64,000 nucleotides of DNA from Waterburya sp. Its GTDB lineage: Bacteria > Cyanobacteriota > Cyanobacteriia > Cyanobacteriales > Xenococcaceae. Shown here piece after piece: positions 1 to 64,000 of the stretch. Location: assembly GCA_965217895.1 (NCBI GenBank), contig CBDCJV010000002.1, positions 352,001-416,000 on the forward strand, read 5' to 3'. The position numbers were made by a program, and so were the translations under genes. Under the pieces are notes generated by a model. That model was not told the DNA's origin. It worked only from the letters and a program-made list of their open reading frames with translations, and made no database searches. Each line of letters begins with the position of its first letter. Position 1 is the stretch's first letter.

Positions 1-854
1 TCTAAAGCTGCTACTGACTCTAAAGGCTGACGTAATTGTTCAGGGGCTTGATCTAAATCTTGAAAATTAACTCCAGACAAATTAAAAGATTTAGTATCAG
101 ATGTATCACTAGGCTGGGATTGAGTTTTAGCCTTTGGCTCTTGATTGCTAGAATTTGTCTGCTGCTGTGGCTTGGCTTCAGGTTTAGTCTGGCTTAGCTT
201 ATCCTCATAATTAATTCCTGGAGAGTTACCACGTCCGATATTTGCCTCAATGGGCTGGTAGATTACAGATATTTCCGTACCGTTGGGATTGGCTTTATTT
301 TGCGATCGCACTAAAGTAAGATCGACTCGAAGATCATTTTTAACAGCGATCGCTTTGGCTGTTTCCAGTTGAGGATTAAGGTTAAACGGTTTAATAATCT
401 TCCAGTCATTTGCAGCCAACTTTGCTTCATAATAATCAGCGATCGCTTTTGAGCGATCTGGACTATCCCAAGTTAATCTTCCTGATGTTTCATTCTCTCT
501 GTTGGCTTCTTTTAGTTGAGCTTGAGGATATAAAGGAAATGATTTAGGGAAGTTTGACGGTAATCCCGATGACTGAGATTTTGTTGATTCTCCCTGAGAC
601 TCCGAAACCTTAGCTTTGTTGTCGGCTGGTTGGTTTTGAGTATTGTCTGACAATAGAGCATCGTTAGCAGTAGATGGTTTCCCCTGATTAGCTCCTGCTT
701 GCTGAGATACCTGTTTTCCATTATTGTTAAGCAATTCTGGATCGGCACCAACGAAACTTTCAAGAGCGTTACTATTACCACAGCTAGTCAGTAAAGCTAA
801 TAGACTAGTAAATATAATATTTTTAATGACTTGTTTATTTTGTTTCAATAACAT
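1..854 (-). CDS. Lipoprotein, probably S-layer-homology (SLH) domain protein; 3' end runs off the window
   Basis: Absent from the ORF track; read manually from ATG 854: MLLKQNKQVIKNIIFTSLLALLTSC (lipobox), a low-complexity linker, then FQDLDQAPEQLRQPLESVAAL at the window edge, resembling the start of cyanobacterial SLH domains. Confidence 0.65.
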   Translation of the reverse strand, partial: MLLKQNKQVIKNIIFTSLLALLTSCGNSNALESFVGADPELLNNNGKQVSQQAGANQGKPSTANDALLSDNTQNQPADNKAKVSESQGESTKSQSSGLPSNFPKSFPLYPQAQLKEANRENETSGRLTWDSPDRSKAIADYYEAKLAANDWKIIKPFNLNPQLETAKAIAVKNDLRVDLTLVRSQNKANPNGTEISVIYQPIEANIGRGNSPGINYEDKLSQTKPEAKPQQQTNSSNQEPKAKTQSQPSDTSDTKSFNLSGVNFQDLDQAPEQLRQPLESVAAL

Positions 855-1051
855 GGCAAGTTGCCAAAATTTATAATCATAATTCAATTCTAGTACTTAG
901 AGAACCTCTGTTCGGGTTAAATTGTGTTGCCCTCAATCCCGCATCTCTTTTTTAGAAAATAAAACAGCCCTTAGCCTTTTTAATTCAATTTTAAAATCTG
1001 AAAAACTCATACCTAAATTTACTAACGCCCTAATTCATCTCAAAAGCATTA

Positions 1052-2110
1052 TCATGATTCTGAAGACTCAACTGAAGCAGATTCTGACAAACTCGGCTTA
1101 GCAGTAAATTCAGCAAACAGAGTCGTAATTACTACCGCAGCAGGAATGGCAAAGATCAGGCCAATAATCCCTAGCAGTTCGCTCATGACTAAAACGGCAA
1201 TAATAACGGTAATTGGATGTAAGTTAACCTGTTGCCCAACCACAATAGGTTGAAAAATATGCGTGTCGATCTGGTTGAGAAGTAAAAATAGAACCAGCAC
1301 TAATACAAGCTTTATTGGTGAGATGGTCAAGGCTACCAAGGCGGGTAAAAAACCGCCGACAAAACTGCCAATAATCGGAATAACTTCAAATAAAGCGGCA
1401 ATAAGGGCAAAAGGAAAAGACAATGGAATCCCCAGCAGCCAAAGTCCGATGCCTACTCCCACACCCAGAAACAGCATTGCTAGAAAAGTACCGCTCATCC
1501 AGCCTTGAAGTCGCAATCTCGTAGTTTTGAGAATATGTCTCAGTTGTTGATGATGGCGACGAGGAATCAAGCGTAATAAGCCTTCCGTAAAGAAGCCAGA
1601 GTCATAAGTAATATAAAGAGCCAAAATAACGATCGCAAAGGCTTCTACAGTCACCCCAAAAGCTTTTTCTAATAAAACAGGAAAGGATTTTAAAAGACCA
1701 TAGAGAAAATTATTTAGTTTGGTAATCTCTTGGGAGATATCAGGAATAAAACTATATCTAGCATGGAGATTTTGAGACTCTTTGGTCAAACTGCTTAAGT
1801 ATTCTGGTAGCTTAGAGCTAAATTTTTGAAACTCATTTAAAATATCGGGCAGGATAACAATAGGCAAGAGTATAGTTAAGCCTAGAATAGCAATGACTAA
1901 AACCAAGACTGCTAACCAACGTAGCTTAATTAGTTTTTCTAGCTGATACAACAGGGTTTGCAAAATCAGCGAAAGTAAAATGGCGATCGCAATCAACTCT
2001 AAAACCGATCGCAGTTGATACAAAATCAAAAGAGACAGCACTAGTAAGACTGCCAACGGCGCACCTTGAGTTAGCTTATCTACCAGTGAAGGTGGTCTTT
2101 TTTGATTCAT
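1052..2110 (-). CDS. AI-2E (PerM/UPF0118) family transporter
   Basis: Multi-TM protein with IPIIGS and NQIDTHIFQPIVVGQQVNLHP motifs; ATG 2110 (MNQKRPP) preferred over the track start at 2161. Confidence 0.85.
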   Translation of the reverse strand: MNQKRPPSLVDKLTQGAPLAVLLVLSLLILYQLRSVLELIAIAILLSLILQTLLYQLEKLIKLRWLAVLVLVIAILGLTILLPIVILPDILNEFQKFSSKLPEYLSSLTKESQNLHARYSFIPDISQEITKLNNFLYGLLKSFPVLLEKAFGVTVEAFAIVILALYITYDSGFFTEGLLRLIPRRHHQQLRHILKTTRLRLQGWMSGTFLAMLFLGVGVGIGLWLLGIPLSFPFALIAALFEVIPIIGSFVGGFLPALVALTISPIKLVLVLVLFLLLNQIDTHIFQPIVVGQQVNLHPITVIIAVLVMSELLGIIGLIFAIPAAVVITTLFAEFTAKPSLSESASVESSES

Positions 2111-2198
2111 GAACCTATTTTTAGCTGTAGATATCCGTTGATAATAACAAAGATCGGACAATCGCTTGTAAATCGTTTCATTGTTTTGCTATTCCACT

Positions 2199-2220
2199 GA
2201 CACATCAACGACACATCAAC
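2199..2220 (-). promoter_or_regulatory. Perfect 11-bp tandem direct repeat, OmpR/PhoB-type box candidate
   Basis: GACACATCAAC x2, about 90 bp upstream of the AI-2E start. Confidence 0.5.
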
Positions 2221-2501
2221 TTTTTATTGTATTTAAATCCGAAACAAAATAATTTGAACGTCGAGATAGACAGCATCAGTAAATTTTTTTAACTAAAACA
2301 AATTTATAAATCGGCATAGTTTTTAAATTTTATAAATTCAATCTTCATTTAAACCAATCAATCATGTGAGTCACAAACTATGTTATTACCTTTCTTTTTC
2401 TTAATCTTTTTACCTTTACCTATTTTGTTGGCTTTATTAATCATCACGTTTTTGTTTCCCGATAGTGACCAAGATTTACGCTAAATTTGCCTATTTTTAT
2501 T

Positions 2502-3149
2502 TTATTTTGGCTTGTTTTGAGAATCTATACTATATAAAAATTGCTTTGTTCTCAATATAGTTCCTAGAGTAACTTGTTTGGTTAACCAATAGAGAATAGT
2601 CAAAATGATAAAGGTAATCGCTATGACTAACAAAGGTTTTTTGGTAGTCAAATCATCTACTGTTGAAGCCAGCAAAATGTTTGGTTTAGTTACTAAATCC
2701 CAGCTATTAAAACGACGAAACCTACCCATAAAAATGCCAACTGCACTTAGAGCATGAGTCATTAATTCGCTGCTGAAAATAAATTTACCAGCACCCTGTT
2801 TCTTAAGATAAAAACCTTGATTAATCAGAGAAACTACATAAGCTTCCCAACCGAGGGCGATCGCCAAAAAGTGTAAAGGAATAAAAATCAAAGTGGTAAT
2901 CCAAATAGAATAGCCTGCTCGGATGGCGGCAATTAAATGGATAATATCAGTTAACAAATAGGAGGCATTGGGTAAGAAAGAAATATAGGCAACAAAACCA
3001 ATCCACCAAGGTAGAGATCGCTTTTTAGTACGCCTAAGAAACAACCAGAAGCTGAGAAATAAAGGAATAAAGGCCAAAAATAAATTCCAGATTATCCAAC
3101 CACTATATTCATTAAATGCTTCCAAAGCATCAGTTAGTATTGATTCCAT
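2502..3149 (-). CDS. DUF1361 family membrane protein
   Basis: WNLFLAFIP, FLPNASYLLTDIIH and GRFRRFNSWDL motifs. Confidence 0.8.
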   Translation of the reverse strand: MESILTDALEAFNEYSGWIIWNLFLAFIPLFLSFWLFLRRTKKRSLPWWIGFVAYISFLPNASYLLTDIIHLIAAIRAGYSIWITTLIFIPLHFLAIALGWEAYVVSLINQGFYLKKQGAGKFIFSSELMTHALSAVGIFMGRFRRFNSWDLVTKPNILLASTVDDLTTKKPLLVIAITFIILTILYWLTKQVTLGTILRTKQFLYSIDSQNKPK

Positions 3150-3255
3150 TATCTAGAGTATTTGAGCAAACGTTACCGTATTTTTCTATACAAACAAATT
3201 AATACCTAAAATTTAGCATAGTAGTATGGCGCGAATGTGTCGGCGGTGTAATCCC

Positions 3256-3282
3256 TTGACAAAACAATTATTTTGATACAAT
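3256..3282 (+). promoter_or_regulatory. Candidate sigma70-type promoter of the two-component operon
   Basis: TTGACA (3256-3261) and extended -10 TGaTACAAT (3274-3282); spacer is short (15 bp). Confidence 0.4.
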
Positions 3283-3333
3283 AATCCTGCTTGTCATAAG
3301 TATTCGATCATAAAGCAAGAAGAGCGATCGCCA

Positions 3334-4050
3334 ATGACTCATAAAGTATTAATTGTCGAAGATGAGGCAGAAATTGCTCGTTTAATTACTATCAATCTAG
3401 AAAAAGAGGGATTTGATTGCTCCCACTGTCGCGATGGTATAGCAGCTTTAGAAGCATTTAAAGAGCAGCAGCCAGACGTAATTGTTTTGGATTTGATGAT
3501 GCCTGGCTTGAATGGATTGGAAGTATGTACCCGTATTCGTCGCCAAACCGTCGGCAAAGATCCTTTTATCCTTATGTTAACGGCAAAGGGAGAAGAAATA
3601 GATCGAGTAATAGGCTTATCTACAGGGGCGGACGATTATCTAGTTAAACCCTTTAGTGCGCCAGAGTTAATCGCCAGGATTCGTGCCTTACTCAGACGCA
3701 GCCTCCGAAAAATCGATACAGACGATCTACAGCACTGTACCCAACATTTTATAGTCAATGAAACTCAACGCACCGCTTTTAAAATTGATACCGGTCAAGA
3801 GCAACAGCTAAATTTAACCACAATTGAATTTGATTTACTCAATACTTTTGCCAGTCAACCTAACCGCGTTTGGAATCGCACTCAGCTAATCGATCGCTTG
3901 TGGGGAGATGACTTTTATGGAGATGAGCGTGTAGTAGATACTCATGTAGCACGATTGCGGAAGAAAATTGAACCTGATACGGCTCATCCTCAATATATTA
4001 AAACAGTATTGGGCGTAGGGTATAAATTTGAAGATGAGAAAACGCAATAA
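3334..4050 (+). CDS. OmpR-family response regulator
   Basis: REC (VLDLMMP, GADDYLVKPF) plus winged helix (RVVDTHVARLRKKIE...TVLGVGYKF). Confidence 0.95.
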   Translation: MTHKVLIVEDEAEIARLITINLEKEGFDCSHCRDGIAALEAFKEQQPDVIVLDLMMPGLNGLEVCTRIRRQTVGKDPFILMLTAKGEEIDRVIGLSTGADDYLVKPFSAPELIARIRALLRRSLRKIDTDDLQHCTQHFIVNETQRTAFKIDTGQEQQLNLTTIEFDLLNTFASQPNRVWNRTQLIDRLWGDDFYGDERVVDTHVARLRKKIEPDTAHPQYIKTVLGVGYKFEDEKTQ

Positions 4051-4055
4051 ACATT

Positions 4056-5189
4056 TTGTCTGAAAATAAAAACGAATTTAAAATAGTTAATTCTCTGAGG
4101 CGCAAGTCCCTGTCTTTGGCAACGCGCTTGTTTTTTTCTCACCTAATGGTAATGATTGTTGCCGTAAGTTTCCTGGTAATTGTGGGCAAAACTGCCTCAC
4201 CAATTTTGTTTGCACAACACATAGAAAAAATTGAGAATGAGGGATTTGATTTTAAAGATTCTCGTGCTGATGTGATTGAAGGCTTTGACAGTGCTTGGCA
4301 CAGTAGCACTCTATGGTCAGTAATCATCGGTACGACAACGGCAGGAGTGTTAAGTATTTGGGTTACTCGTCGAATCACCAGACCGATGCTGAGAATTGAA
4401 CGAGTAACGCAGCAGTTTGCTAGGGGTAAGCTAAGTGAAAGATTGCCTCCTAGCGATATACCAGAGTTAAATCGACTCAGTGCTAGCTTTAACAATATGG
4501 CTAGCAGCATTGAGGGAATAGAACAACGTCGTCGAGAATTAGTCAGCGATCTCACTCACGAATTGCGAACTCCACTAACTATAATTTACGGCTATTTAGA
4601 AGGAATTACCGCTAATACTATAGAAGCCACTCCAGAGGTTTACGAGCGACTAATGAAGGAAACTAAACGGTTGCAGCGATTGGTTAATGATTTACAGGAA
4701 CTATCTAAAGCCGAGGCAGGATATTTATCTATTCATTTAGCACCTGTTAAGCTGTATCCTTTGCTATCTGCCTTAGTGAAAAAGTTTGAGGCTCAGTTAT
4801 TGGCTGAATTGAGAATTGATTTACAATATCCAACTGATTTACCCTTAGTTTTAGCCGATTTAGATCGTTTGCAACAGATTTTAATCAATTTACTAGGTAA
4901 TGCCGTATCCTATACAGAAAAAGGCATAATTACGCTACGGGTGTGGCAAGAGTCAAACAGAGTATGGCTAGCTGTAAGTGATACAGGGCAAGGAATTGCC
5001 CCTGAAGATTTGCCTCATGTATTTGAGCGTTTTTGGCGTTCTGGTCTAGCAAGCGATCGCCATAGCCGAGGTAGCGGTATTGGTTTGGCTATTTCTCGTC
5101 GTTTAGTAGAACTACAGGGTGGTCAAATAGAAGTTGAGAGCCAACTAGGTCAAGGAAGTACTTTTCGATTTTCTCTTGCCGTTGCTTAA
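4056..5189 (+). CDS. HAMP-domain sensor histidine kinase (BaeS-like)
   Basis: Two TMs, HAMP, H-box THELRTPLT, N/G boxes NLLGNA, DTGQGI, GSGIGL; 5 bp after the regulator. Confidence 0.93.
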   Translation: MSENKNEFKIVNSLRRKSLSLATRLFFSHLMVMIVAVSFLVIVGKTASPILFAQHIEKIENEGFDFKDSRADVIEGFDSAWHSSTLWSVIIGTTTAGVLSIWVTRRITRPMLRIERVTQQFARGKLSERLPPSDIPELNRLSASFNNMASSIEGIEQRRRELVSDLTHELRTPLTIIYGYLEGITANTIEATPEVYERLMKETKRLQRLVNDLQELSKAEAGYLSIHLAPVKLYPLLSALVKKFEAQLLAELRIDLQYPTDLPLVLADLDRLQQILINLLGNAVSYTEKGIITLRVWQESNRVWLAVSDTGQGIAPEDLPHVFERFWRSGLASDRHSRGSGIGLAISRRLVELQGGQIEVESQLGQGSTFRFSLAVA

Positions 5190-5426
5190 TTAATAATTTG
5201 CGCTGCATCGCGATCGAATGGTAAAGGCTGACTGGGGGACTTAGAGACCAAGAGACGCGGTGATATTATTTGTCTTGGATATTTGCTAAATTGATCTAAC
5301 AGAGCAGATCTAGATAATGCGATCGCTTTAAACTTACTTTTAAATTAGTTTTGGCAGGGAATAGGGTGTAGTGTAAAGATTAGTTTTTTAGGTTTTATAA
5401 ATTGTTCTGCCTATCTACTTATATTC

Positions 5427-7082
5427 ATGTTGTTCTCACTAGCTCGCCTCAAATTTTGGCTGATGACCGCATTGGCTGTGGGATTAATCTGTATTGCTTT
5501 GCCAACAATAGCTCAAACCTCTAGTTCTCCGACTAATACGCCATCAACACCAAACTCAAGAGAAGCCAATTTATTTTCTTCCCTATCTAGCTTATCTAAC
5601 TCTACGGTAACGCCAACTACGGAGTGGATTTGGTTAGATGGTCGTAAAGCATTTCAAGTCACTGCTTTAGATAGCAACCTGCCAGAAAGAGTCCGAATAA
5701 TCAAGCGTAATCTAAAACAAATTAGTAATGCTTATTTTCAAAGTAGAAGTGACAATCTACAGGCAACAGTAACAAATATTGACGGTTTACCAACCATTAA
5801 TATAAATGGTCGATATCTTTTAACTGTAACTGACCTAGATGCCAAGCTGCGGGGCGTAAACACCTTTACCTGGGCAGATCAACTCAGTCAAATTTTACAA
5901 CAGGCTTTGAGACAAGCCAAACAAGAGCGACAACCAAAATATTTGATTCGTCAAGGGAAGATCGCTGCTGGAATTTTTGGACTTGTGGCGATCGCTAATT
6001 GGATATTATTAAAATTACGTCGGCGCATTCAGTTAAGTAGAACCAAGACTCAAACTGCTGTCGGCGTTGGAGATATCGCCTCCAAGCGACTGATTAAAAG
6101 CAACTTACAGGCTATTGAGAATAGATTATTACTAGACGTTCAAATTTTGCTTTGGCTAGGCGGAATATTAGCATCTTTATACTTGTTTCCCTACACTAGA
6201 ACTTTACAGGTATGGCTGCTTAATGGCTTAGGAATTCCTTTTAAAATTGGACTGATTGTATTAGGAATTTACACGGCTATTCGCTTGAGTCATGTTTTTA
6301 TCGATCGCTTTGTCTCTTCAATCAACACTAATCCTTTTATTTCGCCGATCGTAACTGAGCGATCGCAACTGAGGGTTTCTACTATTTTCAGTGCAGTTAA
6401 GTGGATCGCCATTATTTGCTGGTTGGTAGTTGGGGCGATTGTTGGTTTAATTATTTTTGGTATTGATATTGCTCCTCTGATAGCTGGAGCAGGGCTGTTG
6501 GGAGTAGCACTTTCTCTGGCTTCTCAAAATTTGATTAAAGACACTATCAACGGATTTTTAATCGTTCTTGAAGACCAATATGGCATCGGCGACATTATCG
6601 ATACTGGAACTTGGTCGGGTACTGTAGAAGAGCTTAACTTACGAATTACCCAACTACGAAACTCAGAAGGGAAATTAATTACGATTCCTAATAGTCAAAT
6701 GGGAGCAGTGGCTAACCTAACTAAAAGTTGGTCGCGGGTCGATCTTAACGTTCCCGTTGCCTATGACACCGATACTTTGGCAGCGATCAAGATTATTGAA
6801 GCAACTGCTATTGAAATGAGTCGAGATCCTCAATGGCAGTGGCAAATAGTCGAGACACCTCAAGTGATGGGTATTGACGACTTTAGCGATCGCGGATTGA
6901 TGGTGAAAATATGGATTAAAACCCGACCTCTCAAACAGTTTGATATAGCCAGAGAATATCGACTGCGCCTAAAATTAGCTTTTGATAAGGCAGGAATATT
7001 AATTCCCGTACCGCAGCAAAATATTTCACTTCATCCTAACTCAGTCTCCAACTCTAGTTTTTTCCAGGCTGACCATTCTTAA
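5427..7082 (+). CDS. MscS-family mechanosensitive channel with long N-terminal extracytoplasmic domain
   Basis: GAGLLGVALSLASQNLIKD, GTVEELNLRITQLR, ITIPNS. Confidence 0.92.
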   Translation: MLFSLARLKFWLMTALAVGLICIALPTIAQTSSSPTNTPSTPNSREANLFSSLSSLSNSTVTPTTEWIWLDGRKAFQVTALDSNLPERVRIIKRNLKQISNAYFQSRSDNLQATVTNIDGLPTININGRYLLTVTDLDAKLRGVNTFTWADQLSQILQQALRQAKQERQPKYLIRQGKIAAGIFGLVAIANWILLKLRRRIQLSRTKTQTAVGVGDIASKRLIKSNLQAIENRLLLDVQILLWLGGILASLYLFPYTRTLQVWLLNGLGIPFKIGLIVLGIYTAIRLSHVFIDRFVSSINTNPFISPIVTERSQLRVSTIFSAVKWIAIICWLVVGAIVGLIIFGIDIAPLIAGAGLLGVALSLASQNLIKDTINGFLIVLEDQYGIGDIIDTGTWSGTVEELNLRITQLRNSEGKLITIPNSQMGAVANLTKSWSRVDLNVPVAYDTDTLAAIKIIEATAIEMSRDPQWQWQIVETPQVMGIDDFSDRGLMVKIWIKTRPLKQFDIAREYRLRLKLAFDKAGILIPVPQQNISLHPNSVSNSSFFQADHS

Positions 7083-7125
7083 CTGACGTTACACACTAAT
7101 TAATCTATGAAAAGTAGGTAGTAGA

Positions 7126-9147
7126 ATGAAATCTAAGTATTTTTTGCTATTCGGACTAATTTTAGGCGCGTTGTTGCCTCGCTCTATTCAGGCTCAACCT
7201 TCTAAAACTCCAGAGCAAACCGTAGAATGCGAAATATTAATTGTAGGTGGGGGTTTAGCAGGAACTGCTGCTGCTTACGAGAGTTTACTAGCAGGAAAAA
7301 CCGTTTGTATGACCGACATTACTGACTGGTTTGGGGGGCAAATTTCGGCTCAAGGAACTTCAGCACTAGATGAAAGAGCAACTCAGCGATCGCTTTTATT
7401 TTATCCCCGTGGTTATCTAGAACTACGGCAGCGCATCCAAGATTTTTATGGCAAGCTCAACCCTGGCAATTGTTGGGTCAGTGAATCTTGTTTTATACCC
7501 CGCGATGCTTATACTATACTTCAAGAGCAATTACAGGCTGCTGCCAAAAAAGGCAACGGCACTCTGAAGTGGTTTCCCGCCACGGTTATCAAAAAGTTAG
7601 ATATAGAACCCGTCGGACAATCAAAGAGCAAGCAGATCGAGAATGCGATCGCGATTCAACGCCGTCCCGCTCTCGGCGCACCTCCTCTCAATACCTTACC
7701 CCTATCCAGTGTTATCGAAGATGCTTATCGCTATGACGATTCGCCTCACTTTAACAAACAGATTATTCGCTTCATCCCCAAAAAATCCGCCCGTAAGCAA
7801 CCAGCAGACTGGTATGTGATCGAAGCCACAGAGACGGGAGAAATTGTCGCCTTAGCTGATGTTCCCTATCGCTTGGGAATTGACCCTCGTTCTTATCTCA
7901 ATCCTTCTTCATCGAGCGTTAAGGGCGATCCTTACTGCACCCAAGGTTTTACCGATACTTTTGCTATGGAAAAGACGGAAAAACGCCAATACAATTTTAT
8001 GCCTTTGTTTTATCCGCAATACGAACCCTACTATAGTTATGAACTAGAACGCCTTGCTGATTTTAATTTGATTTTTACCTATCGACGCATCTGGAGTGAG
8101 CAAACAGGAGAAGCAAAAACTTTTGGCGGTATTACCTTTACCGCCCCTACGGATGGAGATATTTCGATGCAAAACTGGACTTGGGGTAATGATTATCGTC
8201 CTGGTACAGCTAAAGACAATTTAATTTACACTCGCCAGCAGCTTAAAGCTAGAAAGGAATTAAGCCCTAACGGTTGGCAGGGAGGACTGCGTACCGAAAC
8301 TTTATACCACGCTGAAGAAAATGCCCTCGGCTTCTTCTATTGGCTGATTAAAGGAGCGACCGATTCTCAATTAGGTTCGGGAGTTAAAAAAGCTCATCCC
8401 AATAACCGCTATCTTGCTGGACTCGATTCGCCCATGGGGACAATTCATGGGTTGTCTAAATATCCCTATATCCGCGAAAGCAGAAGAATTGTTGGGCGAG
8501 CTACTCCTGGTTACTCAAAGGGTTTTAGCATTTGGGAAATCGACATTTCCCGCATTGATTATCAAGACAAATATTATCGTCAAACCTTATCTCCAGATAC
8601 CTATCGTCGTTTACAAGCGGCCTTAGCAGGTGTCAAAGGACTGGCGGTGCTAGAGGGAAAAATCTCTCCCAATGCCGTAAAACCCCGTCAGCGTGCGACT
8701 ATTTATCCTGATTCGGTGGGGATTGGTTTTTATGCGATCGATTTTCATCCCTGCATGAAAGAACACCCCCCAGAAAAACCAGGAAACAGAGAAAGAACAG
8801 GAGAACGTCAGGCAGCAGGATTGGCTTATCCTTTTGAAATTCCCTTACGAGCAATGATTCCCCAAAAAATTGATAATTTGCTAGTGACGGGTAAAAACAT
8901 GGCAATGAGTCACATTGCCTCGGCTGCTTATCGAGTTCAGTCAGTAGAATGGTCGGCAGGAGCAGCAGCAGGAACAACGGCTGCTTTTGCTTTAGATGAA
9001 AAAATTTTGCCCTATAAATTGGTAGAGGGATATTTTTTAAAAGACCAGAAGTTGCATGACTTGAGAGACAAATTAGAGCGCGACGGCAATCCGACTCAGT
9101 TTCCCAATACTTCAATTTTTAATCAATCTTGGGATAGTTGGAAATAA
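7126..9147 (+). CDS. Exported FAD-dependent oxidoreductase
   Basis: Signal peptide; IVGGGLAGTAAA dinucleotide motif; PYIRESRRI; FEIPLRAMIP...SHIASAAYRV. Confidence 0.85.
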   Translation: MKSKYFLLFGLILGALLPRSIQAQPSKTPEQTVECEILIVGGGLAGTAAAYESLLAGKTVCMTDITDWFGGQISAQGTSALDERATQRSLLFYPRGYLELRQRIQDFYGKLNPGNCWVSESCFIPRDAYTILQEQLQAAAKKGNGTLKWFPATVIKKLDIEPVGQSKSKQIENAIAIQRRPALGAPPLNTLPLSSVIEDAYRYDDSPHFNKQIIRFIPKKSARKQPADWYVIEATETGEIVALADVPYRLGIDPRSYLNPSSSSVKGDPYCTQGFTDTFAMEKTEKRQYNFMPLFYPQYEPYYSYELERLADFNLIFTYRRIWSEQTGEAKTFGGITFTAPTDGDISMQNWTWGNDYRPGTAKDNLIYTRQQLKARKELSPNGWQGGLRTETLYHAEENALGFFYWLIKGATDSQLGSGVKKAHPNNRYLAGLDSPMGTIHGLSKYPYIRESRRIVGRATPGYSKGFSIWEIDISRIDYQDKYYRQTLSPDTYRRLQAALAGVKGLAVLEGKISPNAVKPRQRATIYPDSVGIGFYAIDFHPCMKEHPPEKPGNRERTGERQAAGLAYPFEIPLRAMIPQKIDNLLVTGKNMAMSHIASAAYRVQSVEWSAGAAAGTTAAFALDEKILPYKLVEGYFLKDQKLHDLRDKLERDGNPTQFPNTSIFNQSWDSWK

Positions 9148-9236
9148 ACGGAAACTTTTAAAAGTAAGATTAAGCCTTTTGAACTTGGTAATTTATTTCG
9201 GGTAGTTTACGTACCCCAGATTCAATTAAGATAAAC

Positions 9237-10913
9237 TTGCCTAACAACAGCAAGAACGATCCTCCCAATCTCATGATTAGCAAGAAGTTCTTAATAACTT
9301 TATTCGCCCTATTTACAGTTGTTACCGTTTGCATTACGCCTCCAGCCGTAGCGCAATTACCCTATATTCAAGATATAGCAGCTTATTCAAGGTTTTTACG
9401 CCAGGTACAGGAAAAGTCTTTTAATTCCGCCTGTATTCGTTTAGATGGACGCTGCTTATTTAAGGTATCTGCTACAGATTCTGAGCTTCTATCTGACAGA
9501 ATTGATGAGATTCAAAAACGCTTTGCAGAGGCAGCGACAAACTATTTAACTGATAACGGTAAACAGTCAGAAGTCATTGTCAAGCCAAATGGTAATTTAC
9601 AGGATATTTATCTTATTTTGGGCGACAAACAGGAGCGTTTATTTACCGTAACCAATTCTGATGCCACAGCCAATGATGTTAGCGTACCAATTAGAGCGCG
9701 ACAGCTAAGCTCAGAAATTGAGCAGGGTTTGGAGATAGCAAAAAAAGAGCGATCGCCCCAATATCTCCGCAAGAAACTGATCATCGGCTTATTAATCCTT
9801 GCCTTTATCTGGATCGGTAATTTTCCCTTGGCCTCAGAAATTAGAAAAATGCGTAAGTTAGCACGGAAGCTAGCACCAAAAGCCTTTTCTAAAACATTAC
9901 CCTTGGCAACTCAGCTAGCGCAGCGTCAAAAATGGAATATAACCGAAATTCAATTTCGCTTATTGCAGCTAGTTCAAGTGGCACTTTGGGGTGGCGGAAC
10001 TTTATATATTTTAAATTTATTTCCCCAAACGCGAATTGCTGCTTTTTTGCTAATTGCTGCTTTAAGAATTCCTTTGCGCATTGGTCTGATTGTCTTGGCT
10101 ACTTATATTTTGATCCGTCTTAGCTACTTTTTGATTGCCAAGCTAAGTGCAATTGCGATCGCCAGCCAATCTGCTGCCGTAACGGTTAATCAACGAGGCA
10201 AATTACGCATCAATACTACGACAAGAATTTTACGCAGTACTATAACTGTTCTTTGGTCAGTAATTGGCATCTTATTAGCCTTTTGGGTTAATGGAGTTAA
10301 CCTGGCACCAATTTTGGCTGGTGCGGGTATTTTGGGTTTAGGTCTATCTTTAGCCTCACAAAATCTGATTAAGGATGCAATCAACGGCTTTATTATTATT
10401 TGGGACGATCGCTATGCCGTAGGCGATATTGTAGATATTGGCGCAGTCAGCGGTTTAGTCGAAAATATTAATTTGCGAATCACTCAATTAAGGGATGCCG
10501 AAGGCAGGTTAATTACCGTGCCTAATAGTGTCGTTGAAGTTGTGGCAAATCGTTCTAGTCTTTGGTCTAGAGCCGATATTACTATCCCCGTAGCTTATCA
10601 AACCGATATCGATCGCGCCCTAGATGTAATCGAGCAAGTAGCCAAAGTTATGACTCAAAATCCTGATTGGCAGGAGCGCATTTGGGAGTTTCCGAATATT
10701 TTGGGCATAGAGCAATTTAGCGATCGCGGAATTTTAATTCGTGTCTGGATCAAAACTGAACCATTACAACAGTGGGATGTAGCTAGAGAGTTTCGCCGTC
10801 GGATCAAAATTGCCTTTGACCAAGCAGGAATACCCATACCCATTCCTCAACAGCAGATATTGTTTGATAAGAAAAAGATAATTAGTAATCAAGAGCAAAA
10901 TCTTAATAACTAA
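9237..10913 (+). CDS. MscS-family mechanosensitive channel (paralog of 5427-7082)
   Basis: GAGILGLGLSLASQNLIKD, VENINLRITQLR; start may be ATG 9272. Confidence 0.92.
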   Translation: MPNNSKNDPPNLMISKKFLITLFALFTVVTVCITPPAVAQLPYIQDIAAYSRFLRQVQEKSFNSACIRLDGRCLFKVSATDSELLSDRIDEIQKRFAEAATNYLTDNGKQSEVIVKPNGNLQDIYLILGDKQERLFTVTNSDATANDVSVPIRARQLSSEIEQGLEIAKKERSPQYLRKKLIIGLLILAFIWIGNFPLASEIRKMRKLARKLAPKAFSKTLPLATQLAQRQKWNITEIQFRLLQLVQVALWGGGTLYILNLFPQTRIAAFLLIAALRIPLRIGLIVLATYILIRLSYFLIAKLSAIAIASQSAAVTVNQRGKLRINTTTRILRSTITVLWSVIGILLAFWVNGVNLAPILAGAGILGLGLSLASQNLIKDAINGFIIIWDDRYAVGDIVDIGAVSGLVENINLRITQLRDAEGRLITVPNSVVEVVANRSSLWSRADITIPVAYQTDIDRALDVIEQVAKVMTQNPDWQERIWEFPNILGIEQFSDRGILIRVWIKTEPLQQWDVAREFRRRIKIAFDQAGIPIPIPQQQILFDKKKIISNQEQNLNN

Positions 10914-11011
10914 CAACCTATTACTTTTGATATACGTCAAACAATTATACTTTTGATAGAAGCAATGATTTTCAATCTTGTCTACAGTCGTATAAGACTA
11001 AAAGTAAGGAG

Positions 11012-11545
11012 ATGATAATGAAAAAACTAATTCAAATTATTAAAAACCTACCAATCAAGCAGATACTAACAGTATTTTTAGCAAGTTCTCTTGTATTTGT
11101 TAGCACTGCCTGTAATAAAGGAAATGTTGCTCAAGCAGAAGGTAAAGAGTATATACAAGCATCACAAACTAGGTCTGATACCTATGATGAATACGACGCT
11201 AACCAATCATTTAAAGGTGGCATGAATGGCTACAATGACGATCGCCGGTATGATGCTGGAACAGCAGCCAAAGCGAAAGAATTGGTTGATACTGCTAAAC
11301 GTCGCAAAGTAGACAATCTGGGCGAGTATGTAGATAATGTGGGAGAACGTTCACTACTTAATGAAGATGTCAATAAAAAAGCCACAAAAGCATTTTCTCG
11401 CAAATTAGAAAACAATAAAGATAAAGCCTTAGAGTACGTTGACGACAAATCTGACAAGCTAAAAAGAAACGTCAGTAACGCCCCTGATGAAGCCAAAAAA
11501 GTCTTTGAGGAAGCTAAAAATAACGCTAAAGATGCTTTAGATTAA
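11012..11545 (+). CDS. Hydrophilic lipoprotein, LEA-like/stress-type hypothetical
   Basis: Lipobox FVSTAC; K/D/A-rich helical C-terminus; AAGGAG RBS. Confidence 0.6.
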   Translation: MIMKKLIQIIKNLPIKQILTVFLASSLVFVSTACNKGNVAQAEGKEYIQASQTRSDTYDEYDANQSFKGGMNGYNDDRRYDAGTAAKAKELVDTAKRRKVDNLGEYVDNVGERSLLNEDVNKKATKAFSRKLENNKDKALEYVDDKSDKLKRNVSNAPDEAKKVFEEAKNNAKDALD

Positions 11546-11556
11546 GTTTGCTAACT

Positions 11557-11580
11557 AAGGCGTGAGAATACTTGCGCCTT
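11557..11580 (+). terminator. Hairpin after the lipoprotein gene
   Basis: AAGGCGTGAG-aata-CTTGCGCCTT. Confidence 0.4.
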
Positions 11581-11603
11581 GTAGAGCGATCGCCCGTTAG
11601 CTT

Positions 11604-12098
11604 ATGACTAAATTTGATTACTCTTTAGATTTTGCTAATCTAAACTTTCGCGATCGCCCCGATCTTTATCAGGTAGGTAAGGGAGAGCAGGGAGTTTTAT
11701 TAGTAGAGCCATACAAATCAGAAATATTACCCAATTGGCGATTTAAAAATCCAGAGATAGCCACCAGCTCTAGCCAAAAAATATATCAAATGTTCTTAGA
11801 ATATTTAGAGCAGGATGATTTTGTTGGTGCAGACATGGCGCGTAAATTTCTGCAAATGGGCTATACCAGATCGAGACGCTATGCCAATCACAAAAGCGGT
11901 AAGAAATATCGTCGCAATCCTCAAAAAGCAGGCTCTCAAGCAGCAGAAAAAAAAGCTCGTAAAGAGATATTGCCCCTAGATATAGATCCTATAAAAGCTA
12001 AGTCAGCAGAAATTTTTAAAGCAAAGTGGCAAGAAGCAAAAGTAAATAGCAAATATCAACAGCTATTAGAGCAACACCAACGCCAAATACGCAAATAA
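11604..12098 (+). CDS. DUF4385 family protein
   Basis: GKGEQGVLLVEPYKSEILP.WRF and GADMARKFLQMGYTRSRRYANH. Confidence 0.85.
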   Translation: MTKFDYSLDFANLNFRDRPDLYQVGKGEQGVLLVEPYKSEILPNWRFKNPEIATSSSQKIYQMFLEYLEQDDFVGADMARKFLQMGYTRSRRYANHKSGKKYRRNPQKAGSQAAEKKARKEILPLDIDPIKAKSAEIFKAKWQEAKVNSKYQQLLEQHQRQIRK

Positions 12099-12109
12099 CC
12101 AAGTTAAAA

Positions 12110-12328
12110 ATGGGACAAAAACAAATTAGAACAGGCTCTTCTGTTTCTTGGAATTGGGGTAATGGTACAGCAGAAGGAAAAGTAAAAGAGATTCACCATC
12201 AAGATATAACCAAGAAAATAAAGGGAAGTGAAATTACTCGTAACGGTACTGATGACAATCCTGCTTATTTAATTGAACAAGAAGACGGTACAAAGGTTTT
12301 GAAGCTTAGAAGCGAATTAAACAATTAA
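12110..12328 (+). CDS. DUF2945 (Hva1 TUDOR-like) small protein
   Basis: VSWNWGNGTAEGKV...RNGTDDNPAYLIEQEDG..VLKLRSEL. Confidence 0.8.
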   Translation: MGQKQIRTGSSVSWNWGNGTAEGKVKEIHHQDITKKIKGSEITRNGTDDNPAYLIEQEDGTKVLKLRSELNN

Positions 12329-12458
12329 CAGTTACCTTTTTTTCCTTATCCTTCATCCCTTCTTCCTGATCCCTTAAATTATCTCTCTTTAGCTAGATGC
12401 GATCGCAACTATAAAATAGCAAAATCAGGGCAAGATAAATGATTTTTTATTTTTATAG

Positions 12459-13349
12459 ATGCAAATACGAATCAAACCAGTATTCAAGCTTTTTAAACAG
12501 GCGTTTGTAGAATGGCAAGAAGATAAGGTTACACTTTTGGCTGCTGCTTTGGCTTACTATACAGTTTTTTCTATTACACCTCTTTTGGTAATTGCGATCG
12601 CAATTGCTGGTGCTGTTTTTGGTCAAGATGCCGCTAGAGGGGAAATTATTGGACAAATTAATAGCTTAGTTGGGAAACAAGGCGCACAGGTAATTGAAAC
12701 AGGTTTGGCTAATGCCGATCAGCCTAAGATAAGCGGTATTGCCTCAATTATCAGTGTTATTGTCTTACTCGTTGGCGCATCAGGTGTGTTTGCTCAGCTA
12801 CAGGAAGCCTTGAATACCGTATGGGACGTTAAAGCCAAACCCAAAAAGGCAAAGGCTAGCATCTGGGAATTTATTCGCAAACGTCTGCTGTCTTTTGGAA
12901 TGGTGTTAGCTATTGGTTTTTTACTTCTTGTGTCTCTCGTCACTAGTGCTATGCTATCAGGCATTGGAAAACTACAAATCGATCTATTGCCTGGTTTCAC
13001 TCCCGTCTGGCAATTGCTTAATTTTGGGGTTTCCTTTGGCTTCATCTCTTTACTGTTTGCCCTAATATATAAATATCTGCCTGATGTCAAAATTCGCTGG
13101 AAAGACGTTTGGGTAGGAGCAACAATTACCGCCTTCTTATTTACTATTGGTAAATTTTTAATTGGTCTATATTTAGGTCAAGGCAGTTTAGGCTCGACCT
13201 ATGGTGCTGCGGGTTCTTTAATCGTTTTTCTGGCTTGGGTGTTTTACTCGGCTCAAATTCTTTTGTTTGGAGCAGAATTTACCCAGGTTTATGCTCGTAA
13301 ATATGGTCAAAAAATTCGCCCCGATAGTCACGCGGAATTAATTGATTAA
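12459..13349 (+). CDS. YihY/virulence factor BrkB family membrane protein
   Basis: AAALAYYTVFS; STYGAAGSLIVFLAWVFYSAQILLFGAE. Confidence 0.92.
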   Translation: MQIRIKPVFKLFKQAFVEWQEDKVTLLAAALAYYTVFSITPLLVIAIAIAGAVFGQDAARGEIIGQINSLVGKQGAQVIETGLANADQPKISGIASIISVIVLLVGASGVFAQLQEALNTVWDVKAKPKKAKASIWEFIRKRLLSFGMVLAIGFLLLVSLVTSAMLSGIGKLQIDLLPGFTPVWQLLNFGVSFGFISLLFALIYKYLPDVKIRWKDVWVGATITAFLFTIGKFLIGLYLGQGSLGSTYGAAGSLIVFLAWVFYSAQILLFGAEFTQVYARKYGQKIRPDSHAELID

Positions 13350-13385
13350 ACAATGAACAATTATCAATTATCAATATAAGTTCAA

Positions 13386-15479
13386 ATGCTTTCTGGTCAA
13401 TCCACAATTTTAATAGTCGATGACTCTGCTGAAGATCGCTCAGTTTGTCGTCGCTATCTAAATCAAGAAAACTTGTCTACATATAATATTTTTGAGGCTG
13501 AATCTGGCGAAGAAGGCTTATCGTTTTTAGCATCGATGCAGCCAGATTTGATTTTGCTCGGTTATCTCCTGCCAGATTTTGATGGTTTAGAATTTTTAGC
13601 CAGATCGAAACGACAATCAGAAGCAATTCCCCCAATTATTATGATTACTGGAGAGGGGAATGAAATGGTTGCAGTAGAAGCGATGAAAAACGGTGTAAAA
13701 GATTACTTAGTTAAAGACCAATTAACTTCTAAAATTTTAACTACTTCAGTCCAAAAAGTTTTACAGCAGCATCATTTACAATCTTTACTGACCAAAAACA
13801 TAGAGAAACAGCAGTTAATTGCCGAAACTTCTTTACGCATTCGTCAAACTTTAGACATATCATCAATTCTCGATACCGCAGTCAAAGAAGTTCAGATCTT
13901 GCTCAATTGCGATCGCGTTGTAGTCTATCGTTTTGCCCCAGATCTGACTGGTAATATTGTTGCCGAGTCGGTTGTATCGGAACAGAAACCTGCTTTGGGG
14001 GCAAATATAATTGATACTTGTTTCCAAGAAAAAGGATTAGATAAATATGAACGAGGAGAAATATTAGCCACAAATGATGTATATAAAGCGGGCTTTTCTC
14101 AGTGTCATCTTGAATTACTAGAAGAATTTCAGGTCAAGGCAAATGTAATTGTGCCGATTTTACTTGCTCCTTCCCAGGTAAACAGATCTATCTGGGGCTT
14201 GTTGATTGCCCATCAGTGTAGCTATAGTCGTCATTGGCAAAAAGATGAAATTGAACTACTAGACAAATTGTCGGTACAGCTAGCGATCGCTATTCAACAG
14301 GCAGAGTTAATTGATAATCTGCAAAGTGAATTAAAAACCAGAAAGCAGCTAGAAACAGAGCTAGAACGATTAGTTCAGGTATTAGAAGCATCTCAAGACT
14401 ATATAGGGTTGGTCGATACAGCGGGTAAAGTTATCTGGAATAATCCCCAAATGAAGCGAATAAGAGGGATTACCGATGACCAAGATCCTGCTCACCTGTC
14501 TATTGTCAATTATTATCCTGATTGGGCATATAAGATCATTAGCGAAGAAGGAATTCCTGAAGCTATTGCCCAAGGTAGTTGGCTAGGAGAAACTGCAATT
14601 CTAGATCGAGAAGGGCAAGAAATACCCGTATCTCAGCTAATTCTGGCTCATAAATCTGCTGATGGCATTGAATATATTTCTACGGTAATGCGGGACTTAA
14701 CTAAGCAAAAGCAGACGGAAAAATCTTTACAGGAAAGGGTTCTAGAGCTAAATTGGGTCAACCAAGAACTGCTTAAAACTACAGCTTTATTAAAAAAACG
14801 CAACCAAGAATTAGATCATTTTGCCTACGTTACCTCTCACGATCTTAAAGCACCGTTACGCGCGATCGCCAATTTAGCTACTTGGCTAGGGGAAGATTTA
14901 GCAGGAGAAATACCCGAAGAAAATCAACAGCAACTTCAGCTAATGCAGTCTCGTGTCCAGCGTTTAGAAGGATTGATTCAAGGATTATTAGAGTATTCTC
15001 GTGTGGGGCGAAAAAATAACCTGATTGAAGCTATAGATGTGGGCAATTTAGTTAAAGAGGTAATTGATTCTTTGTCACCACCTCCAGAATTTAGCATATT
15101 TATCGCTGCTGATTTACCCACTATAAAAACTGAAGTAGTATTACTGCAACAAGTATTTTCCAATTTAATTGATAATGCCATCAAATATCACCCTGAAAAA
15201 TCTGGCAAGATAACTATCTCCGCCCAGGATAAAGATGACTTTTATGAATTTGCCGTATCTGATAACGGAAAAGGTATAGATCCCCAATATCATGAGCGAA
15301 TCTTTACTATTTTTCAGACATTACAAGCCAGAGATACCTTTGAAAGTACAGGCATAGGCTTATCTATTATCAAAAAGATTGTCGAAAATCGAGGCGGTGT
15401 GGTGAGAGTTGAATCCAAACTGGGAGAGGGAGCTACTTTTTTCTTTACTTGGCGCAAACAAAGTCTTGACGGTGATTAA
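13386..15479 (+). CDS. REC(pseudo)-cyanobacteriochrome GAF-PAS-histidine kinase
   Basis: GAF with DTCF and CH motifs (DRVVVYRF, VKANVIVPIL, WGLLIAHQC); PAS; H-box SHDLKAPLR; STGIGL. Confidence 0.9.
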   Translation: MLSGQSTILIVDDSAEDRSVCRRYLNQENLSTYNIFEAESGEEGLSFLASMQPDLILLGYLLPDFDGLEFLARSKRQSEAIPPIIMITGEGNEMVAVEAMKNGVKDYLVKDQLTSKILTTSVQKVLQQHHLQSLLTKNIEKQQLIAETSLRIRQTLDISSILDTAVKEVQILLNCDRVVVYRFAPDLTGNIVAESVVSEQKPALGANIIDTCFQEKGLDKYERGEILATNDVYKAGFSQCHLELLEEFQVKANVIVPILLAPSQVNRSIWGLLIAHQCSYSRHWQKDEIELLDKLSVQLAIAIQQAELIDNLQSELKTRKQLETELERLVQVLEASQDYIGLVDTAGKVIWNNPQMKRIRGITDDQDPAHLSIVNYYPDWAYKIISEEGIPEAIAQGSWLGETAILDREGQEIPVSQLILAHKSADGIEYISTVMRDLTKQKQTEKSLQERVLELNWVNQELLKTTALLKKRNQELDHFAYVTSHDLKAPLRAIANLATWLGEDLAGEIPEENQQQLQLMQSRVQRLEGLIQGLLEYSRVGRKNNLIEAIDVGNLVKEVIDSLSPPPEFSIFIAADLPTIKTEVVLLQQVFSNLIDNAIKYHPEKSGKITISAQDKDDFYEFAVSDNGKGIDPQYHERIFTIFQTLQARDTFESTGIGLSIIKKIVENRGGVVRVESKLGEGATFFFTWRKQSLDGD

Positions 15480-15482
15480 AAT

Positions 15483-15520
15483 AAAGCGATCGCCTTTGTT
15501 TTGATTAATAGCGATCGCTT
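15483..15520. terminator. HIP1-based hairpin between convergent genes
   Basis: AAAGCGATCGC...GCGATCGCTTT followed by a T-rich tract. Confidence 0.4.
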
Positions 15521-15544
15521 TACTTTGTTTGCTTTTACTTATCT

Positions 15545-15704
15545 GATGTTACGCATTTATCGATCTGTGAAGACTGGGTAGTGGGGTAATTGGGTTAGTG
15601 GGGTGCTTGGGGTAGTTTGGCTTCACTATCTCCACCACTCCACCACTCCACTACTTCTCTATACTCCTTACTCACTACTCCATGACTTCATGCTGCGTAA
15701 TATC
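15545..15704. mobile_element. MITE-like element with G-rich/C-rich interior
   Basis: Terminal inverted repeats GATGTTACGCA / TGCGTAATATC (10 of 11 match); G-tract array followed by (CTCCACCA)-type repeats. Confidence 0.6.
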
Positions 15705-15726
15705 TTTTACTTATATTAAATTCCTG

Positions 15727-16557
15727 TTATACAGGAGTAGCGATCGCATGACCGACACACCAGTCTATTGTGTCGTACGAGTTTTCAGTTGCAGTGACTT
15801 TATAGCCCAAAGTCTGAAGAAAGGACTCTAATTCTTTATATTTGTGATCGTAAGTAGCGCGATCGCCATCATCAATTTCATAAATAATCGTAGGCTTGTA
15901 GGTTTTCATGGTTTCGGTCATCCCTTTTAATACGTCTAATTCTGCCCCTTCAACATCCACCTTGACAAAATTGGGTGGCTGAATCTGATTTTGAGCAATC
16001 AGATCGTCAATGGACACAATATCTACGGTTGCTTCTCCTGCCAAATCGGGTGGCGCATCGGCGGTAGCCAGGGCGTGTCCTCCTGAATATTGAGCTAATA
16101 GTAGCTGCCCTGACCCTGATGTGTGAGAGACAGCTTTTTCGATAACTTCGACCTGAGTAAAATTATTTAGTTGGGCATTGTGTCGTACGCTCTTAGCATT
16201 TCCTTTCCCAGGCTCAAAAGCATAGACTTTGCCAGTCTTGCCAACCAATTTGGCAGCAATAACCGTAAAAAAACCGACATTTGCGCCAATATCATAAAAA
16301 ACGTCTCCATCCTTTAGATGTTGGGCAAAAATATTTTGAATCGGTACTTCATAAGTTCCTAATGCCAATTCTGGACAAGATTCTCCAGTGTTAAATTTTA
16401 ATTTTTTGGCAATGCCGTTTCTGACGGTTACATCTCGCTGACGCAAACCTGCTGTAGCCAGACGATATCCTAATGAGCCAGGGTTAGATGCTGCTAGCTT
16501 TTCAAGTATGTTTACAGGAAATAAAGGTAAAGTGCGAAATATTGCTTGTTTAATCAT
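15727..16557 (-). CDS. FkbM family methyltransferase
   Basis: FYDIGANVGFF, VYAFEP, VKVDVEGAELDVL. Confidence 0.93.
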   Translation of the reverse strand: MIKQAIFRTLPLFPVNILEKLAASNPGSLGYRLATAGLRQRDVTVRNGIAKKLKFNTGESCPELALGTYEVPIQNIFAQHLKDGDVFYDIGANVGFFTVIAAKLVGKTGKVYAFEPGKGNAKSVRHNAQLNNFTQVEVIEKAVSHTSGSGQLLLAQYSGGHALATADAPPDLAGEATVDIVSIDDLIAQNQIQPPNFVKVDVEGAELDVLKGMTETMKTYKPTIIYEIDDGDRATYDHKYKELESFLQTLGYKVTATENSYDTIDWCVGHAIATPV

Positions 16558-16569
16558 GATTTTAAGAAG

Positions 16570-17376
16570 TTAAATAATAGTACGACGAAAAATTTCTTGT
16601 GTTTGAAAGAAACATTCTAGCCATTCTCCATTAGAGACATCTTGAAGAAGTCCCCAATTTGGATCATCAACTAAACGTTCCATTTGGGTTTGGTGTTGAG
16701 CTAGAGCAAGCTGTTTTTGAGCTTTAACTGGCTCAATTTCCACGCGGCAATTAAATTCTTTTAGTAGCTGCCAGCCTAAGCTAGCCTTAATACTAGCCTT
16801 AAAATATGCTATTTGAGAAGTGCGATCGCCCGATCTATTTGTCCAGGGAAAATGATGCCAGTACCAAACGGGATATTCATAAACAGTAATTTGGGGATAG
16901 TTTGCCAATGCCGCCAAGACTATGTTCGTGGTAGCCTTATGGTCTGGATGGGTTTCGCGAGCATAAGGTATAAATACCTGTTGAGGTTTGTCTTGTAAAA
17001 GTAATTGCTGAACTCGTTCGACTGCAATTGCTGTTTTCGGCTCTAGTTCTCCGTCACAAAAGCCAAAAAACAGCACATCGTCTGAGGATAATCCTAAGCA
17101 TTCAGCAGCTTTAATTGCTTCTTGTTGACGCAGCGTAATTAACTTATCTTCAGGGATAAAGCGATCGTGGGAACGACTACCATCAGTCATAAAAACCACC
17201 TTGACCTCTGCCCCAGCCTTCCGTTTGCGAATAATTGTGCCTCCACAGCCTAAAGTTTCATCATCCTGATGCGGAGAAAAAACGATTGCCGAGGCTGCCA
17301 ACTCTTTGTCAGGCAGGGGTTTTATTTGGTCAATTTGCTGGAGATAGCGATCGCGCAACTTCTTTCTCAGAGTCAT
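16570..17376 (-). CDS. PIG-L/LmbE family N-deacetylase
   Basis: SPHQDDETLGCGG, RQQEA, HPDH. Confidence 0.92.
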   Translation of the reverse strand: MTLRKKLRDRYLQQIDQIKPLPDKELAASAIVFSPHQDDETLGCGGTIIRKRKAGAEVKVVFMTDGSRSHDRFIPEDKLITLRQQEAIKAAECLGLSSDDVLFFGFCDGELEPKTAIAVERVQQLLLQDKPQQVFIPYARETHPDHKATTNIVLAALANYPQITVYEYPVWYWHHFPWTNRSGDRTSQIAYFKASIKASLGWQLLKEFNCRVEIEPVKAQKQLALAQHQTQMERLVDDPNWGLLQDVSNGEWLECFFQTQEIFRRTII

Positions 17377-18649
17377 TTGCTGTAATACTTACCCCCATTG
17401 TTTCGTAATTAAAGACTAGGCTTTTGGCGATCTGTTCCCAAGTGTAATATTTCAAAACCCTCTTCCTGCCAGCTTCACCCATTTTTTTAGCCGTCTCTGG
17501 TTCGGAAATTATGGTTGTAATGGCATTGGCTAAAGCCTGGATATCTCCAGGGTCGGTCAACAAACCAGTTACGCCATCATTGACAATTTCTGTCATGCCA
17601 CCAATCTTGGTCGCCACTACTGGTGTTTGGGTCGCCATCGCCTCTACTAGGCTCATACCAAAAGCTTCGCTTAAGGATGGATTAATCACTACATCTGCTT
17701 GTTGGTAATAGGATAATACTTGTTCTTGAGCCAGAGAACCCGTAAAAATTATCTGGTCAGACAGATGAGGAGGAATTTTACTCTTGATGTATTCAAGGTA
17801 ATCAACACCATAATAAGGTTCTAGAGCCTGCACCTCTGGTTCAGGCTGTAGATCGAACAGCATTTCTTTAGAAACTATAATATGAGGTCCAATTATAGTT
17901 AGTAAAGCATTAGGATATGTAGCTGTTACTTCGATAAAAGCATCTATCAAATCGTGAATACCCTTTTCAGGCGAGATACGACCAACAAAAAGCATTTGTG
18001 GCGCATCTTGGCTATTTTCTAGACGAGATTTAGCGGCTGGAACAAAATAATTGGCATCAACTCCATTGTTAACCGTACGACAAATTCCCGCATATTCAGG
18101 AAAGCGAGCAGCAATTTTGCTAGTTATGTAGTCGCTACAGCTAATAACTAAGTCTAGCTTTGCCAGCCTTTTGGAGATCGCTTCTTGGTTCAGGCGATTG
18201 ACCCATTCACAATGAAGATGCAAAACTATTTTGGCATCGGGGTTATACTTGCGAACTATCGGCACAAACTGAGAATGATTGTGAATATGAATGATGTCAC
18301 TACCTTGTTGAGCGGCATCCTTGGCAACCTGCTTACCATAACCGTAATGAAACCAAGTAGAGGCAAAATAAGGTAGAGGCGAGTTAGCATTAAGCCTTTT
18401 GGCGATCGCTCTGGGTATTTTCAATAAACTATCGAGCCGACGAGAAATTCCTCTGTATTTTATTTTATTAGCAGCTAGGTTGGAATTTGATTCTTGAGGA
18501 GTATTTGACTTACTTTTATAGCCATAATAAGTCACCTGATAATACTCTATAAGACGACGACTAATTTGATAACTCCATATTCCTGTTGAATCGCTACCTT
18601 TAGGGGGAGCAGCTATTGTCCAAGGTTGGTTTACTAGAGACAATTTCAA
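17330..18649 (-). CDS. GT4 family glycosyltransferase
   Basis: LFVGRISPEKG, EAFGMSLVEAMA. Confidence 0.93.
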   Translation of the reverse strand: MKLSLVNQPWTIAAPPKGSDSTGIWSYQISRRLIEYYQVTYYGYKSKSNTPQESNSNLAANKIKYRGISRRLDSLLKIPRAIAKRLNANSPLPYFASTWFHYGYGKQVAKDAAQQGSDIIHIHNHSQFVPIVRKYNPDAKIVLHLHCEWVNRLNQEAISKRLAKLDLVISCSDYITSKIAARFPEYAGICRTVNNGVDANYFVPAAKSRLENSQDAPQMLFVGRISPEKGIHDLIDAFIEVTATYPNALLTIIGPHIIVSKEMLFDLQPEPEVQALEPYYGVDYLEYIKSKIPPHLSDQIIFTGSLAQEQVLSYYQQADVVINPSLSEAFGMSLVEAMATQTPVVATKIGGMTEIVNDGVTGLLTDPGDIQALANAITTIISEPETAKKMGEAGRKRVLKYYTWEQIAKSLVFNYETMGVSITANDSEKEVARSLSPAN

Positions 18650-18721
18650 AACAATTATATCTCCTATCTAAGTAATAAGTAAAAGTAAGAATATCACGTT
18701 TTTTTTGGACTTGTAAATAAG

Positions 18722-18926
18722 TCTTTAGGAGTATCTAAATATATCTTTGGAAGTATCTAAAAAATATTAATAAGCAATTTTATTATTAGCTATTTATCAA
18801 TACAGATAGCTTGTTTATAAGTTTAACCCCAATCTCTTTGACTATCTTTATATTTATACAAGCTTTATATTTAACCCTTTTACTTGATGAAACTTTGATA
18901 GCCTCTTTATACAAGCTTTATATTTA
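18722..18926. promoter_or_regulatory. Paired direct repeats in the divergent polysaccharide-cluster promoter region
   Basis: TCTTTRGRAGTATCTAAA at 18722 and 18744; TTTATACAAGCTTTATATTTA at 18853 and 18906. Confidence 0.5.
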
Positions 18927-19103
18927 GATATATTTAGAATTTTATATCTATGTAATATATTTATCTATAAAATATATTACTAAGCTAAAGCAATTTACAG
19001 AAAATAAAACTAACTTTAAAATAGATAATTAGTAATAATAGTAAGAAACTATCAAAAATTTCAGTTACTAGTATAATTATCTAACAGTCCCCGCCTTTAT
19101 AGT

Positions 19104-20393
19104 TTGTCTACCTACTTAGTTTTGAAGAACTTAAGCCAAAAGTTAAAGAACATATCGCAAAAACCTTTAGTTAAAAACAGTCTTTGGGAACTATTAGCAA
19201 AAGCTATTAATTTAGGTTGCCAAGCAGCATACTTCACTCTGATTGTCCGCGTCCTGGGTACAGAAAACTATGGTGCTTTTGTGGGAATTACTGCCTTTGC
19301 TGCTTTGATTTTTCCTTTTGCTAATCTAGGTAGCGGAGACGTTTTGATTCAGCAGGTATCAAAAGACAAAAAAGTGTTTCCTATTTATTGGGGGAATGCT
19401 TTACTAATTGTTTTTATTGCCAGTCTATCTTTGACCCTTGTTGCTTACTTTATCTCGCCAAGCGTTTTTCCTCACATAAATAATTTACCCGCGATCCTGG
19501 CAATTTTGTTAGCAGATTTAGGCGGTTTAGCTATCTTTGTTGTCAGCGCCAAGGCATTTATGTCTTATGAGTTGCTAAAAAATTCTTCTCTGCTACAAAT
19601 TATTGGTACAATCACTAAGTTTTTAGCAGCTATAGTGTTAGCAACCTGCTTTAGTCAACCAAGCTTGTTGCAGTGGTCATATTTATACTTATTGAGTTCA
19701 CTGACTACGGCAATAATCGGCATTATCTGGATCAACAAAACTTTAGCCAAGCCCAAATTAGCCCCCAAAATCTTACCAGCTATGGCTCACCAAGGATTGT
19801 ACTTTTCGATTGGTGAATCGGCATACAATATCAATTCCAATATAGACAAGACAATGTTGGCGAGTATGGCAACTTTAGAAGCAACAGGAATTTATGGTGC
19901 AGCGTATCGGCTGATAGAAGTTGGCACTATTCCTATTTATGCCGTGCTGGGGGCTTCTTATCCTAGATTTTTTGTAGAGGGTGCCAAAGGAATTAAAGGC
20001 TGTCTAAATCTGGCAAAAAAACTATTGCCTTTTGTGGCAATATACAGCGTTATTTCCCTAACTGGATTTTTGTTGTTTGCTCCCTGGATAACCTATATTT
20101 TAGGAGATGAATACCACAATGCGATCGCCACAGTTCGTTGGTTGGCACCCATCCCAATTATTGGTTCAATCCAGTTACTATTAGCTGACACCCTTACGGG
20201 GGCTGGGTTTCAAAAAACCCGTAGTGCTATTCAAGTCACAACAGCCTTAACCAACGTGGGTTTAAACGTCTGGTTGATTCCTCTATATTCTTGGAGAGGA
20301 GCAGCCTGGGCAACATTAAGTTCTGATAGTTTTCGAGTTGTTTGTTTGGCGATCGCCGTAGCTTGGTTTTATAATAAACAAAAAGCAAACTAG
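19104..20393 (+). CDS. wzx: Wzx-type polysaccharide flippase
   Basis: About 12 TMs; RVLGTENYG, IDKTML, GIYGAAYR, NVWLIPLYSWRGAAWAT. Confidence 0.85.
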   Translation: MSTYLVLKNLSQKLKNISQKPLVKNSLWELLAKAINLGCQAAYFTLIVRVLGTENYGAFVGITAFAALIFPFANLGSGDVLIQQVSKDKKVFPIYWGNALLIVFIASLSLTLVAYFISPSVFPHINNLPAILAILLADLGGLAIFVVSAKAFMSYELLKNSSLLQIIGTITKFLAAIVLATCFSQPSLLQWSYLYLLSSLTTAIIGIIWINKTLAKPKLAPKILPAMAHQGLYFSIGESAYNINSNIDKTMLASMATLEATGIYGAAYRLIEVGTIPIYAVLGASYPRFFVEGAKGIKGCLNLAKKLLPFVAIYSVISLTGFLLFAPWITYILGDEYHNAIATVRWLAPIPIIGSIQLLLADTLTGAGFQKTRSAIQVTTALTNVGLNVWLIPLYSWRGAAWATLSSDSFRVVCLAIAVAWFYNKQKAN

Positions 20394-20791
20394 AAAAGTT
20401 TTAATTCTGGGGCATTATCAACTGATAATTGTTCATTGTTAATTGTTAAATTAGGACTTTCTAAAACGCTAATAGCTTCATCAATCATCTCAATAATCGT
20501 AGGAATAAAAGAAACTCCATAATAAGGAGTATCTAAAACACTATTAAATGGATCGTAATCTCTGATTGTTAATCCATTTTGAGTCTGAGGAGTAGTTGAC
20601 ACGAGTTTAAGACAGTGAGTTTCTTTGGCTATACTACGAACCTGCTGAGTATTTTGTTTAATTCGAGAACGGAGTTGAGCAACATCTAAGGAATAGTCTT
20701 GTCTGTAAAACCAATCATAAACATCTTGTTTGAAGGATAAAAGTAGTTGAATTTTTTCTAAAGTAATTGCTGAAAGTATTTGTGTAGTCAT
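20390..20791 (-). CDS. Hypothetical protein
   Basis: 133-aa ORF with ATG; the tail is encoded by heptamer-like repeats. Confidence 0.6.
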   Translation of the reverse strand: MTTQILSAITLEKIQLLLSFKQDVYDWFYRQDYSLDVAQLRSRIKQNTQQVRSIAKETHCLKLVSTTPQTQNGLTIRDYDPFNSVLDTPYYGVSFIPTIIEMIDEAISVLESPNLTINNEQLSVDNAPELKLF

Positions 20792-20923
20792 GGGAAAATA
20801 AGTGTCGTGTAGTTACGCCGATAATAACTATTATTATTGCTCTAAATCTGAAAATTTTTTACACTTTGGCAAAATTTAATTTTGTATCTACCTTAGTTAT
20901 TAACTGTAAATTTACTGGTTACG

Positions 20924-23065
20924 CTAGTCAGATTTTCTGACGATAAAATTACTAAAGCCACTGCCCGTATCATTTCCCCACTCCCAATTAGCGACGATGC
21001 CAAGGCGATTAATCTTTAAAGCAGTAGCCCAGGGATAAACATCGCTCAGAGCGCGATATAAAACGGTTTGATTGTTTACTCGTACCGAATAATTATTACC
21101 ATCAAAAACTACCCTAAGAGTATAAGGTTGCCCAAAAGCGATCGCCCGACCAATATTTGACCACACCGCATCATAAATCTCTTCAAAGCCAGCAATACGG
21201 AAGAAACAGGAAATTGACTCCCCTTCATAAAAGTCATCCAGCCAGGTATTGATAATGATGTAATTATCTCGATCCTGCCAAAAAATTAGACCGCCTCGTC
21301 CTTTTTCTCCTTGACCTCGTTCTTTTCCAGGAGGAACAATAGTAACTGACACATCAGCAATAAAATTGTCTACCGCCACAGTATATGCTGTGCGATCTGG
21401 ATTAGGATTGGCAACGTCGGCTTTTACTTTAGCAATGCCAAATTGTAAAATTTCAAAGACACCTTTGCCAATAGTTTTTTGCCAGACTTGGTTACCTAAT
21501 AAGGTAGTCTTGCCGCTTAAATCTCCCTCCCAGTTTGTAAAATCATCTTCGATGACAATATCATTGCCTTCTCGCCACCAGGGCAAATCAAAATCGAGAG
21601 TGGGAAGAGTTACGGTACGGGGATGAGCTTCAAAATTCTGTAAATACATATCAGAATTTTCTTGAGATATAGCTATACCTACACCTGTTGCCGTTGCTAA
21701 TCGTTCGTCGGTACAATTGCCAATTAGCTGACCATCAAAATAGATTTTTAATTCTTGTCCATCATCTAATATTTGCAGATAACCAACTCCATTGGCAATG
21801 GAAAAGTCTTCAGCATAGACCAATACTTCTTTTTGTCCAGCTTCAATCAACTGAAGACATATTCTAGTGTCGTTAATCTCACAACACCAATAGTTATTTT
21901 GATCTTGAAATCTCCAGACTATGCCTATGGTAGCTGATTTATCTTCTAAGGCGATCGCGCTACCCTTGCCAACGGTGACAGCAGGCTCCGTCCGTTTAGG
22001 GCGGAGTAATCTGTTACTGCTAAGGCAAATCCTAGCGTGCAATAGTCCCGAAGTTGCTTGAGGCTTTAAAATCCCTAGACTGTTATTTTCCGTGGCTATC
22101 AAGCCTTCTTCGGTGCGCTCAAAACTACCAGTAATAATCTGCCAAGCTCCCCCTACCTCAGCAGGAATAGAGGCAAGATTTCCTGTTCCTATTAAGGCAT
22201 CTGCACCATGAGCCGTACCATACCAGGTCGCTAATGCTGGAATAGTTTCGACCTTTACTCCATAGACTCTGGTATCGGCACGAAAGCCAATTTGACCGAG
22301 GACGCTTTGATGAACACCTGCGTAGAGAGTTGGTTCAAGATTAACAGCATCAATGGCTACTGGACGAAGCTGGGGAAAACTCGGTAAGCCATAAACCTGT
22401 GGTATAGAAGCTGCATAGTAAGCTGCCCCTTGCTCTCTTAAAATCACCACGTAACATACAGGAACATTCTGTAGTCCCCGTAAAATCGAGAGTAGTTTTG
22501 TACCTACTTGGGCTAGTAACTCGCCGTTTTCTGCTCCCGTGGCGCGAACAACAAAATTATTGGCGTTTTCAAGTAGGTTACTGGGTACGGCATCAGTAAA
22601 CCAACCCACTGCCAAATTATCATTAATTTTAGGTAGGGGGAAAAACTTAGTTACCTCTGCTGCCATGCGAAACCAACTAAGTAAACGTCTTGGTGTCGCT
22701 GATTTGTGCTGGCTTCCCAACCAGACAGTAACTCGTTTAAATATTGATTCAGTTTCGCTACCCTTTAACCATTGAGGAATCCTTTTATAGAGCCATTCAA
22801 TCGTCTCAGCCTGAGAAGTATTATGACCATTAAGCAGCAATACCGCCATAGTCAATCCATTTGCACGCTGATATTTGCCGTAGGCAATACCCTGTCTACC
22901 CCAACCAGGTTGAATTAAAGGCTTAAAACGTAGAGCATGATTGTCAATGGCGATCGCTTTTTCTCGATCTATTCCTTTTCTTTCAACACCAGCAGTCGTT
23001 TTACTGCCAATAGTTTTACCACTACTGCGATCGTCTGGAAAACTATCAACAAAAGATTCATTCAT
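20924..23065 (-). CDS. Hypothetical beta-rich protein with repeated ConA/lectin-like modules
   Basis: Internal repeats GIVWRFQDQNNYW / GLIFWQDRDNYI; no signal peptide; located in the polysaccharide cluster. Confidence 0.6.
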   Translation of the reverse strand: MNESFVDSFPDDRSSGKTIGSKTTAGVERKGIDREKAIAIDNHALRFKPLIQPGWGRQGIAYGKYQRANGLTMAVLLLNGHNTSQAETIEWLYKRIPQWLKGSETESIFKRVTVWLGSQHKSATPRRLLSWFRMAAEVTKFFPLPKINDNLAVGWFTDAVPSNLLENANNFVVRATGAENGELLAQVGTKLLSILRGLQNVPVCYVVILREQGAAYYAASIPQVYGLPSFPQLRPVAIDAVNLEPTLYAGVHQSVLGQIGFRADTRVYGVKVETIPALATWYGTAHGADALIGTGNLASIPAEVGGAWQIITGSFERTEEGLIATENNSLGILKPQATSGLLHARICLSSNRLLRPKRTEPAVTVGKGSAIALEDKSATIGIVWRFQDQNNYWCCEINDTRICLQLIEAGQKEVLVYAEDFSIANGVGYLQILDDGQELKIYFDGQLIGNCTDERLATATGVGIAISQENSDMYLQNFEAHPRTVTLPTLDFDLPWWREGNDIVIEDDFTNWEGDLSGKTTLLGNQVWQKTIGKGVFEILQFGIAKVKADVANPNPDRTAYTVAVDNFIADVSVTIVPPGKERGQGEKGRGGLIFWQDRDNYIIINTWLDDFYEGESISCFFRIAGFEEIYDAVWSNIGRAIAFGQPYTLRVVFDGNNYSVRVNNQTVLYRALSDVYPWATALKINRLGIVANWEWGNDTGSGFSNFIVRKSD
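21953..22028. repeat. GC-rich nested-palindrome insert next to a HIP1 site, inside a CDS
   Basis: TTGCC..GTGACAG..CTCCGTCC-gttta-GGGCGGAG..CTGTTAC..GGCAA; CTAAGGC occurs on both sides. Confidence 0.55.
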
Positions 23066-23187
23066 TCCAACCTACTTATTCTTGTACGTGAATTTAAGGC
23101 GCAAAAAGCAAATTTTTCACCTTAACTCGACAGTTATAACCAAATTTCTCAATTAGGACAGTCTCTTACAGTTTACTTGTGGTTTTC

Positions 23188-23218
23188 ACTGCCCTAACTG
23201 CCCTAACTGCCCTAACTG
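23188..23218. repeat. Short tandem repeat (ACTGCCCTA)x3
   Basis: Read directly. Confidence 0.9.
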
Positions 23219-23226
23219 TTGTTAGA

Positions 23227-24501
23227 TTAATCGTAAATTTTATAATCGTTGTTCTTAGCGATAACTAGGGAATAAGATATTGCTGCATAAATCGCCCAAA
23301 AAGAACTACTCATACTATTTATTGTTCCCTCAGTCAAATTAGATAATAGAACATAGCTTAAAAACAAAAGAGGCCAAAACCCTTCTGGGTTATTTGTTCT
23401 TCTCAATAAAGCTAAAGATTGAGCTATTGTAACCACAAAGCCGATCAAAAAAACAGCTAAGCCGATAATCCCTATCGACAACCAAATATCTAAAAATCCA
23501 TTGTGAGCATAAATTACGCCTATCCCCATTGCTAATTGTATATAGCCAGAAGGGCCCTCAAAACCATTCCAAAATGCTGAAAATCCATAACCCAACCATG
23601 GGTGCAACTGAATTTGATCCCAAACGTATCTCCAGATTAAGGTTCTGCCCGATAATGTTGTATCTTTACCTACAGAACTAGTGAGTGCATCCTCGCCTAC
23701 GTATCCAGCCAAATAAATCAAACCACCAACACCAACAATAACTACAGCTAAAACTGCCGAAATCATTACCTCATATCGCCAGCGGAAGATACGATAAACC
23801 ATGCACAGCATTAACATAATTGAAAATGTCCCTAAAGCTGTTGTGGACTGAGACAGTACCATTGCAGTACAGCTAAGAATCAGCAAAAACCAATAAATCC
23901 AGCTATTTTTTTGATTACCCAAGGCATTTAAGAAGAAAACTACGCCTGAAGGAGCCATAAATGCACCAAACTGATTTTTATGAGTAAATACGCCACGCCA
24001 TGCCCCTTCATGAACTCCACCCATCAGACCATATTTAGGTATTGCCACTACAAACAAAATACTTAGAATCAATAACAATGCATAAGTCCAAGCCAGCAAA
24101 TTCATCTGTTCGGACAAAGTATAACGGGTTGCAAAATAAAGTCCAAAAGCGGTGCTGCCAAGAGCATAAACAGCAAATCTAAAAGTTTGAGGCGGGTTAA
24201 TAGACCAAAAAACGGAAAAACAAACAATTCCCATTAATATCCAGAGCAACTTATTGCTAAAAAGTACGGGGAGAACTCTTTTCCATCTTATTGCCAAAAG
24301 AATAAACGTCACAAAGTAAACCAGCAAAGACATTTTGGCATTGAGGGACAAATCATATGTACTTATTGCTATACCGTCACCTTCATTTGCTCCTCTGGTC
24401 AAAAGTAGGGGAGTAATAGCTTCGGATAGATGAAATAAAGCGGCTATTGAAAAAACAAATTCAAAATTTTTGAACGTTTTGTTGGTATCTTTTGTCATCA
24501 T
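23227..24501 (-). CDS. O-antigen ligase/Wzy-type polymerase
   Basis: WRGVFTHKNQFG, LSQSTT, TLSGRTLIW, PWLGYG, AHNGFLD. Confidence 0.88.
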   Translation of the reverse strand: MMTKDTNKTFKNFEFVFSIAALFHLSEAITPLLLTRGANEGDGIAISTYDLSLNAKMSLLVYFVTFILLAIRWKRVLPVLFSNKLLWILMGIVCFSVFWSINPPQTFRFAVYALGSTAFGLYFATRYTLSEQMNLLAWTYALLLILSILFVVAIPKYGLMGGVHEGAWRGVFTHKNQFGAFMAPSGVVFFLNALGNQKNSWIYWFLLILSCTAMVLSQSTTALGTFSIMLMLCMVYRIFRWRYEVMISAVLAVVIVGVGGLIYLAGYVGEDALTSSVGKDTTLSGRTLIWRYVWDQIQLHPWLGYGFSAFWNGFEGPSGYIQLAMGIGVIYAHNGFLDIWLSIGIIGLAVFLIGFVVTIAQSLALLRRTNNPEGFWPLLFLSYVLLSNLTEGTINSMSSSFWAIYAAISYSLVIAKNNDYKIYD

Positions 24502-24909
24502 AGCTGTTCATTTAGCTTAATTTACTGATAGAAAGTTTTGATATAAAGATAGATATTATAATAAATCCTCAAGTTTAAATTGGCACACTTTGCCAACTTA
24601 AGTGCTTAAGCAATTAATACTAATTGTGTACTCATAAAATAAATGTTGAAGTCATTAAAAGGTTAGATATATCGCCAACAAACCTGCGTTTATTGTAGTG
24701 GTGACTTGACTTTAATCATATCAAACATAATCTAATCCTTTGAGTAAATTAAAGGCGATCGCCTGACTGATGGTAAGCCAAGAGTTACCGCTGATAAAAG
24801 ATTGATAACTCCCTCAATATAAAAAACTATAGTTTTATATTTATTATATTTATTGTCTGGCTTTGGTTAATAATGGAAGTATAAATTGCCAATAAATAAC
24901 AGTTGAGAC

Positions 24910-25737
24910 TTGAAAGACTATCTCAAGGGCGAATTAATTAACCTTCGCCGTAAAGTTGATTTACAGGTTAGCTATCATGCTGGAACTAAGCCAGGATTAG
25001 TTTTTTTGCATGGTGGATTGGGAAATAGATTTAACTGGCGATCGCAATATGAATTTTTTGGCGATCGCCATAGGGAAGTATTGGCTTACGATCTGGCGGG
25101 ACACGGACAGTCTAGTGCTTACGCACGCTATTCTGTGGGCAGACATTGCCGTGATTTAACTCGTTTACTCAAACGCTATCAGATTAAGTCGCCAATTCTT
25201 TGTTGTCATAGTTATGGTGTCCCTTTAGGTTTAGAGTGGGCAAGATACAATTCAGCTACAGCCCTGGTTTTGATCGCCGGCGGCACTCACGATCTTGCAC
25301 CTTGGTGGGAAATTCCCCTAATTAAGTTTTTAGCTTGGGGAGGCAGACACCTTTATCGCTTTCCCCAAGTACAGTCTTGGACAAACCGTTTATCTAGCAA
25401 TCATCAAGGCAAAAAAATAGAACAGTTTTTGGCAGAAAGTCCTGTTCCTCTTGAACCCTATCCCTACGAAGCGTTAGAAATTTTTTGGGGTTACAATTTT
25501 TGGCAACGTCACCAAACGCCGATGAAAAAGAAAATACCTATCTTAGTAATTAGTGCTGGTCAAGACTCCATGTTTACAGAACAGATGGGAGAAGAATTGG
25601 CAAATAGTTTTCAGCTAGGACAACATTTACATTTGCCAGAAGCGGGACATCTATTGATTGCCGAATATCCCCAGGTGGTAAATCAAGCGATCGCCGAGTT
25701 TATCAAGCAAGTAAATAGTGTAAATCGAACCAATTAG
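24910..25737 (+). CDS. Alpha/beta hydrolase
   Basis: FLHGGLG, YDLAGHGQS, nucleophile elbow CHSYG, AGH. Confidence 0.9.
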   Translation: MKDYLKGELINLRRKVDLQVSYHAGTKPGLVFLHGGLGNRFNWRSQYEFFGDRHREVLAYDLAGHGQSSAYARYSVGRHCRDLTRLLKRYQIKSPILCCHSYGVPLGLEWARYNSATALVLIAGGTHDLAPWWEIPLIKFLAWGGRHLYRFPQVQSWTNRLSSNHQGKKIEQFLAESPVPLEPYPYEALEIFWGYNFWQRHQTPMKKKIPILVISAGQDSMFTEQMGEELANSFQLGQHLHLPEAGHLLIAEYPQVVNQAIAEFIKQVNSVNRTN

Positions 25738-25824
25738 AGGCATGGATACATTTTACTCTAGGAGCAAATTCAGGTTATTTTTGGAATAGCCTGAACTAGG
25801 CTTTGTATAATTCAAAGCAAATTC

Positions 25825-26436
25825 TTGATAATGTACAAACTGTATGATTTTCTACCATCTGGAAATGGCTATAAAGTCCGACTATTACTGACTCTTTTAG
25901 ATATTCCTTTTGAAAGAATTGAGCTTAATATTTTAAAGCGAGAAACTAGAACACCAGAATTCCTTAAGAAAAATACCAATGGTAAAATTCCTTTATTAGA
26001 AATCGATCCAGATAAATTTTTAGCCGAATCAAATGCAATTTTGTATTATCTTAGCCAGGGAACAGAATATTTTCCGCAGAATAATTATGTTCAAGCCCAG
26101 GTAATGCAGTGGCTTTTTTTTGAACAATACAGTCACGAACCTAATATTGCTACTGCTCGTTTTTGGATTAGCGTTCTCCAGCAACCAGAGAAATACGAGG
26201 AACAGCTAAAACAAAAACATAAGTTGGGCAATTCTGCATTGAGTATGATGGAACAGCATTTAAGCAATCATAAGTTTTTTGTCGGCGATATTTATACCAT
26301 CGCTGATATTGGTTTGTATGCCTATACTCATGTAGCAAATGAAGGAGGATTTGACTTAAGTAAATATCCAGCCATCCTAGCTTGGTTCAAACGCATCGAA
26401 GCGCACCCAAAACATATTCTAATCACTAATACTTAA
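25825..26436 (+). CDS. Glutathione S-transferase family protein
   Basis: SGNGYKVRL, NGKIPLLE, ESNAIL, TIADI; start probably ATG 25831. Confidence 0.93.
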   Translation: MIMYKLYDFLPSGNGYKVRLLLTLLDIPFERIELNILKRETRTPEFLKKNTNGKIPLLEIDPDKFLAESNAILYYLSQGTEYFPQNNYVQAQVMQWLFFEQYSHEPNIATARFWISVLQQPEKYEEQLKQKHKLGNSALSMMEQHLSNHKFFVGDIYTIADIGLYAYTHVANEGGFDLSKYPAILAWFKRIEAHPKHILITNT

Positions 26437-26596
26437 GCTATTTTCCTCCTTACAAAAATAAAGAATTTTCAAAAGTCACATATCGAGGTAAAGTAATTTC
26501 AGCCTAATATACAGACGAAATATTTATCTTCCAGGCTAGAGGAATTTTGTAGTTCCTAACTTATGCTTATATTTTCCAAATAATTATTAACTTAAG

Positions 26597-27652
26597 ATGA
26601 ATCGAAGAAAACTATTATCAACACTGAGCGTATTTGTTCTCAGTTTAGTTTTAACTATTAGCTGTTCTCAAACTCCTAAGACTTCTCAATCTGCCGATCC
26701 GAGTACTACTACGCCTAGTACACCTAAAGGAGATGCTATTGTTATTGGCTATAGTAACTGGGCTGGCTGGTGGCCTTGGGCGATCGCCGAACAAGAAGGC
26801 TTGTTTGCCAAAAATGGTGCGAATGTCCAAATGAAGTGGTTTGACGGCTACATAGAATCAATGGAGGCTCTTGCTGCTGGTCAATTAGATGGTAATTGTC
26901 AAACTCTTAACGATACAATTTCTTTTGCTGGGGATGCGGTTAATGGGGAAGTAGCAATTTTAGTTAATGATAATTCAGCAGGTAATGACAAAATTATCGT
27001 TACCAAAGATATTAATAAAATTGAAGATTTAAAAGGCAAAAAAGTTGCTATCGAAGAAGGGGTAGTAGACGATTTCTTGTTAACTTTAGCTTTAGAATCC
27101 AAAGGCATGAAGCGCAGTGATGTAGAGATTGTTCCTTTGGAAACTGGGGCTGCTGCTGCTGCTTTTGCTTCAGGACAAACCGATGCAGTGGGTGCTTTTC
27201 CGCCGTTTTGGTTGACTGCTCTAAAACGAGAGGGTTCTAAAGAATTAATTTCCTCAAAAGCTTTTCCTGGAGCAATTCCCGATTTATTAGTAGTTACCCA
27301 AAAGCTGATTGATGAAAAGCCAGATCAGGCACAAGCACTGGTTAATACTTGGTTTGATGTCTTAGATTTTATGGCACAAAACCCAGAAAAAGCCGATGAA
27401 ATTTTGGCGACTAGGGCAGATGTCACAGTGAAAGAACTTCAGATGTTTAAAGAGGGAACTAAAATATTTACCATTGAAGAAAATTTAGAAGCCTTTAGCG
27501 ATGGAGATAGTATGAAACATATGCCTTTTTCTGCCAAAAAAATGTCTAAATTTATGGTTGATGTTGATTTTATTCCTGAAGCACCAGATTTAACTAACAT
27601 CTTAGATAGCCAGTTTGTTCAGTCTTATGCTAAATCTGCATCTGCTAAATAG
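26597..27652 (+). CDS. NitT/TauT-family ABC substrate-binding lipoprotein (possibly guanidine-type)
   Basis: Lipobox TISC; GYSNWAGWWPW; NDNSAGNDKI; DLKGKKVA. Confidence 0.85.
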   Translation: MNRRKLLSTLSVFVLSLVLTISCSQTPKTSQSADPSTTTPSTPKGDAIVIGYSNWAGWWPWAIAEQEGLFAKNGANVQMKWFDGYIESMEALAAGQLDGNCQTLNDTISFAGDAVNGEVAILVNDNSAGNDKIIVTKDINKIEDLKGKKVAIEEGVVDDFLLTLALESKGMKRSDVEIVPLETGAAAAAFASGQTDAVGAFPPFWLTALKREGSKELISSKAFPGAIPDLLVVTQKLIDEKPDQAQALVNTWFDVLDFMAQNPEKADEILATRADVTVKELQMFKEGTKIFTIEENLEAFSDGDSMKHMPFSAKKMSKFMVDVDFIPEAPDLTNILDSQFVQSYAKSASAK

Positions 27653-27866
27653 ATATTTTAGAAATCAATTATTTTCAGTTATCTGAGTACAATTTGGACA
27701 ATAAGTAGCTGAAGCATTTTAATTAATACTTCGGCTACCTATACTATCTTAAATAGCCCAAAAAAACTAAATTTTTTTTGTATCAAATTCTATTAATTGT
27801 TATCTAGTTTACTATTAATATTAATTAAATCGACTAAGATTAAAATACATATATATCGTATATATA

Positions 27867-28706
27867 ATGTCTAATATAGTATCTGAAAGCGATTCAGCAA
27901 AAGCCGTAAAATCTAGTTTAAAACCAACTATTATTTGGCGTATAGCCGAAAATATTCCTCAGTCATTATTTTGGTCTTTAGCTGGTTTATCAGTCGCCAT
28001 TCCTTTATTAGCTTGGTTATTATTATCTAAATATTCAGGGATAGAATCAATCTTTTTACCATCTCCCAAAGATGTAATTGAAGCTGTGAGAGAACTCTGG
28101 TCAAAAGGATATTTAGCTACTGATTTTTTAGCTAGCTTTGCTAGAGTAAGCATCGGATTTCTCCTGTCGGCTATAGTTGCAGTTCCTGTAGGTATATTAA
28201 TGGGAACCTTTGCCAGTATTCGAGCTTTATTTGAACCAATTATTGGCATTGTCCGCTATATGCCCGCGCCAGCTTTTATTCCTCTTTTGATTATTTATCT
28301 TGGTATCGGTGAAACTCCTAAAATTGCTCTAATATTTATTGGTACGGTGTTTTTTAATATCTTAATGATTATGGACAGCGTTAAGTTTGTACCACAAGAT
28401 TTAATTGAAACAACCTATACTCTAGGAGGCAACCGCTGGCAGGTATTGTCTGAAGTAATTACTCCTCATGTTGTTCCGCGTATTATCGATACATTTCGGG
28501 TAAATATGGCTGCTTCTTGGAACTTGGTGGTAGTAGCAGAGCTACTTGCTGCCAACGAAGGTTTAGGTAAAAGAATTTTGTTAGCTCAAAAGTTTTTGAG
28601 AACCGATGAAATCTTCGCCTGTTTAATTATCTTAGGCTTAATTGGTTTTGCGATCGATTTGTTTTTTCGCCTATTGGTTCGATTCACTTGCAAATGGGCG
28701 TTTTAG
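27867..28706 (+). CDS. NitT/TauT ABC permease
   Basis: LPSP, RYMPAPAFIPL, WNLVVVAEL. Confidence 0.9.
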   Translation: MSNIVSESDSAKAVKSSLKPTIIWRIAENIPQSLFWSLAGLSVAIPLLAWLLLSKYSGIESIFLPSPKDVIEAVRELWSKGYLATDFLASFARVSIGFLLSAIVAVPVGILMGTFASIRALFEPIIGIVRYMPAPAFIPLLIIYLGIGETPKIALIFIGTVFFNILMIMDSVKFVPQDLIETTYTLGGNRWQVLSEVITPHVVPRIIDTFRVNMAASWNLVVVAELLAANEGLGKRILLAQKFLRTDEIFACLIILGLIGFAIDLFFRLLVRFTCKWAF

Positions 28707-28739
28707 GCGTTTTAAATCAACAATTAGTAATTAGTAGTA

Positions 28740-29624
28740 ATGCACTTAGAAATATCTCAATTATATAAGCAGTTTCTGGTTAAGAAAGAACCTCTTGTCG
28801 CGCTTAAAGATATCAATATGCACGTTGAGACAGGAGAATTTGTCTGTGTAGTTGGAGCGTCAGGTTCGGGAAAGTCAACCCTCTTAAGACTAATTGCGGG
28901 CTTAGATACTCCTACTTCTGGGACAATCACGGTTGATAATGAGCCTGTTATCGGACCAGGTGCCGATCGAGGCATGGTATTTCAAAAATATACTCTTTAC
29001 CCTTGGATGTCTGTTCAAAAAAATGTCGAGTTTGGTTTAAAACTGCTTGGAATAACCCCTCGCAAAAGACGAGAATTGGCTTCTTATTACTTAGATATAG
29101 TAGGTTTGGCAAAATTCGCCCAATCATTACCCAAAGAGCTTTCTGGAGGGATGAAACAGCGAGTGGCGATCGCACGAGCTTTAGCGACTAAGCCTAAAAT
29201 ACTTTTAATGGACGAACCCTTCGGCGCGTTAGATATTCAGACTAAAGAAAATATGCAGCAGTTTCTCTTAGAAATTTGGCGCAAAACAGGCTGCACTATT
29301 TTAATGATTACCCATGATGTAAGAGAGGCAGTATTTTTGTCTCAAAGGATTTATGTTCTCTCTGCCAGACCAGGAACAGTCAAACAAGAGTTTAAGATTA
29401 ACTTCCCCAGCGATAAACCTACTTACGAAGTTTACTCAACAGAGAGAACTTCCCTAAAGGGTTCAGCAGTTTCTTCAAGCGGGGAAAACCCGCCAACGAA
29501 CTGCTTCACCGCAACGCAACTTCGCGCTAATGGCATGGCTACGCTACGCAATTATCAAATAAAACGTCAGCCTATTTTTCATAAACAGGTCGAGGATATC
29601 ATGGACTTATTGAGAAACATCTAG
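28740..29624 (+). CDS. NitT/TauT ABC ATPase carrying a 44-aa insert
   Basis: GASGSGKST, LSGGMKQR, LLMDEPFGALD, ITHD. Confidence 0.93.
   Translation: MHLEISQLYKQFLVKKEPLVALKDINMHVETGEFVCVVGASGSGKSTLLRLIAGLDTPTSGTITVDNEPVIGPGADRGMVFQKYTLYPWMSVQKNVEFGLKLLGITPRKRRELASYYLDIVGLAKFAQSLPKELSGGMKQRVAIARALATKPKILLMDEPFGALDIQTKENMQQFLLEIWRKTGCTILMITHDVREAVFLSQRIYVLSARPGTVKQEFKINFPSDKPTYEVYSTERTSLKGSAVSSSGENPPTNCFTATQLRANGMATLRNYQIKRQPIFHKQVEDIMDLLRNI
29415..29546. mobile_element. 132-bp nested small dispersed repeat inserted in HIP1
   Basis: Flanks GCGAT|...|CGC restore GCGATCGC; nested inverted repeats CGAAGTT..AACTTCG and AGCAGTT..AACTGCT. Confidence 0.8.
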
Positions 29625-30080
29625 GTAACGTCGGTTCGGTTTATGCTGAAGTAATTATAGCAAAGTGATCTAAGACGATTAGAGGTTTCTGAGAACGATG
29701 CGAGACTAAGTTTTCTCCTTTGAGCAATAAATACTAAACCTCGTCTATCTAGAAAACTGTAGTTTTATTTTTGTTCTCGACACCCGACACCCTAAACCCT
29801 ATCGCCTCAAACAGACATCTAAAAACTAAGGGTTTCAAACTAGATACAGTTTATATTACCTAAATAAACAGTTTTTCAGACACTATACATTTTGTTTTTT
29901 TTAAGCATAATAGGAAGAAACTAAGGCATTAAGTCCTGTTTCTAGAGGATGCTAATCAAGTTTACCGAAAATATTTTCTAATATTCAGCAAATCCTTACC
30001 CAAATCTACTTACCTGAGTGCTTATATGGTTATGTGTAAATGAAATAACATATTGCTAATTTTAAGTTTAAATATTTTTT

Positions 30081-30842
30081 ATGAAAGTCCCAAGTATGCG
30101 TCCTTTTTTATTTGTCACCGATTTAGACAATACTTTAGTTGGTGATGATGCTGCATTGCTCGAACTTAATCAGCAATTAACTAGTCATCGCCAGCAATTC
30201 AACAGTAAAATTGTTTATGCTACAGGGCGATCGCTTTATTTATATCGTCTTCTGGCAGAAGCAAAGTCTCTCATCCCTCCAGATGCCTTGATTACCTCTG
30301 TGGGGACAGAAATGTATTTTGATCGAGATTATAAACAACACGATCCCGAATGGGCAAATATCCTCTCTCAAGGCTGGGATAGAAAAGAAATAATGGCGAT
30401 CGCTAGTCAATTTGGCGAGTTACAGTCTCAGCCCAAATCAGAGCAAAATCCCTTTAAAATAAGCTATTATTTGGATCAGGCGGTGGCAAAACAAACTATT
30501 GCAAGCTTAACATCCGCTTTGAATGAGAAAGGTTACGACATCAAATTAATCTACAGTGCTGGTCAAGATTTAGACTTATTACCCAAAAATGGGGATAAAG
30601 GTTTAGCAGTACAGTTTTTACGTCAAAAATGGGATTTTTCCGCCGCTAAAACTATAGTTTGCGGAGATTCTGGTAATGATATTTCTATGTTTAAAGGACA
30701 AGAAAAAGGTTTGATTGTCAGTAACGCTAAAGATGAACTACTTCAGTGGTATGAAGCAAATAAAAATGACAGCCTGTATTTAGCTCAATCTGCTTGTGCT
30801 GGAGGCATTTTAGAAGGCTTAAAGCACTTTGATTTTTTGTAA
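30081..30842 (+). CDS. spp: Sucrose-phosphate phosphatase (HAD IIB)
   Basis: FVTDLDNTLVG, YATGRS, EQNPFKISY, VCGDSGND, CAGGILEG; start possibly ATG 30096. Confidence 0.88.
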   Translation: MKVPSMRPFLFVTDLDNTLVGDDAALLELNQQLTSHRQQFNSKIVYATGRSLYLYRLLAEAKSLIPPDALITSVGTEMYFDRDYKQHDPEWANILSQGWDRKEIMAIASQFGELQSQPKSEQNPFKISYYLDQAVAKQTIASLTSALNEKGYDIKLIYSAGQDLDLLPKNGDKGLAVQFLRQKWDFSAAKTIVCGDSGNDISMFKGQEKGLIVSNAKDELLQWYEANKNDSLYLAQSACAGGILEGLKHFDFL

Positions 30843-32856
30843 ATCTGGGCTTATAACTGTTGATAAAGATTCTGAGCCAAAAAAACATCATCTAGAAGCA
30901 ATAATTATAGATGTTATGGCTAAAGTTCTCAGAGTTTTGCTTATTTGCTTTTGTTTATGTATATTTTCTTTGTTGTCATTACCTGCCAACGCCCAAACAG
31001 AACAGCGTAGCTATTTAACTTTAGAAATACTTCAAGATAAAATAGATCATCTGATTCAGCAAGAAGGCAGAGATACCATCGATTTAGGCAATTACATTAT
31101 CGATCTGGCAAATCCAGATAGCGATTTTAATCTGCAATTCTATCAAAAAATAAATAATATCATTAGCCGTGCAGGTAATCCTCTTAGTTTAAATTTTAGT
31201 AATTCAATTATTCAAGGTGATTTTCAGCTTAATCAGTTGGGAATTAATAGCTATATAGGCAGTGCCTTATCTTCAGTTTTTACCACATTAGAACAAGCAA
31301 AAATTAATCAATATTATCCTGTCCAAAATAATCTAAACCAGCAGGTGCCAAGGATTAATATATTTCGTGGTAGCCTCAAGTTTAATAATACTATTTTTAC
31401 AGGAGAAGTAAATGCTTCTGATAGTTTATTCCTACAACAGATAATAGCCACTAATGCTAAATTTCAAAACCTAGTTCAATACAATCATTCCTTTTTTGGT
31501 AAAGAAGTAGACTTTAGCCAAGCTGTTTTTAGTCAGAATATTAATTTTAATCTTTGCCATTTTTTTGCGATCGCCAAATTCAAACAAGCAGATTTTCAGG
31601 GTATTACTGATTTCAGCAATAGTCAATTTGAAGAACTAATCGAATTTAACGATTCTCTGTTTAACCAGCTTACAGATTTTACCCGTAGCGTGTTTATTAA
31701 AACAGCTAACTTTAGCAATAATGTTTATCGCGATCGCCTGGTTTTTGCTAAGAGCAAATTTTTAGATTCAGTACTTTTTATTAATACGACCTTTGAAAAA
31801 AATATTACTTTTCGTGATAGTTATGCTAACTTCTTAATTAATCTACAGGATGCTCACTTACTTGATCGTCTAGACTTTAGCAACGCTTTTTTTACACCGA
31901 AAGCAAATATTAATACATCTGGACTAGCCTTTGATAGTGCAGATGCTAAATTGATTGGCGAAACCAACATTATTGGCAAATATATCAACGTAAATCGTTT
32001 AGAAGGTAATGAAACTGTCTTGCGAAATTTGATTCGTAACTTTCGTAGTTTAGAACAAATAACTGATGCGAATCGGCTTGAATATAAAAGAGAAAAACTC
32101 AGAGCCAAACAATTAAGTGAGCTAATAACTAAAACATCGTGGCAAAAAATATTAACCTGGAGTTGGCTAGGTTTAATTCCACAATGGTTGGGCTTAAATT
32201 TATTATTGCTCCTAGGAGACTATGGCACAAATATAAATTTACTATTTAGTCTTGGCATGATGGCGATCGCTTTTTTTAGCGTTTTATTCTGGTTTATCGA
32301 TCGCTATCGTCCTCATATTTCCCAGCCAATTATACCCAATCGCTACGAAATCATAGTTATGGCTATCAGCTATCTTAGCTTGACTAGTCTGAGTATAGTT
32401 AACATTTTTATTACTACAGAACGACCTTGGCTAACTTTACTATGTATCAGCATTATCTTCTTACCAATACCAGCATTAATTACAGGTTTGATTTATAAAC
32501 AGGGGAGATATCACAATCTGTTAAATACTACCTATTTTGTCGAAGATGGCTCGTTTAGAGAATTTAGGCTCTTATTAGGGCGTTTACCAATTATGCCTCG
32601 ATTTCCCTTTTTTCGCGATCGCTACCAGCCTATCTTGTGGCATAGGCGTTGGAGTTGGCTCAACTATTACAACTTGAGCTTAAACAATATTTTCAAGCTA
32701 GGATTTAATGATATTCGTCTGCGAGATCGATATCTTCCTGGACTAATCTCTACCTTGGTTTGGTATCAATGGTGTTTGGGAGTTTTATATATTATTCTGC
32801 TACTGTGGACTCTTTCTCGAACTATTCCTGGCTTAAATCTCTTGATCTATTTTTAA
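30829..32856 (+). CDS. Pentapeptide-repeat membrane protein
   Basis: xxDFxxAxF repeats, then C-terminal TMs with DYGT and KLGFNDIR; real start probably ATG 30916. Confidence 0.8.
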   Translation: MIFCKSGLITVDKDSEPKKHHLEAIIIDVMAKVLRVLLICFCLCIFSLLSLPANAQTEQRSYLTLEILQDKIDHLIQQEGRDTIDLGNYIIDLANPDSDFNLQFYQKINNIISRAGNPLSLNFSNSIIQGDFQLNQLGINSYIGSALSSVFTTLEQAKINQYYPVQNNLNQQVPRINIFRGSLKFNNTIFTGEVNASDSLFLQQIIATNAKFQNLVQYNHSFFGKEVDFSQAVFSQNINFNLCHFFAIAKFKQADFQGITDFSNSQFEELIEFNDSLFNQLTDFTRSVFIKTANFSNNVYRDRLVFAKSKFLDSVLFINTTFEKNITFRDSYANFLINLQDAHLLDRLDFSNAFFTPKANINTSGLAFDSADAKLIGETNIIGKYINVNRLEGNETVLRNLIRNFRSLEQITDANRLEYKREKLRAKQLSELITKTSWQKILTWSWLGLIPQWLGLNLLLLLGDYGTNINLLFSLGMMAIAFFSVLFWFIDRYRPHISQPIIPNRYEIIVMAISYLSLTSLSIVNIFITTERPWLTLLCISIIFLPIPALITGLIYKQGRYHNLLNTTYFVEDGSFREFRLLLGRLPIMPRFPFFRDRYQPILWHRRWSWLNYYNLSLNNIFKLGFNDIRLRDRYLPGLISTLVWYQWCLGVLYIILLLWTLSRTIPGLNLLIYF

Positions 32857-33286
32857 CTAGCATTATGAACATGGGTTAACAGAGTATCAGTTGTCCATGT
32901 TGCTATCCCACAACCAAGAAAATCACGATCAGTTGTCCAAATTGCTGCCTTTATGGCTAATGCTAATGCCAAGTAAACCAATCATTAGGGTCGCGAGGAA
33001 TGCGATTTCTGGCAACGGTTTCGTAGTCAGAATAAACCTTATGAGGTAATATTTTTACTTTCGCTTCAGCCAAAGTGATCGCCGAGGCTAACAAATTTGC
33101 TCCCACTACCTGAGAAAATACACCTTTATCAATCATCTTCTCGATTCTTTTATTCAGTTCATAACTTGTTTCTGACCAAGCTTGTTCCGCCATGTAAAGC
33201 TCTAGTTCGCTTCGAGCAATTAATTTTCTGCCTCGCACTCTGATTAACTCAGCTATCAAAATATTGGCATCAACTACTAAACGCAT
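32853..33286 (-). pseudogene. PIN-domain toxin, frameshifted
   Basis: MRLVVDANILI...RDPNDWFT, then a 1-nt loss near 32971; the other frame continues ALALAIKAAIWTTDRDFLGCGIATWTTDTL..NAS* to 32853. Confidence 0.85.
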
Positions 33287-33300
33287 TGTTTATTGTTTGT

Positions 33301-33549
33301 TTATTGTTCTTCTTGAGATAAATCCAAAGCACGAGCTAGAGTAGCTTCATCCATCCCACTTTCTGCAATCGCTGTCTCTACGGTTTGATTCAGTCTTTGT
33401 AATGCTTCGGTGATTTCGATTTCTTCTGATTGTTCTACGGGTATATAAAAACCAACTAATTTGCCATGACGTTTAACTGCTACAGCTTCAGAACTAGCTA
33501 AATACTGAGATGCTTTATCTCTAAATTCTCTGATGCCAACGCTTTTCAT
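33301..33549 (-). CDS. Phd/YefM-like antitoxin
   Basis: MKSVGIREFRDKASQYL...VKRHGKLVG; AGAGGA RBS before ATG 33549; immediately upstream of the PIN gene. Confidence 0.8.
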   Translation of the reverse strand: MKSVGIREFRDKASQYLASSEAVAVKRHGKLVGFYIPVEQSEEIEITEALQRLNQTVETAIAESGMDEATLARALDLSQEEQ

Positions 33550-33576
33550 GATGCTTCCTCTGTTTGTTATTTGTTT

Positions 33577-33600
33577 TTTTGTGGTCATTTTGTGGTCACA
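33577..33600 (-). promoter_or_regulatory. Candidate toxin-antitoxin operator
   Basis: TTTTGTGGTCA x2 (11-bp period), ending in near-palindrome TGTGGTCACA. Confidence 0.5.
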
Positions 33601-33719
33601 ATTTTATTATAAATTGAATCATACATTAACTAACAAAGCAAAATGACATTCTCATCTTGAACAGGCAGTTATTGCGCTCCAGAATTTAATTAAATTGCGA
33701 AATATTTATACTCATCCTT

Positions 33720-34247
33720 ATGCCTATCATTATTTGCCCAGGTATCCATTCTCCCCAGTTAACTGAGCAGTTTATTCAAGCAACAAAAAGCATTTTCAAA
33801 GACCATCAGTATTTAATTTTACCGACAGATCGATACGTTCCTTACTCTGCTGTAGACGTGTATCAATGGTTAAAGCAACAACTATCCCCTCTAGAAGCTC
33901 AACCATTAACTTTTATTGCTTTCAGTGCAGGGGTGGTAGGAGGATTTGGCGCAGCGTTGGCTTGGCAATTACAGGGAGGCAAAGTCAAAAGCTTTATTGC
34001 TGGGGATGGCTGGGGAATGCCTTTATTGGCTAGTTTTCCTATTTATCGTTTTAGTCACGACTACTTTACTCACTGGAGTTCTGCTATTCTAGGTGGAGGC
34101 GATCAAGGATTTTATGCCGAACCTGGAGTAGAGCATTTAGACTTATGGCGATCGCCTGATAACTGTTATGGGTGGCAAGTAATTAGTCCAGGTTGCAAAA
34201 CTCGTTGCTCTTTAACAATATACTTAGAAAGCATTTTAAATTTCTAA
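33720..34247 (+). CDS. Hypothetical protein, alpha/beta-hydrolase-like
   Basis: CPGIH, AFSAGVVG elbow-like motif, SHDYFTHWSS. Confidence 0.7.
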   Translation: MPIIICPGIHSPQLTEQFIQATKSIFKDHQYLILPTDRYVPYSAVDVYQWLKQQLSPLEAQPLTFIAFSAGVVGGFGAALAWQLQGGKVKSFIAGDGWGMPLLASFPIYRFSHDYFTHWSSAILGGGDQGFYAEPGVEHLDLWRSPDNCYGWQVISPGCKTRCSLTIYLESILNF

Positions 34248-34365
34248 AGAACAAACTAACTCATGTTTATAAATTTAAAAGTATAAATTAAGCTAATTTT
34301 TGTTACATAGCAGACAATAGATTTTACAATAAAATAATAAGCAAGTTAAATAACGGATAGCAAGC

Positions 34366-36219
34366 GTGGTATCTACAAGTATTCCTAAAAGCTCTCAATC
34401 AATCCAAACCTCTCAACGTCAGACAGGCGCATTTGCCCTAATGGACAGTTTGCGTCGTCATGGTGTAAAGCACATTTTTGGCTATCCTGGAGGGGCAATA
34501 CTGCCTATCTATGATGAACTATATCGTGCCGAAGCTAGAGGAGAAGTTCAGCACATTCTGGTACGCCATGAGCAAGCAGCCTCTCATGCAGCAGATGGTT
34601 ATGCTCGTGCCACAGGTAAAGTAGGAGTTTGCTTTGCAACTTCAGGACCAGGGGCAACCAATCTAGTTACAGGGATTGCTACGGCAAATCTCGATTCGAT
34701 TCCGATGGTGGCAATTACAGGACAAGTAGCCCGTGCAGCAATTGGTACTGATGCTTTCCAAGAAATAGACATTTTTGGGATCACCACTCCCATCGTCAAA
34801 AATTCTTATGTGGTGCGCCATGCCAAAGATATGGCAAGAATTGTTGCTGAAGCTTTTCACATAGCCAGTACGGGTCGTCCAGGACCAGTTTTAATTGATA
34901 TACCCAAGGATGTTGGATACGAAGAGTTTGATTATGTACCTGTGCAGCCAGGTAAAGTAAACCTAAGGGGATATAAGCCCACGGTTAGGGGAAATATTCG
35001 TCAAATTAATGCTGCCTTGAAGCTGATAGCAAAAGCAGAAAAGCCTCTAATGTACGTTGGTGGAGGTGCTGTGGCTGCTGATGCCCATGCTCAAATCAAG
35101 GAACTGGCAGAGAAATTTCAAATACCAGTAACTACTACTTTGATGGGATTGGGATCGTTTGATGAACATAATTCTCTGGCTGTAGGAATGTTGGGAATGC
35201 ACGGCACGGCTTATGCTAATTTTGCCGTTAGTGAATGTGATTTGCTAATTGCTGTTGGTGCCAGGTTCGACGATCGCGTTACGGGTAAGCTAGACGAGTT
35301 TGCCAACCGTGCCAAGGTAATTCACATTGATATTGACCCTGCTGAAGTAGGTAAAAATCGTCTGCCTGAAGTGCCAATTGTCGGCGATGTGCGTAAAGTG
35401 TTAGAGCAAATATTAGACAGGGCAAAAGAAGCTGATTATGATTTTGGCTCTGATTTAACTAAGCCTTGGCTGGATAAAATCAATCACTGGCGCGCAGAAT
35501 ACCCCCTACCTGTTCCTCATCCTGAAGAGGGTTTGTCTCCTCAAGAAGTAATTGTCGAATTAAATAAGCAAGCTCCTCAAGCCTTTTACACCACTGATGT
35601 TGGTCAGCATCAAATGTGGGCTGCTCAATTCCTTAAAAACGGTCCCCGTCGCTGGATTTCTAGCGCAGGTTTAGGGACAATGGGCTATGGTTTAGCGGCT
35701 GCCATGGGCGCAAAAGTAGCTGTACCCAATGAAGAAACTATCTGTATTAGTGGTGATGCTAGTTTCCAAATGAACCCTCAAGAGTTGGGAACGCTAGCGC
35801 AGTTTGATATTAATGTTAAAACCGTAATTATCAACAACGGTTGGCAGGGAATGGTGCGTCAGTGGCAGCAAACTTTCTTTGGAGAGAGATATTCTTCCTC
35901 TAACATGGAAATAGGTGCGCCAGACTTTGTAATTCTGGCTCAAGCCTATGGTATCAAAGGCATGGTGATTCGCGATCGCTCTGAATTAGCAGATGCAGTT
36001 GCCGAGATGTTGGCACACGATGGTCCAGTATTAATGGATGTGCGAGTAACTAAGGATGAGAACTGCTACCCGATGATCGCTCCTGGTAAAAGCAACGCTC
36101 AGATGCTGGGATTACCTCAAAAAGAAATTAAAGCTACTGAACATAAAAACTGTAGCAACTGTGGCGTAACTAATCCTGCTGCTAATAATTTTTGCCCTGA
36201 ATGCGGTAGCCAACTGTAG
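34366..36219 (+). CDS. ilvB: Acetolactate synthase large subunit
   Basis: [45 protein letters not shown]-terminal zinc ribbon. Confidence 0.97.
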
Positions 36220-36323
36220 TTGCGATCGTATTGCCATTGATTTGATTATGCTAGATTTTTGGTAATTAATTGAAGCTTAATGATTAAAGTTAGCTTTAGT
36301 TCGTCAATCATTGGTTCTGAGTT

Positions 36324-36833
36324 ATGAAAGTTCGAGCCGAAAAGCCAGAAGATGTAGAAGCTATTCACAGAGTTAATGTCGCGGCATTTGGACGAGAGAG
36401 TGAGGCGAATTTAGTCGCTCAGTTGCGAGGTGTTGCCTCTACATTTTCCTTTGTTGTTGTTGAATCTGAGCAAATTGTCGGACACATTTTCTTTAGTCCA
36501 GTTACGCTTAAAGGTGAATGTGCTGATGATTTACTTGTTCTGGGACTAGCACCAGTAGCAGTGCTACCCGACTATCAGCGACAAGGAATTGGGTCATTGC
36601 TGATTCAGCATGGTTTAAAAGAATGTGATCGGTTCGGTTTCAAAGCTGTTGTCGTGCTGGGTTCTCCAGAATACTATCCACGATTCGGGTTTACTCCAGC
36701 CAAGGAGAAGGGATTGAAATGTGAGTACACAGGGTCAGATGAGGCGTTTATGTTGTTGGAGTTAGAAAATGGTGCATTGGAGAACTGGGTTGGAACGGTA
36801 AAATATCGGTCAGAGTTCGACAAACTTGAGTAG
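36324..36833 (+). CDS. GNAT N-acetyltransferase (YhbS-like)
   Basis: LAPVAVLPDYQRQGIGS, VLGSPEYYPRFGF. Confidence 0.9.
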   Translation: MKVRAEKPEDVEAIHRVNVAAFGRESEANLVAQLRGVASTFSFVVVESEQIVGHIFFSPVTLKGECADDLLVLGLAPVAVLPDYQRQGIGSLLIQHGLKECDRFGFKAVVVLGSPEYYPRFGFTPAKEKGLKCEYTGSDEAFMLLELENGALENWVGTVKYRSEFDKLE

Positions 36834-36857
36834 CGATCTCGCCTTCTCTCTTTTCTT

Positions 36858-37208
36858 TTACTCTAATTCCAGCTTTAAAGAAGGCATCAGTCGTTGCAAA
36901 TTTTTGAGAGATTTTCCTTGCCAGGGATTTTTTTTCGCTCCAATTACTACCATTTGAATGTTCTTAGACTTACGAACTTTAATGACGAACTTGGATAAAA
37001 TACTAATTCCCGAACTGTTAAGAAAACTTAAATCTTTTAGATCTAAAACAATCTTTTCTGGTTCTTGTTGAGCAATACTGTCTAGCAACTCAGAAATAGA
37101 AGCATATTCCTCACTTCCATTAAGGCGCAACGAACCGTCAAAAACAACGTTGTGGGATGTTTCATCGTAAATAATATTATAGCTTTCAGTTTTAATTTCC
37201 ATAGCCAT
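36858..37208 (-). CDS. Slr1659-family STAS-like protein
   Basis: FDGSLRL; LDLKDLSFLNSSGIS (STAS phospho-Ser motif); PWQGKSLKNLQRLMP. Confidence 0.8.
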   Translation of the reverse strand: MAMEIKTESYNIIYDETSHNVVFDGSLRLNGSEEYASISELLDSIAQQEPEKIVLDLKDLSFLNSSGISILSKFVIKVRKSKNIQMVVIGAKKNPWQGKSLKNLQRLMPSLKLELE

Positions 37209-37414
37209 CTCAAAAAAAAAATAATTTGATTAATTAACTCAATTGTTTACGACTTTAAATTATTTAAATAAAAACTAAATAAGACACATGGTAAATATCT
37301 TGAACCAAAGTCAAAAAACCAAAATAGGTAATTTAAATTTGTAGTTTATTTTTATAACCTGTTTTTTCGATCACCAACCAGCTATTTTAGCCTTTAAACA
37401 GAAAAACACTCAGC

Positions 37415-38017
37415 TTAAATAGCTAACTGTACCATTGTCGTCACAGCAACTTCATTAGACTGTTTAGGTAAGGGAGCAAATTTCCAGCCTAATTTTGCTC
37501 CATAATCATTAAGCATGGTTAATAAGCCTAAGCCTGATTCTTCAGCATTTTCTTCTAAAGCATTTTTTTCAAGTTGAGCAAGATATAGCTCTTGAGGATC
37601 GGCCTGAAGCAAAAATTGAATATGATTTTGAAAGTGTTTAGTTTGTTCAGCCTGTATGCTGTTGGTTAGTTGAAAAGTAATTAAGTTTGGATTGAGATGA
37701 ATTTGAATACTAACTGGAAGTGGCGACATTTCTACGCCGTATTTCATCGCATTTTCTAATAGTTCATTGGCAATATAGCTAACGGCACTTTTTACTTCAG
37801 CTTGCTTATCAGAATCTGGCTGGCGATCATCATTACCCAGAAAAAAGGTGCTGAGATAATCAGCCAAGAAATCTGCCGACAAACAATTATTACGCCATCT
37901 CTGACGTAGAGGAATAGAGCCTGGAGAAAAGCTGAGGATCAAGTACTCTTGACTAGAAGATAAATCTTGAATAAAGTCTCCCAGTATCTTTTCCATAGCA
38001 ATGTTACTAGTGTTCAT
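37415..38017 (-). CDS. Slr1658-family (SiaB/anti-sigma-kinase-like) HATPase protein
   Basis: RWRNNCLSADFLADY; ANELLENAMKY; SGLGLLTM. Confidence 0.8.
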   Translation of the reverse strand: MNTSNIAMEKILGDFIQDLSSSQEYLILSFSPGSIPLRQRWRNNCLSADFLADYLSTFFLGNDDRQPDSDKQAEVKSAVSYIANELLENAMKYGVEMSPLPVSIQIHLNPNLITFQLTNSIQAEQTKHFQNHIQFLLQADPQELYLAQLEKNALEENAEESGLGLLTMLNDYGAKLGWKFAPLPKQSNEVAVTTMVQLAI

Positions 38018-38062
38018 ATAGATAGTTCATATATATAGTGAAATTTAAATTAACGCCCAATG

Positions 38063-39811
38063 CTACTTCTGTTTCAACACAACTAAAGTGATGTCATCGT
38101 ATACTTTCTCTACTCCGATATGCGATCGCACATCTTGAATCACTGCTTGCCTTATATCCTTAGCCGACTGCTGCCAATTTTGCTGTACCACCCAACATAA
38201 TTGTTCTAGTCCATAATGCACTCCCAAATGGTTTTCTGCCTCTGTAATTCCATCGGTGTATAGTATTACTACATCTCCAGGATTTAAATACACTTGAGCT
38301 TGAAAAACAAAATCTTTAATTGTTTCTTCTAAGCCAATGGGAAAGCCTAGATCGATTGTATCTACCCTTTCAACTTCACCTCCTGAGCGAACTACAACCA
38401 TTTCTTCATGTTGACCACTAAGGCTAAGTACCCCATCGTGATAATCTACCAAACATAAAGAAAGATTTTTATCTGAATCCATACGCTGGACATTTTTGTA
38501 GATAGTCCGATTTAGCACTTCAAAAAACCGCTTAGGATCGGTTTCATTATTTTCCATTAAGGTACGAACTGCTGTTTGCACCATCAACATCAATACTCCG
38601 CTTTCTAAACCATGTCCCGTGACATCACCAATGCCAATAGTGATGCGTCCGTGATGTTGCAGCACATCATAATAATCTCCCCCAACTTCATCAGCAGGTT
38701 CCATAAATCCCGCAATTTCTAACTCTTCAATTTGACTGAGTTCTTTTTCTTTGGGCAAGAGCATCATTTGCAGACGCTGGGTTACTTCTAATTCCGCACT
38801 CAAACGGCTATTCTCGGCTAGTAAACGATTATTAAGCTGGCTAATTTGCTCGTTTGCCTTAGCCAATTGCCCTAAATAAGAAGATTCTCGATCTCTTAGT
38901 CTTTTTTGCTCTAGGCAAGCTCCTAATCTGGCTTTTAATAATGTGGGATTAAAAGGTTTAGCCAAATAATCTGCTGCACCCATTTCGATACATTTAATCA
39001 CGCTATCAACTTCATCGAGAGCCGAAATCATGATCGTAGGAATGTGTCGCCAAGAACCCGAACGAATCCATTTGAGGACTTCATAGCCATTAATTTCTGG
39101 CATAATGATATCCAGCAAAATTAAGTCATAAATTCCCGTTTGGATCATTCTGATCGCCTGTTTGCCGTTAACAGCAGCGATCGCCTGATAACCCTGTGCC
39201 TGAACCTGACGAGCTAGCAAATCCCGATTGGCTGGATTATCATCAACAATCAAAACCTTATAGCTGCTGGTATCTAAAGGATCGTTATTGGCAGCGATTA
39301 GACTGGCTGAGTCGAGAATCAAGTCTATTTCTAGAGAGTTGTCTTTGATTTGTGGGGAAACAGATGTTAGACAGTTAAACTTCGTTTCGGGAATTGAAAT
39401 ATTAATTAAATTACTTATTTCTTGCAAGAGTTTATTGGCGGCGATATCTATTTTTTTGATGTCGGCAATAAAGTCTGTTTCTATTAGAGGAATCAACTGC
39501 TGGCAATAATTAATTACCTGCTGAGTTGGTTGTTCTAAGGCAATTTTTAGCTGAGGATTAGTAACAATCTTATTTAAATCCAATTCACTGTCTATTAATG
39601 GCTCAGGATTTAAAAAACTATTAATCGAAACTAACAATTTAGTCCCACAGTCGCGAATAGACTCTAAATTAGGCAGATATTCTACGTCTGCTAGGTCTTC
39701 AACTTCTTCTATCAGCATCTCACTGTAGCCAATGATGGCATTAATCGGCGTGCGTAATTCGTGCCGTAAATGAGCAAGAATGGATAACTGGGATTGACTA
39801 TCTGTGGTCAT
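38063..39811 (-). CDS. HisKA-REC-PP2C (SpoIIE) phosphatase
   Basis: [18 protein letters not shown] with no ATPase domain; REC LLDIIMP; EVGGDYYD, GDVTGHG, YTDGITE, DDITL. Confidence 0.9.
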   Translation of the reverse strand: MTTDSQSQLSILAHLRHELRTPINAIIGYSEMLIEEVEDLADVEYLPNLESIRDCGTKLLVSINSFLNPEPLIDSELDLNKIVTNPQLKIALEQPTQQVINYCQQLIPLIETDFIADIKKIDIAANKLLQEISNLINISIPETKFNCLTSVSPQIKDNSLEIDLILDSASLIAANNDPLDTSSYKVLIVDDNPANRDLLARQVQAQGYQAIAAVNGKQAIRMIQTGIYDLILLDIIMPEINGYEVLKWIRSGSWRHIPTIMISALDEVDSVIKCIEMGAADYLAKPFNPTLLKARLGACLEQKRLRDRESSYLGQLAKANEQISQLNNRLLAENSRLSAELEVTQRLQMMLLPKEKELSQIEELEIAGFMEPADEVGGDYYDVLQHHGRITIGIGDVTGHGLESGVLMLMVQTAVRTLMENNETDPKRFFEVLNRTIYKNVQRMDSDKNLSLCLVDYHDGVLSLSGQHEEMVVVRSGGEVERVDTIDLGFPIGLEETIKDFVFQAQVYLNPGDVVILYTDGITEAENHLGVHYGLEQLCWVVQQNWQQSAKDIRQAVIQDVRSHIGVEKVYDDITLVVLKQK

Positions 39812-39858
39812 AACATAGTTTCAATAAATAAAAAATTAGTTAAATTACAATCAGGAGG

Positions 39859-40227
39859 TTAAGTTACTTGAATAAAAGTTTCGATTTTAGCTAGTAAGCG
39901 AGGTAAATCGATCGGTTTCGTATCGTAATCATCACAGCCAACTTCTAAAGCTTTTTCGCGATCGCCAGCCATAGCGTGAGCAGTCAGAGCAATTATTGGA
40001 ATAAACTTAGTAGCGGGGTCTGTTTTAAGATTTTTGGTAGCTTCCCAGCCATCCATTACAGGCAAACTCATATCCATTAAAATTAAATCAGGAATTTCCA
40101 AACTAGCCTTTTCTACTCCTTCTGCTCCATTAACCGCTATCACTACTTTATAGCCTCGACGCTCCAAACGTCGCGAGAGCATATCTCTATTCATTTCGTT
40201 GTCTTCGACTAGCAGTATTTTGGACAT
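39859..40227 (-). CDS. Single-domain response regulator (DivK/CheY-like)
   Basis: LLVEDNEMN, LMDMSLP, ALTAHAM, TKP. Confidence 0.93.
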   Translation of the reverse strand: MSKILLVEDNEMNRDMLSRRLERRGYKVVIAVNGAEGVEKASLEIPDLILMDMSLPVMDGWEATKNLKTDPATKFIPIIALTAHAMAGDREKALEVGCDDYDTKPIDLPRLLAKIETFIQVT

Positions 40228-40281
40228 AATTTTAAGGGAATTAACTTAGATACCCGATCGAGTATTTACAAGTATTTAGAT

Positions 40282-42483
40282 TTACGTAGAAAAAATAGTA
40301 GAAATTGACTGTTGATTTACTGAATTTTGCTGACGAGAAATCACTTCATCTAAAAGGTTTGTTACTTCGTCTAATAATACTGAGCGTTGATATGAACCTT
40401 TCTCAAAAATTTTACTGACTCCTCCATTCAATTTCTGACGATCCTTGGCGGTAATTGTTTTAGCCGTCAAAATAATTACGGGAATAGAGTGCCATTTTTG
40501 GTGCTGTTTAAGGCGGTGAACCAATTCAAAACCATCCATTTCTGGCATCATCAAATCGGTAAGAATCAACTTTGGTTCATGATTTTGTAACTTAATTAAT
40601 GCTTCTCGTCCATCTTTTGCCTCGATTACTTTCCAGTTTTCTTTTCTCAATTGACGACAAAGCATTTCTCTGACTCCAGGGTCGTCCTCTACCACCAAAA
40701 TTGAATCAGAATCGGAAACTGGTTTAAACTTATGCAGGATCATTTCTAATTTTCGACTATCAATTGGCTTTAATAGGTATTCCGCAGCACCTAAGGCATA
40801 ACCTAAATTTTGATCGTCAACCATAGTCATCATAATTACAGGAATATCTGCGGTTTGAGGATTAGCCTTGAGAGCCGTTAAAACTGACCAACCATCCATT
40901 CCAGGCATCATCACATCCAAAGTAATAGCCTCAGGGCGCAGAGATTTAGCCAAATTTATTCCTTCTAGACCGCTGAGGGCAGTTTGAATTTCAAATCCCT
41001 TTTTCTCAAAAAATCGCTGTAATAAATCGTGAACTGTAGGATCATCGTCTATGACTAAAATTGTATTTTTTTTGGTAGAGTCATTACTTTTGAGAGGAAA
41101 GCTTTCTTGAGGTTGATTGGACTTTTCTTTATTTGTATCGACTACCTGAACTGGAAGATTAATTGTGAAGGTAGAACCCTTGCCTAACTCACTTTCCACC
41201 TTTATATCTCCTCCCATCATCTGACAGAATTTTTTGGTGATGGCTAAACCTAAGCCAGTTCCACCATACTTACGAGTGGTTGAAGCGTCAGCCTGACTAA
41301 AAGCCTGGAACAGTTTACCCATTTGCTCTTGATTCATGCCGATGCCTGTATCGGTAACTTTAAAAGCAAGATATTTGTGATCTTTTGCCGTGTAAGAAGT
41401 TACATCTAAAGTGATAGTACCGTTTTTGGTAAATTTGCTGGCATTACTGAGAAGATTAAACAAACTTTGACGCACCTTAGTCAGATCGGCGTGCATGACA
41501 TCTAGATCGTCCGCCAAATTGAATTTCAAAGTATTACTATTTTTCTCAATCAAAGGGCGAATGGTAGATACTGTCTCGTTGATTAGACTTTTGATTTCAA
41601 AAGTTTCTAAGTACAGTTCCATGCGACCTGCTTCAATTTTCGAGAGGTCGAGAATATCGTTGATTAGAGTAAGGAGATGTTTACCTGCACCATGAATTTT
41701 GTTGAGGTCGGGAATAAAATCATTTTGCCCAACATCTTCTGCTTCTTCCATCAGCATCTCGCTATAGCCAATAATGGCATTCATGGGGGTACGCAGTTCA
41801 TGACTCATGTTGGCTAAAAACTGGCTTTTTGCCTGGTTAGCTTTTTCTGCCTCAGTCATGGTTTTTGCCAATTCGGCAGTCCTTTCTCTGACTCTGATTT
41901 CTAAATCTTTTTTTTGCTGTACCAACTCTACTTGAGCTTGACGGAGAGTTTTTAGAGTCCGAGAAAGCTTATTGGTTCGCTCTTCGACTCTGTTTTCTAA
42001 TTCTTGATTTAACTTGAGCAAAGAGCCTTCGACTCGTTCTCGTTGCAGGATCTCTTTTTTGAGCATTCGGTTTTGCCCTTCTAAGGTTCTAGCAAGGTTA
42101 CGCAACTGTAGTTGAACTCTAACTCTAGCAAGCACTTCTTCTCGCTGAAATGGCTTGGTTATATAATCAACTGCACCGATCGCAAAACCTCTAACTTTAT
42201 GTTCGGTATCTGATAAAGCCGTCATGAAAATAATCGGTACATCAAAGGTATCGGGATTTGCCTTAATTCTTTGGCAAGTTTGATAACCATCAATCCCTGG
42301 CATCATTACATCCAGCAAAATTAACTCTGGTTTATAATACTGCACCTGCTCGATCGCCGTTTCACCATCGATCGCCACTGCCACCTGAAAGCCAGCCCTG
42401 GTTAGAGTTTCTGATAAAACTTCTAAATTATTATGATTGTCGTCAACAATTAAAATGCTGTGGGAATTAGAATTTTCCGTCAC
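40282..42483 (-). CDS. Cytoplasmic hybrid kinase REC-HisKA-HATPase-REC-REC
   Basis: [20 protein letters not shown], three receivers each with Asp. Confidence 0.93.
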
Positions 42484-42550
42484 TTGTCTTACTCCATTAA
42501 GCCTATATATTTTTGAGATTTTTTAAAGTTCGTAATTATCAACCTGGTTT

Positions 42551-45397
42551 TTATAAAAACTGTTCTATAAAAGATTTGATTTGCCTTAATCTAAATCCCT
42601 TTGCTAAATCTCTCAGGGTTTGAGTAAACGGTCTAAACTGGGGGTCTAGCTCTTCGATGCGATCGATTTCTTTAAGCAGATCGTTGATTAAACCTTTTCG
42701 ACTTAGATCATGAAGCATACTAACTTCTTCAGTAGAAGGAGGAATAATTTCTCCTTCTTGAATCGCCAAGACTATATCTTCAGAGACTTTTCCTGGTTCG
42801 GCGATTGATTCTGCCTGTTCATAGATCCACTCTAGATTGAGATGCTTTTGCAACAACTGCAAGAGAACTTCTTGCTGTACTGGTTTAGGTAAAAAATCAT
42901 TAGCACCAGCATCAAGGCTTTTCTGGCGATCGCTTTCAAAAACATTAGCCGAAGAAACAATAACTACTAAATCAGTAGCTACATCAGAAGAGGTGCGTAA
43001 GCGTGCCAGCATTTCGTGTCCATCCATCACGGGCATAGTTAAATCTGTAATAATCACATCTGGCTGCCACTCTATTGCTTTGGCTATACCTTCAGAGCCA
43101 TTTTCTGCTTCCATCGTCTCAAAGCCTATTGGTTCTAGTAAGTTGACCACTACTGAAGTGTTTTCCCAGCGATCGTCTACAACTAATATTTTTCTTCTAG
43201 CACCTTTAAGCGAGACTTGCCCTTGCGCCTGAAGGCGACGCGGGCTTCCTCGCTCAAAACCAATAATTTTTCCTTGGACAGCAGCAAGACGATTTGTTTC
43301 TTGCCAACTAGCTGTTTCTTTTAATTCAATCTCAAACCAAAAAGTAGATCCTTTATTTAGCTCACTTTCTACCTGTAGTTTTCCTCCCATCATCTCGACC
43401 ATTTTCTGGCTAATGGCTAATCCCAAACCTGTGCCTTCCGATTGTTTTTTGACGCTACCTACTTGTTCAAAAGGCATAAAGATTTTATTGGCATCTTCAG
43501 GGTTCATGCCAATACCGCTATCTTCTACCGCGAAACGGATACGATGAAGTCCCCCTAAATCTCCCTGCTGATTTTCGACCATCAGCCTAACGCTACCCGT
43601 CTCGGTAAACTTGACTGCATTACTTAATAGGTTTATTAGCACTTGGCGCAATATTTTCTCGTCAGCTTCTATGCCTATGGGTAAATTAGGATCGCTTTGG
43701 TAACTAAAGTTGATTCCTTTTTGTTCAGCTTTGATCTGACAAATTTCTACCACCCCTTGCAAGAAAGAAGGAAAATGAAGCTCAACAGGATGAAGTTCCA
43801 TTTTGCGTGCTTCGATTTTGGCAAGATCTAAGATATCGTTAATTAAGGTCAGTAAATGCGTTCCACATTGATTAATAATATCTACCCCTTTTCGCTCTTT
43901 ATTTTCTAGAGAGCGAGACTGCTGAAGAATCTGAGCGTAACCTAAAATGCCGTTGAGGGGAGTTCTTAATTCATGGCTCATATTAGCTAAAAACTCGCTT
44001 TTGGCTTGGTTGGCAGAGTCAGCAACTTCCTTAGCTTCTTTTAACTCTGTCGTTCTTTCTTCCACTCGCTTTTCTAGTTCGATATTGGTTTCGGCTAAAG
44101 CATTAAAAGAAGAGCGTAGCTGATCTGCCATGCGGTTAAATGAACTACCTAAAACACTAAGTTCGTTAACTTTAATTTTTTCATCTACTTTTTGATCTAA
44201 CTTACCACTGGCGATCGCTTCGCTTGCCCTATTTAACTGTAAAATTGGTTTGGTGATCCAGCGAGAAGTATAAAAACCAGAAGCGATCGCAATTCCTAAT
44301 GCCAATAAACACAGCATAATCGTCGAGCGAGTATTAGCGTTAATCTGCGCCATAAAGTCAGATTCAGGTACCGCTATAACCACTACCCAATCCAGTCCTA
44401 GTTCATCTTGCCAAGGTGCAACTTGAACAAACTGACGCTCGCCATTTAATTCAAAATCGAGCTGTTGGGAGGTTTTAATTTGATTTAGATTGCCAAACTT
44501 TTGCTCTAGATACTGAGCAGTATTTTTAATTAGGGGATCTTCACTCTCAATCGCTTTTAAACGTTTTGGTTTACCTGCGACTATTTGAAATGGTTTTTCA
44601 TCGGCAGAATCTCCAATCAATAAACCATCTCGTTCCATAATAAAAGTCCTACCTTTAGGACTCACCTGGAGATTACGCAAAAAATCGCTAATTTGCGAAA
44701 GCTGCTGTTCGATTGCTACTACTCCCACAAGCTTTTTATTCTCATCGTAAATAGGGCGACTAGCAGCTACAGCTAAGGTATAAGGTTCTACTTCCCAGTT
44801 GTAAACGGGACTCCAAGTAGGCTTACCCTTTTTAACCGCAGCTTGATACCAACCCTCTTCCTCAAAAGGATAGCTGCCAATATCTTCTAGTACCTTAGTC
44901 CGATTTCCTTGGTCGTCTGTTTCCCAGATATATACATGATCGTTCTTATTCTTTTGCTGATTAATGACTCCAATTATGGGAGGTTTATCATCATAGTAAT
45001 AACCAGATGAAACTAAGTCTCCTGATTCAAAGCCATAAAGCACGTAACCAATATCAAATAACTGCATCTGCTTCCAAAAAAGCTGTCCTAGCTTTTGGAA
45101 ATCTTTAGCACCCAAAATTTTCATATCAATTAAATCTGATTCGATCTGCACTACTTTGGGAGGGCTAACCAAGTAGCTATCTAAGTGCTGATCGATACGA
45201 CCACTAAACTCATTACGTAATCGGTTAGCCATTTCATTCACTGCCTTTTGTCCATTACGTAAAGAAAAATATCCAGTCAATCCCACCGCCATAAATATCT
45301 GCAATACAAAAGGAATAATCAAAACGCTGCGTAATTTGACCTTTCTTCTTACAGCTAGGCTTTCTTCAGATTGGATATTTTGTAGTTTAGAAGTCAT
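42551..45397 (-). CDS. Membrane dCache-HAMP hybrid histidine kinase
   Basis: TM, Cache ([22 protein letters not shown]), [24 protein letters not shown]. Confidence 0.92.
43208..43255. repeat. 48-bp palindromic dispersed repeat, in frame in the kinase
   Basis: AGCGAG..CTCGCT arms around CCCTTGCGCCTGAAGGCGACGCGGG; second copy at 54079. Confidence 0.75.
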
Positions 45398-45544
45398 TAA
45401 TATTAGGTCAATAAAATTTCATATATTCACTTGTCAATATGATGCCCAAATCAAACTAAAAAACTCACAAAGAAAGAGCCTATGTAGATTGGCTCAATAG
45501 AAATACTAAAAATATTAGGTTGAGGAGTCCTTCATCCTTATCCC

Positions 45545-46168
45545 TTATCCCTCATCCCTTATTTGATTCTTACTTCTTTTCTGTAGTTTGGGCAACCAAA
45601 GCAGAATTACGACTATAGAATTAAAGGTAAATAAATATACTGGCTGTGCTGCCAACTCAACAGACCATTGTGTTAAAGCTAAAATATTAAATGTTCCCGC
45701 AGTCCAAAACATCATCCAAGAAAATAGATCTTCTGAATCTGGCTCTAAATAAGACTTTTTAATTGTGGGTAATGCCCCAAGAGAATCGATCGCAATACTA
45801 ATAGTAATAGCAATTAAAGGAGAGTCGTATATTTGCCAGAGAACAATACTAATTAATGCACCCAAGAGGCAGGTTCGATCGAATGTATTCCAACCACCTT
45901 CACCATACTTAAGGGATAGAACTGCAATAGTTATTTGACAAACTGCATAGGCACTCAAAAGCCACATAGTTTCTCTCGCACCAGCGTCATAGTTGCTGAT
46001 CGCCAGAACTATGCCTAATGATGCCCAGATTGACCAGCTTGCACGATTAGGACTGGTTTTCCCGTGAAAAATAGTAATTATGTAAGGAATAAACCCCAAT
46101 AAAGAGAATATGCCCGCACATAATCCCGCAATATTTCTTAAGTCAGACATAATAAACTCCATTAGCAA
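45545..46168 (-). CDS. About 7-TM membrane protein, PQ-loop/SWEET-like repeat
   Basis: Two similar halves: FIPYIITIFHGKTSPNRASW and ALPTIKKSYLEPDSEDLFSW; start may be ATG 46150. Confidence 0.6.
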   Translation of the reverse strand: MLMEFIMSDLRNIAGLCAGIFSLLGFIPYIITIFHGKTSPNRASWSIWASLGIVLAISNYDAGARETMWLLSAYAVCQITIAVLSLKYGEGGWNTFDRTCLLGALISIVLWQIYDSPLIAITISIAIDSLGALPTIKKSYLEPDSEDLFSWMMFWTAGTFNILALTQWSVELAAQPVYLFTFNSIVVILLWLPKLQKRSKNQIRDEG

Positions 46169-46185
46169 CTTTTAAAAATAAGCAA

Positions 46186-46211
46186 TGCTTGGTAATTAAA
46201 GCTACCAAGCA
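46186..46211 (-). terminator. Hairpin between the desaturase and membrane-protein genes
   Basis: TGCTTGGTA-N8-TACCAAGCA. Confidence 0.5.
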
Positions 46212-46246
46212 AATTTAAAAAATATATTTATATTTAGTTAATAGCC

Positions 46247-47287
46247 CTAGTAAAGGGTGATAAAAGAAACATCAACTGCACCGTAGAATTGCTCATAATT
46301 GCGATCGCCCATTTCACCAGAGGCATCACCTTGACCTGTAGCCAATCGAGCTAAACGATGGCGGTGATAGCTAGTTAGCTGTTGAGACAAAGACATATAG
46401 TTGACGGTTTGATTTTGAGCTAGTTCTCGATCTAGTTCGGCGATACTATGCCAGGGACACTTCATTACTGCATGATGGGCATTGTGATAGCCAAAATTCA
46501 AGGTAAGTAAATTGAGCCAAGGATAGCGACGGGATACTAAGTTTGAATAAGTGTGCAGTTGTTCATGATCGCGATCGCGCTTGGGTAGCTTTGTCCCCGC
46601 GGGGAAAGCTTCATAAGTATGCTGAAAAGCATCTAAGAAGCGCAATACTGTAATCATTCCCAGATAAGAGAGAAAATATAACAGTAGTGCCTTAACAGAG
46701 AAAATTCCTAATAAAATAAAAGCAGTTAATCTAATCGCAAAAATAAAGCTAATACGTTTGACCTGTTCGGGTTTGCGCCAATCTTTGATAATTCTTTGCC
46801 AGCGCGCCCAAAAAGCAACTACGGGAAAATAACACCACTCCAAGATAAAGATGACTTGGCGAATTAAAGGTGGTAATTTTTGTATGGCATCAGCAATATC
46901 AAAACTAAATACATCAACTCTATCGACGTGATGAGCTATATGTTGGAGGGTTAAAGCCTGTAAACCATAGTAACAGCCTCCATTCATCCAAACCATTAGC
47001 TGACCAAAGATAACGTTGCGATGACGAGCTTTAAAAATCGTACCGTGCATAAATTCATGAGCGAGGTACGCTGAATAAATTAGACTGTGGGTAAGAAACA
47101 CTACGCCCAAAATATTCAGCCAACCGTTAGCCACCATGAGTAGAGCTATCCCACCTATATATCCCAACAAGCTATAGGCAATGGCAACTTCATTCCAAAA
47201 CGCCTTTTGCTTGCTTACGTAGGAGCGATAATTAAAAGAGACAGGAGTAGCAATAGTCATGGTGAAATTATCCTTAGTTGCAATCAA
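46247..47287 (-). CDS. Membrane fatty-acid desaturase-family diiron enzyme
   Basis: His boxes HEFMH, HIAHH, HNAHH; likely start ATG 47260 (AAGGA RBS). Confidence 0.9.
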   Translation of the reverse strand: MIATKDNFTMTIATPVSFNYRSYVSKQKAFWNEVAIAYSLLGYIGGIALLMVANGWLNILGVVFLTHSLIYSAYLAHEFMHGTIFKARHRNVIFGQLMVWMNGGCYYGLQALTLQHIAHHVDRVDVFSFDIADAIQKLPPLIRQVIFILEWCYFPVVAFWARWQRIIKDWRKPEQVKRISFIFAIRLTAFILLGIFSVKALLLYFLSYLGMITVLRFLDAFQHTYEAFPAGTKLPKRDRDHEQLHTYSNLVSRRYPWLNLLTLNFGYHNAHHAVMKCPWHSIAELDRELAQNQTVNYMSLSQQLTSYHRHRLARLATGQGDASGEMGDRNYEQFYGAVDVSFITLY

Positions 47288-47303
47288 TAAAATGTGCCAA
47301 ATC

Positions 47304-48239
47304 TCAGTAAGATAAGCTGTTGATCGTGTTGTTTACACTTTTTGCTTTAGCCTCTAAAGACTCAGGCATAGTTTGAGATATGGCTTTTTCTTGAGCCAGT
47401 TCTAAACACTCAAGACGAATTTCTCTAAATAGACGTTGCTGTAATTCTACAAAAGAGCGGAATCCTTCTTCTGCCCAAACTTTCATCTGTTTTTCCGAAG
47501 CCGAACCATATCTTACCGCCATGTTCAAGGCATTCAAGGCAAATTCGCTATGCTCTACTTCAACTCCAGTACCATTATGCTTACTGTGAATTAAAATCCA
47601 AGACCAAGGTAGATAACGATGATCGTTAATTAATACAGGTTTTGCTTCCTGTCTAAGGTAGCGGTCGAAACCAATCCCTTCATTTTCGTAACGCACTACC
47701 ATGTCCAGTAAAGCATATTCGCGATCGCCCAATACTTCTGAAGCTACGTGAAATCCCATCGCTCTAACTAGAGAAGCCTCATCATCTATTTTTCCTTCAT
47801 AGGTTGAGATGACATCACGAATAACTTCTTGCAACCAACTAGGAATTTGAGCGAACTGATTACGTTCTTGAGGATCTAACTCAGCATAATCACCTACGGT
47901 TTTGACAGCAAACTGCGCCAAGGCTCGATGCACTGGTGTATTGTTTGCTCCCTCATCGGCTGCTGCGGACATTACTTGAGCCGCAATATCCATGCCTCGA
48001 TCTGCTTCTTCTTTGACTATTAGTTCAGGATTATTAAAAGTATATCTAGATAGACCGATAGTACTAGCTAATCTAGCAATCATCGCCGAGGCATAACCAT
48101 TAAAATGGCTGTATCTCTGGAAAAAAAGATAAAGAGCAACAGGATCTTTTACAACTAAACGCAGAGTAGAGGTAATAGTACCTTCAATTTGCTCAAAATC
48201 AAATAGATCGTGAAAAAAATCTTCAGAAAAAGTAGCCAT
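47304..48239 (-). CDS. Putative heme-oxygenase-like diiron oxidase (HDO superfamily)
   Basis: Helical protein with ligand pattern DEG..(x)..H, ASE and H...EVEH, as in CADD/UndA-type proteins; motif inference only. Confidence 0.6.
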   Translation of the reverse strand: MATFSEDFFHDLFDFEQIEGTITSTLRLVVKDPVALYLFFQRYSHFNGYASAMIARLASTIGLSRYTFNNPELIVKEEADRGMDIAAQVMSAAADEGANNTPVHRALAQFAVKTVGDYAELDPQERNQFAQIPSWLQEVIRDVISTYEGKIDDEASLVRAMGFHVASEVLGDREYALLDMVVRYENEGIGFDRYLRQEAKPVLINDHRYLPWSWILIHSKHNGTGVEVEHSEFALNALNMAVRYGSASEKQMKVWAEEGFRSFVELQQRLFREIRLECLELAQEKAISQTMPESLEAKAKSVNNTINSLSY

Positions 48240-48606
48240 CTTCTATATATATTTATTTATGTTATTGGTAATATGAGAGTTGTTTTTTTTCTTCTCTATG
48301 GCGATTGTCTACGCTTGGGAATAAAAAAACTGTGATCTCAATAGAGAAAAACTGATTTTAAGATCATTGACAAAGACTAGAAAATTAGATAAGAAATGAT
48401 GATTACACTAAGAATAAATGTTTTTACTGAGCAACAGAAATAGTTTTTTAAACTTAAGATAAATTATCAAGCAATAAATATATTATTTTTAATAAACAAA
48501 ACAACTGGTGCGATCGCAATCACAAAATAGAATTAATTTAGCTATCAAACTGTCAGGCGTTTGATTTAATTAGCTTATTAATCCTCTAGAAGTAACGCTC
48601 GAGAAT

Positions 48607-49179
48607 TTAAACAAAAAAGCTGTCTTGCATCATTGCCTGCTTGAGCAATTTTTGATATTTTGCTCCACTAATTACCTGAGAGCCAAAACGCTCTAAATGA
48701 GGATTTTGCATTTGAGCATCAAAGACAATATATTTTCGCTGACGCAGATGCTCGACTAGTTTAACCATTGCCACTTTTGAACCTTCGCTAAGGCGATAAA
48801 ACATCGATTCACCGATAAATGCTCCTTTGATCGCAATACCTAATATTCCTCCTGCAAGGCGATCTCCCTGCCAAGTTTCAAAACTATGCGCCCAGCCTGC
48901 CTGATGTAAAGCAAGGTAAATTTGGATTAAATCTTCAGAAATCCAGGTTGTGTCGCGATCGGCACAGCCTTCGCAAACTGATTTAAAATCGCGATTGATG
49001 GCTACGGAAAACCGTTCTTGGTTCAATACCCGTTGTAAAGATTTAGGGTAACGAAAGCGATCGTCTAAAGGTATTAAGGTACGCTGGCGACTAGAATACC
49101 AGTCCAATCCATCATCATCAGACATTAAAAAGTAACCCTGACTATACCCTTCAACAATTGAAGAAACATCAATTTTCAT
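48607..49179 (-). CDS. aat: Leucyl/phenylalanyl-tRNA-protein transferase
   Basis: TWIS..Y..LH..GWAHSFETW, FIGESMF, SKVAM, NPHLERFG. Confidence 0.93.
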   Translation of the reverse strand: MKIDVSSIVEGYSQGYFLMSDDDGLDWYSSRQRTLIPLDDRFRYPKSLQRVLNQERFSVAINRDFKSVCEGCADRDTTWISEDLIQIYLALHQAGWAHSFETWQGDRLAGGILGIAIKGAFIGESMFYRLSEGSKVAMVKLVEHLRQRKYIVFDAQMQNPHLERFGSQVISGAKYQKLLKQAMMQDSFFV

Positions 49180-49309
49180 CTTTACTATTATTATCTATTT
49201 CCTAATGGAGATGTTTCAATTTAAAAATAACTGTATTAAATTATTAGTTACTCATAATATTAAGTAATTAATAACTTCTATAAATTCAACATAACAGAAC
49301 AAATTAACC

Positions 49310-49648
49310 ATGAAAGACTCTACTCAACCAATTGCTCCCATCACTTTGCCAGATGTAAAGCATCCAGAAAAAGAAGAAGAATGGCTCAAAAACTCTTTAC
49401 ACAAGTGGCTAGATGAGGAATTTTTACCCGAAACGGTTAATGGCAAAATAGCTCAAAGGGCATCAAAGATCTTTGTACGTCAGCGTATGGAGGGAGAAAA
49501 CGACTTGGGTTCATTAGTGATTGCTATCATTGCTGAAATGCGAGCGTTTGATTTTAGTCGCAGTTTTTATAGCGAATTTGCCGTCGCTAATGCCGTAAGT
49601 GATTTAATTTTAGCTAGTCTAGGTATAGATCGCTGTTGTGGTGGATAA
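49310..49648 (+). CDS. Hypothetical protein
   Basis: WLDEEFLPE..RQRMEGENDLG; clean ATG ORF. Confidence 0.75.
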   Translation: MKDSTQPIAPITLPDVKHPEKEEEWLKNSLHKWLDEEFLPETVNGKIAQRASKIFVRQRMEGENDLGSLVIAIIAEMRAFDFSRSFYSEFAVANAVSDLILASLGIDRCCGG

Positions 49649-49667
49649 CTTCAATAATCATTGAGCA

Positions 49668-50930
49668 ATGAGCAAATTTAACTGGACAAATGATTGGAAA
49701 AATCGGGCATCAAAAAATATAGATGATGCTACGCGACATTTAAAAAATTTACTTCCTATTGATCGCGTTGCGGAGAAAGCAATGGATTGGTTTAGCGTTA
49801 GTGATGAAAAAGTAGCAGAAATTCTAACAACCGTTAGAGCCAAACTGCCTACAACAGAAGCATTGTTGATTGGTAAACCTCAAGCTGGTAAAAGCTCAAT
49901 TGTTCGTGGGTTGACGGGAGTATCAGCAGATATTGTCGGGCAAGGATTTCGCCCCCATACTCAAAATACACAAAGGTATGCTTATCCTTCAGAAGATCTA
50001 CCTTTGCTTATCTTTACAGACACTGTGGGATTAGGAGATATCGATCAAAATACCCAAACTATTATTGAAGAACTAGAACAAGAATTAAAACAGGAAAGCC
50101 AGTGTGCCAGAATTCTAATTCTGACGGTTAAAGTGAGTGACTTTGCGATCGATACTCTGCGACAGGTAGCCGAAGAGTTACGCCAAAATTATCCGACTAT
50201 TCCTTGTTTGCTAGTAGTTACTTGTCTGCATGAGGTTTATCCTAGCGATGTGGGAGATCATCCAGAATATCCCCCAGATTATGAAGCTGTTAATCGCGCT
50301 TTTGGGGCAATTAAAAAAGACTTGGGGCAGCTTTGCGATCGCGCTATTTTAATTGACTTCACTTTAGAAGAAGACGAATACAATCCAACTTTCTACGGTT
50401 TAGAAGCGTTAACAGATGCTTTGGCTGAATTACTTCCTGAGGCAGAATCACGAACAATCTATCAGCTACTAGATAATAACGCTGGAGATGAACTAGGCAA
50501 TCTTTATCGAGATACTGCCCGACGTTATTTGGTAGCCTTTTCTACTATTGCTGCAACCTTGGCTGCTGTTCCTCTACCTTTTGCCACCATGCCTGTTTTA
50601 ACTGCATTACAAATATCTTTAGTAGGACTACTAGGCAAACTGTACGGACAGACTCTATCTCCTTCTCAAGCTGGAGGAATTGCTAGTGCGATCGCTGGTG
50701 GCTTTTTTGCCCAGGCTATAGGCAGAGAACTAATTAAATTCATTCCTGGTTTTGGTAGCGTCATCGCCGCATCATGGGCAGCAGCCTACACTTGGTCTTT
50801 AGGAGAGGGTGCTTGTGTATATTTTGGAGATTTGATGGGAGGTAAAAAACCAGACCCTAAAAAAATTCAGTCAGTCATGAAAGAATCTTTTGCCGATGCC
50901 AAAAAGCGATTCAAAAACGTTCAAAAGTAG
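49668..50930 (+). CDS. GTPase with YcjF/DUF697-like C-terminus
   Basis: GKPQAGKSS, DTVG; C-terminal AAVPLPF..KFIPGFG. Confidence 0.85.
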   Translation: MSKFNWTNDWKNRASKNIDDATRHLKNLLPIDRVAEKAMDWFSVSDEKVAEILTTVRAKLPTTEALLIGKPQAGKSSIVRGLTGVSADIVGQGFRPHTQNTQRYAYPSEDLPLLIFTDTVGLGDIDQNTQTIIEELEQELKQESQCARILILTVKVSDFAIDTLRQVAEELRQNYPTIPCLLVVTCLHEVYPSDVGDHPEYPPDYEAVNRAFGAIKKDLGQLCDRAILIDFTLEEDEYNPTFYGLEALTDALAELLPEAESRTIYQLLDNNAGDELGNLYRDTARRYLVAFSTIAATLAAVPLPFATMPVLTALQISLVGLLGKLYGQTLSPSQAGGIASAIAGGFFAQAIGRELIKFIPGFGSVIAASWAAAYTWSLGEGACVYFGDLMGGKKPDPKKIQSVMKESFADAKKRFKNVQK

Positions 50931-51081
50931 CAAATATTTTTTAGAGAAATAACAAAAGTTTTGAAACCCTGAAATATTAGTTATAAAAGGCTTTGAGAAA
51001 AATAGCTCGAGAAATATAAACAAAACATTAAATACTATCCTGAAAATTGGCTAATTATATTTATCTGGTCAATAAATTAAG

Positions 51082-51101
51082 AATAAGTAAAAATAAGTAA
51101 A
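51082..51101. promoter_or_regulatory. HLR1-like (RpaB-type) direct repeat
   Basis: AATAAGTAAA x2; the minus strand reads TTTACTTA-TT-TTTACTTA, one mismatch per half from KTTACAWW. Confidence 0.35.
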
Positions 51102-51308
51102 GAAGTAGAGGTGAGATTTTGTCATATATGAGTCATCAACATAACCCAACCAATAAAAATAGACATAACCGCAAAAGTGGTCTATGTTGTTGGCATTATT
51201 TAGTTATGCGTTGATAATTGTCTAAAAGACAGATATCAAGAATATAAGCTTTGTTTTCTCTTTTGAAGCCTATAAGAGATTTTTATCCTTAATTTACTTA
51301 TTAAAATT

Positions 51309-52022
51309 ATGCATTCTGCTTCTGCTAAAATTTTAGTCGTAGATGACGACCCTGCAATTCGTAATCTAATATATCGCTTTCTTAGTCAAAAAAACTATTT
51401 GCTTGAGTCGGCTGAAGATGGGCAAACTGCGTTAAAAGTTTTTGAACAGTTTAATCCAGATTTAGTAATACTTGATGTTAATCTTCCAGACGCATTAGGG
51501 TACAACCTATGTGAGGAAATGCAGCGTCATACTGACGTGTTTATCTTGATGCTCACCAGCCGTGCTGATGCTGCTGACAAAAAAGAAGGATTTTTGAAGG
51601 GTGCTGATGATTATCTTACTAAGCCTTTTGATCTTCAGGAATTAGAGTATCGAGTAAAAGCTATTTTAAAAAGACAAAGAACAGTTACAACCTCGGAAAA
51701 GCAACCATTAGTATTTAGTAATATGGTTATAGATCCAGTTCGCCGAGAAGTAAAAATAAACGATAAGTTAATTTTACTTACAGCTTTAGAATTTGACTTA
51801 CTCCATTTTCTCGCTACTCGACCTGGACGAGTCTGGCGCAGAGATGAGCTGATTCAAAATATTTGGGATTATGATTATGTTGGCGATCAAAGAGTTGTAG
51901 ATGTTCACATAGGTCAAATTCGTAAGAAAATTGAGGTAGATGCTGCTGAACCTTCTTTTATTCAAACTGTACGTGGTGTTGGCTATAAATTTGAGGTAGA
52001 TGCAACTCCAAGTATCGTTTAA
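51309..52022 (+). CDS. Orphan OmpR-family response regulator (SrrA-like, tentative)
   Basis: KILVVDDDPAIRNL, ILDVNLPD, QRVVDVHIGQIRKK. Confidence 0.9.
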   Translation: MHSASAKILVVDDDPAIRNLIYRFLSQKNYLLESAEDGQTALKVFEQFNPDLVILDVNLPDALGYNLCEEMQRHTDVFILMLTSRADAADKKEGFLKGADDYLTKPFDLQELEYRVKAILKRQRTVTTSEKQPLVFSNMVIDPVRREVKINDKLILLTALEFDLLHFLATRPGRVWRRDELIQNIWDYDYVGDQRVVDVHIGQIRKKIEVDAAEPSFIQTVRGVGYKFEVDATPSIV

Positions 52023-52078
52023 GGGCGTTGCAGAAATTATAGTTATTTCAATTAATTTTCCAGTATTTAACTGCTGAA

Positions 52079-52120
52079 AGGTCAGAGGTCAGAGGTCAGA
52101 GGTCAGAGGTCAGAGGTTAG
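52079..52120. repeat. Heptamer tandem repeat (STRR type) AGGTCAG x5 plus AGGTTAG
   Basis: Read directly; lies between convergent genes. Confidence 0.92.
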
Positions 52121-52187
52121 GGCTTTCATCAAAGTCATCTTGTCTAATACGTTTTCTATTTGAAATGACTATAGGTGTTTAAAATCT

Positions 52188-52706
52188 TTAGCTAAAAGTA
52201 TCAGTAATTGCTTTTTTGATTGCTTGTTGTTGCTCATTGTCATAACCCCAGCGTTGTAAAAAGTCCTGATAACCTCCCTGTCCAGCTTCAATTGTCATCT
52301 GTAACTTTTGCAATTCCTTTTCGATGGACTCTGATTTAAGAAGTTGAATTAACTTGCAGGTACGCTCTTGAACTTTTTGCGAACCTTTGGCGTTTTCTAA
52401 ATCATGCTGACGCTCATGAGCAACAACCATCGCTAAAGACATAGCTAGATTTTTAACTAATAGTTCGTTTGCTGTTTCTGGAGAAGATTTTAAAGCATTG
52501 ATAACTCCTGGAGAAGGATTATCTGCTAGATTAAGCTCACTGGTTAAGTAAGCCACAAAAAATCCCCTTCCTCCGTTTTTAGTCTCGATAATAGATGTTA
52601 CTTCTTGTTCAATTTCAGCTTCATTTAATTGAGAAGCATTCATGTTATTCATAAGGGCTTGAGTGGTAGCGATCGCTTGAGGAAATGATAATGTTTGATT
52701 TGTCAT
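52188..52706 (-). CDS. Hypothetical protein
   Basis: GGRGFFVAYLT, LLVKNLAMS, FLQRWGYD; clean ATG ORF. Confidence 0.75.
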   Translation of the reverse strand: MTNQTLSFPQAIATTQALMNNMNASQLNEAEIEQEVTSIIETKNGGRGFFVAYLTSELNLADNPSPGVINALKSSPETANELLVKNLAMSLAMVVAHERQHDLENAKGSQKVQERTCKLIQLLKSESIEKELQKLQMTIEAGQGGYQDFLQRWGYDNEQQQAIKKAITDTFS

Positions 52707-52722
52707 ATACTTTAGATGGAAA

Positions 52723-54057
52723 TTATTTGCTAAAACCGCGCATTTTACCAGGATTTAGTAAGCCGTAAGGATCTACCTGCTGTTTGAAGGCTACTTTTTG
52801 CGGATCGATCTGTTTGTTGCCACCGTCTTCAATAGTGTAAACGTGAGGATTGGCAATAAATGCCCCTTGAGATTCATGATTATGAATAATTTCATTTAAT
52901 CTGGCTTCGGTAGTGTAGCGAATTAGCTGCAATCCCGCAGGGACAGCTTTATTTCCCGCCCGCAAAAATTCTAGGTGAATCATGATTTCATCCCCAGCTC
53001 GATCCAGTTGCTCTAGTCTATCGAGGGTGAAATAAAAAGTTTGTAAATAAGTTAAGTTGCTATCGACATTGCGAGCATGAAGAGTAGTGTGATTCCAGGT
53101 AAACTCTAATAAGCTCGTACCTTTGGCTGCTTCAGAAGCACTTTTACTATAGGTTATTTCTCCTTGATATTCTCTGACTAAATCTTGGAAAGGAGCAAAA
53201 TCATACTCCGACACCATCAGCAAAGCGCAATGTTTTCCTTCAGGTAAATAGTTTTGTAAGGCAGCAAAATAACGAGTAATTGGTGCAGCATGAATACTAA
53301 CTAGTTTTTTGACAATACCATTACTGTCGCTTAATGCCTGTCCAAACTTAGCAGCAGTCATAAAGTCAGCAAATACCACAATTACTTCTTGCCAAGGATA
53401 AGCAGGGGCGAGAGGAATTTCTAGTTCGGTAATAATTCCTGTAGTACCATAAGCATGAAGCACTTTTTGTACCTCATCTCCAGACAGTTCGATAACTTGA
53501 GGCTGTGTTTCTAAAGTTACTATGCGTACTCGCCGTAGATTACCGCGATCGCTGATCTGTCCATAGTTAATCGAACCCATGCCCATACTGCCACCGCTAA
53601 TAAAGCCACCAATGCTAGCTGTACGATAGGTAGAAGGAGCCATACGCAGTTCCCAACCTATTTCTCTTGCTTTTTTATCAAAAGCTGCCATCTTAACTCC
53701 TGGCTGCACACAGGCTATTCCAGGTTTCAACCACTTGATTTGATTCATTTTAGAAGTATCTAAAATAATGCCACCCTGTAACGGTATGCACTGACCATAG
53801 TTGCCTGTTCCAGCACCTCTAACTGTTAAGGGAATTTTGTGCTTGACACAAGTATGGGCAACTTGTACCACTTCCTCTTCTGTGGTTGGAAAAACAGCTA
53901 ATTCTCCCCGCTTATGCTGCAATTGCTCGGTCAGAATCGGGCTGAAGTGATAATAATCTAAAGATAGTTTAGCTAAACGATCGCGATCGCTAATCGTTTC
54001 AATTCCTGCTAACTCTTTGGCAATCTCTTGATAATTTATGTCCGTATTAATATTCAT
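52723..54057 (-). CDS. FAD-binding oxidoreductase (GlcD/FAD_binding_4 type)
   Basis: TVRGAGTGNYGQ, ASIGGFISGG, GTTGIITE, DPYGLLNPGK. Confidence 0.9.
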   Translation of the reverse strand: MNINTDINYQEIAKELAGIETISDRDRLAKLSLDYYHFSPILTEQLQHKRGELAVFPTTEEEVVQVAHTCVKHKIPLTVRGAGTGNYGQCIPLQGGIILDTSKMNQIKWLKPGIACVQPGVKMAAFDKKAREIGWELRMAPSTYRTASIGGFISGGSMGMGSINYGQISDRGNLRRVRIVTLETQPQVIELSGDEVQKVLHAYGTTGIITELEIPLAPAYPWQEVIVVFADFMTAAKFGQALSDSNGIVKKLVSIHAAPITRYFAALQNYLPEGKHCALLMVSEYDFAPFQDLVREYQGEITYSKSASEAAKGTSLLEFTWNHTTLHARNVDSNLTYLQTFYFTLDRLEQLDRAGDEIMIHLEFLRAGNKAVPAGLQLIRYTTEARLNEIIHNHESQGAFIANPHVYTIEDGGNKQIDPQKVAFKQQVDPYGLLNPGKMRGFSK

Positions 54058-54078
54058 TAAATGTCTCCCTCGCGCATT

Positions 54079-54103
54079 CCCTTGCGCCTGTCGGCGACGC
54101 GGG
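54079..54103. repeat. Intergenic copy of the 43220-43244 repeat
   Basis: CCCTTGCGCCTGTCGGCGACGCGGG, 23 of 25 identical. Confidence 0.8.
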
Positions 54104-54129
54104 GTCGCTCGTCTAACTGCTCTAACTGT

Positions 54130-55410
54130 CTAAAAACCTTTTCTAAATCCTTCTCCTTGATTTATGGGAGTGCTAAGGCTAGGTTCATTGCTATTGGCGG
54201 GACTTCTCTTCTGCTCAGTATTAGGCTGCTGCAATAATATATATATACCACCAATCATGAAAGTAATCAGAGCGATCGCCAAACTGACAATTTCCCAACT
54301 AGAAATATTTCTATGCTTTGGCTTTTTGGCATTTAGCTGAGATTTTAACTTACTTTGTGTAAATACAGAATTGACCTTTATTGGTGTCAATTTATCATCT
54401 AAAGCAACGGCGTTATAACTCTTTTGCCCTATATTCTCATCCGTATTTAAATTAACAGTATTGGAAAATGGTTGAAATTTTTCGACTACGGGTGAAGCGA
54501 TAATATTTTTCGGATGAACTGCTTCTGAAGTTTCCCAATTTATATTTTCATTAACGGCAATAGACTGATTTTTTACTTCAACATTATATAAAGTATCTAG
54601 AGCTTGTAAAACTTTTGTTGCCGACTGATAACGCTCATTGGGTTGATACCTTGTCATTTGAGTCAAAACTTGAGCCAATTGGGGACTAACATTGGCTAAA
54701 GATTCCCAAATTAATTCTCCTTCTTCATCATCTTCTAAATCTATAGGCACAATTCCTGTAAGTGCCTGGATACCAATTACGCCTAACGCATATAAATCGC
54801 TTGCGGGCAAAGGCTTTCCTCTAGCTTGTTCTATGGGCATATAGCCTTGTGTTCCCACTGCCACCGTTAATTGATTAGCGTTTGCTTGTCCATGTAGTAC
54901 CTCTTTGACTGTACCGAAATCTACTAAGACTAATTTGTTGTCAGAATCACGGCGAATCAAATTATCTGGTTTAACATCACGGTGAATTACCCCTTGAGAG
55001 TGAATAAACTGTAAAACATTCAAACCATCTTTTAGTAATTCAATAACTTGTGTTTCTGTCCAAGTTTGGGCAGTAATTAACTTTTGGACAAGAGTTTGAC
55101 CTTGAATATATTGCTGAACTAAATAAAATTTTTCTTCTTCTTCAAAATAAGCTAGAAGCTTAGGAATCTGTTCATGATGCCCTAATATGTGTAGAGTAGA
55201 TGCTTCAGTGTAAAACAAACGACGAGCTACTGCTAAAAGCTTTGAGTCTTCACCTCTAGGATATAGTTGTTTAACAACACACTTATTTTTTCCTGGTAGC
55301 TGAGTGTCTTCTGCTAAATATGTTTTACCAAATCCTCCCTTAGCAATATACTCAATAACTTTATAACGAGAGCCTAAAATTTTTCCCTTCACGGTCGAGT
55401 ACAAATTCAA
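54130..55410 (-). CDS. Hanks-type Ser/Thr protein kinase with C-terminal TM
   Basis: GGFGKTY, VVK, HRDVKPDN, DFG, SDLYALG. Confidence 0.95.
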   Translation of the reverse strand: MNLYSTVKGKILGSRYKVIEYIAKGGFGKTYLAEDTQLPGKNKCVVKQLYPRGEDSKLLAVARRLFYTEASTLHILGHHEQIPKLLAYFEEEEKFYLVQQYIQGQTLVQKLITAQTWTETQVIELLKDGLNVLQFIHSQGVIHRDVKPDNLIRRDSDNKLVLVDFGTVKEVLHGQANANQLTVAVGTQGYMPIEQARGKPLPASDLYALGVIGIQALTGIVPIDLEDDEEGELIWESLANVSPQLAQVLTQMTRYQPNERYQSATKVLQALDTLYNVEVKNQSIAVNENINWETSEAVHPKNIIASPVVEKFQPFSNTVNLNTDENIGQKSYNAVALDDKLTPIKVNSVFTQSKLKSQLNAKKPKHRNISSWEIVSLAIALITFMIGGIYILLQQPNTEQKRSPANSNEPSLSTPINQGEGFRKGF

Positions 55411-55585
55411 ATTTTGTGATTGTCAAAGTACAGGAATATACTAATATCAAATAAACAAATTCATGATAACTAAGTCTTTTCAGTAAGATGACGACTTATA
55501 TTTGTGGTGGCGATTGCTCTCAAACTGTATATCCTTAGATTAAACTACGCTTCAAGTTTATTTATTAACTTAAAGTCATAAGTTG

Positions 55586-56470
55586 TCACAAGTTTTGCCA
55601 ATTGCTGTTAAAACGATAAAATCGGCGATCGGTATTACCTTGAGGAAGCAGTATTTCTTGCTCCAGCATAGTTTTCAAGTCTCTTTGTAGGGTGCGTCGA
55701 GAGACATTAGGAAACATTGCCTCGCAGTTTTGAATGGTTATTTCTAAGTGACTGGCTGCATATTTTAAGATTAAGCTTTGACGGGAATTAAGTTGATGTA
55801 ACTGTGCTAGTTTTTCCCAAGGTTGAATTGAATTATGTTTAATTACTTCATCACCAATATCATCTTTTAAATAGGCTTTTAATAAGATTTCAATTTCCTG
55901 AAAAATTTCTTGTTGATGGGATTTGTTACTACGAATCGCTAGCAAAATCAAGGTATTAGCACTATGAACGCAAACTTCAGCTAGTATGGCACTTCTTTGC
56001 TCTGTTAAAGTAGGATTACGAGCTTGAAGTAGCTTTGCCTTAAACTGAATTGCTTCTTGAGTAAAATTGGCATCGATATTTTTAAATATAGTCGGTGAAG
56101 TGAAAAACTGTGAAAAAATAATTCTGGAAGTGGGTTGCTCAAATAGTTTTTGAAATTGAATGGTAACAGTATGAATAAAATCGGCAAAGGGTAATTGAAT
56201 CACTTCAGGACGCAGTAATTTATCCCAAACAACATAAACGCGACCGACGTGACGTAATTCTAAAGCATTAAAAATTGCCAATTTATCGGGAAAAAATTGA
56301 TAAAGCGAACCCACTGCTGTATTTGATTGGGCTGCGATCGCATGGGTAGTAGCAGCCTCAAAACCTACCTTATCAAAGATTATAGCTGCTGCGTCTAAAA
56401 TTCTTTCGACACGTTCTTGACTACGTTTTTGTTGAGGTTGACGACGTAGGGGATCTTTTTTGGATTTCAT
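55586..56470 (-). CDS. TetR regulator fused to a C-terminal DeoR-like winged HTH
   Basis: RILDAAA..TTHAIA..GSLYQFFPDK; C-terminal LNSRQ..VSRRTLQRDLKTM..GNTDRRFY; ATG 56470 preferred. Confidence 0.88.
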   Translation of the reverse strand: MKSKKDPLRRQPQQKRSQERVERILDAAAIIFDKVGFEAATTHAIAAQSNTAVGSLYQFFPDKLAIFNALELRHVGRVYVVWDKLLRPEVIQLPFADFIHTVTIQFQKLFEQPTSRIIFSQFFTSPTIFKNIDANFTQEAIQFKAKLLQARNPTLTEQRSAILAEVCVHSANTLILLAIRSNKSHQQEIFQEIEILLKAYLKDDIGDEVIKHNSIQPWEKLAQLHQLNSRQSLILKYAASHLEITIQNCEAMFPNVSRRTLQRDLKTMLEQEILLPQGNTDRRFYRFNSNWQNL

Positions 56471-56471
56471 C

Positions 56472-56501
56472 TTGACTAATGCGAACAATATGTCGTATAT
56501 T
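56472..56501 (+). promoter_or_regulatory. Promoter/operator of the divergent TetR-Rieske pair
   Basis: TTGACT-N18-TATATT overlapping the imperfect palindrome ATGCGA-N8-TCGTAT. Confidence 0.5.
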
Positions 56502-56817
56502 TAAAAGCAATAAAAGTTATCTTATTAGCTGCTGATACTAAATTCTGTTCGTATAGGTGAGTTATTGATTTGAGAGGTCAGGAAGTTAATAACTAGCTTT
56601 GTCAATCGGATTTAGTATGAAAAGGGTTAACTCACAGCAATTAGATACTTGCGACATTATTTATTTTACTTGTCGCGATCAACTTTTGCCTTTAAATTCA
56701 TAGCTTAAGCAAAGTTATAGATAAACATACAGTCTACGATCATAGGCGATCGCGCCTTGTCTAGTTCCTGTCTAGTTTTTTAGTTATTTTATTTCAGCCA
56801 ATTTAAATAGAGGAAAT

Positions 56818-57789
56818 TTGATTATGTCCATGTTAGAAGGTGCGCCTTGGCTATTAACGCATAAATCGATGCTAGAGATAAATAAACCCCATAAAATCTC
56901 CCTTTATGGCAAAGATTATGTAATCTGGAAAGATAAAGCGGGACGAGTTAATGCCTTATCTAATGTCTGTCCCCATATGGGTGCAATGCTGTCGGCGGGT
57001 TGGTGTGAGACACAATCAGATGGTACGAGTAAGGTAGTTTGTCCCTTTCATGCCTTGGAATTTGATACTGATGGTTGTACTGTCTTACCAGGAACAGATA
57101 ATAAGACTTTACCTCAGCTTAAACCTTTAGAGTTAATTATTCAGGATGATTTTGTTTGGTCTTATGGCGATTATGAGCTGAAAATTCCTATCCCCGATAT
57201 TTTAAATAAGATTGCTCAAGATTATGATTTTATTGGCTCGACTGCCGATACAAGTGTCGAGACAGACTTGCGATCAATGTTGTTAAATATGCACGATTAT
57301 AATCATCAAAATGGCACCCATCGAGATTTATTTGAAATTACCGAAGTTAGGTTTGAGCAATTTATCGACAATGGCTATCATTCTGAGGCTTTCTTTAATA
57401 CTCCTACCGCACCAAAAACTTTTTGGCAAAAGCTTAAACAACCCAACCAGTTTTTACTTCCCGAAGTAATAGAAGCTCATCTAGAAAACTATTTTCCTTC
57501 TTTGGTTATTTTTCATGGCAGTAGTCCTTTTGGTAAGATTGCTCAATGTCATATTTTTATTCCAGAATCATTAACTAAAACTCGTACTTATGTATTGCTG
57601 TTCGGCGAAGTAAGCAATCCCTTAGCCAAACTATTAAAAAATCAATTTCTCAATCTTAGTAAAGCTGTTGTCGAACAAGATGCAGGTATCTTAAATAAGA
57701 TTTATGCTGACGCACCACAAAAAATTAAGTTAAATAATGAGGTAGGTATGGATTGGGTTAAGCGTAATTTTGTTAACTGGCAAGAATAA
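56818..57789 (+). CDS. Rieske non-heme iron oxygenase
   Basis: CPHMGA..CPFH Rieske motif; NMHDYNHQNGTH and EQD mononuclear-iron ligands; start ATG 56824 or 56830. Confidence 0.9.
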   Translation: MIMSMLEGAPWLLTHKSMLEINKPHKISLYGKDYVIWKDKAGRVNALSNVCPHMGAMLSAGWCETQSDGTSKVVCPFHALEFDTDGCTVLPGTDNKTLPQLKPLELIIQDDFVWSYGDYELKIPIPDILNKIAQDYDFIGSTADTSVETDLRSMLLNMHDYNHQNGTHRDLFEITEVRFEQFIDNGYHSEAFFNTPTAPKTFWQKLKQPNQFLLPEVIEAHLENYFPSLVIFHGSSPFGKIAQCHIFIPESLTKTRTYVLLFGEVSNPLAKLLKNQFLNLSKAVVEQDAGILNKIYADAPQKIKLNNEVGMDWVKRNFVNWQE

Positions 57790-57850
57790 AGGTTTGTAGC
57801 GATTGAAATGAAGAGTCTAACCCTCTTAGACGGGAGCATATTCTACTCTC

Positions 57851-57888
57851 GCGGTGGGGGTTTCCCTCATGAGCGACTGCATCAAGAC
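57851..57888. repeat. Small dispersed repeat (GGGAAACCC-loop type)
   Basis: Minus strand GCAGTCGCTCATGAGGGAAACCCCCACCGC resembles the units nested at 29415-29546. Confidence 0.5.
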
Positions 57889-57889
57889 A

Positions 57890-57994
57890 ATGTTTCGAGA
57901 TTTCAAGAAAGGTGGCTATAATTTGGAAGGAACTAAAATAATTGGCGATCGCTTGATATCTCTACTGATTATAGTGAGTATTGCTTATACATAG
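57890..57994 (+). pseudogene. IS4-family transposase fragment
   Basis: Manual translation MFRDFKKGGYNLEGTKIIGDRLISLLIIVSIAYT*, the segment that follows the catalytic Glu in cyanobacterial IS4 transposases. Confidence 0.7.
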
Positions 57995-58014
57995 GACTTA
58001 CGCCAAAGAAAAAT

Positions 58015-58466
58015 TTGATTAAAATTGATGTATTTGATCGCTTTGGTTTTGGCTTGGACAATAAAATCTTACTGCCGTATCACTGTTACCCATTTGATAA
58101 GTTTTTAATTAAAGGTAAGCCTTGGATTGAGAGAGAACTTGGCAAAAATAACAAAATACAGAAAGGCGATCGCAGTCTGAGAAAATTTCAGGCATATTTT
58201 GGCATGAGTTATAGCTACAGGCAGTTGGGCGATTCAAAACAAAAATCATTTCACGGATCTCGTTTGGTTCGTTCTCATTTATATTCTTGGGCGGTGTGTA
58301 AAATTGCCCCCGCAAGGCAAAAATAGATTCAGATGTGGAGCAAAAGTTTAAAAATCGCTATCGAGAATTAAGATTCTCGGTACGTGGTAAAGATGTAATA
58401 GTAAGCATATTGTTTTATGCGACTCGTTTACTATATCGAGAACTGTTGACTCATGTAAGGGATTAG
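58015..58466 (+). pseudogene. IS110-like transposase C-terminal remnant, frameshifted
   Basis: RSLRKFQAYFGMS..QLG..GSRLVRSHLY; frameshift near 58322, then IDSDVEQKF..ATRLLYREL*. Confidence 0.55.
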
Positions 58467-58499
58467 ATAGAAAATTAAAACAAAGTAACAAAATTTGTT

Positions 58500-59168
58500 T
58501 TGAGCAAAATGAAAATTTTCAAAATTTTTCGTCCTATTCTTTCTTTAATATTGGTTTTAGCTACAACCCTATTAGTTAGCTGCGGTAGTGCTACGGTTTC
58601 TGCGCCACCGACTTATACTCCTGAAAAACTACAAAAAATTGAAACCTACCGTATTCCTCTGGATATCGCCCGTCAGAGAATTTCTGAACTGGGTGAATCT
58701 ATTGGTAATGAAAACTGGTCAAACGCAAGTAGTTTTCTTCATGGTCCTTTAGGCTCGATTAGAAGAGACTTAACTTATCTGTCTAGAGCTTTACTACCCG
58801 ATGAGCAAGAGTCTGCATTAGAGGCAGCGAACGATATCTTTGGACATTTTGAAAATATTGATGCAGCCGTTAGCGATAAAAACTACACCGTAGCAATTAA
58901 CCAGTACAAAGAAGTTGTGTCTGATTTGGATGCTTATGCTGGTTTGATTCCTCAGACTGAAAAACCAGTTAATCAAGCAGAAAAAGTAACTGACAAAGTA
59001 GAAAAGTCAGTTAACCAAACAAAAAGAGTAACTCGAAAAGCAACAGAAAAGTCAGTTAACCAGGCAGAAAGAGCAAAGTCACAAGCTGAAGATGTATTTG
59101 AAGGAGTTAAAGCAGAAGTAGAAGAGACAATCGAAGAGATTACTCCTAATTTTGGTGAAGATACCTAA
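58500..59168 (+). CDS. psbQ: Photosystem II lipoprotein PsbQ (CyanoQ) with C-terminal extension
   Basis: Lipobox LVSC, PPTYTPEKL, FLHGPLG, LLPDEQ; start probably ATG 58509. Confidence 0.9.
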   Translation: MSKMKIFKIFRPILSLILVLATTLLVSCGSATVSAPPTYTPEKLQKIETYRIPLDIARQRISELGESIGNENWSNASSFLHGPLGSIRRDLTYLSRALLPDEQESALEAANDIFGHFENIDAAVSDKNYTVAINQYKEVVSDLDAYAGLIPQTEKPVNQAEKVTDKVEKSVNQTKRVTRKATEKSVNQAERAKSQAEDVFEGVKAEVEETIEEITPNFGEDT

Positions 59169-59173
59169 AAAAC

Positions 59174-59356
59174 GACGTTGGTGATTTAATGTATGACATA
59201 CAGAGTGTTTCTGTTCGTAGCTCTTAGCTTTTAGCGCGAACTGGAGTTCGCCGACTTGCCAAGGGCAAGGCGAGGCTTTCCAAAGCCTGCTATTAGCTTT
59301 TTTAATTTAATAAATGGCAGCAATGTTAAAGAATCATACCTTGATTCACCAACGCC
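59174..59356. mobile_element. MITE-like element, copy A
   Basis: Imperfect 24-bp TIRs GACGTTGGTGATTTAATGTATGAC / ATCATACCTTGATTCACCAACGCC; internal heptamers and nested hairpins. Confidence 0.7.
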
Positions 59357-59395
59357 TAAAAAACTTAATAGTATTCATGAGCTATAGAGACTTGT

Positions 59396-59428
59396 AAAGG
59401 CTTGGCACTGCTGAGCCTTTTTATTTTT
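59396..59428 (+). terminator. Intrinsic terminator-like hairpin
   Basis: AAAGGCTTGGCA-c-TGCTGAGCCTTT followed by TTATTTTT. Confidence 0.6.
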
Positions 59429-59446
59429 AGTTAAATTAATTCAAAG

Positions 59447-60547
59447 ATGAGCAAAATTGTTATTATTGGCTGCGGGATAGTGGGTGCAGCGATCGCCTAT
59501 GAGCTTAGTCTGATCCCAGGATTAAACATTACTGTAGTTGAAAAAAATACTCCCGCTTCTGGCTCAACGGGGGCAGCTTTAGGCGTATTAATGGGTGTCA
59601 TTAGCCACAAGCAAAAAGGCAGGGCTTGGCGGTTTCGTGCCACTAGTTTAAAACGCTATGAAACTTTAATTCCCGAACTTGAAGCTAAAACAGGGTTATC
59701 TATTCCTGTTAATCGCCAGGGAATTGTCAAGCTCTTGTTTGAGGGGGAAAATCTAGAAAAATGGTATAAGCTACAAAGGTTTCGCGCTTCAGAAGGTTGG
59801 AATTTAGAGATTGGCGATCGCAATTATGCCACTCAACAATGTCCTCACGTAGTTAATGACCAGATTATCGGTGCGGTTTATTCTCCTCAAGACAGACAGA
59901 TAAACCCTGTCAAGTTAACTCAAGCCTTGGTGTCTGCTGCCACTGCTAACGGGGTCAAGTTTCATTTCGGCATTATGGTCAAAGATTTTATTACTCAAGC
60001 TGCAAATGACAATAAACTATCAAGCTGTCAACAGCTAGAAACCAACGCAGGAAAAATTGAGGTTGAACAATTGATTATTTCGGCTGGTTTGGGTTCAACT
60101 CCCTTAACTCAGTCTTTACAGCAAACAATTCCGATTCGCCCTGTATTGGGACAGGCAATCAAATTCAAGTTAGACAAGCCTTTAGGCAATGCTAATTTTC
60201 AACCCGTAGTTACAGGCAATGATATTCATATCGTACCTTTGGGCAATCAAGAATACTGGCTTGGTGCAACCGTAGAATTTCCTAATGAAAGAGAAGAAAA
60301 TATTGCTGATGCTCAAATGTTAGAACAGCTAAAGCAAGAGGCAATTAATCTTTGCCCTCAGTTGAAAGATGCTAACATCCTTGAAACATGGTCTGGCAAA
60401 CGCCCTCGCCCTGAAGGTATTTCCGCCCCAGTTATCAATATGCTATCAGGTTACGATAATGTTTTACTTGCTACAGGACACTATCGTAACGGTGTCTTAC
60501 TAGCCCCTGCAACAGCCCTAGAAGTAGTCAATTTAATTGCTAATTGA
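59447..60547 (+). CDS. FAD-dependent oxidoreductase, glycine oxidase/D-amino acid oxidase family
   Basis: IIGCGIVG, GSTGAALG, PVLGQ, WSGKRP, ATGHYRNGVLLAPATA. Confidence 0.9.
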   Translation: MSKIVIIGCGIVGAAIAYELSLIPGLNITVVEKNTPASGSTGAALGVLMGVISHKQKGRAWRFRATSLKRYETLIPELEAKTGLSIPVNRQGIVKLLFEGENLEKWYKLQRFRASEGWNLEIGDRNYATQQCPHVVNDQIIGAVYSPQDRQINPVKLTQALVSAATANGVKFHFGIMVKDFITQAANDNKLSSCQQLETNAGKIEVEQLIISAGLGSTPLTQSLQQTIPIRPVLGQAIKFKLDKPLGNANFQPVVTGNDIHIVPLGNQEYWLGATVEFPNEREENIADAQMLEQLKQEAINLCPQLKDANILETWSGKRPRPEGISAPVINMLSGYDNVLLATGHYRNGVLLAPATALEVVNLIAN

Positions 60548-60558
60548 TCATTAATTTA

Positions 60559-60679
60559 GGTGTTACTGAATCAGGATATGAAATGTAAAAGTTTCAATTT
60601 TGTATATTTCTTCAAAAGCTAAAAGCTAAGAGCTACGAATAGTATTACTATCGGCTTCATACATTAAATTAACAACGCC
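60559..60679. mobile_element. MITE-like element, copy B (inverted relative to copy A)
   Basis: Related TIRs; 60618-60639 is the exact reverse complement of 59214-59235. Confidence 0.7.
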
Positions 60680-60684
60680 TTGAT

Positions 60685-62676
60685 TTAGACATCATAAATA
60701 TCAGTAATCATTCCTAGCAAAAATGTATTGCCATTCAGGTCTTGAAAACAAGATTTCTTGGTAACAAGTATTTTCTCATTGCCTTCGGCATCAGTAAAAG
60801 GTTCTTCGTCTACTTCCTCAGTGCCTGTTAACATAACCAATTCATCTTTTGCCCAATAAATATCGGCTTGTTCTTGAGAATAAAAATCTGGTTCGGATTT
60901 GCCTAACATTTCAGCTTTGGCATAACCAACAAATTTGCAGTAAGCATCATTAACTAATACCCAACGATGATTGGTATCCTTGACAAAAATAGGGTTGCCA
61001 ATACTATCAAACGCTTTTTCTAAGAAGTCTTTGGCACTTTCTGTTTGCTGTTTTTGTTGGCTGATATCGCTAATATCTTCATAAGAACCAAACAAACCGA
61101 TAATGCGACCATTTTTGTCTTTAAGAGCTAACTTGTTAGTCTTAATATTTTTCATCGAACCATCTTCTTGAATTTGTGATTCTTCATAATTTATTTTGGG
61201 TGTGCCACCAGCCAATATAAGCTCGTCGTCTGCACGATAAAGAGCAGCAGATTTATGCCAACTTAATTGAGAATCATTTTTGCCCATAATTTCTGCTGGC
61301 GAATTTAAGCCCGCATCTTGAGCAAATAATTGATTACAGCCTAAATAATTCAAGTTTATGTCTTTCCAAAATATTCTTTGGGGCAAAGTATCAAAAATCA
61401 AATGCAATAATTGCTGAGATTCTCTTAACTCTTGTTCAGCTTGTTTGCGATCGCTAATATCGCTCATTAAGCCATCCCAAACAATTGAACCATCAACTTG
61501 TTTTTCAGGCTTAGAAGCAGTTTGAATCCACCTTATTTTACCTGAAGGGTTAATTACTCTTCCTTCCCAATGTTTAGGCTGTAAAGTTTGGGCTGACTTT
61601 TGCACGACTTCTTCAAAGGCAGATATATCTTCTGGGTGTATTTGCGACATGAGCAACTCTGGTTGCTGCATTACTTGTTTTGCGCTCAGCTCGCAGATTT
61701 CTTTACAGTCAGAACTAATATAGGGAAAAGAAAAATGACCATCTAGATGCAGCTTAAACTGATAGATAGCTCCTGGTACATTGACAACTAGCCTTTCAAA
61801 ACGAGCTTTACTAAAAGATAGTTGTTTAGTTCTTTTGGCTACAAGAGTTTCTAAGTTTTGGGCTTGCTCTTTTAGTTGTTTTTCTAACTCAGCCCTTTCG
61901 GTAATATCCTCAAAAGTGCCAACAATACCAATAATATTATTGTCAGCATCTCGTAAAACCATTTTATTGGTTCTAAGCCATTTTTGGCTGCTATCAGCCT
62001 GTTGTTGTGGCTCAATGATATTATATGCAGGGGTTTGAGATTCTATTACACGGCGATCGCCTTCTCTAAACCAATCTGCTTCTTCTTTTCTCCAAGGTAA
62101 GTCATAATCTGTTTTTCCTACCAGGGATTTGGGAGAACTACATCCTGCGATCTCGGCAAATATTTTGTTACATCCTAAATATACTGAGTTACGATCTTTC
62201 CAAAAAATAGCTAAGGGCAATTCATCTAATATTGCCTGTAGTTCTACAGTAGATTGTGAAGCTTGAGAATTAGCTGTGGCGTTAGAGTTTATTGGTTCTA
62301 CACTTAATAAAATCAGGCTATTTTCTTCAAGTTCAATTTTGACACCTGATAATTTTACAGCTACAGCTTGTCCATTGGAGTTTAAATAAGCTCGCTCTGC
62401 TTGAAATCTTCCTTGCTGTTCTAAAGTAGTGCGTTCTAAAGATTGAAAATCATGATATTTAGTAGGAGTAATTGCCCAGATATTTAACCCCAAGGTTTCA
62501 ATTACAGTTCTCCCGATTAAGTCAGCAAAAGCTTGATTCGCGTCTAAAATCGTCCCATCTAATTGATAAATAACTTGAGCCGTAGGAGATTTTTTCCACA
62601 AAACTCGATGATATTCTTGATTATTACTTAAGGTGGCTAATGGGTCAGATTTTTGCTGTACCATCGGTAGCTTCAT
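60685..62676 (-). CDS. Multi-PAS protein (about 5 PAS/PAC) without output domain
   Basis: Repeated IFWKD..YLGCN..GKTDYDLPW and ..DIT/DIS ends; no kinase, GGDEF or MCP motif. Confidence 0.85.
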   Translation of the reverse strand: MKLPMVQQKSDPLATLSNNQEYHRVLWKKSPTAQVIYQLDGTILDANQAFADLIGRTVIETLGLNIWAITPTKYHDFQSLERTTLEQQGRFQAERAYLNSNGQAVAVKLSGVKIELEENSLILLSVEPINSNATANSQASQSTVELQAILDELPLAIFWKDRNSVYLGCNKIFAEIAGCSSPKSLVGKTDYDLPWRKEEADWFREGDRRVIESQTPAYNIIEPQQQADSSQKWLRTNKMVLRDADNNIIGIVGTFEDITERAELEKQLKEQAQNLETLVAKRTKQLSFSKARFERLVVNVPGAIYQFKLHLDGHFSFPYISSDCKEICELSAKQVMQQPELLMSQIHPEDISAFEEVVQKSAQTLQPKHWEGRVINPSGKIRWIQTASKPEKQVDGSIVWDGLMSDISDRKQAEQELRESQQLLHLIFDTLPQRIFWKDINLNYLGCNQLFAQDAGLNSPAEIMGKNDSQLSWHKSAALYRADDELILAGGTPKINYEESQIQEDGSMKNIKTNKLALKDKNGRIIGLFGSYEDISDISQQKQQTESAKDFLEKAFDSIGNPIFVKDTNHRWVLVNDAYCKFVGYAKAEMLGKSEPDFYSQEQADIYWAKDELVMLTGTEEVDEEPFTDAEGNEKILVTKKSCFQDLNGNTFLLGMITDIYDV

Positions 62677-62702
62677 CTTCCTAACTTAATTTAAGGGTGA
62701 CT

Positions 62703-62740
62703 TCAAAAGTCACTTTTAAATAGGTAAAAGTGACTTTTGA
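62703..62740. promoter_or_regulatory. Perfect 16-bp inverted repeat made of two palindromic arms
   Basis: TCAAAAGTCACTTTTA-N6-TAAAAGTGACTTTTGA. Confidence 0.6.
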
Positions 62741-62894
62741 TCACAGCGTCTAACAATTTTGGGATTTGTTACTAAAACTGTTAGGGTTAGTGTTCCCCGA
62801 AACATGACGGAAGTTAACAACTAAATATGATCGCGTCGGGTTTCCCAAACTAAGTCGAACAAGCTTGAACAACTATCCTTTATCCCTCATCCCT

Positions 62895-63230
62895 TTAAAG
62901 TCTTAGTTGAGTCTCTAGAATATTGCTATAGGTTTCGTAAGGTTTGCTGCCAAATAAACTTTCTACTACTTCTCCATCACGAAACACTAACACCGCAGGA
63001 ATACTGCGGATACCGTATTTTTTGGCAATGTCTTTGTTTTCGTCAATATCAATTTTAATCACAGTAGCGCGATCGCTGTACTCGGAAGCCAATTGATCGA
63101 TTAATGGTGCAACTACCCGACAAGGGCCACACCAGGTTGCGGTATAGTCAGCGACTACCAGCTTTTCATTACTCAGCAACTGATTAAATTCACCTTCGTT
63201 TGCAAAATTAGCTTTGGTTGTAGAAGTCAT
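62895..63230 (-). CDS. Thioredoxin
   Basis: WCGPC, GIRSIPA. Confidence 0.96.
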   Translation of the reverse strand: MTSTTKANFANEGEFNQLLSNEKLVVADYTATWCGPCRVVAPLIDQLASEYSDRATVIKIDIDENKDIAKKYGIRSIPAVLVFRDGEVVESLFGSKPYETYSNILETQLRL

Positions 63231-63365
63231 TTTTTATCTCTCTAATTAATTGGATACTGTGTCTTGAGTTGCTCGACAATTGGGTCTTGATTGTCGCTTA
63301 TCAATAGATTTACTGATACTTTTAATAAAAGAGTAGCATTATCGGTTCTTAGTAAGTGATAAACA

Positions 63366-64000
63366 GTGGACAGCCAAAAATTAAATCAAATTCAGATTTT
63401 AGAAGAATTGTCTCTGAATGCTTTACCAAGTTTGCAACAAATTTTTTATGATGGTTGGATTTTGCGCTTTGCCGAAGGATACACCAAAAGAGCTAATTCC
63501 ATTACTCCTCTTTATTCTGGTTCAGCAGATTTAATTCAGAAAATTCACCGTTGCGAAGAGATTTATCGTGATTTTGCTCTTAAACCAATTTTTCGATTGA
63601 CAAATACTCCTCAAACAAGAACCCTAGATCGAGTTTTAGAAGAATTAGGATATCAAAAAAAAGACAGCGTTAGTGTTCAGATTAAAACTATATCTGACGA
63701 CAATTTATTTACTAAGGATTCTTCTTTAAATATGGTTGGCGATCTGCCTAACAATCTGGCTTCGCTACGCTCTATTACTTTAGAAAATGAACTCTCCCAA
63801 GAGTGGCTAGATCATTTTGTTCACGCTGCTAATTTGCCAATCCAGCACTGGAATACATTGTCTACCATGTTAGACATTATTCCCAATCCTACTGTTTACT
63901 GCTGGTTAAAAGATCGCCATTTTTGTAGCTGTGGGTTTGGAGTTCTAGAAAATAATTATTTGGGGCTGTTTTTTTTACTCACTGCCAAAAAACAGCGTCG
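63366..64000 (+). CDS. GNAT family acetyltransferase, 3' end off window
   Basis: Absent from the track; manual translation from GTG: ..LEELSLNALP..YDGWILRFAEGYTKRANS..CGFGVLE..TAKKQR. Confidence 0.8.
   Translation, partial: MDSQKLNQIQILEELSLNALPSLQQIFYDGWILRFAEGYTKRANSITPLYSGSADLIQKIHRCEEIYRDFALKPIFRLTNTPQTRTLDRVLEELGYQKKDSVSVQIKTISDDNLFTKDSSLNMVGDLPNNLASLRSITLENELSQEWLDHFVHAANLPIQHWNTLSTMLDIIPNPTVYCWLKDRHFCSCGFGVLENNYLGLFFLLTAKKQR
63744..63767. mobile_element. 24-bp SDR5-like insert inside HIP1
   Basis: GCGAT|CTGCCTAACAATCTGGCTTCGCTA|CGC. Confidence 0.75.

What the first reader, a model, noticed from the sequence alone, without database searches (positions are those of the whole stretch)
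36858..48239. Candidate make-export-sense signalling locus: diiron oxidase + desaturase + transporter upstream of a Cache-kinase relay and partner switch
Seen: nine co-oriented minus-strand genes with gaps of at most about 200 bp. The order is HDO-like enzyme, His-box desaturase, PQ-loop-like membrane protein, dCache-HAMP hybrid kinase, REC-HK-REC-REC, single REC, HisKA-REC-PP2C, Slr1658-like kinase, Slr1659-like STAS. Known: HDOs (UndA, BesC, SznF, CADD) and membrane desaturases (e.g. JamB) make small oxidised, alkene or alkyne metabolites. dCache domains bind extracellular small molecules, and PP2C/kinase/STAS trios act as partner switches (SiaABC, Rsb). Inference: a two-enzyme pathway makes a diffusible signal that is exported, then sensed by the adjacent kinase, feeding a switch. 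That would be an autoinducer-like circuit I do not recognise as described in cyanobacteria.
Basis: partly seen in the sequence, partly recalled or inferred. Interest (0 to 1): 0.85.

Follow-up and report, generated by a model that had tools for sequence, protein, structure and literature searches.

The report
Swappable make-and-sense signal cassette in cyanobacteria
These cyanobacteria carry a small-molecule-making enzyme, a likely exporter and a matching sensor in front of a signalling switch, and close relatives swap this front end for unrelated enzyme-plus-sensor pairs, which looks like an undescribed cell-to-cell signalling system with different chemical dialects.

Summary
The nine genes are real and annotated as stated. 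Gene 1 has no Pfam hit but folds like heme-oxygenase-like diiron oxidases (HDO) and keeps all six metal ligands; gene 3 folds like cystinosin/SWEET. The conserved unit is HDO + PQ-loop protein + dCache kinase (27 of 29 informative loci). The desaturase is optional (13 of 27); the Slr1658/1659 switch is a family-level output. In 61 family genomes the three core genes co-occur patchily, and the linked Cache domains form one clade with an anionic, non-amino-acid pocket. New here: a relative 91-97% identical in the flanking genes has this slot replaced by methyltransferase + another HDO + H-NOX + kinase; others hold an A-T-R NRPS + another Cache kinase. 24 of 26 relay loci carry enzymes before the sensor. 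Where cassette and relay are lost, the phosphatase's phospho-histidine box decays. Best reading (0.6): interchangeable signal-synthase/receptor cassettes on one relay, quorum-sensing-like; product probably an amino-acid-derived amine. No ligand, expression or phenotype is shown. Not found in the papers searched or in this scan's earlier notes.

The parts
48240..48606 (-). Upstream non-coding region (presumed promoter), shared by different cassettes; one swap border lies at about 48250
   Evidence: 94% DNA identity to G454 over 48252-51071, lost just before the HDO start; promoter scan uninformative
47304..48239 (-). HDO-fold dimetal oxidase of an unnamed family, 311 aa; ligands E96, H104, E168, H218, E227, H230; proposed signal synthase
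   Evidence: Fold; ligands invariant in 64 of 64 close homologs and 66-69 of 71 distant ones; E-H-X-H-E-H motif per PMC11363339 section 10
46247..47260 (-). Membrane His-box desaturase/hydroxylase, 337 aa; optional tailoring (or inactivating) enzyme
   Evidence: PF00487 E 1e-28; three His boxes; present in 13 of 27 complete cassettes
45545..46150 (-). Seven-helix PQ-loop/SWEET-fold membrane protein, 201 aa; proposed exporter
   Evidence: found in 18 of 61 family genomes, all HDO-positive
42551..45397 (-). dCache_1-HAMP-HisKA-HATPase-REC hybrid kinase, 948 aa; pocket E181, W183, Y199, W201, E230; last gene of the swappable cassette
   Evidence: pocket tally; clade; swap border near 42400-42550
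40282..42483 (-). Cytoplasmic REC-HisKA-HATPase-REC-REC kinase, 733 aa; first gene of the constant relay
   Evidence: phospho-sites intact; 91% identical in G454 behind a different cassette
39859..40227 (-). Single-domain response regulator, 122 aa
38063..39811 (-). HisKA(only)-REC-PP2C phosphatase, 582 aa; H17 is the proposed phosphotransfer entry from the relay
   Evidence: H-box intact in 26 of 26 rows with the REC gene upstream, altered in 13 of 13 rows without it
37415..38017 (-). Slr1658-family GHKL-type (SiaB/anti-sigma-like) Ser kinase, 200 aa
   Evidence: NF052618 265 bits, DUF6272
36858..37208 (-). Slr1659-family STAS protein, 116 aa, with the phosphorylatable Ser motif
   Evidence: NF047705 160 bits, PF01740; motif

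Best explanation
The locus has two layers. A swappable input cassette (HDO, optional desaturase, PQ-loop protein, dCache hybrid kinase) sits on a constant relay and partner switch. Proposed working: the HDO uses iron, O2 and a reductant to oxidise a free amino acid or amine into a small, probably cationic N-compound (inferred); the desaturase optionally modifies it (inferred); the PQ-loop protein moves it across the inner membrane (inferred from fold); it binds the periplasmic dCache pocket of the co-inherited kinase (inferred from co-evolution); phosphate passes through the REC-kinase-REC-REC protein and the single REC to H17 and the receiver of the PP2C, which sets the phosphorylation of the STAS protein against the Slr1658 kinase (order inferred; dependence of H17 on the relay shown by its decay). 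Relatives plug chemically unrelated synthase+sensor pairs into the same slot, so lineages would speak different dialects to the same output, as in quorum-sensing specificity groups. Shown: gene content, folds, motifs, linkage, co-occurrence, swapping. Not shown: substrate, product, transport direction, ligand, phenotype.
For: HDO-(DES)-PQ-Cache kinase in 27 of 29 loci long enough to judge. Family profile: HDO 20 of 61, PQ 18 of 61 all HDO-positive, Cache >=54% identical in 17 genomes all HDO-positive, 0 of 41 HDO-negative. The 23 linked Cache domains are one side of a branch against 25 others (SH-aLRT 88, quick tree), with E230 in 23 of 23 vs 2 of 21 paralogs. The two genomes with HDO-DES-PQ but no adjacent sensor each hold an unlinked kinase with the same pocket signature. 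Same slot holds methyltransferase+HDO+H-NOX+HNOBA kinase (2 loci) or A-(MT)-T-R NRPS+other dCache kinase (5 loci); enzymes precede the sensor in 24 of 26 relay loci. Those pairs are themselves conserved: MT-HDO-H-NOX-kinase in 7 of 7 loci fetched from family f6; NRPS before the type-C Cache kinase in 7 of 7 kinase hits. Distant HDO homologs sit with amino-acid enzymes and exporters. HDO-like and A-T-R enzymes make the diffusible signal valdiazen (PMC5878181, passages).
Against: No biochemical or expression data; linkage of enzyme and sensor is also what a sense-and-degrade or sensor-regulates-neighbour operon looks like. The desaturase's next-nearest homologs lie in an uptake/catabolism-like operon. 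The Cache clade support (88) is below the starred level and the careful tree did not finish. Desaturase presence does not track Cache sub-clades (4 changes), and L001 has a replaced Cache domain (70%) beside 92-96% identical enzymes, so there is no fine enzyme-receptor co-evolution. 2 of 26 relay loci have binding proteins and no enzyme, so the relay also reads outside signals. None of 12 more distant HDO loci nor L015 has the whole cassette. PQ-loop folds include a receptor (KDELR) and importers. Genomes are kin, so counts overstate independence.
Confidence: 0.6

Rival explanations
1. Sense-and-use module: the Cache kinase detects an external amine; the PQ protein imports it and the HDO and desaturase degrade or detoxify it. 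No self-made signal.
For: Second-tier homologs of the desaturase (41-47%) lie with a deacetylase, NMT1-type ABC importer, isochorismatase-like amidase, SDR and an AsnC regulator in 5 of 8 loci fetched. Facilitators of this fold work both ways (established knowledge). Relay loci L140 and L145 read outside ligands through binding proteins.
Against: The alternative cassettes hold clearly biosynthetic enzymes (A-T-R NRPS, SAM methyltransferase) before their sensors. Characterised HDOs listed in PMC11363339 (passages) are biosynthetic. Distant family members sit with an L-amino-acid ligase plus MFS, or a FAD oxidase plus TauE exporter. No transcription factor is in the locus to induce a catabolic operon.
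Confidence: 0.2
2. Private physiological reporter: the product is self-made and self-sensed, but it reports the producer's own iron, O2 or reductant state or local diffusion (thick sheath, baeocyte cluster) and not neighbour density.
For: HDOs need iron, O2 and usually auxiliary reductant (PMC11363339 passages); Synechocystis slr1658 mutants fail to recover from iron limitation (PMC7555055 passages); the type-B cassette ends in a gas sensor.
Against: Repeated exchange of chemically unrelated cassettes between close relatives is easier to explain by social selection for distinct signals than by a housekeeping readout; an NRPS reductase is a poor iron/O2 reporter.
Confidence: 0.1
3. The product is mainly a weapon, metallophore or protective metabolite, and the adjacent kinase is a hitch-hiking monitor or responds to something else.
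For: HDOs make antibiotics and toxins (PMC11363339 passages); distant homologs occur in sensor-free enzyme+exporter clusters; patchy distribution is typical of secondary metabolism.
Against: The dedicated Cache clade is gained and lost with the HDO and persists even when unlinked; cassettes are minimal (one or two enzymes) and have no obvious resistance gene.
Confidence: 0.07
4. Chance neighbourhood kept by descent; enzymes and relay are unrelated in function.
For: The switch exists without the enzymes in most genomes; no co-transcription data.
Against: Conserved HDO-PQ-kinase order across families at 53% HDO identity, joint gain and loss, and joint replacement of enzymes and sensor.
Confidence: 0.03

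Closest known systems
Valdiazen / ham, pvf and mgo signal clusters (Burkholderia, Pseudomonas)
   Same: A heme-oxygenase-like enzyme and an A-T-R NRPS help make a small diffusible amino-acid-derived signal (PMC5878181, passages); these two enzyme classes head cassette types A/B and C here.
   Different: No AurF-like N-oxygenase or NRPS at this locus; the HDO family is different (no sequence hit to solved HDOs); a candidate receptor and exporter are encoded beside the enzyme; the word 'receptor' does not occur in that paper's main text.
Polymorphic quorum-sensing loci comQXP (Bacillus) and agr (Staphylococcus)
   Same: A variable synthase+sensor-kinase block between conserved flanks defines communication groups (comQXP: PMC4408185, passages; agr recalled).
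   Different: There the alleles are diverged versions of the same peptide system; here the alleles are non-homologous enzyme classes with non-homologous sensor domains (dCache subfamilies or H-NOX), and the output is a Ser/Thr partner switch.
HDO enzymes (HrmI, CADD, UndA, BesC, PolF, SznF, AetD)
   Same: Fold (Z 17-19) and E-H-X-H-E-H ligand set.
   Different: Under 20% identity; not in PF14518 (only 4 of 71 family members hit it weakly); longer spacing H218-x8-E227; substrate unknown.
Slr1658/Slr1659 of Synechocystis and SiaABC / RsbU-V-W partner switches
   Same: PP2C + GHKL-type kinase + STAS trio.
   Different: The PP2C is driven by a His-Asp relay through a kinase-less HisKA instead of its own sensor; no SiaD-like cyclase or sigma factor in the locus; final target unknown. 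SiaABC and Rsb details are recalled.
dCache_1AA and dCache_1AM sensors
   Same: Keeps the two pocket aromatics and a terminal acid shared by both motifs (bioRxiv 2023.04.06.535858, passages).
   Different: The carboxylate-binding Arg is Glu181 and the terminal Asp is Glu230, so it is not an amino-acid sensor by motif; AM-motif membership not established.

Membership tests
HDO (heme-oxygenase-like dimetal oxidases) | Heme-oxygenase-like helical fold | tested here: met
   Z 18.8 HrmI, 17.8 CADD, 17.4 UndA, 17.2 BesC; UndA, PolF, BesC top by Foldseek at E 2e-3 to 5e-3
HDO (heme-oxygenase-like dimetal oxidases) | Six-ligand E-H-X-H-D/E-H motif | tested here: met
   E96, H104, E168, H218, E227, H230 in 64 of 64 close homologs; motif from PMC11363339 section 10; assigned from sequence order, ligand geometry in the model not inspected
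HDO (Pfam PF14518 as a sequence family) | Score over the PF14518 cut-off | tested here: not met
   No Pfam hit for the window protein; 4 of 71 members hit weakly, best E 1.8e-4
HDO (heme-oxygenase-like dimetal oxidases) | Fe/O2-dependent oxidation of a substrate | not testable with these tools
   Needs assay
PQ-loop/SWEET transporters | Seven-helix 3+1+3 fold with repeated proline loops | tested here: met
   Seven helices; cystinosin Z 14.8, SWEET 13.8; invariant P22 and P128; no Pfam hit
PQ-loop/SWEET transporters | Solute transport, and its direction | not testable with these tools
   Same fold also serves the KDEL receptor
Membrane His-box desaturases | PF00487 and three His boxes | tested here: met
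Membrane His-box desaturases | Fatty-acyl substrate (JamB/UndB-like) | tested here: inconclusive
   No ACP, acyl ligase or PKS in the locus; homolog neighbourhoods suggest small soluble substrates; JamB/UndB not compared directly
dCache_1AA amino-acid sensors | Y-R-W-Y...Y...D motif | tested here: not met
   Arg position is Glu in 23 of 23, terminal Asp is Glu in 23 of 23
dCache_1AM amine sensors | AM motif including the R103/D133 insertion of PctD | tested here: inconclusive
   Shared aromatics and terminal acid kept, Arg lost as in AM; not aligned to PctD/PacA/McpX; motif figure not seen
Autoinducer (quorum-sensing) circuits | Synthase and cognate receptor inherited together | tested here: met
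Autoinducer (quorum-sensing) circuits | Diffusible self-made ligand, density-dependent response, autoregulation | not testable with these tools
   Needs culture and binding work
ham/pvf/mgo clusters | AurF-like N-oxygenase + A-T-R NRPS + HDO together | tested here: not met
   Neither gene among the ORFs of the locus
comQXP/agr-type polymorphic loci | Variable synthase+sensor block within conserved flanks | tested here: met
   G454 vs window: 94% upstream, 84-93% in relay, cassette replaced
comQXP/agr-type polymorphic loci | Peptide signal gene | tested here: not met
   Cassette holds small-molecule enzymes; no ORF of 80 aa or more of that kind; shorter ORFs not screened
Slr1658/Slr1659 switch | NCBIfam NF052618 and NF047705 over cut-off, next to a PP2C | tested here: met
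SiaABCD | SiaB-family kinase score and a SiaD cyclase in the operon | tested here: not met
   NF038262 24.6 bits vs cut-off 85; no GGDEF gene in the locus

The most novel reading that the evidence does not exclude
Cyanobacteria of this group have a quorum-sensing-like locus whose specificity groups are made by swapping whole, unrelated chemistries into one slot: a new HDO-made amine read by a dCache kinase, an NRPS-reductase product read by another dCache kinase, or a methyltransferase/HDO-made gas-like ligand (possibly NO) read by H-NOX, all driving the same Slr1658/1659 partner switch. The window's HDO would be the synthase of a new class of autoinducer.
Probability: 0.4. Interest if true: 0.93.

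Novelty: new variant of a known kind. Interest (0 to 1): 0.8.

Why it matters
Self-made signals with a defined synthase and receptor are scarcely known in cyanobacteria (own knowledge; nothing of the kind in searches). This locus names the enzyme, the exporter, the receptor pocket and the output switch, so the question can be tested with three expressed proteins. It also offers an unstudied HDO family (234 close and about 295 cluster-level homologs), a ligand lead for an abundant orphan dCache subfamily, a possible input for the poorly understood Slr1658 regulator, and a possible endogenous ligand source for cyanobacterial H-NOX proteins.

Tried and rejected
Sequence searches of the HDO against Pfam, NCBIfam, PDB (single and profile) and plasmids gave nothing useful. 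ESM Atlas gave unnamed clusters first and heme-oxygenase-like leads under 0.9. Desaturase: no solved relative. Promoter and terminator scans are at or below chance (12 vs 32.6; 10 vs 8.3), so a stem-loop at 46211-46186 is not used. The viral-contig scan with the wide alignment could not be run, so phage-borne copies are unexamined. Rejected: obligate HDO+desaturase pathway; obligate link to the switch; a swap border inside the kinase gene for G454 (suggested by blastn, corrected: the whole kinase gene is replaced); desaturase-specific receptor sub-clades. The type-B enzyme resembles SznF only in outline: its N-terminal domain hits CADD/BesC, not SznF, and its second domain has no Pfam family; NO release by SznF-type pairs is recalled, not read. 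No complex was predicted. Neighbourhoods of non-cyanobacterial HDO homologs could not be fetched. Earlier-finding look-ups returned two unrelated notes and two blanks. Supplements were not read; SSN tables in HDO papers or the bioRxiv amine-motif data set could list these proteins.
Full report
Observation. The first gene has no family hit, but a confident model matches HDO enzymes best (HrmI Z 18.8, CADD 17.8, UndA 17.4, BesC 17.2), and E96, H104, E168, H218, E227, H230 are invariant in 64 of 64 close homologs, the E-H-X-H-E-H set described in PMC11363339 (passages and section 10 read). The third gene folds like cystinosin, SWEETs and the KDEL receptor. All His and Asp phospho-sites, the PP2C acids and the STAS serine motif are present.

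What is conserved. I gathered HDO loci from one genome-collection scan (4 loci), one metagenome scan (16), 401 phylum genomes (5 positive) and 61 family genomes (20 positive). Dropping loci that end at a contig edge, one duplicate metagenome locus (L025) and one broken second copy (L067), 29 are informative. 27 of 29 read HDO-(desaturase)-PQ-dCache kinase; the exceptions are L013 (HDO-desaturase-PQ, no sensor) and L015 (45% HDO alone, followed by chemotaxis genes). The desaturase is in 13 of the 27. The Slr1658 gene is seen downstream in 16 of 21 loci long enough; L010, L019, L026, L027 and L065 end in other response modules or nothing. So the core is a trio and the switch is one lineage's output.

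Joint gain and loss. In the 61 family genomes the PQ gene is in 18, all HDO-positive; the two HDO-positive genomes without it have the HDO within 200 bp of a contig end. Cache domains 54% or more identical occur in 17 genomes, all HDO-positive; among 41 HDO-negative genomes the best full-length match is 49%, with one partial match of 50%. The trio is patchy within the genus (16 of 38), though kin are not independent and 17 of 61 genomes miss the quality bar. The 23 linked Cache domains are one side of a branch against 25 others (support 88, quick tree). Their pocket has Glu where amino-acid sensors have the carboxylate-binding Arg (alignment to 6MNI; motif from bioRxiv 2023.04.06.535858, passages), Trp201, and Glu230 in 23 of 23 against 2 of 21 paralogs. 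Glu181 and Trp201 are shared with most paralogs, so the wider subfamily probably binds amines and the linked clade a particular one (inference). G346 and G660, which have HDO-desaturase-PQ without an adjacent sensor, each carry an unlinked kinase with the linked-clade signature.

The slot is swappable. Slr1658 is in 49 of 61 family genomes. I fetched the DNA upstream of it in 20 HDO-negative family genomes and in 40 further loci chosen from the best matches. G454 is 91-97% identical to the window in aat, the relay and the STAS gene and 94% in the DNA up to about 12 bp before the HDO start, yet between about 48250 and 42500 it holds a methyltransferase, a PF14518 HDO fused to an unassigned domain, an H-NOX protein and an HNOBA hybrid kinase. 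G426 has the same type B; these are the only 2 of 61 genomes with H-NOX, and they lie apart in the relay tree. The same methyltransferase-HDO-H-NOX-kinase order is in 7 of 7 loci fetched from family f6 (7 of the 8 genomes positive). Five loci hold type C, an A-(MT)-T-R NRPS before a different dCache kinase; in the family that Cache type follows such an NRPS in 7 of 7 kinase hits, and its 2 weaker hits are in chemotaxis operons. Two loci hold type D, NMT1-type binding proteins before a kinase, with no enzyme. In all, 24 of 26 loci with the kinase-REC-PP2C relay and a visible upstream gene have small-molecule enzymes before the sensor. As a control, 22 paralogous Cache sensors were examined: 3 have no visible upstream DNA; the other 19 have housekeeping, signalling or opposite-strand genes, judged by eye with Pfam for 4; one has a co-oriented NAD-dependent epimerase and two have a divergent gene that I recall as a methyltransferase. 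Outside the family most Slr1658 genes follow PP2Cs fused to other sensors (ammonium transporter, HAMP, Cache) and not this relay.

The relay feeds the phosphatase. The kinase-less HisKA of the PP2C keeps its H-box in 26 of 26 rows with the REC gene upstream (one duplicate), and in one contig-edge row. In 13 rows without it, 11 have lost the His at that position and 2 keep it in an altered box. On the tree these losses fall in at least two and probably three places, one of them a clade of 12. G447 shows a fresh deletion from aat into the relay with His replaced.

Chemistry. A wider search (13 of 301 genomes; 12 new loci) found no complete cassette: one HDO-desaturase-PQ (52%), one HDO-PQ, one HDO followed by a related Cache kinase, and others beside a FAD oxidase plus TauE exporter, an L-amino-acid ligase plus MFS, two PLP-dependent decarboxylases, or a different desaturase. 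This points to amino-acid or amine chemistry with export. Against a purely biosynthetic role, the desaturase's 41-47% homologs lie in an uptake/catabolism-like operon in 5 of 8 loci. Desaturase presence does not follow Cache sub-clades, and L001 has a recombined Cache region (44650-45250, 70%) beside near-identical enzymes, so type-A receptors probably read one core ligand.

Mechanism and rivals. Best reading (0.6): HDO makes a small amine, the PQ protein exports it, the co-inherited dCache kinase senses it, and the relay sets the PP2C/Slr1658/STAS switch; relatives use other chemistries on the same relay. Rivals: sense-and-degrade (0.2), private iron/O2/diffusion reporter (0.1; Synechocystis slr1658 affects recovery from iron limitation, PMC7555055 passages; the primary paper was not read), weapon or metallophore with a monitor (0.07), chance (0.03).

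Comparison. It works like valdiazen/pvf signalling in enzyme classes (PMC5878181, passages) and like comQXP in polymorphism (PMC4408185, passages), but belongs to neither: no AurF/NRPS set, no peptide, and the alleles are non-homologous. Ten literature searches (listings only except the five papers named) showed no description of this locus or of its cassettes; the library lacks most subscription journals, and no supplements were read. Verdict: new variant of a known kind, interest 0.8; ligand and phenotype untested.

Noticed in passing
L089:6886-12758; L093:6644-12444; L148-L154: Methyltransferase + HDO (+ second oxygenase-like domain with an HxD...H pattern, fused or divergent) + H-NOX + HNOBA kinase is a conserved unit; a candidate self-made NO/gas signalling cassette worth its own study.
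   Followed up: partly
L105, L106, L107, L130, L144, L172-L174: Single-module A-(MT)-T-R NRPS always directly before one dCache kinase subfamily; the same Cache type also occurs on two chemoreceptors (L175, L176).
   Followed up: partly
L113:6467-8472; L114; L115; L118: In family f4 a desaturase and a methyltransferase precede a PP2C and an ammonium-transporter-PAS-PP2C fusion upstream of Slr1658/1659: possibly a further enzyme+sensor input.
   Followed up: partly
L163:6319-14983; L161; L162; L165: AsnC regulator | deacetylase, desaturase, NMT1-type ABC importer, isochorismatase-like amidase, SDR: an unassigned catabolic-looking operon with a 41-47% homolog of the window desaturase.
   Followed up: partly
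L064 and L067 (G448); L058 (G449): Decaying copies: split desaturase, kinase and PP2C in G448, a second broken HDO there, and an in-frame stop in the Cache region of G449; may be assembly errors or ongoing loss.
   Followed up: no
L001 vs window 44650-45250: Cache-domain-only recombination between close relatives (70% identity inside, 92-98% around).
   Followed up: partly
L202:9384-13853: A distant HDO homolog flanked by two PLP-dependent decarboxylases: a compact amine-modifying cluster that may reveal the family's substrate.
   Followed up: no
window 32963-33588: PIN-like toxin and antitoxin-like pair (107 and 95 aa) by eye; not searched.
   Followed up: no
window 36324-36833: GNAT acetyltransferase converging on the STAS gene, 25 bp apart; absent at this place in G453 and G454, so a recent insertion and probably not part of the system.
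   Followed up: partly
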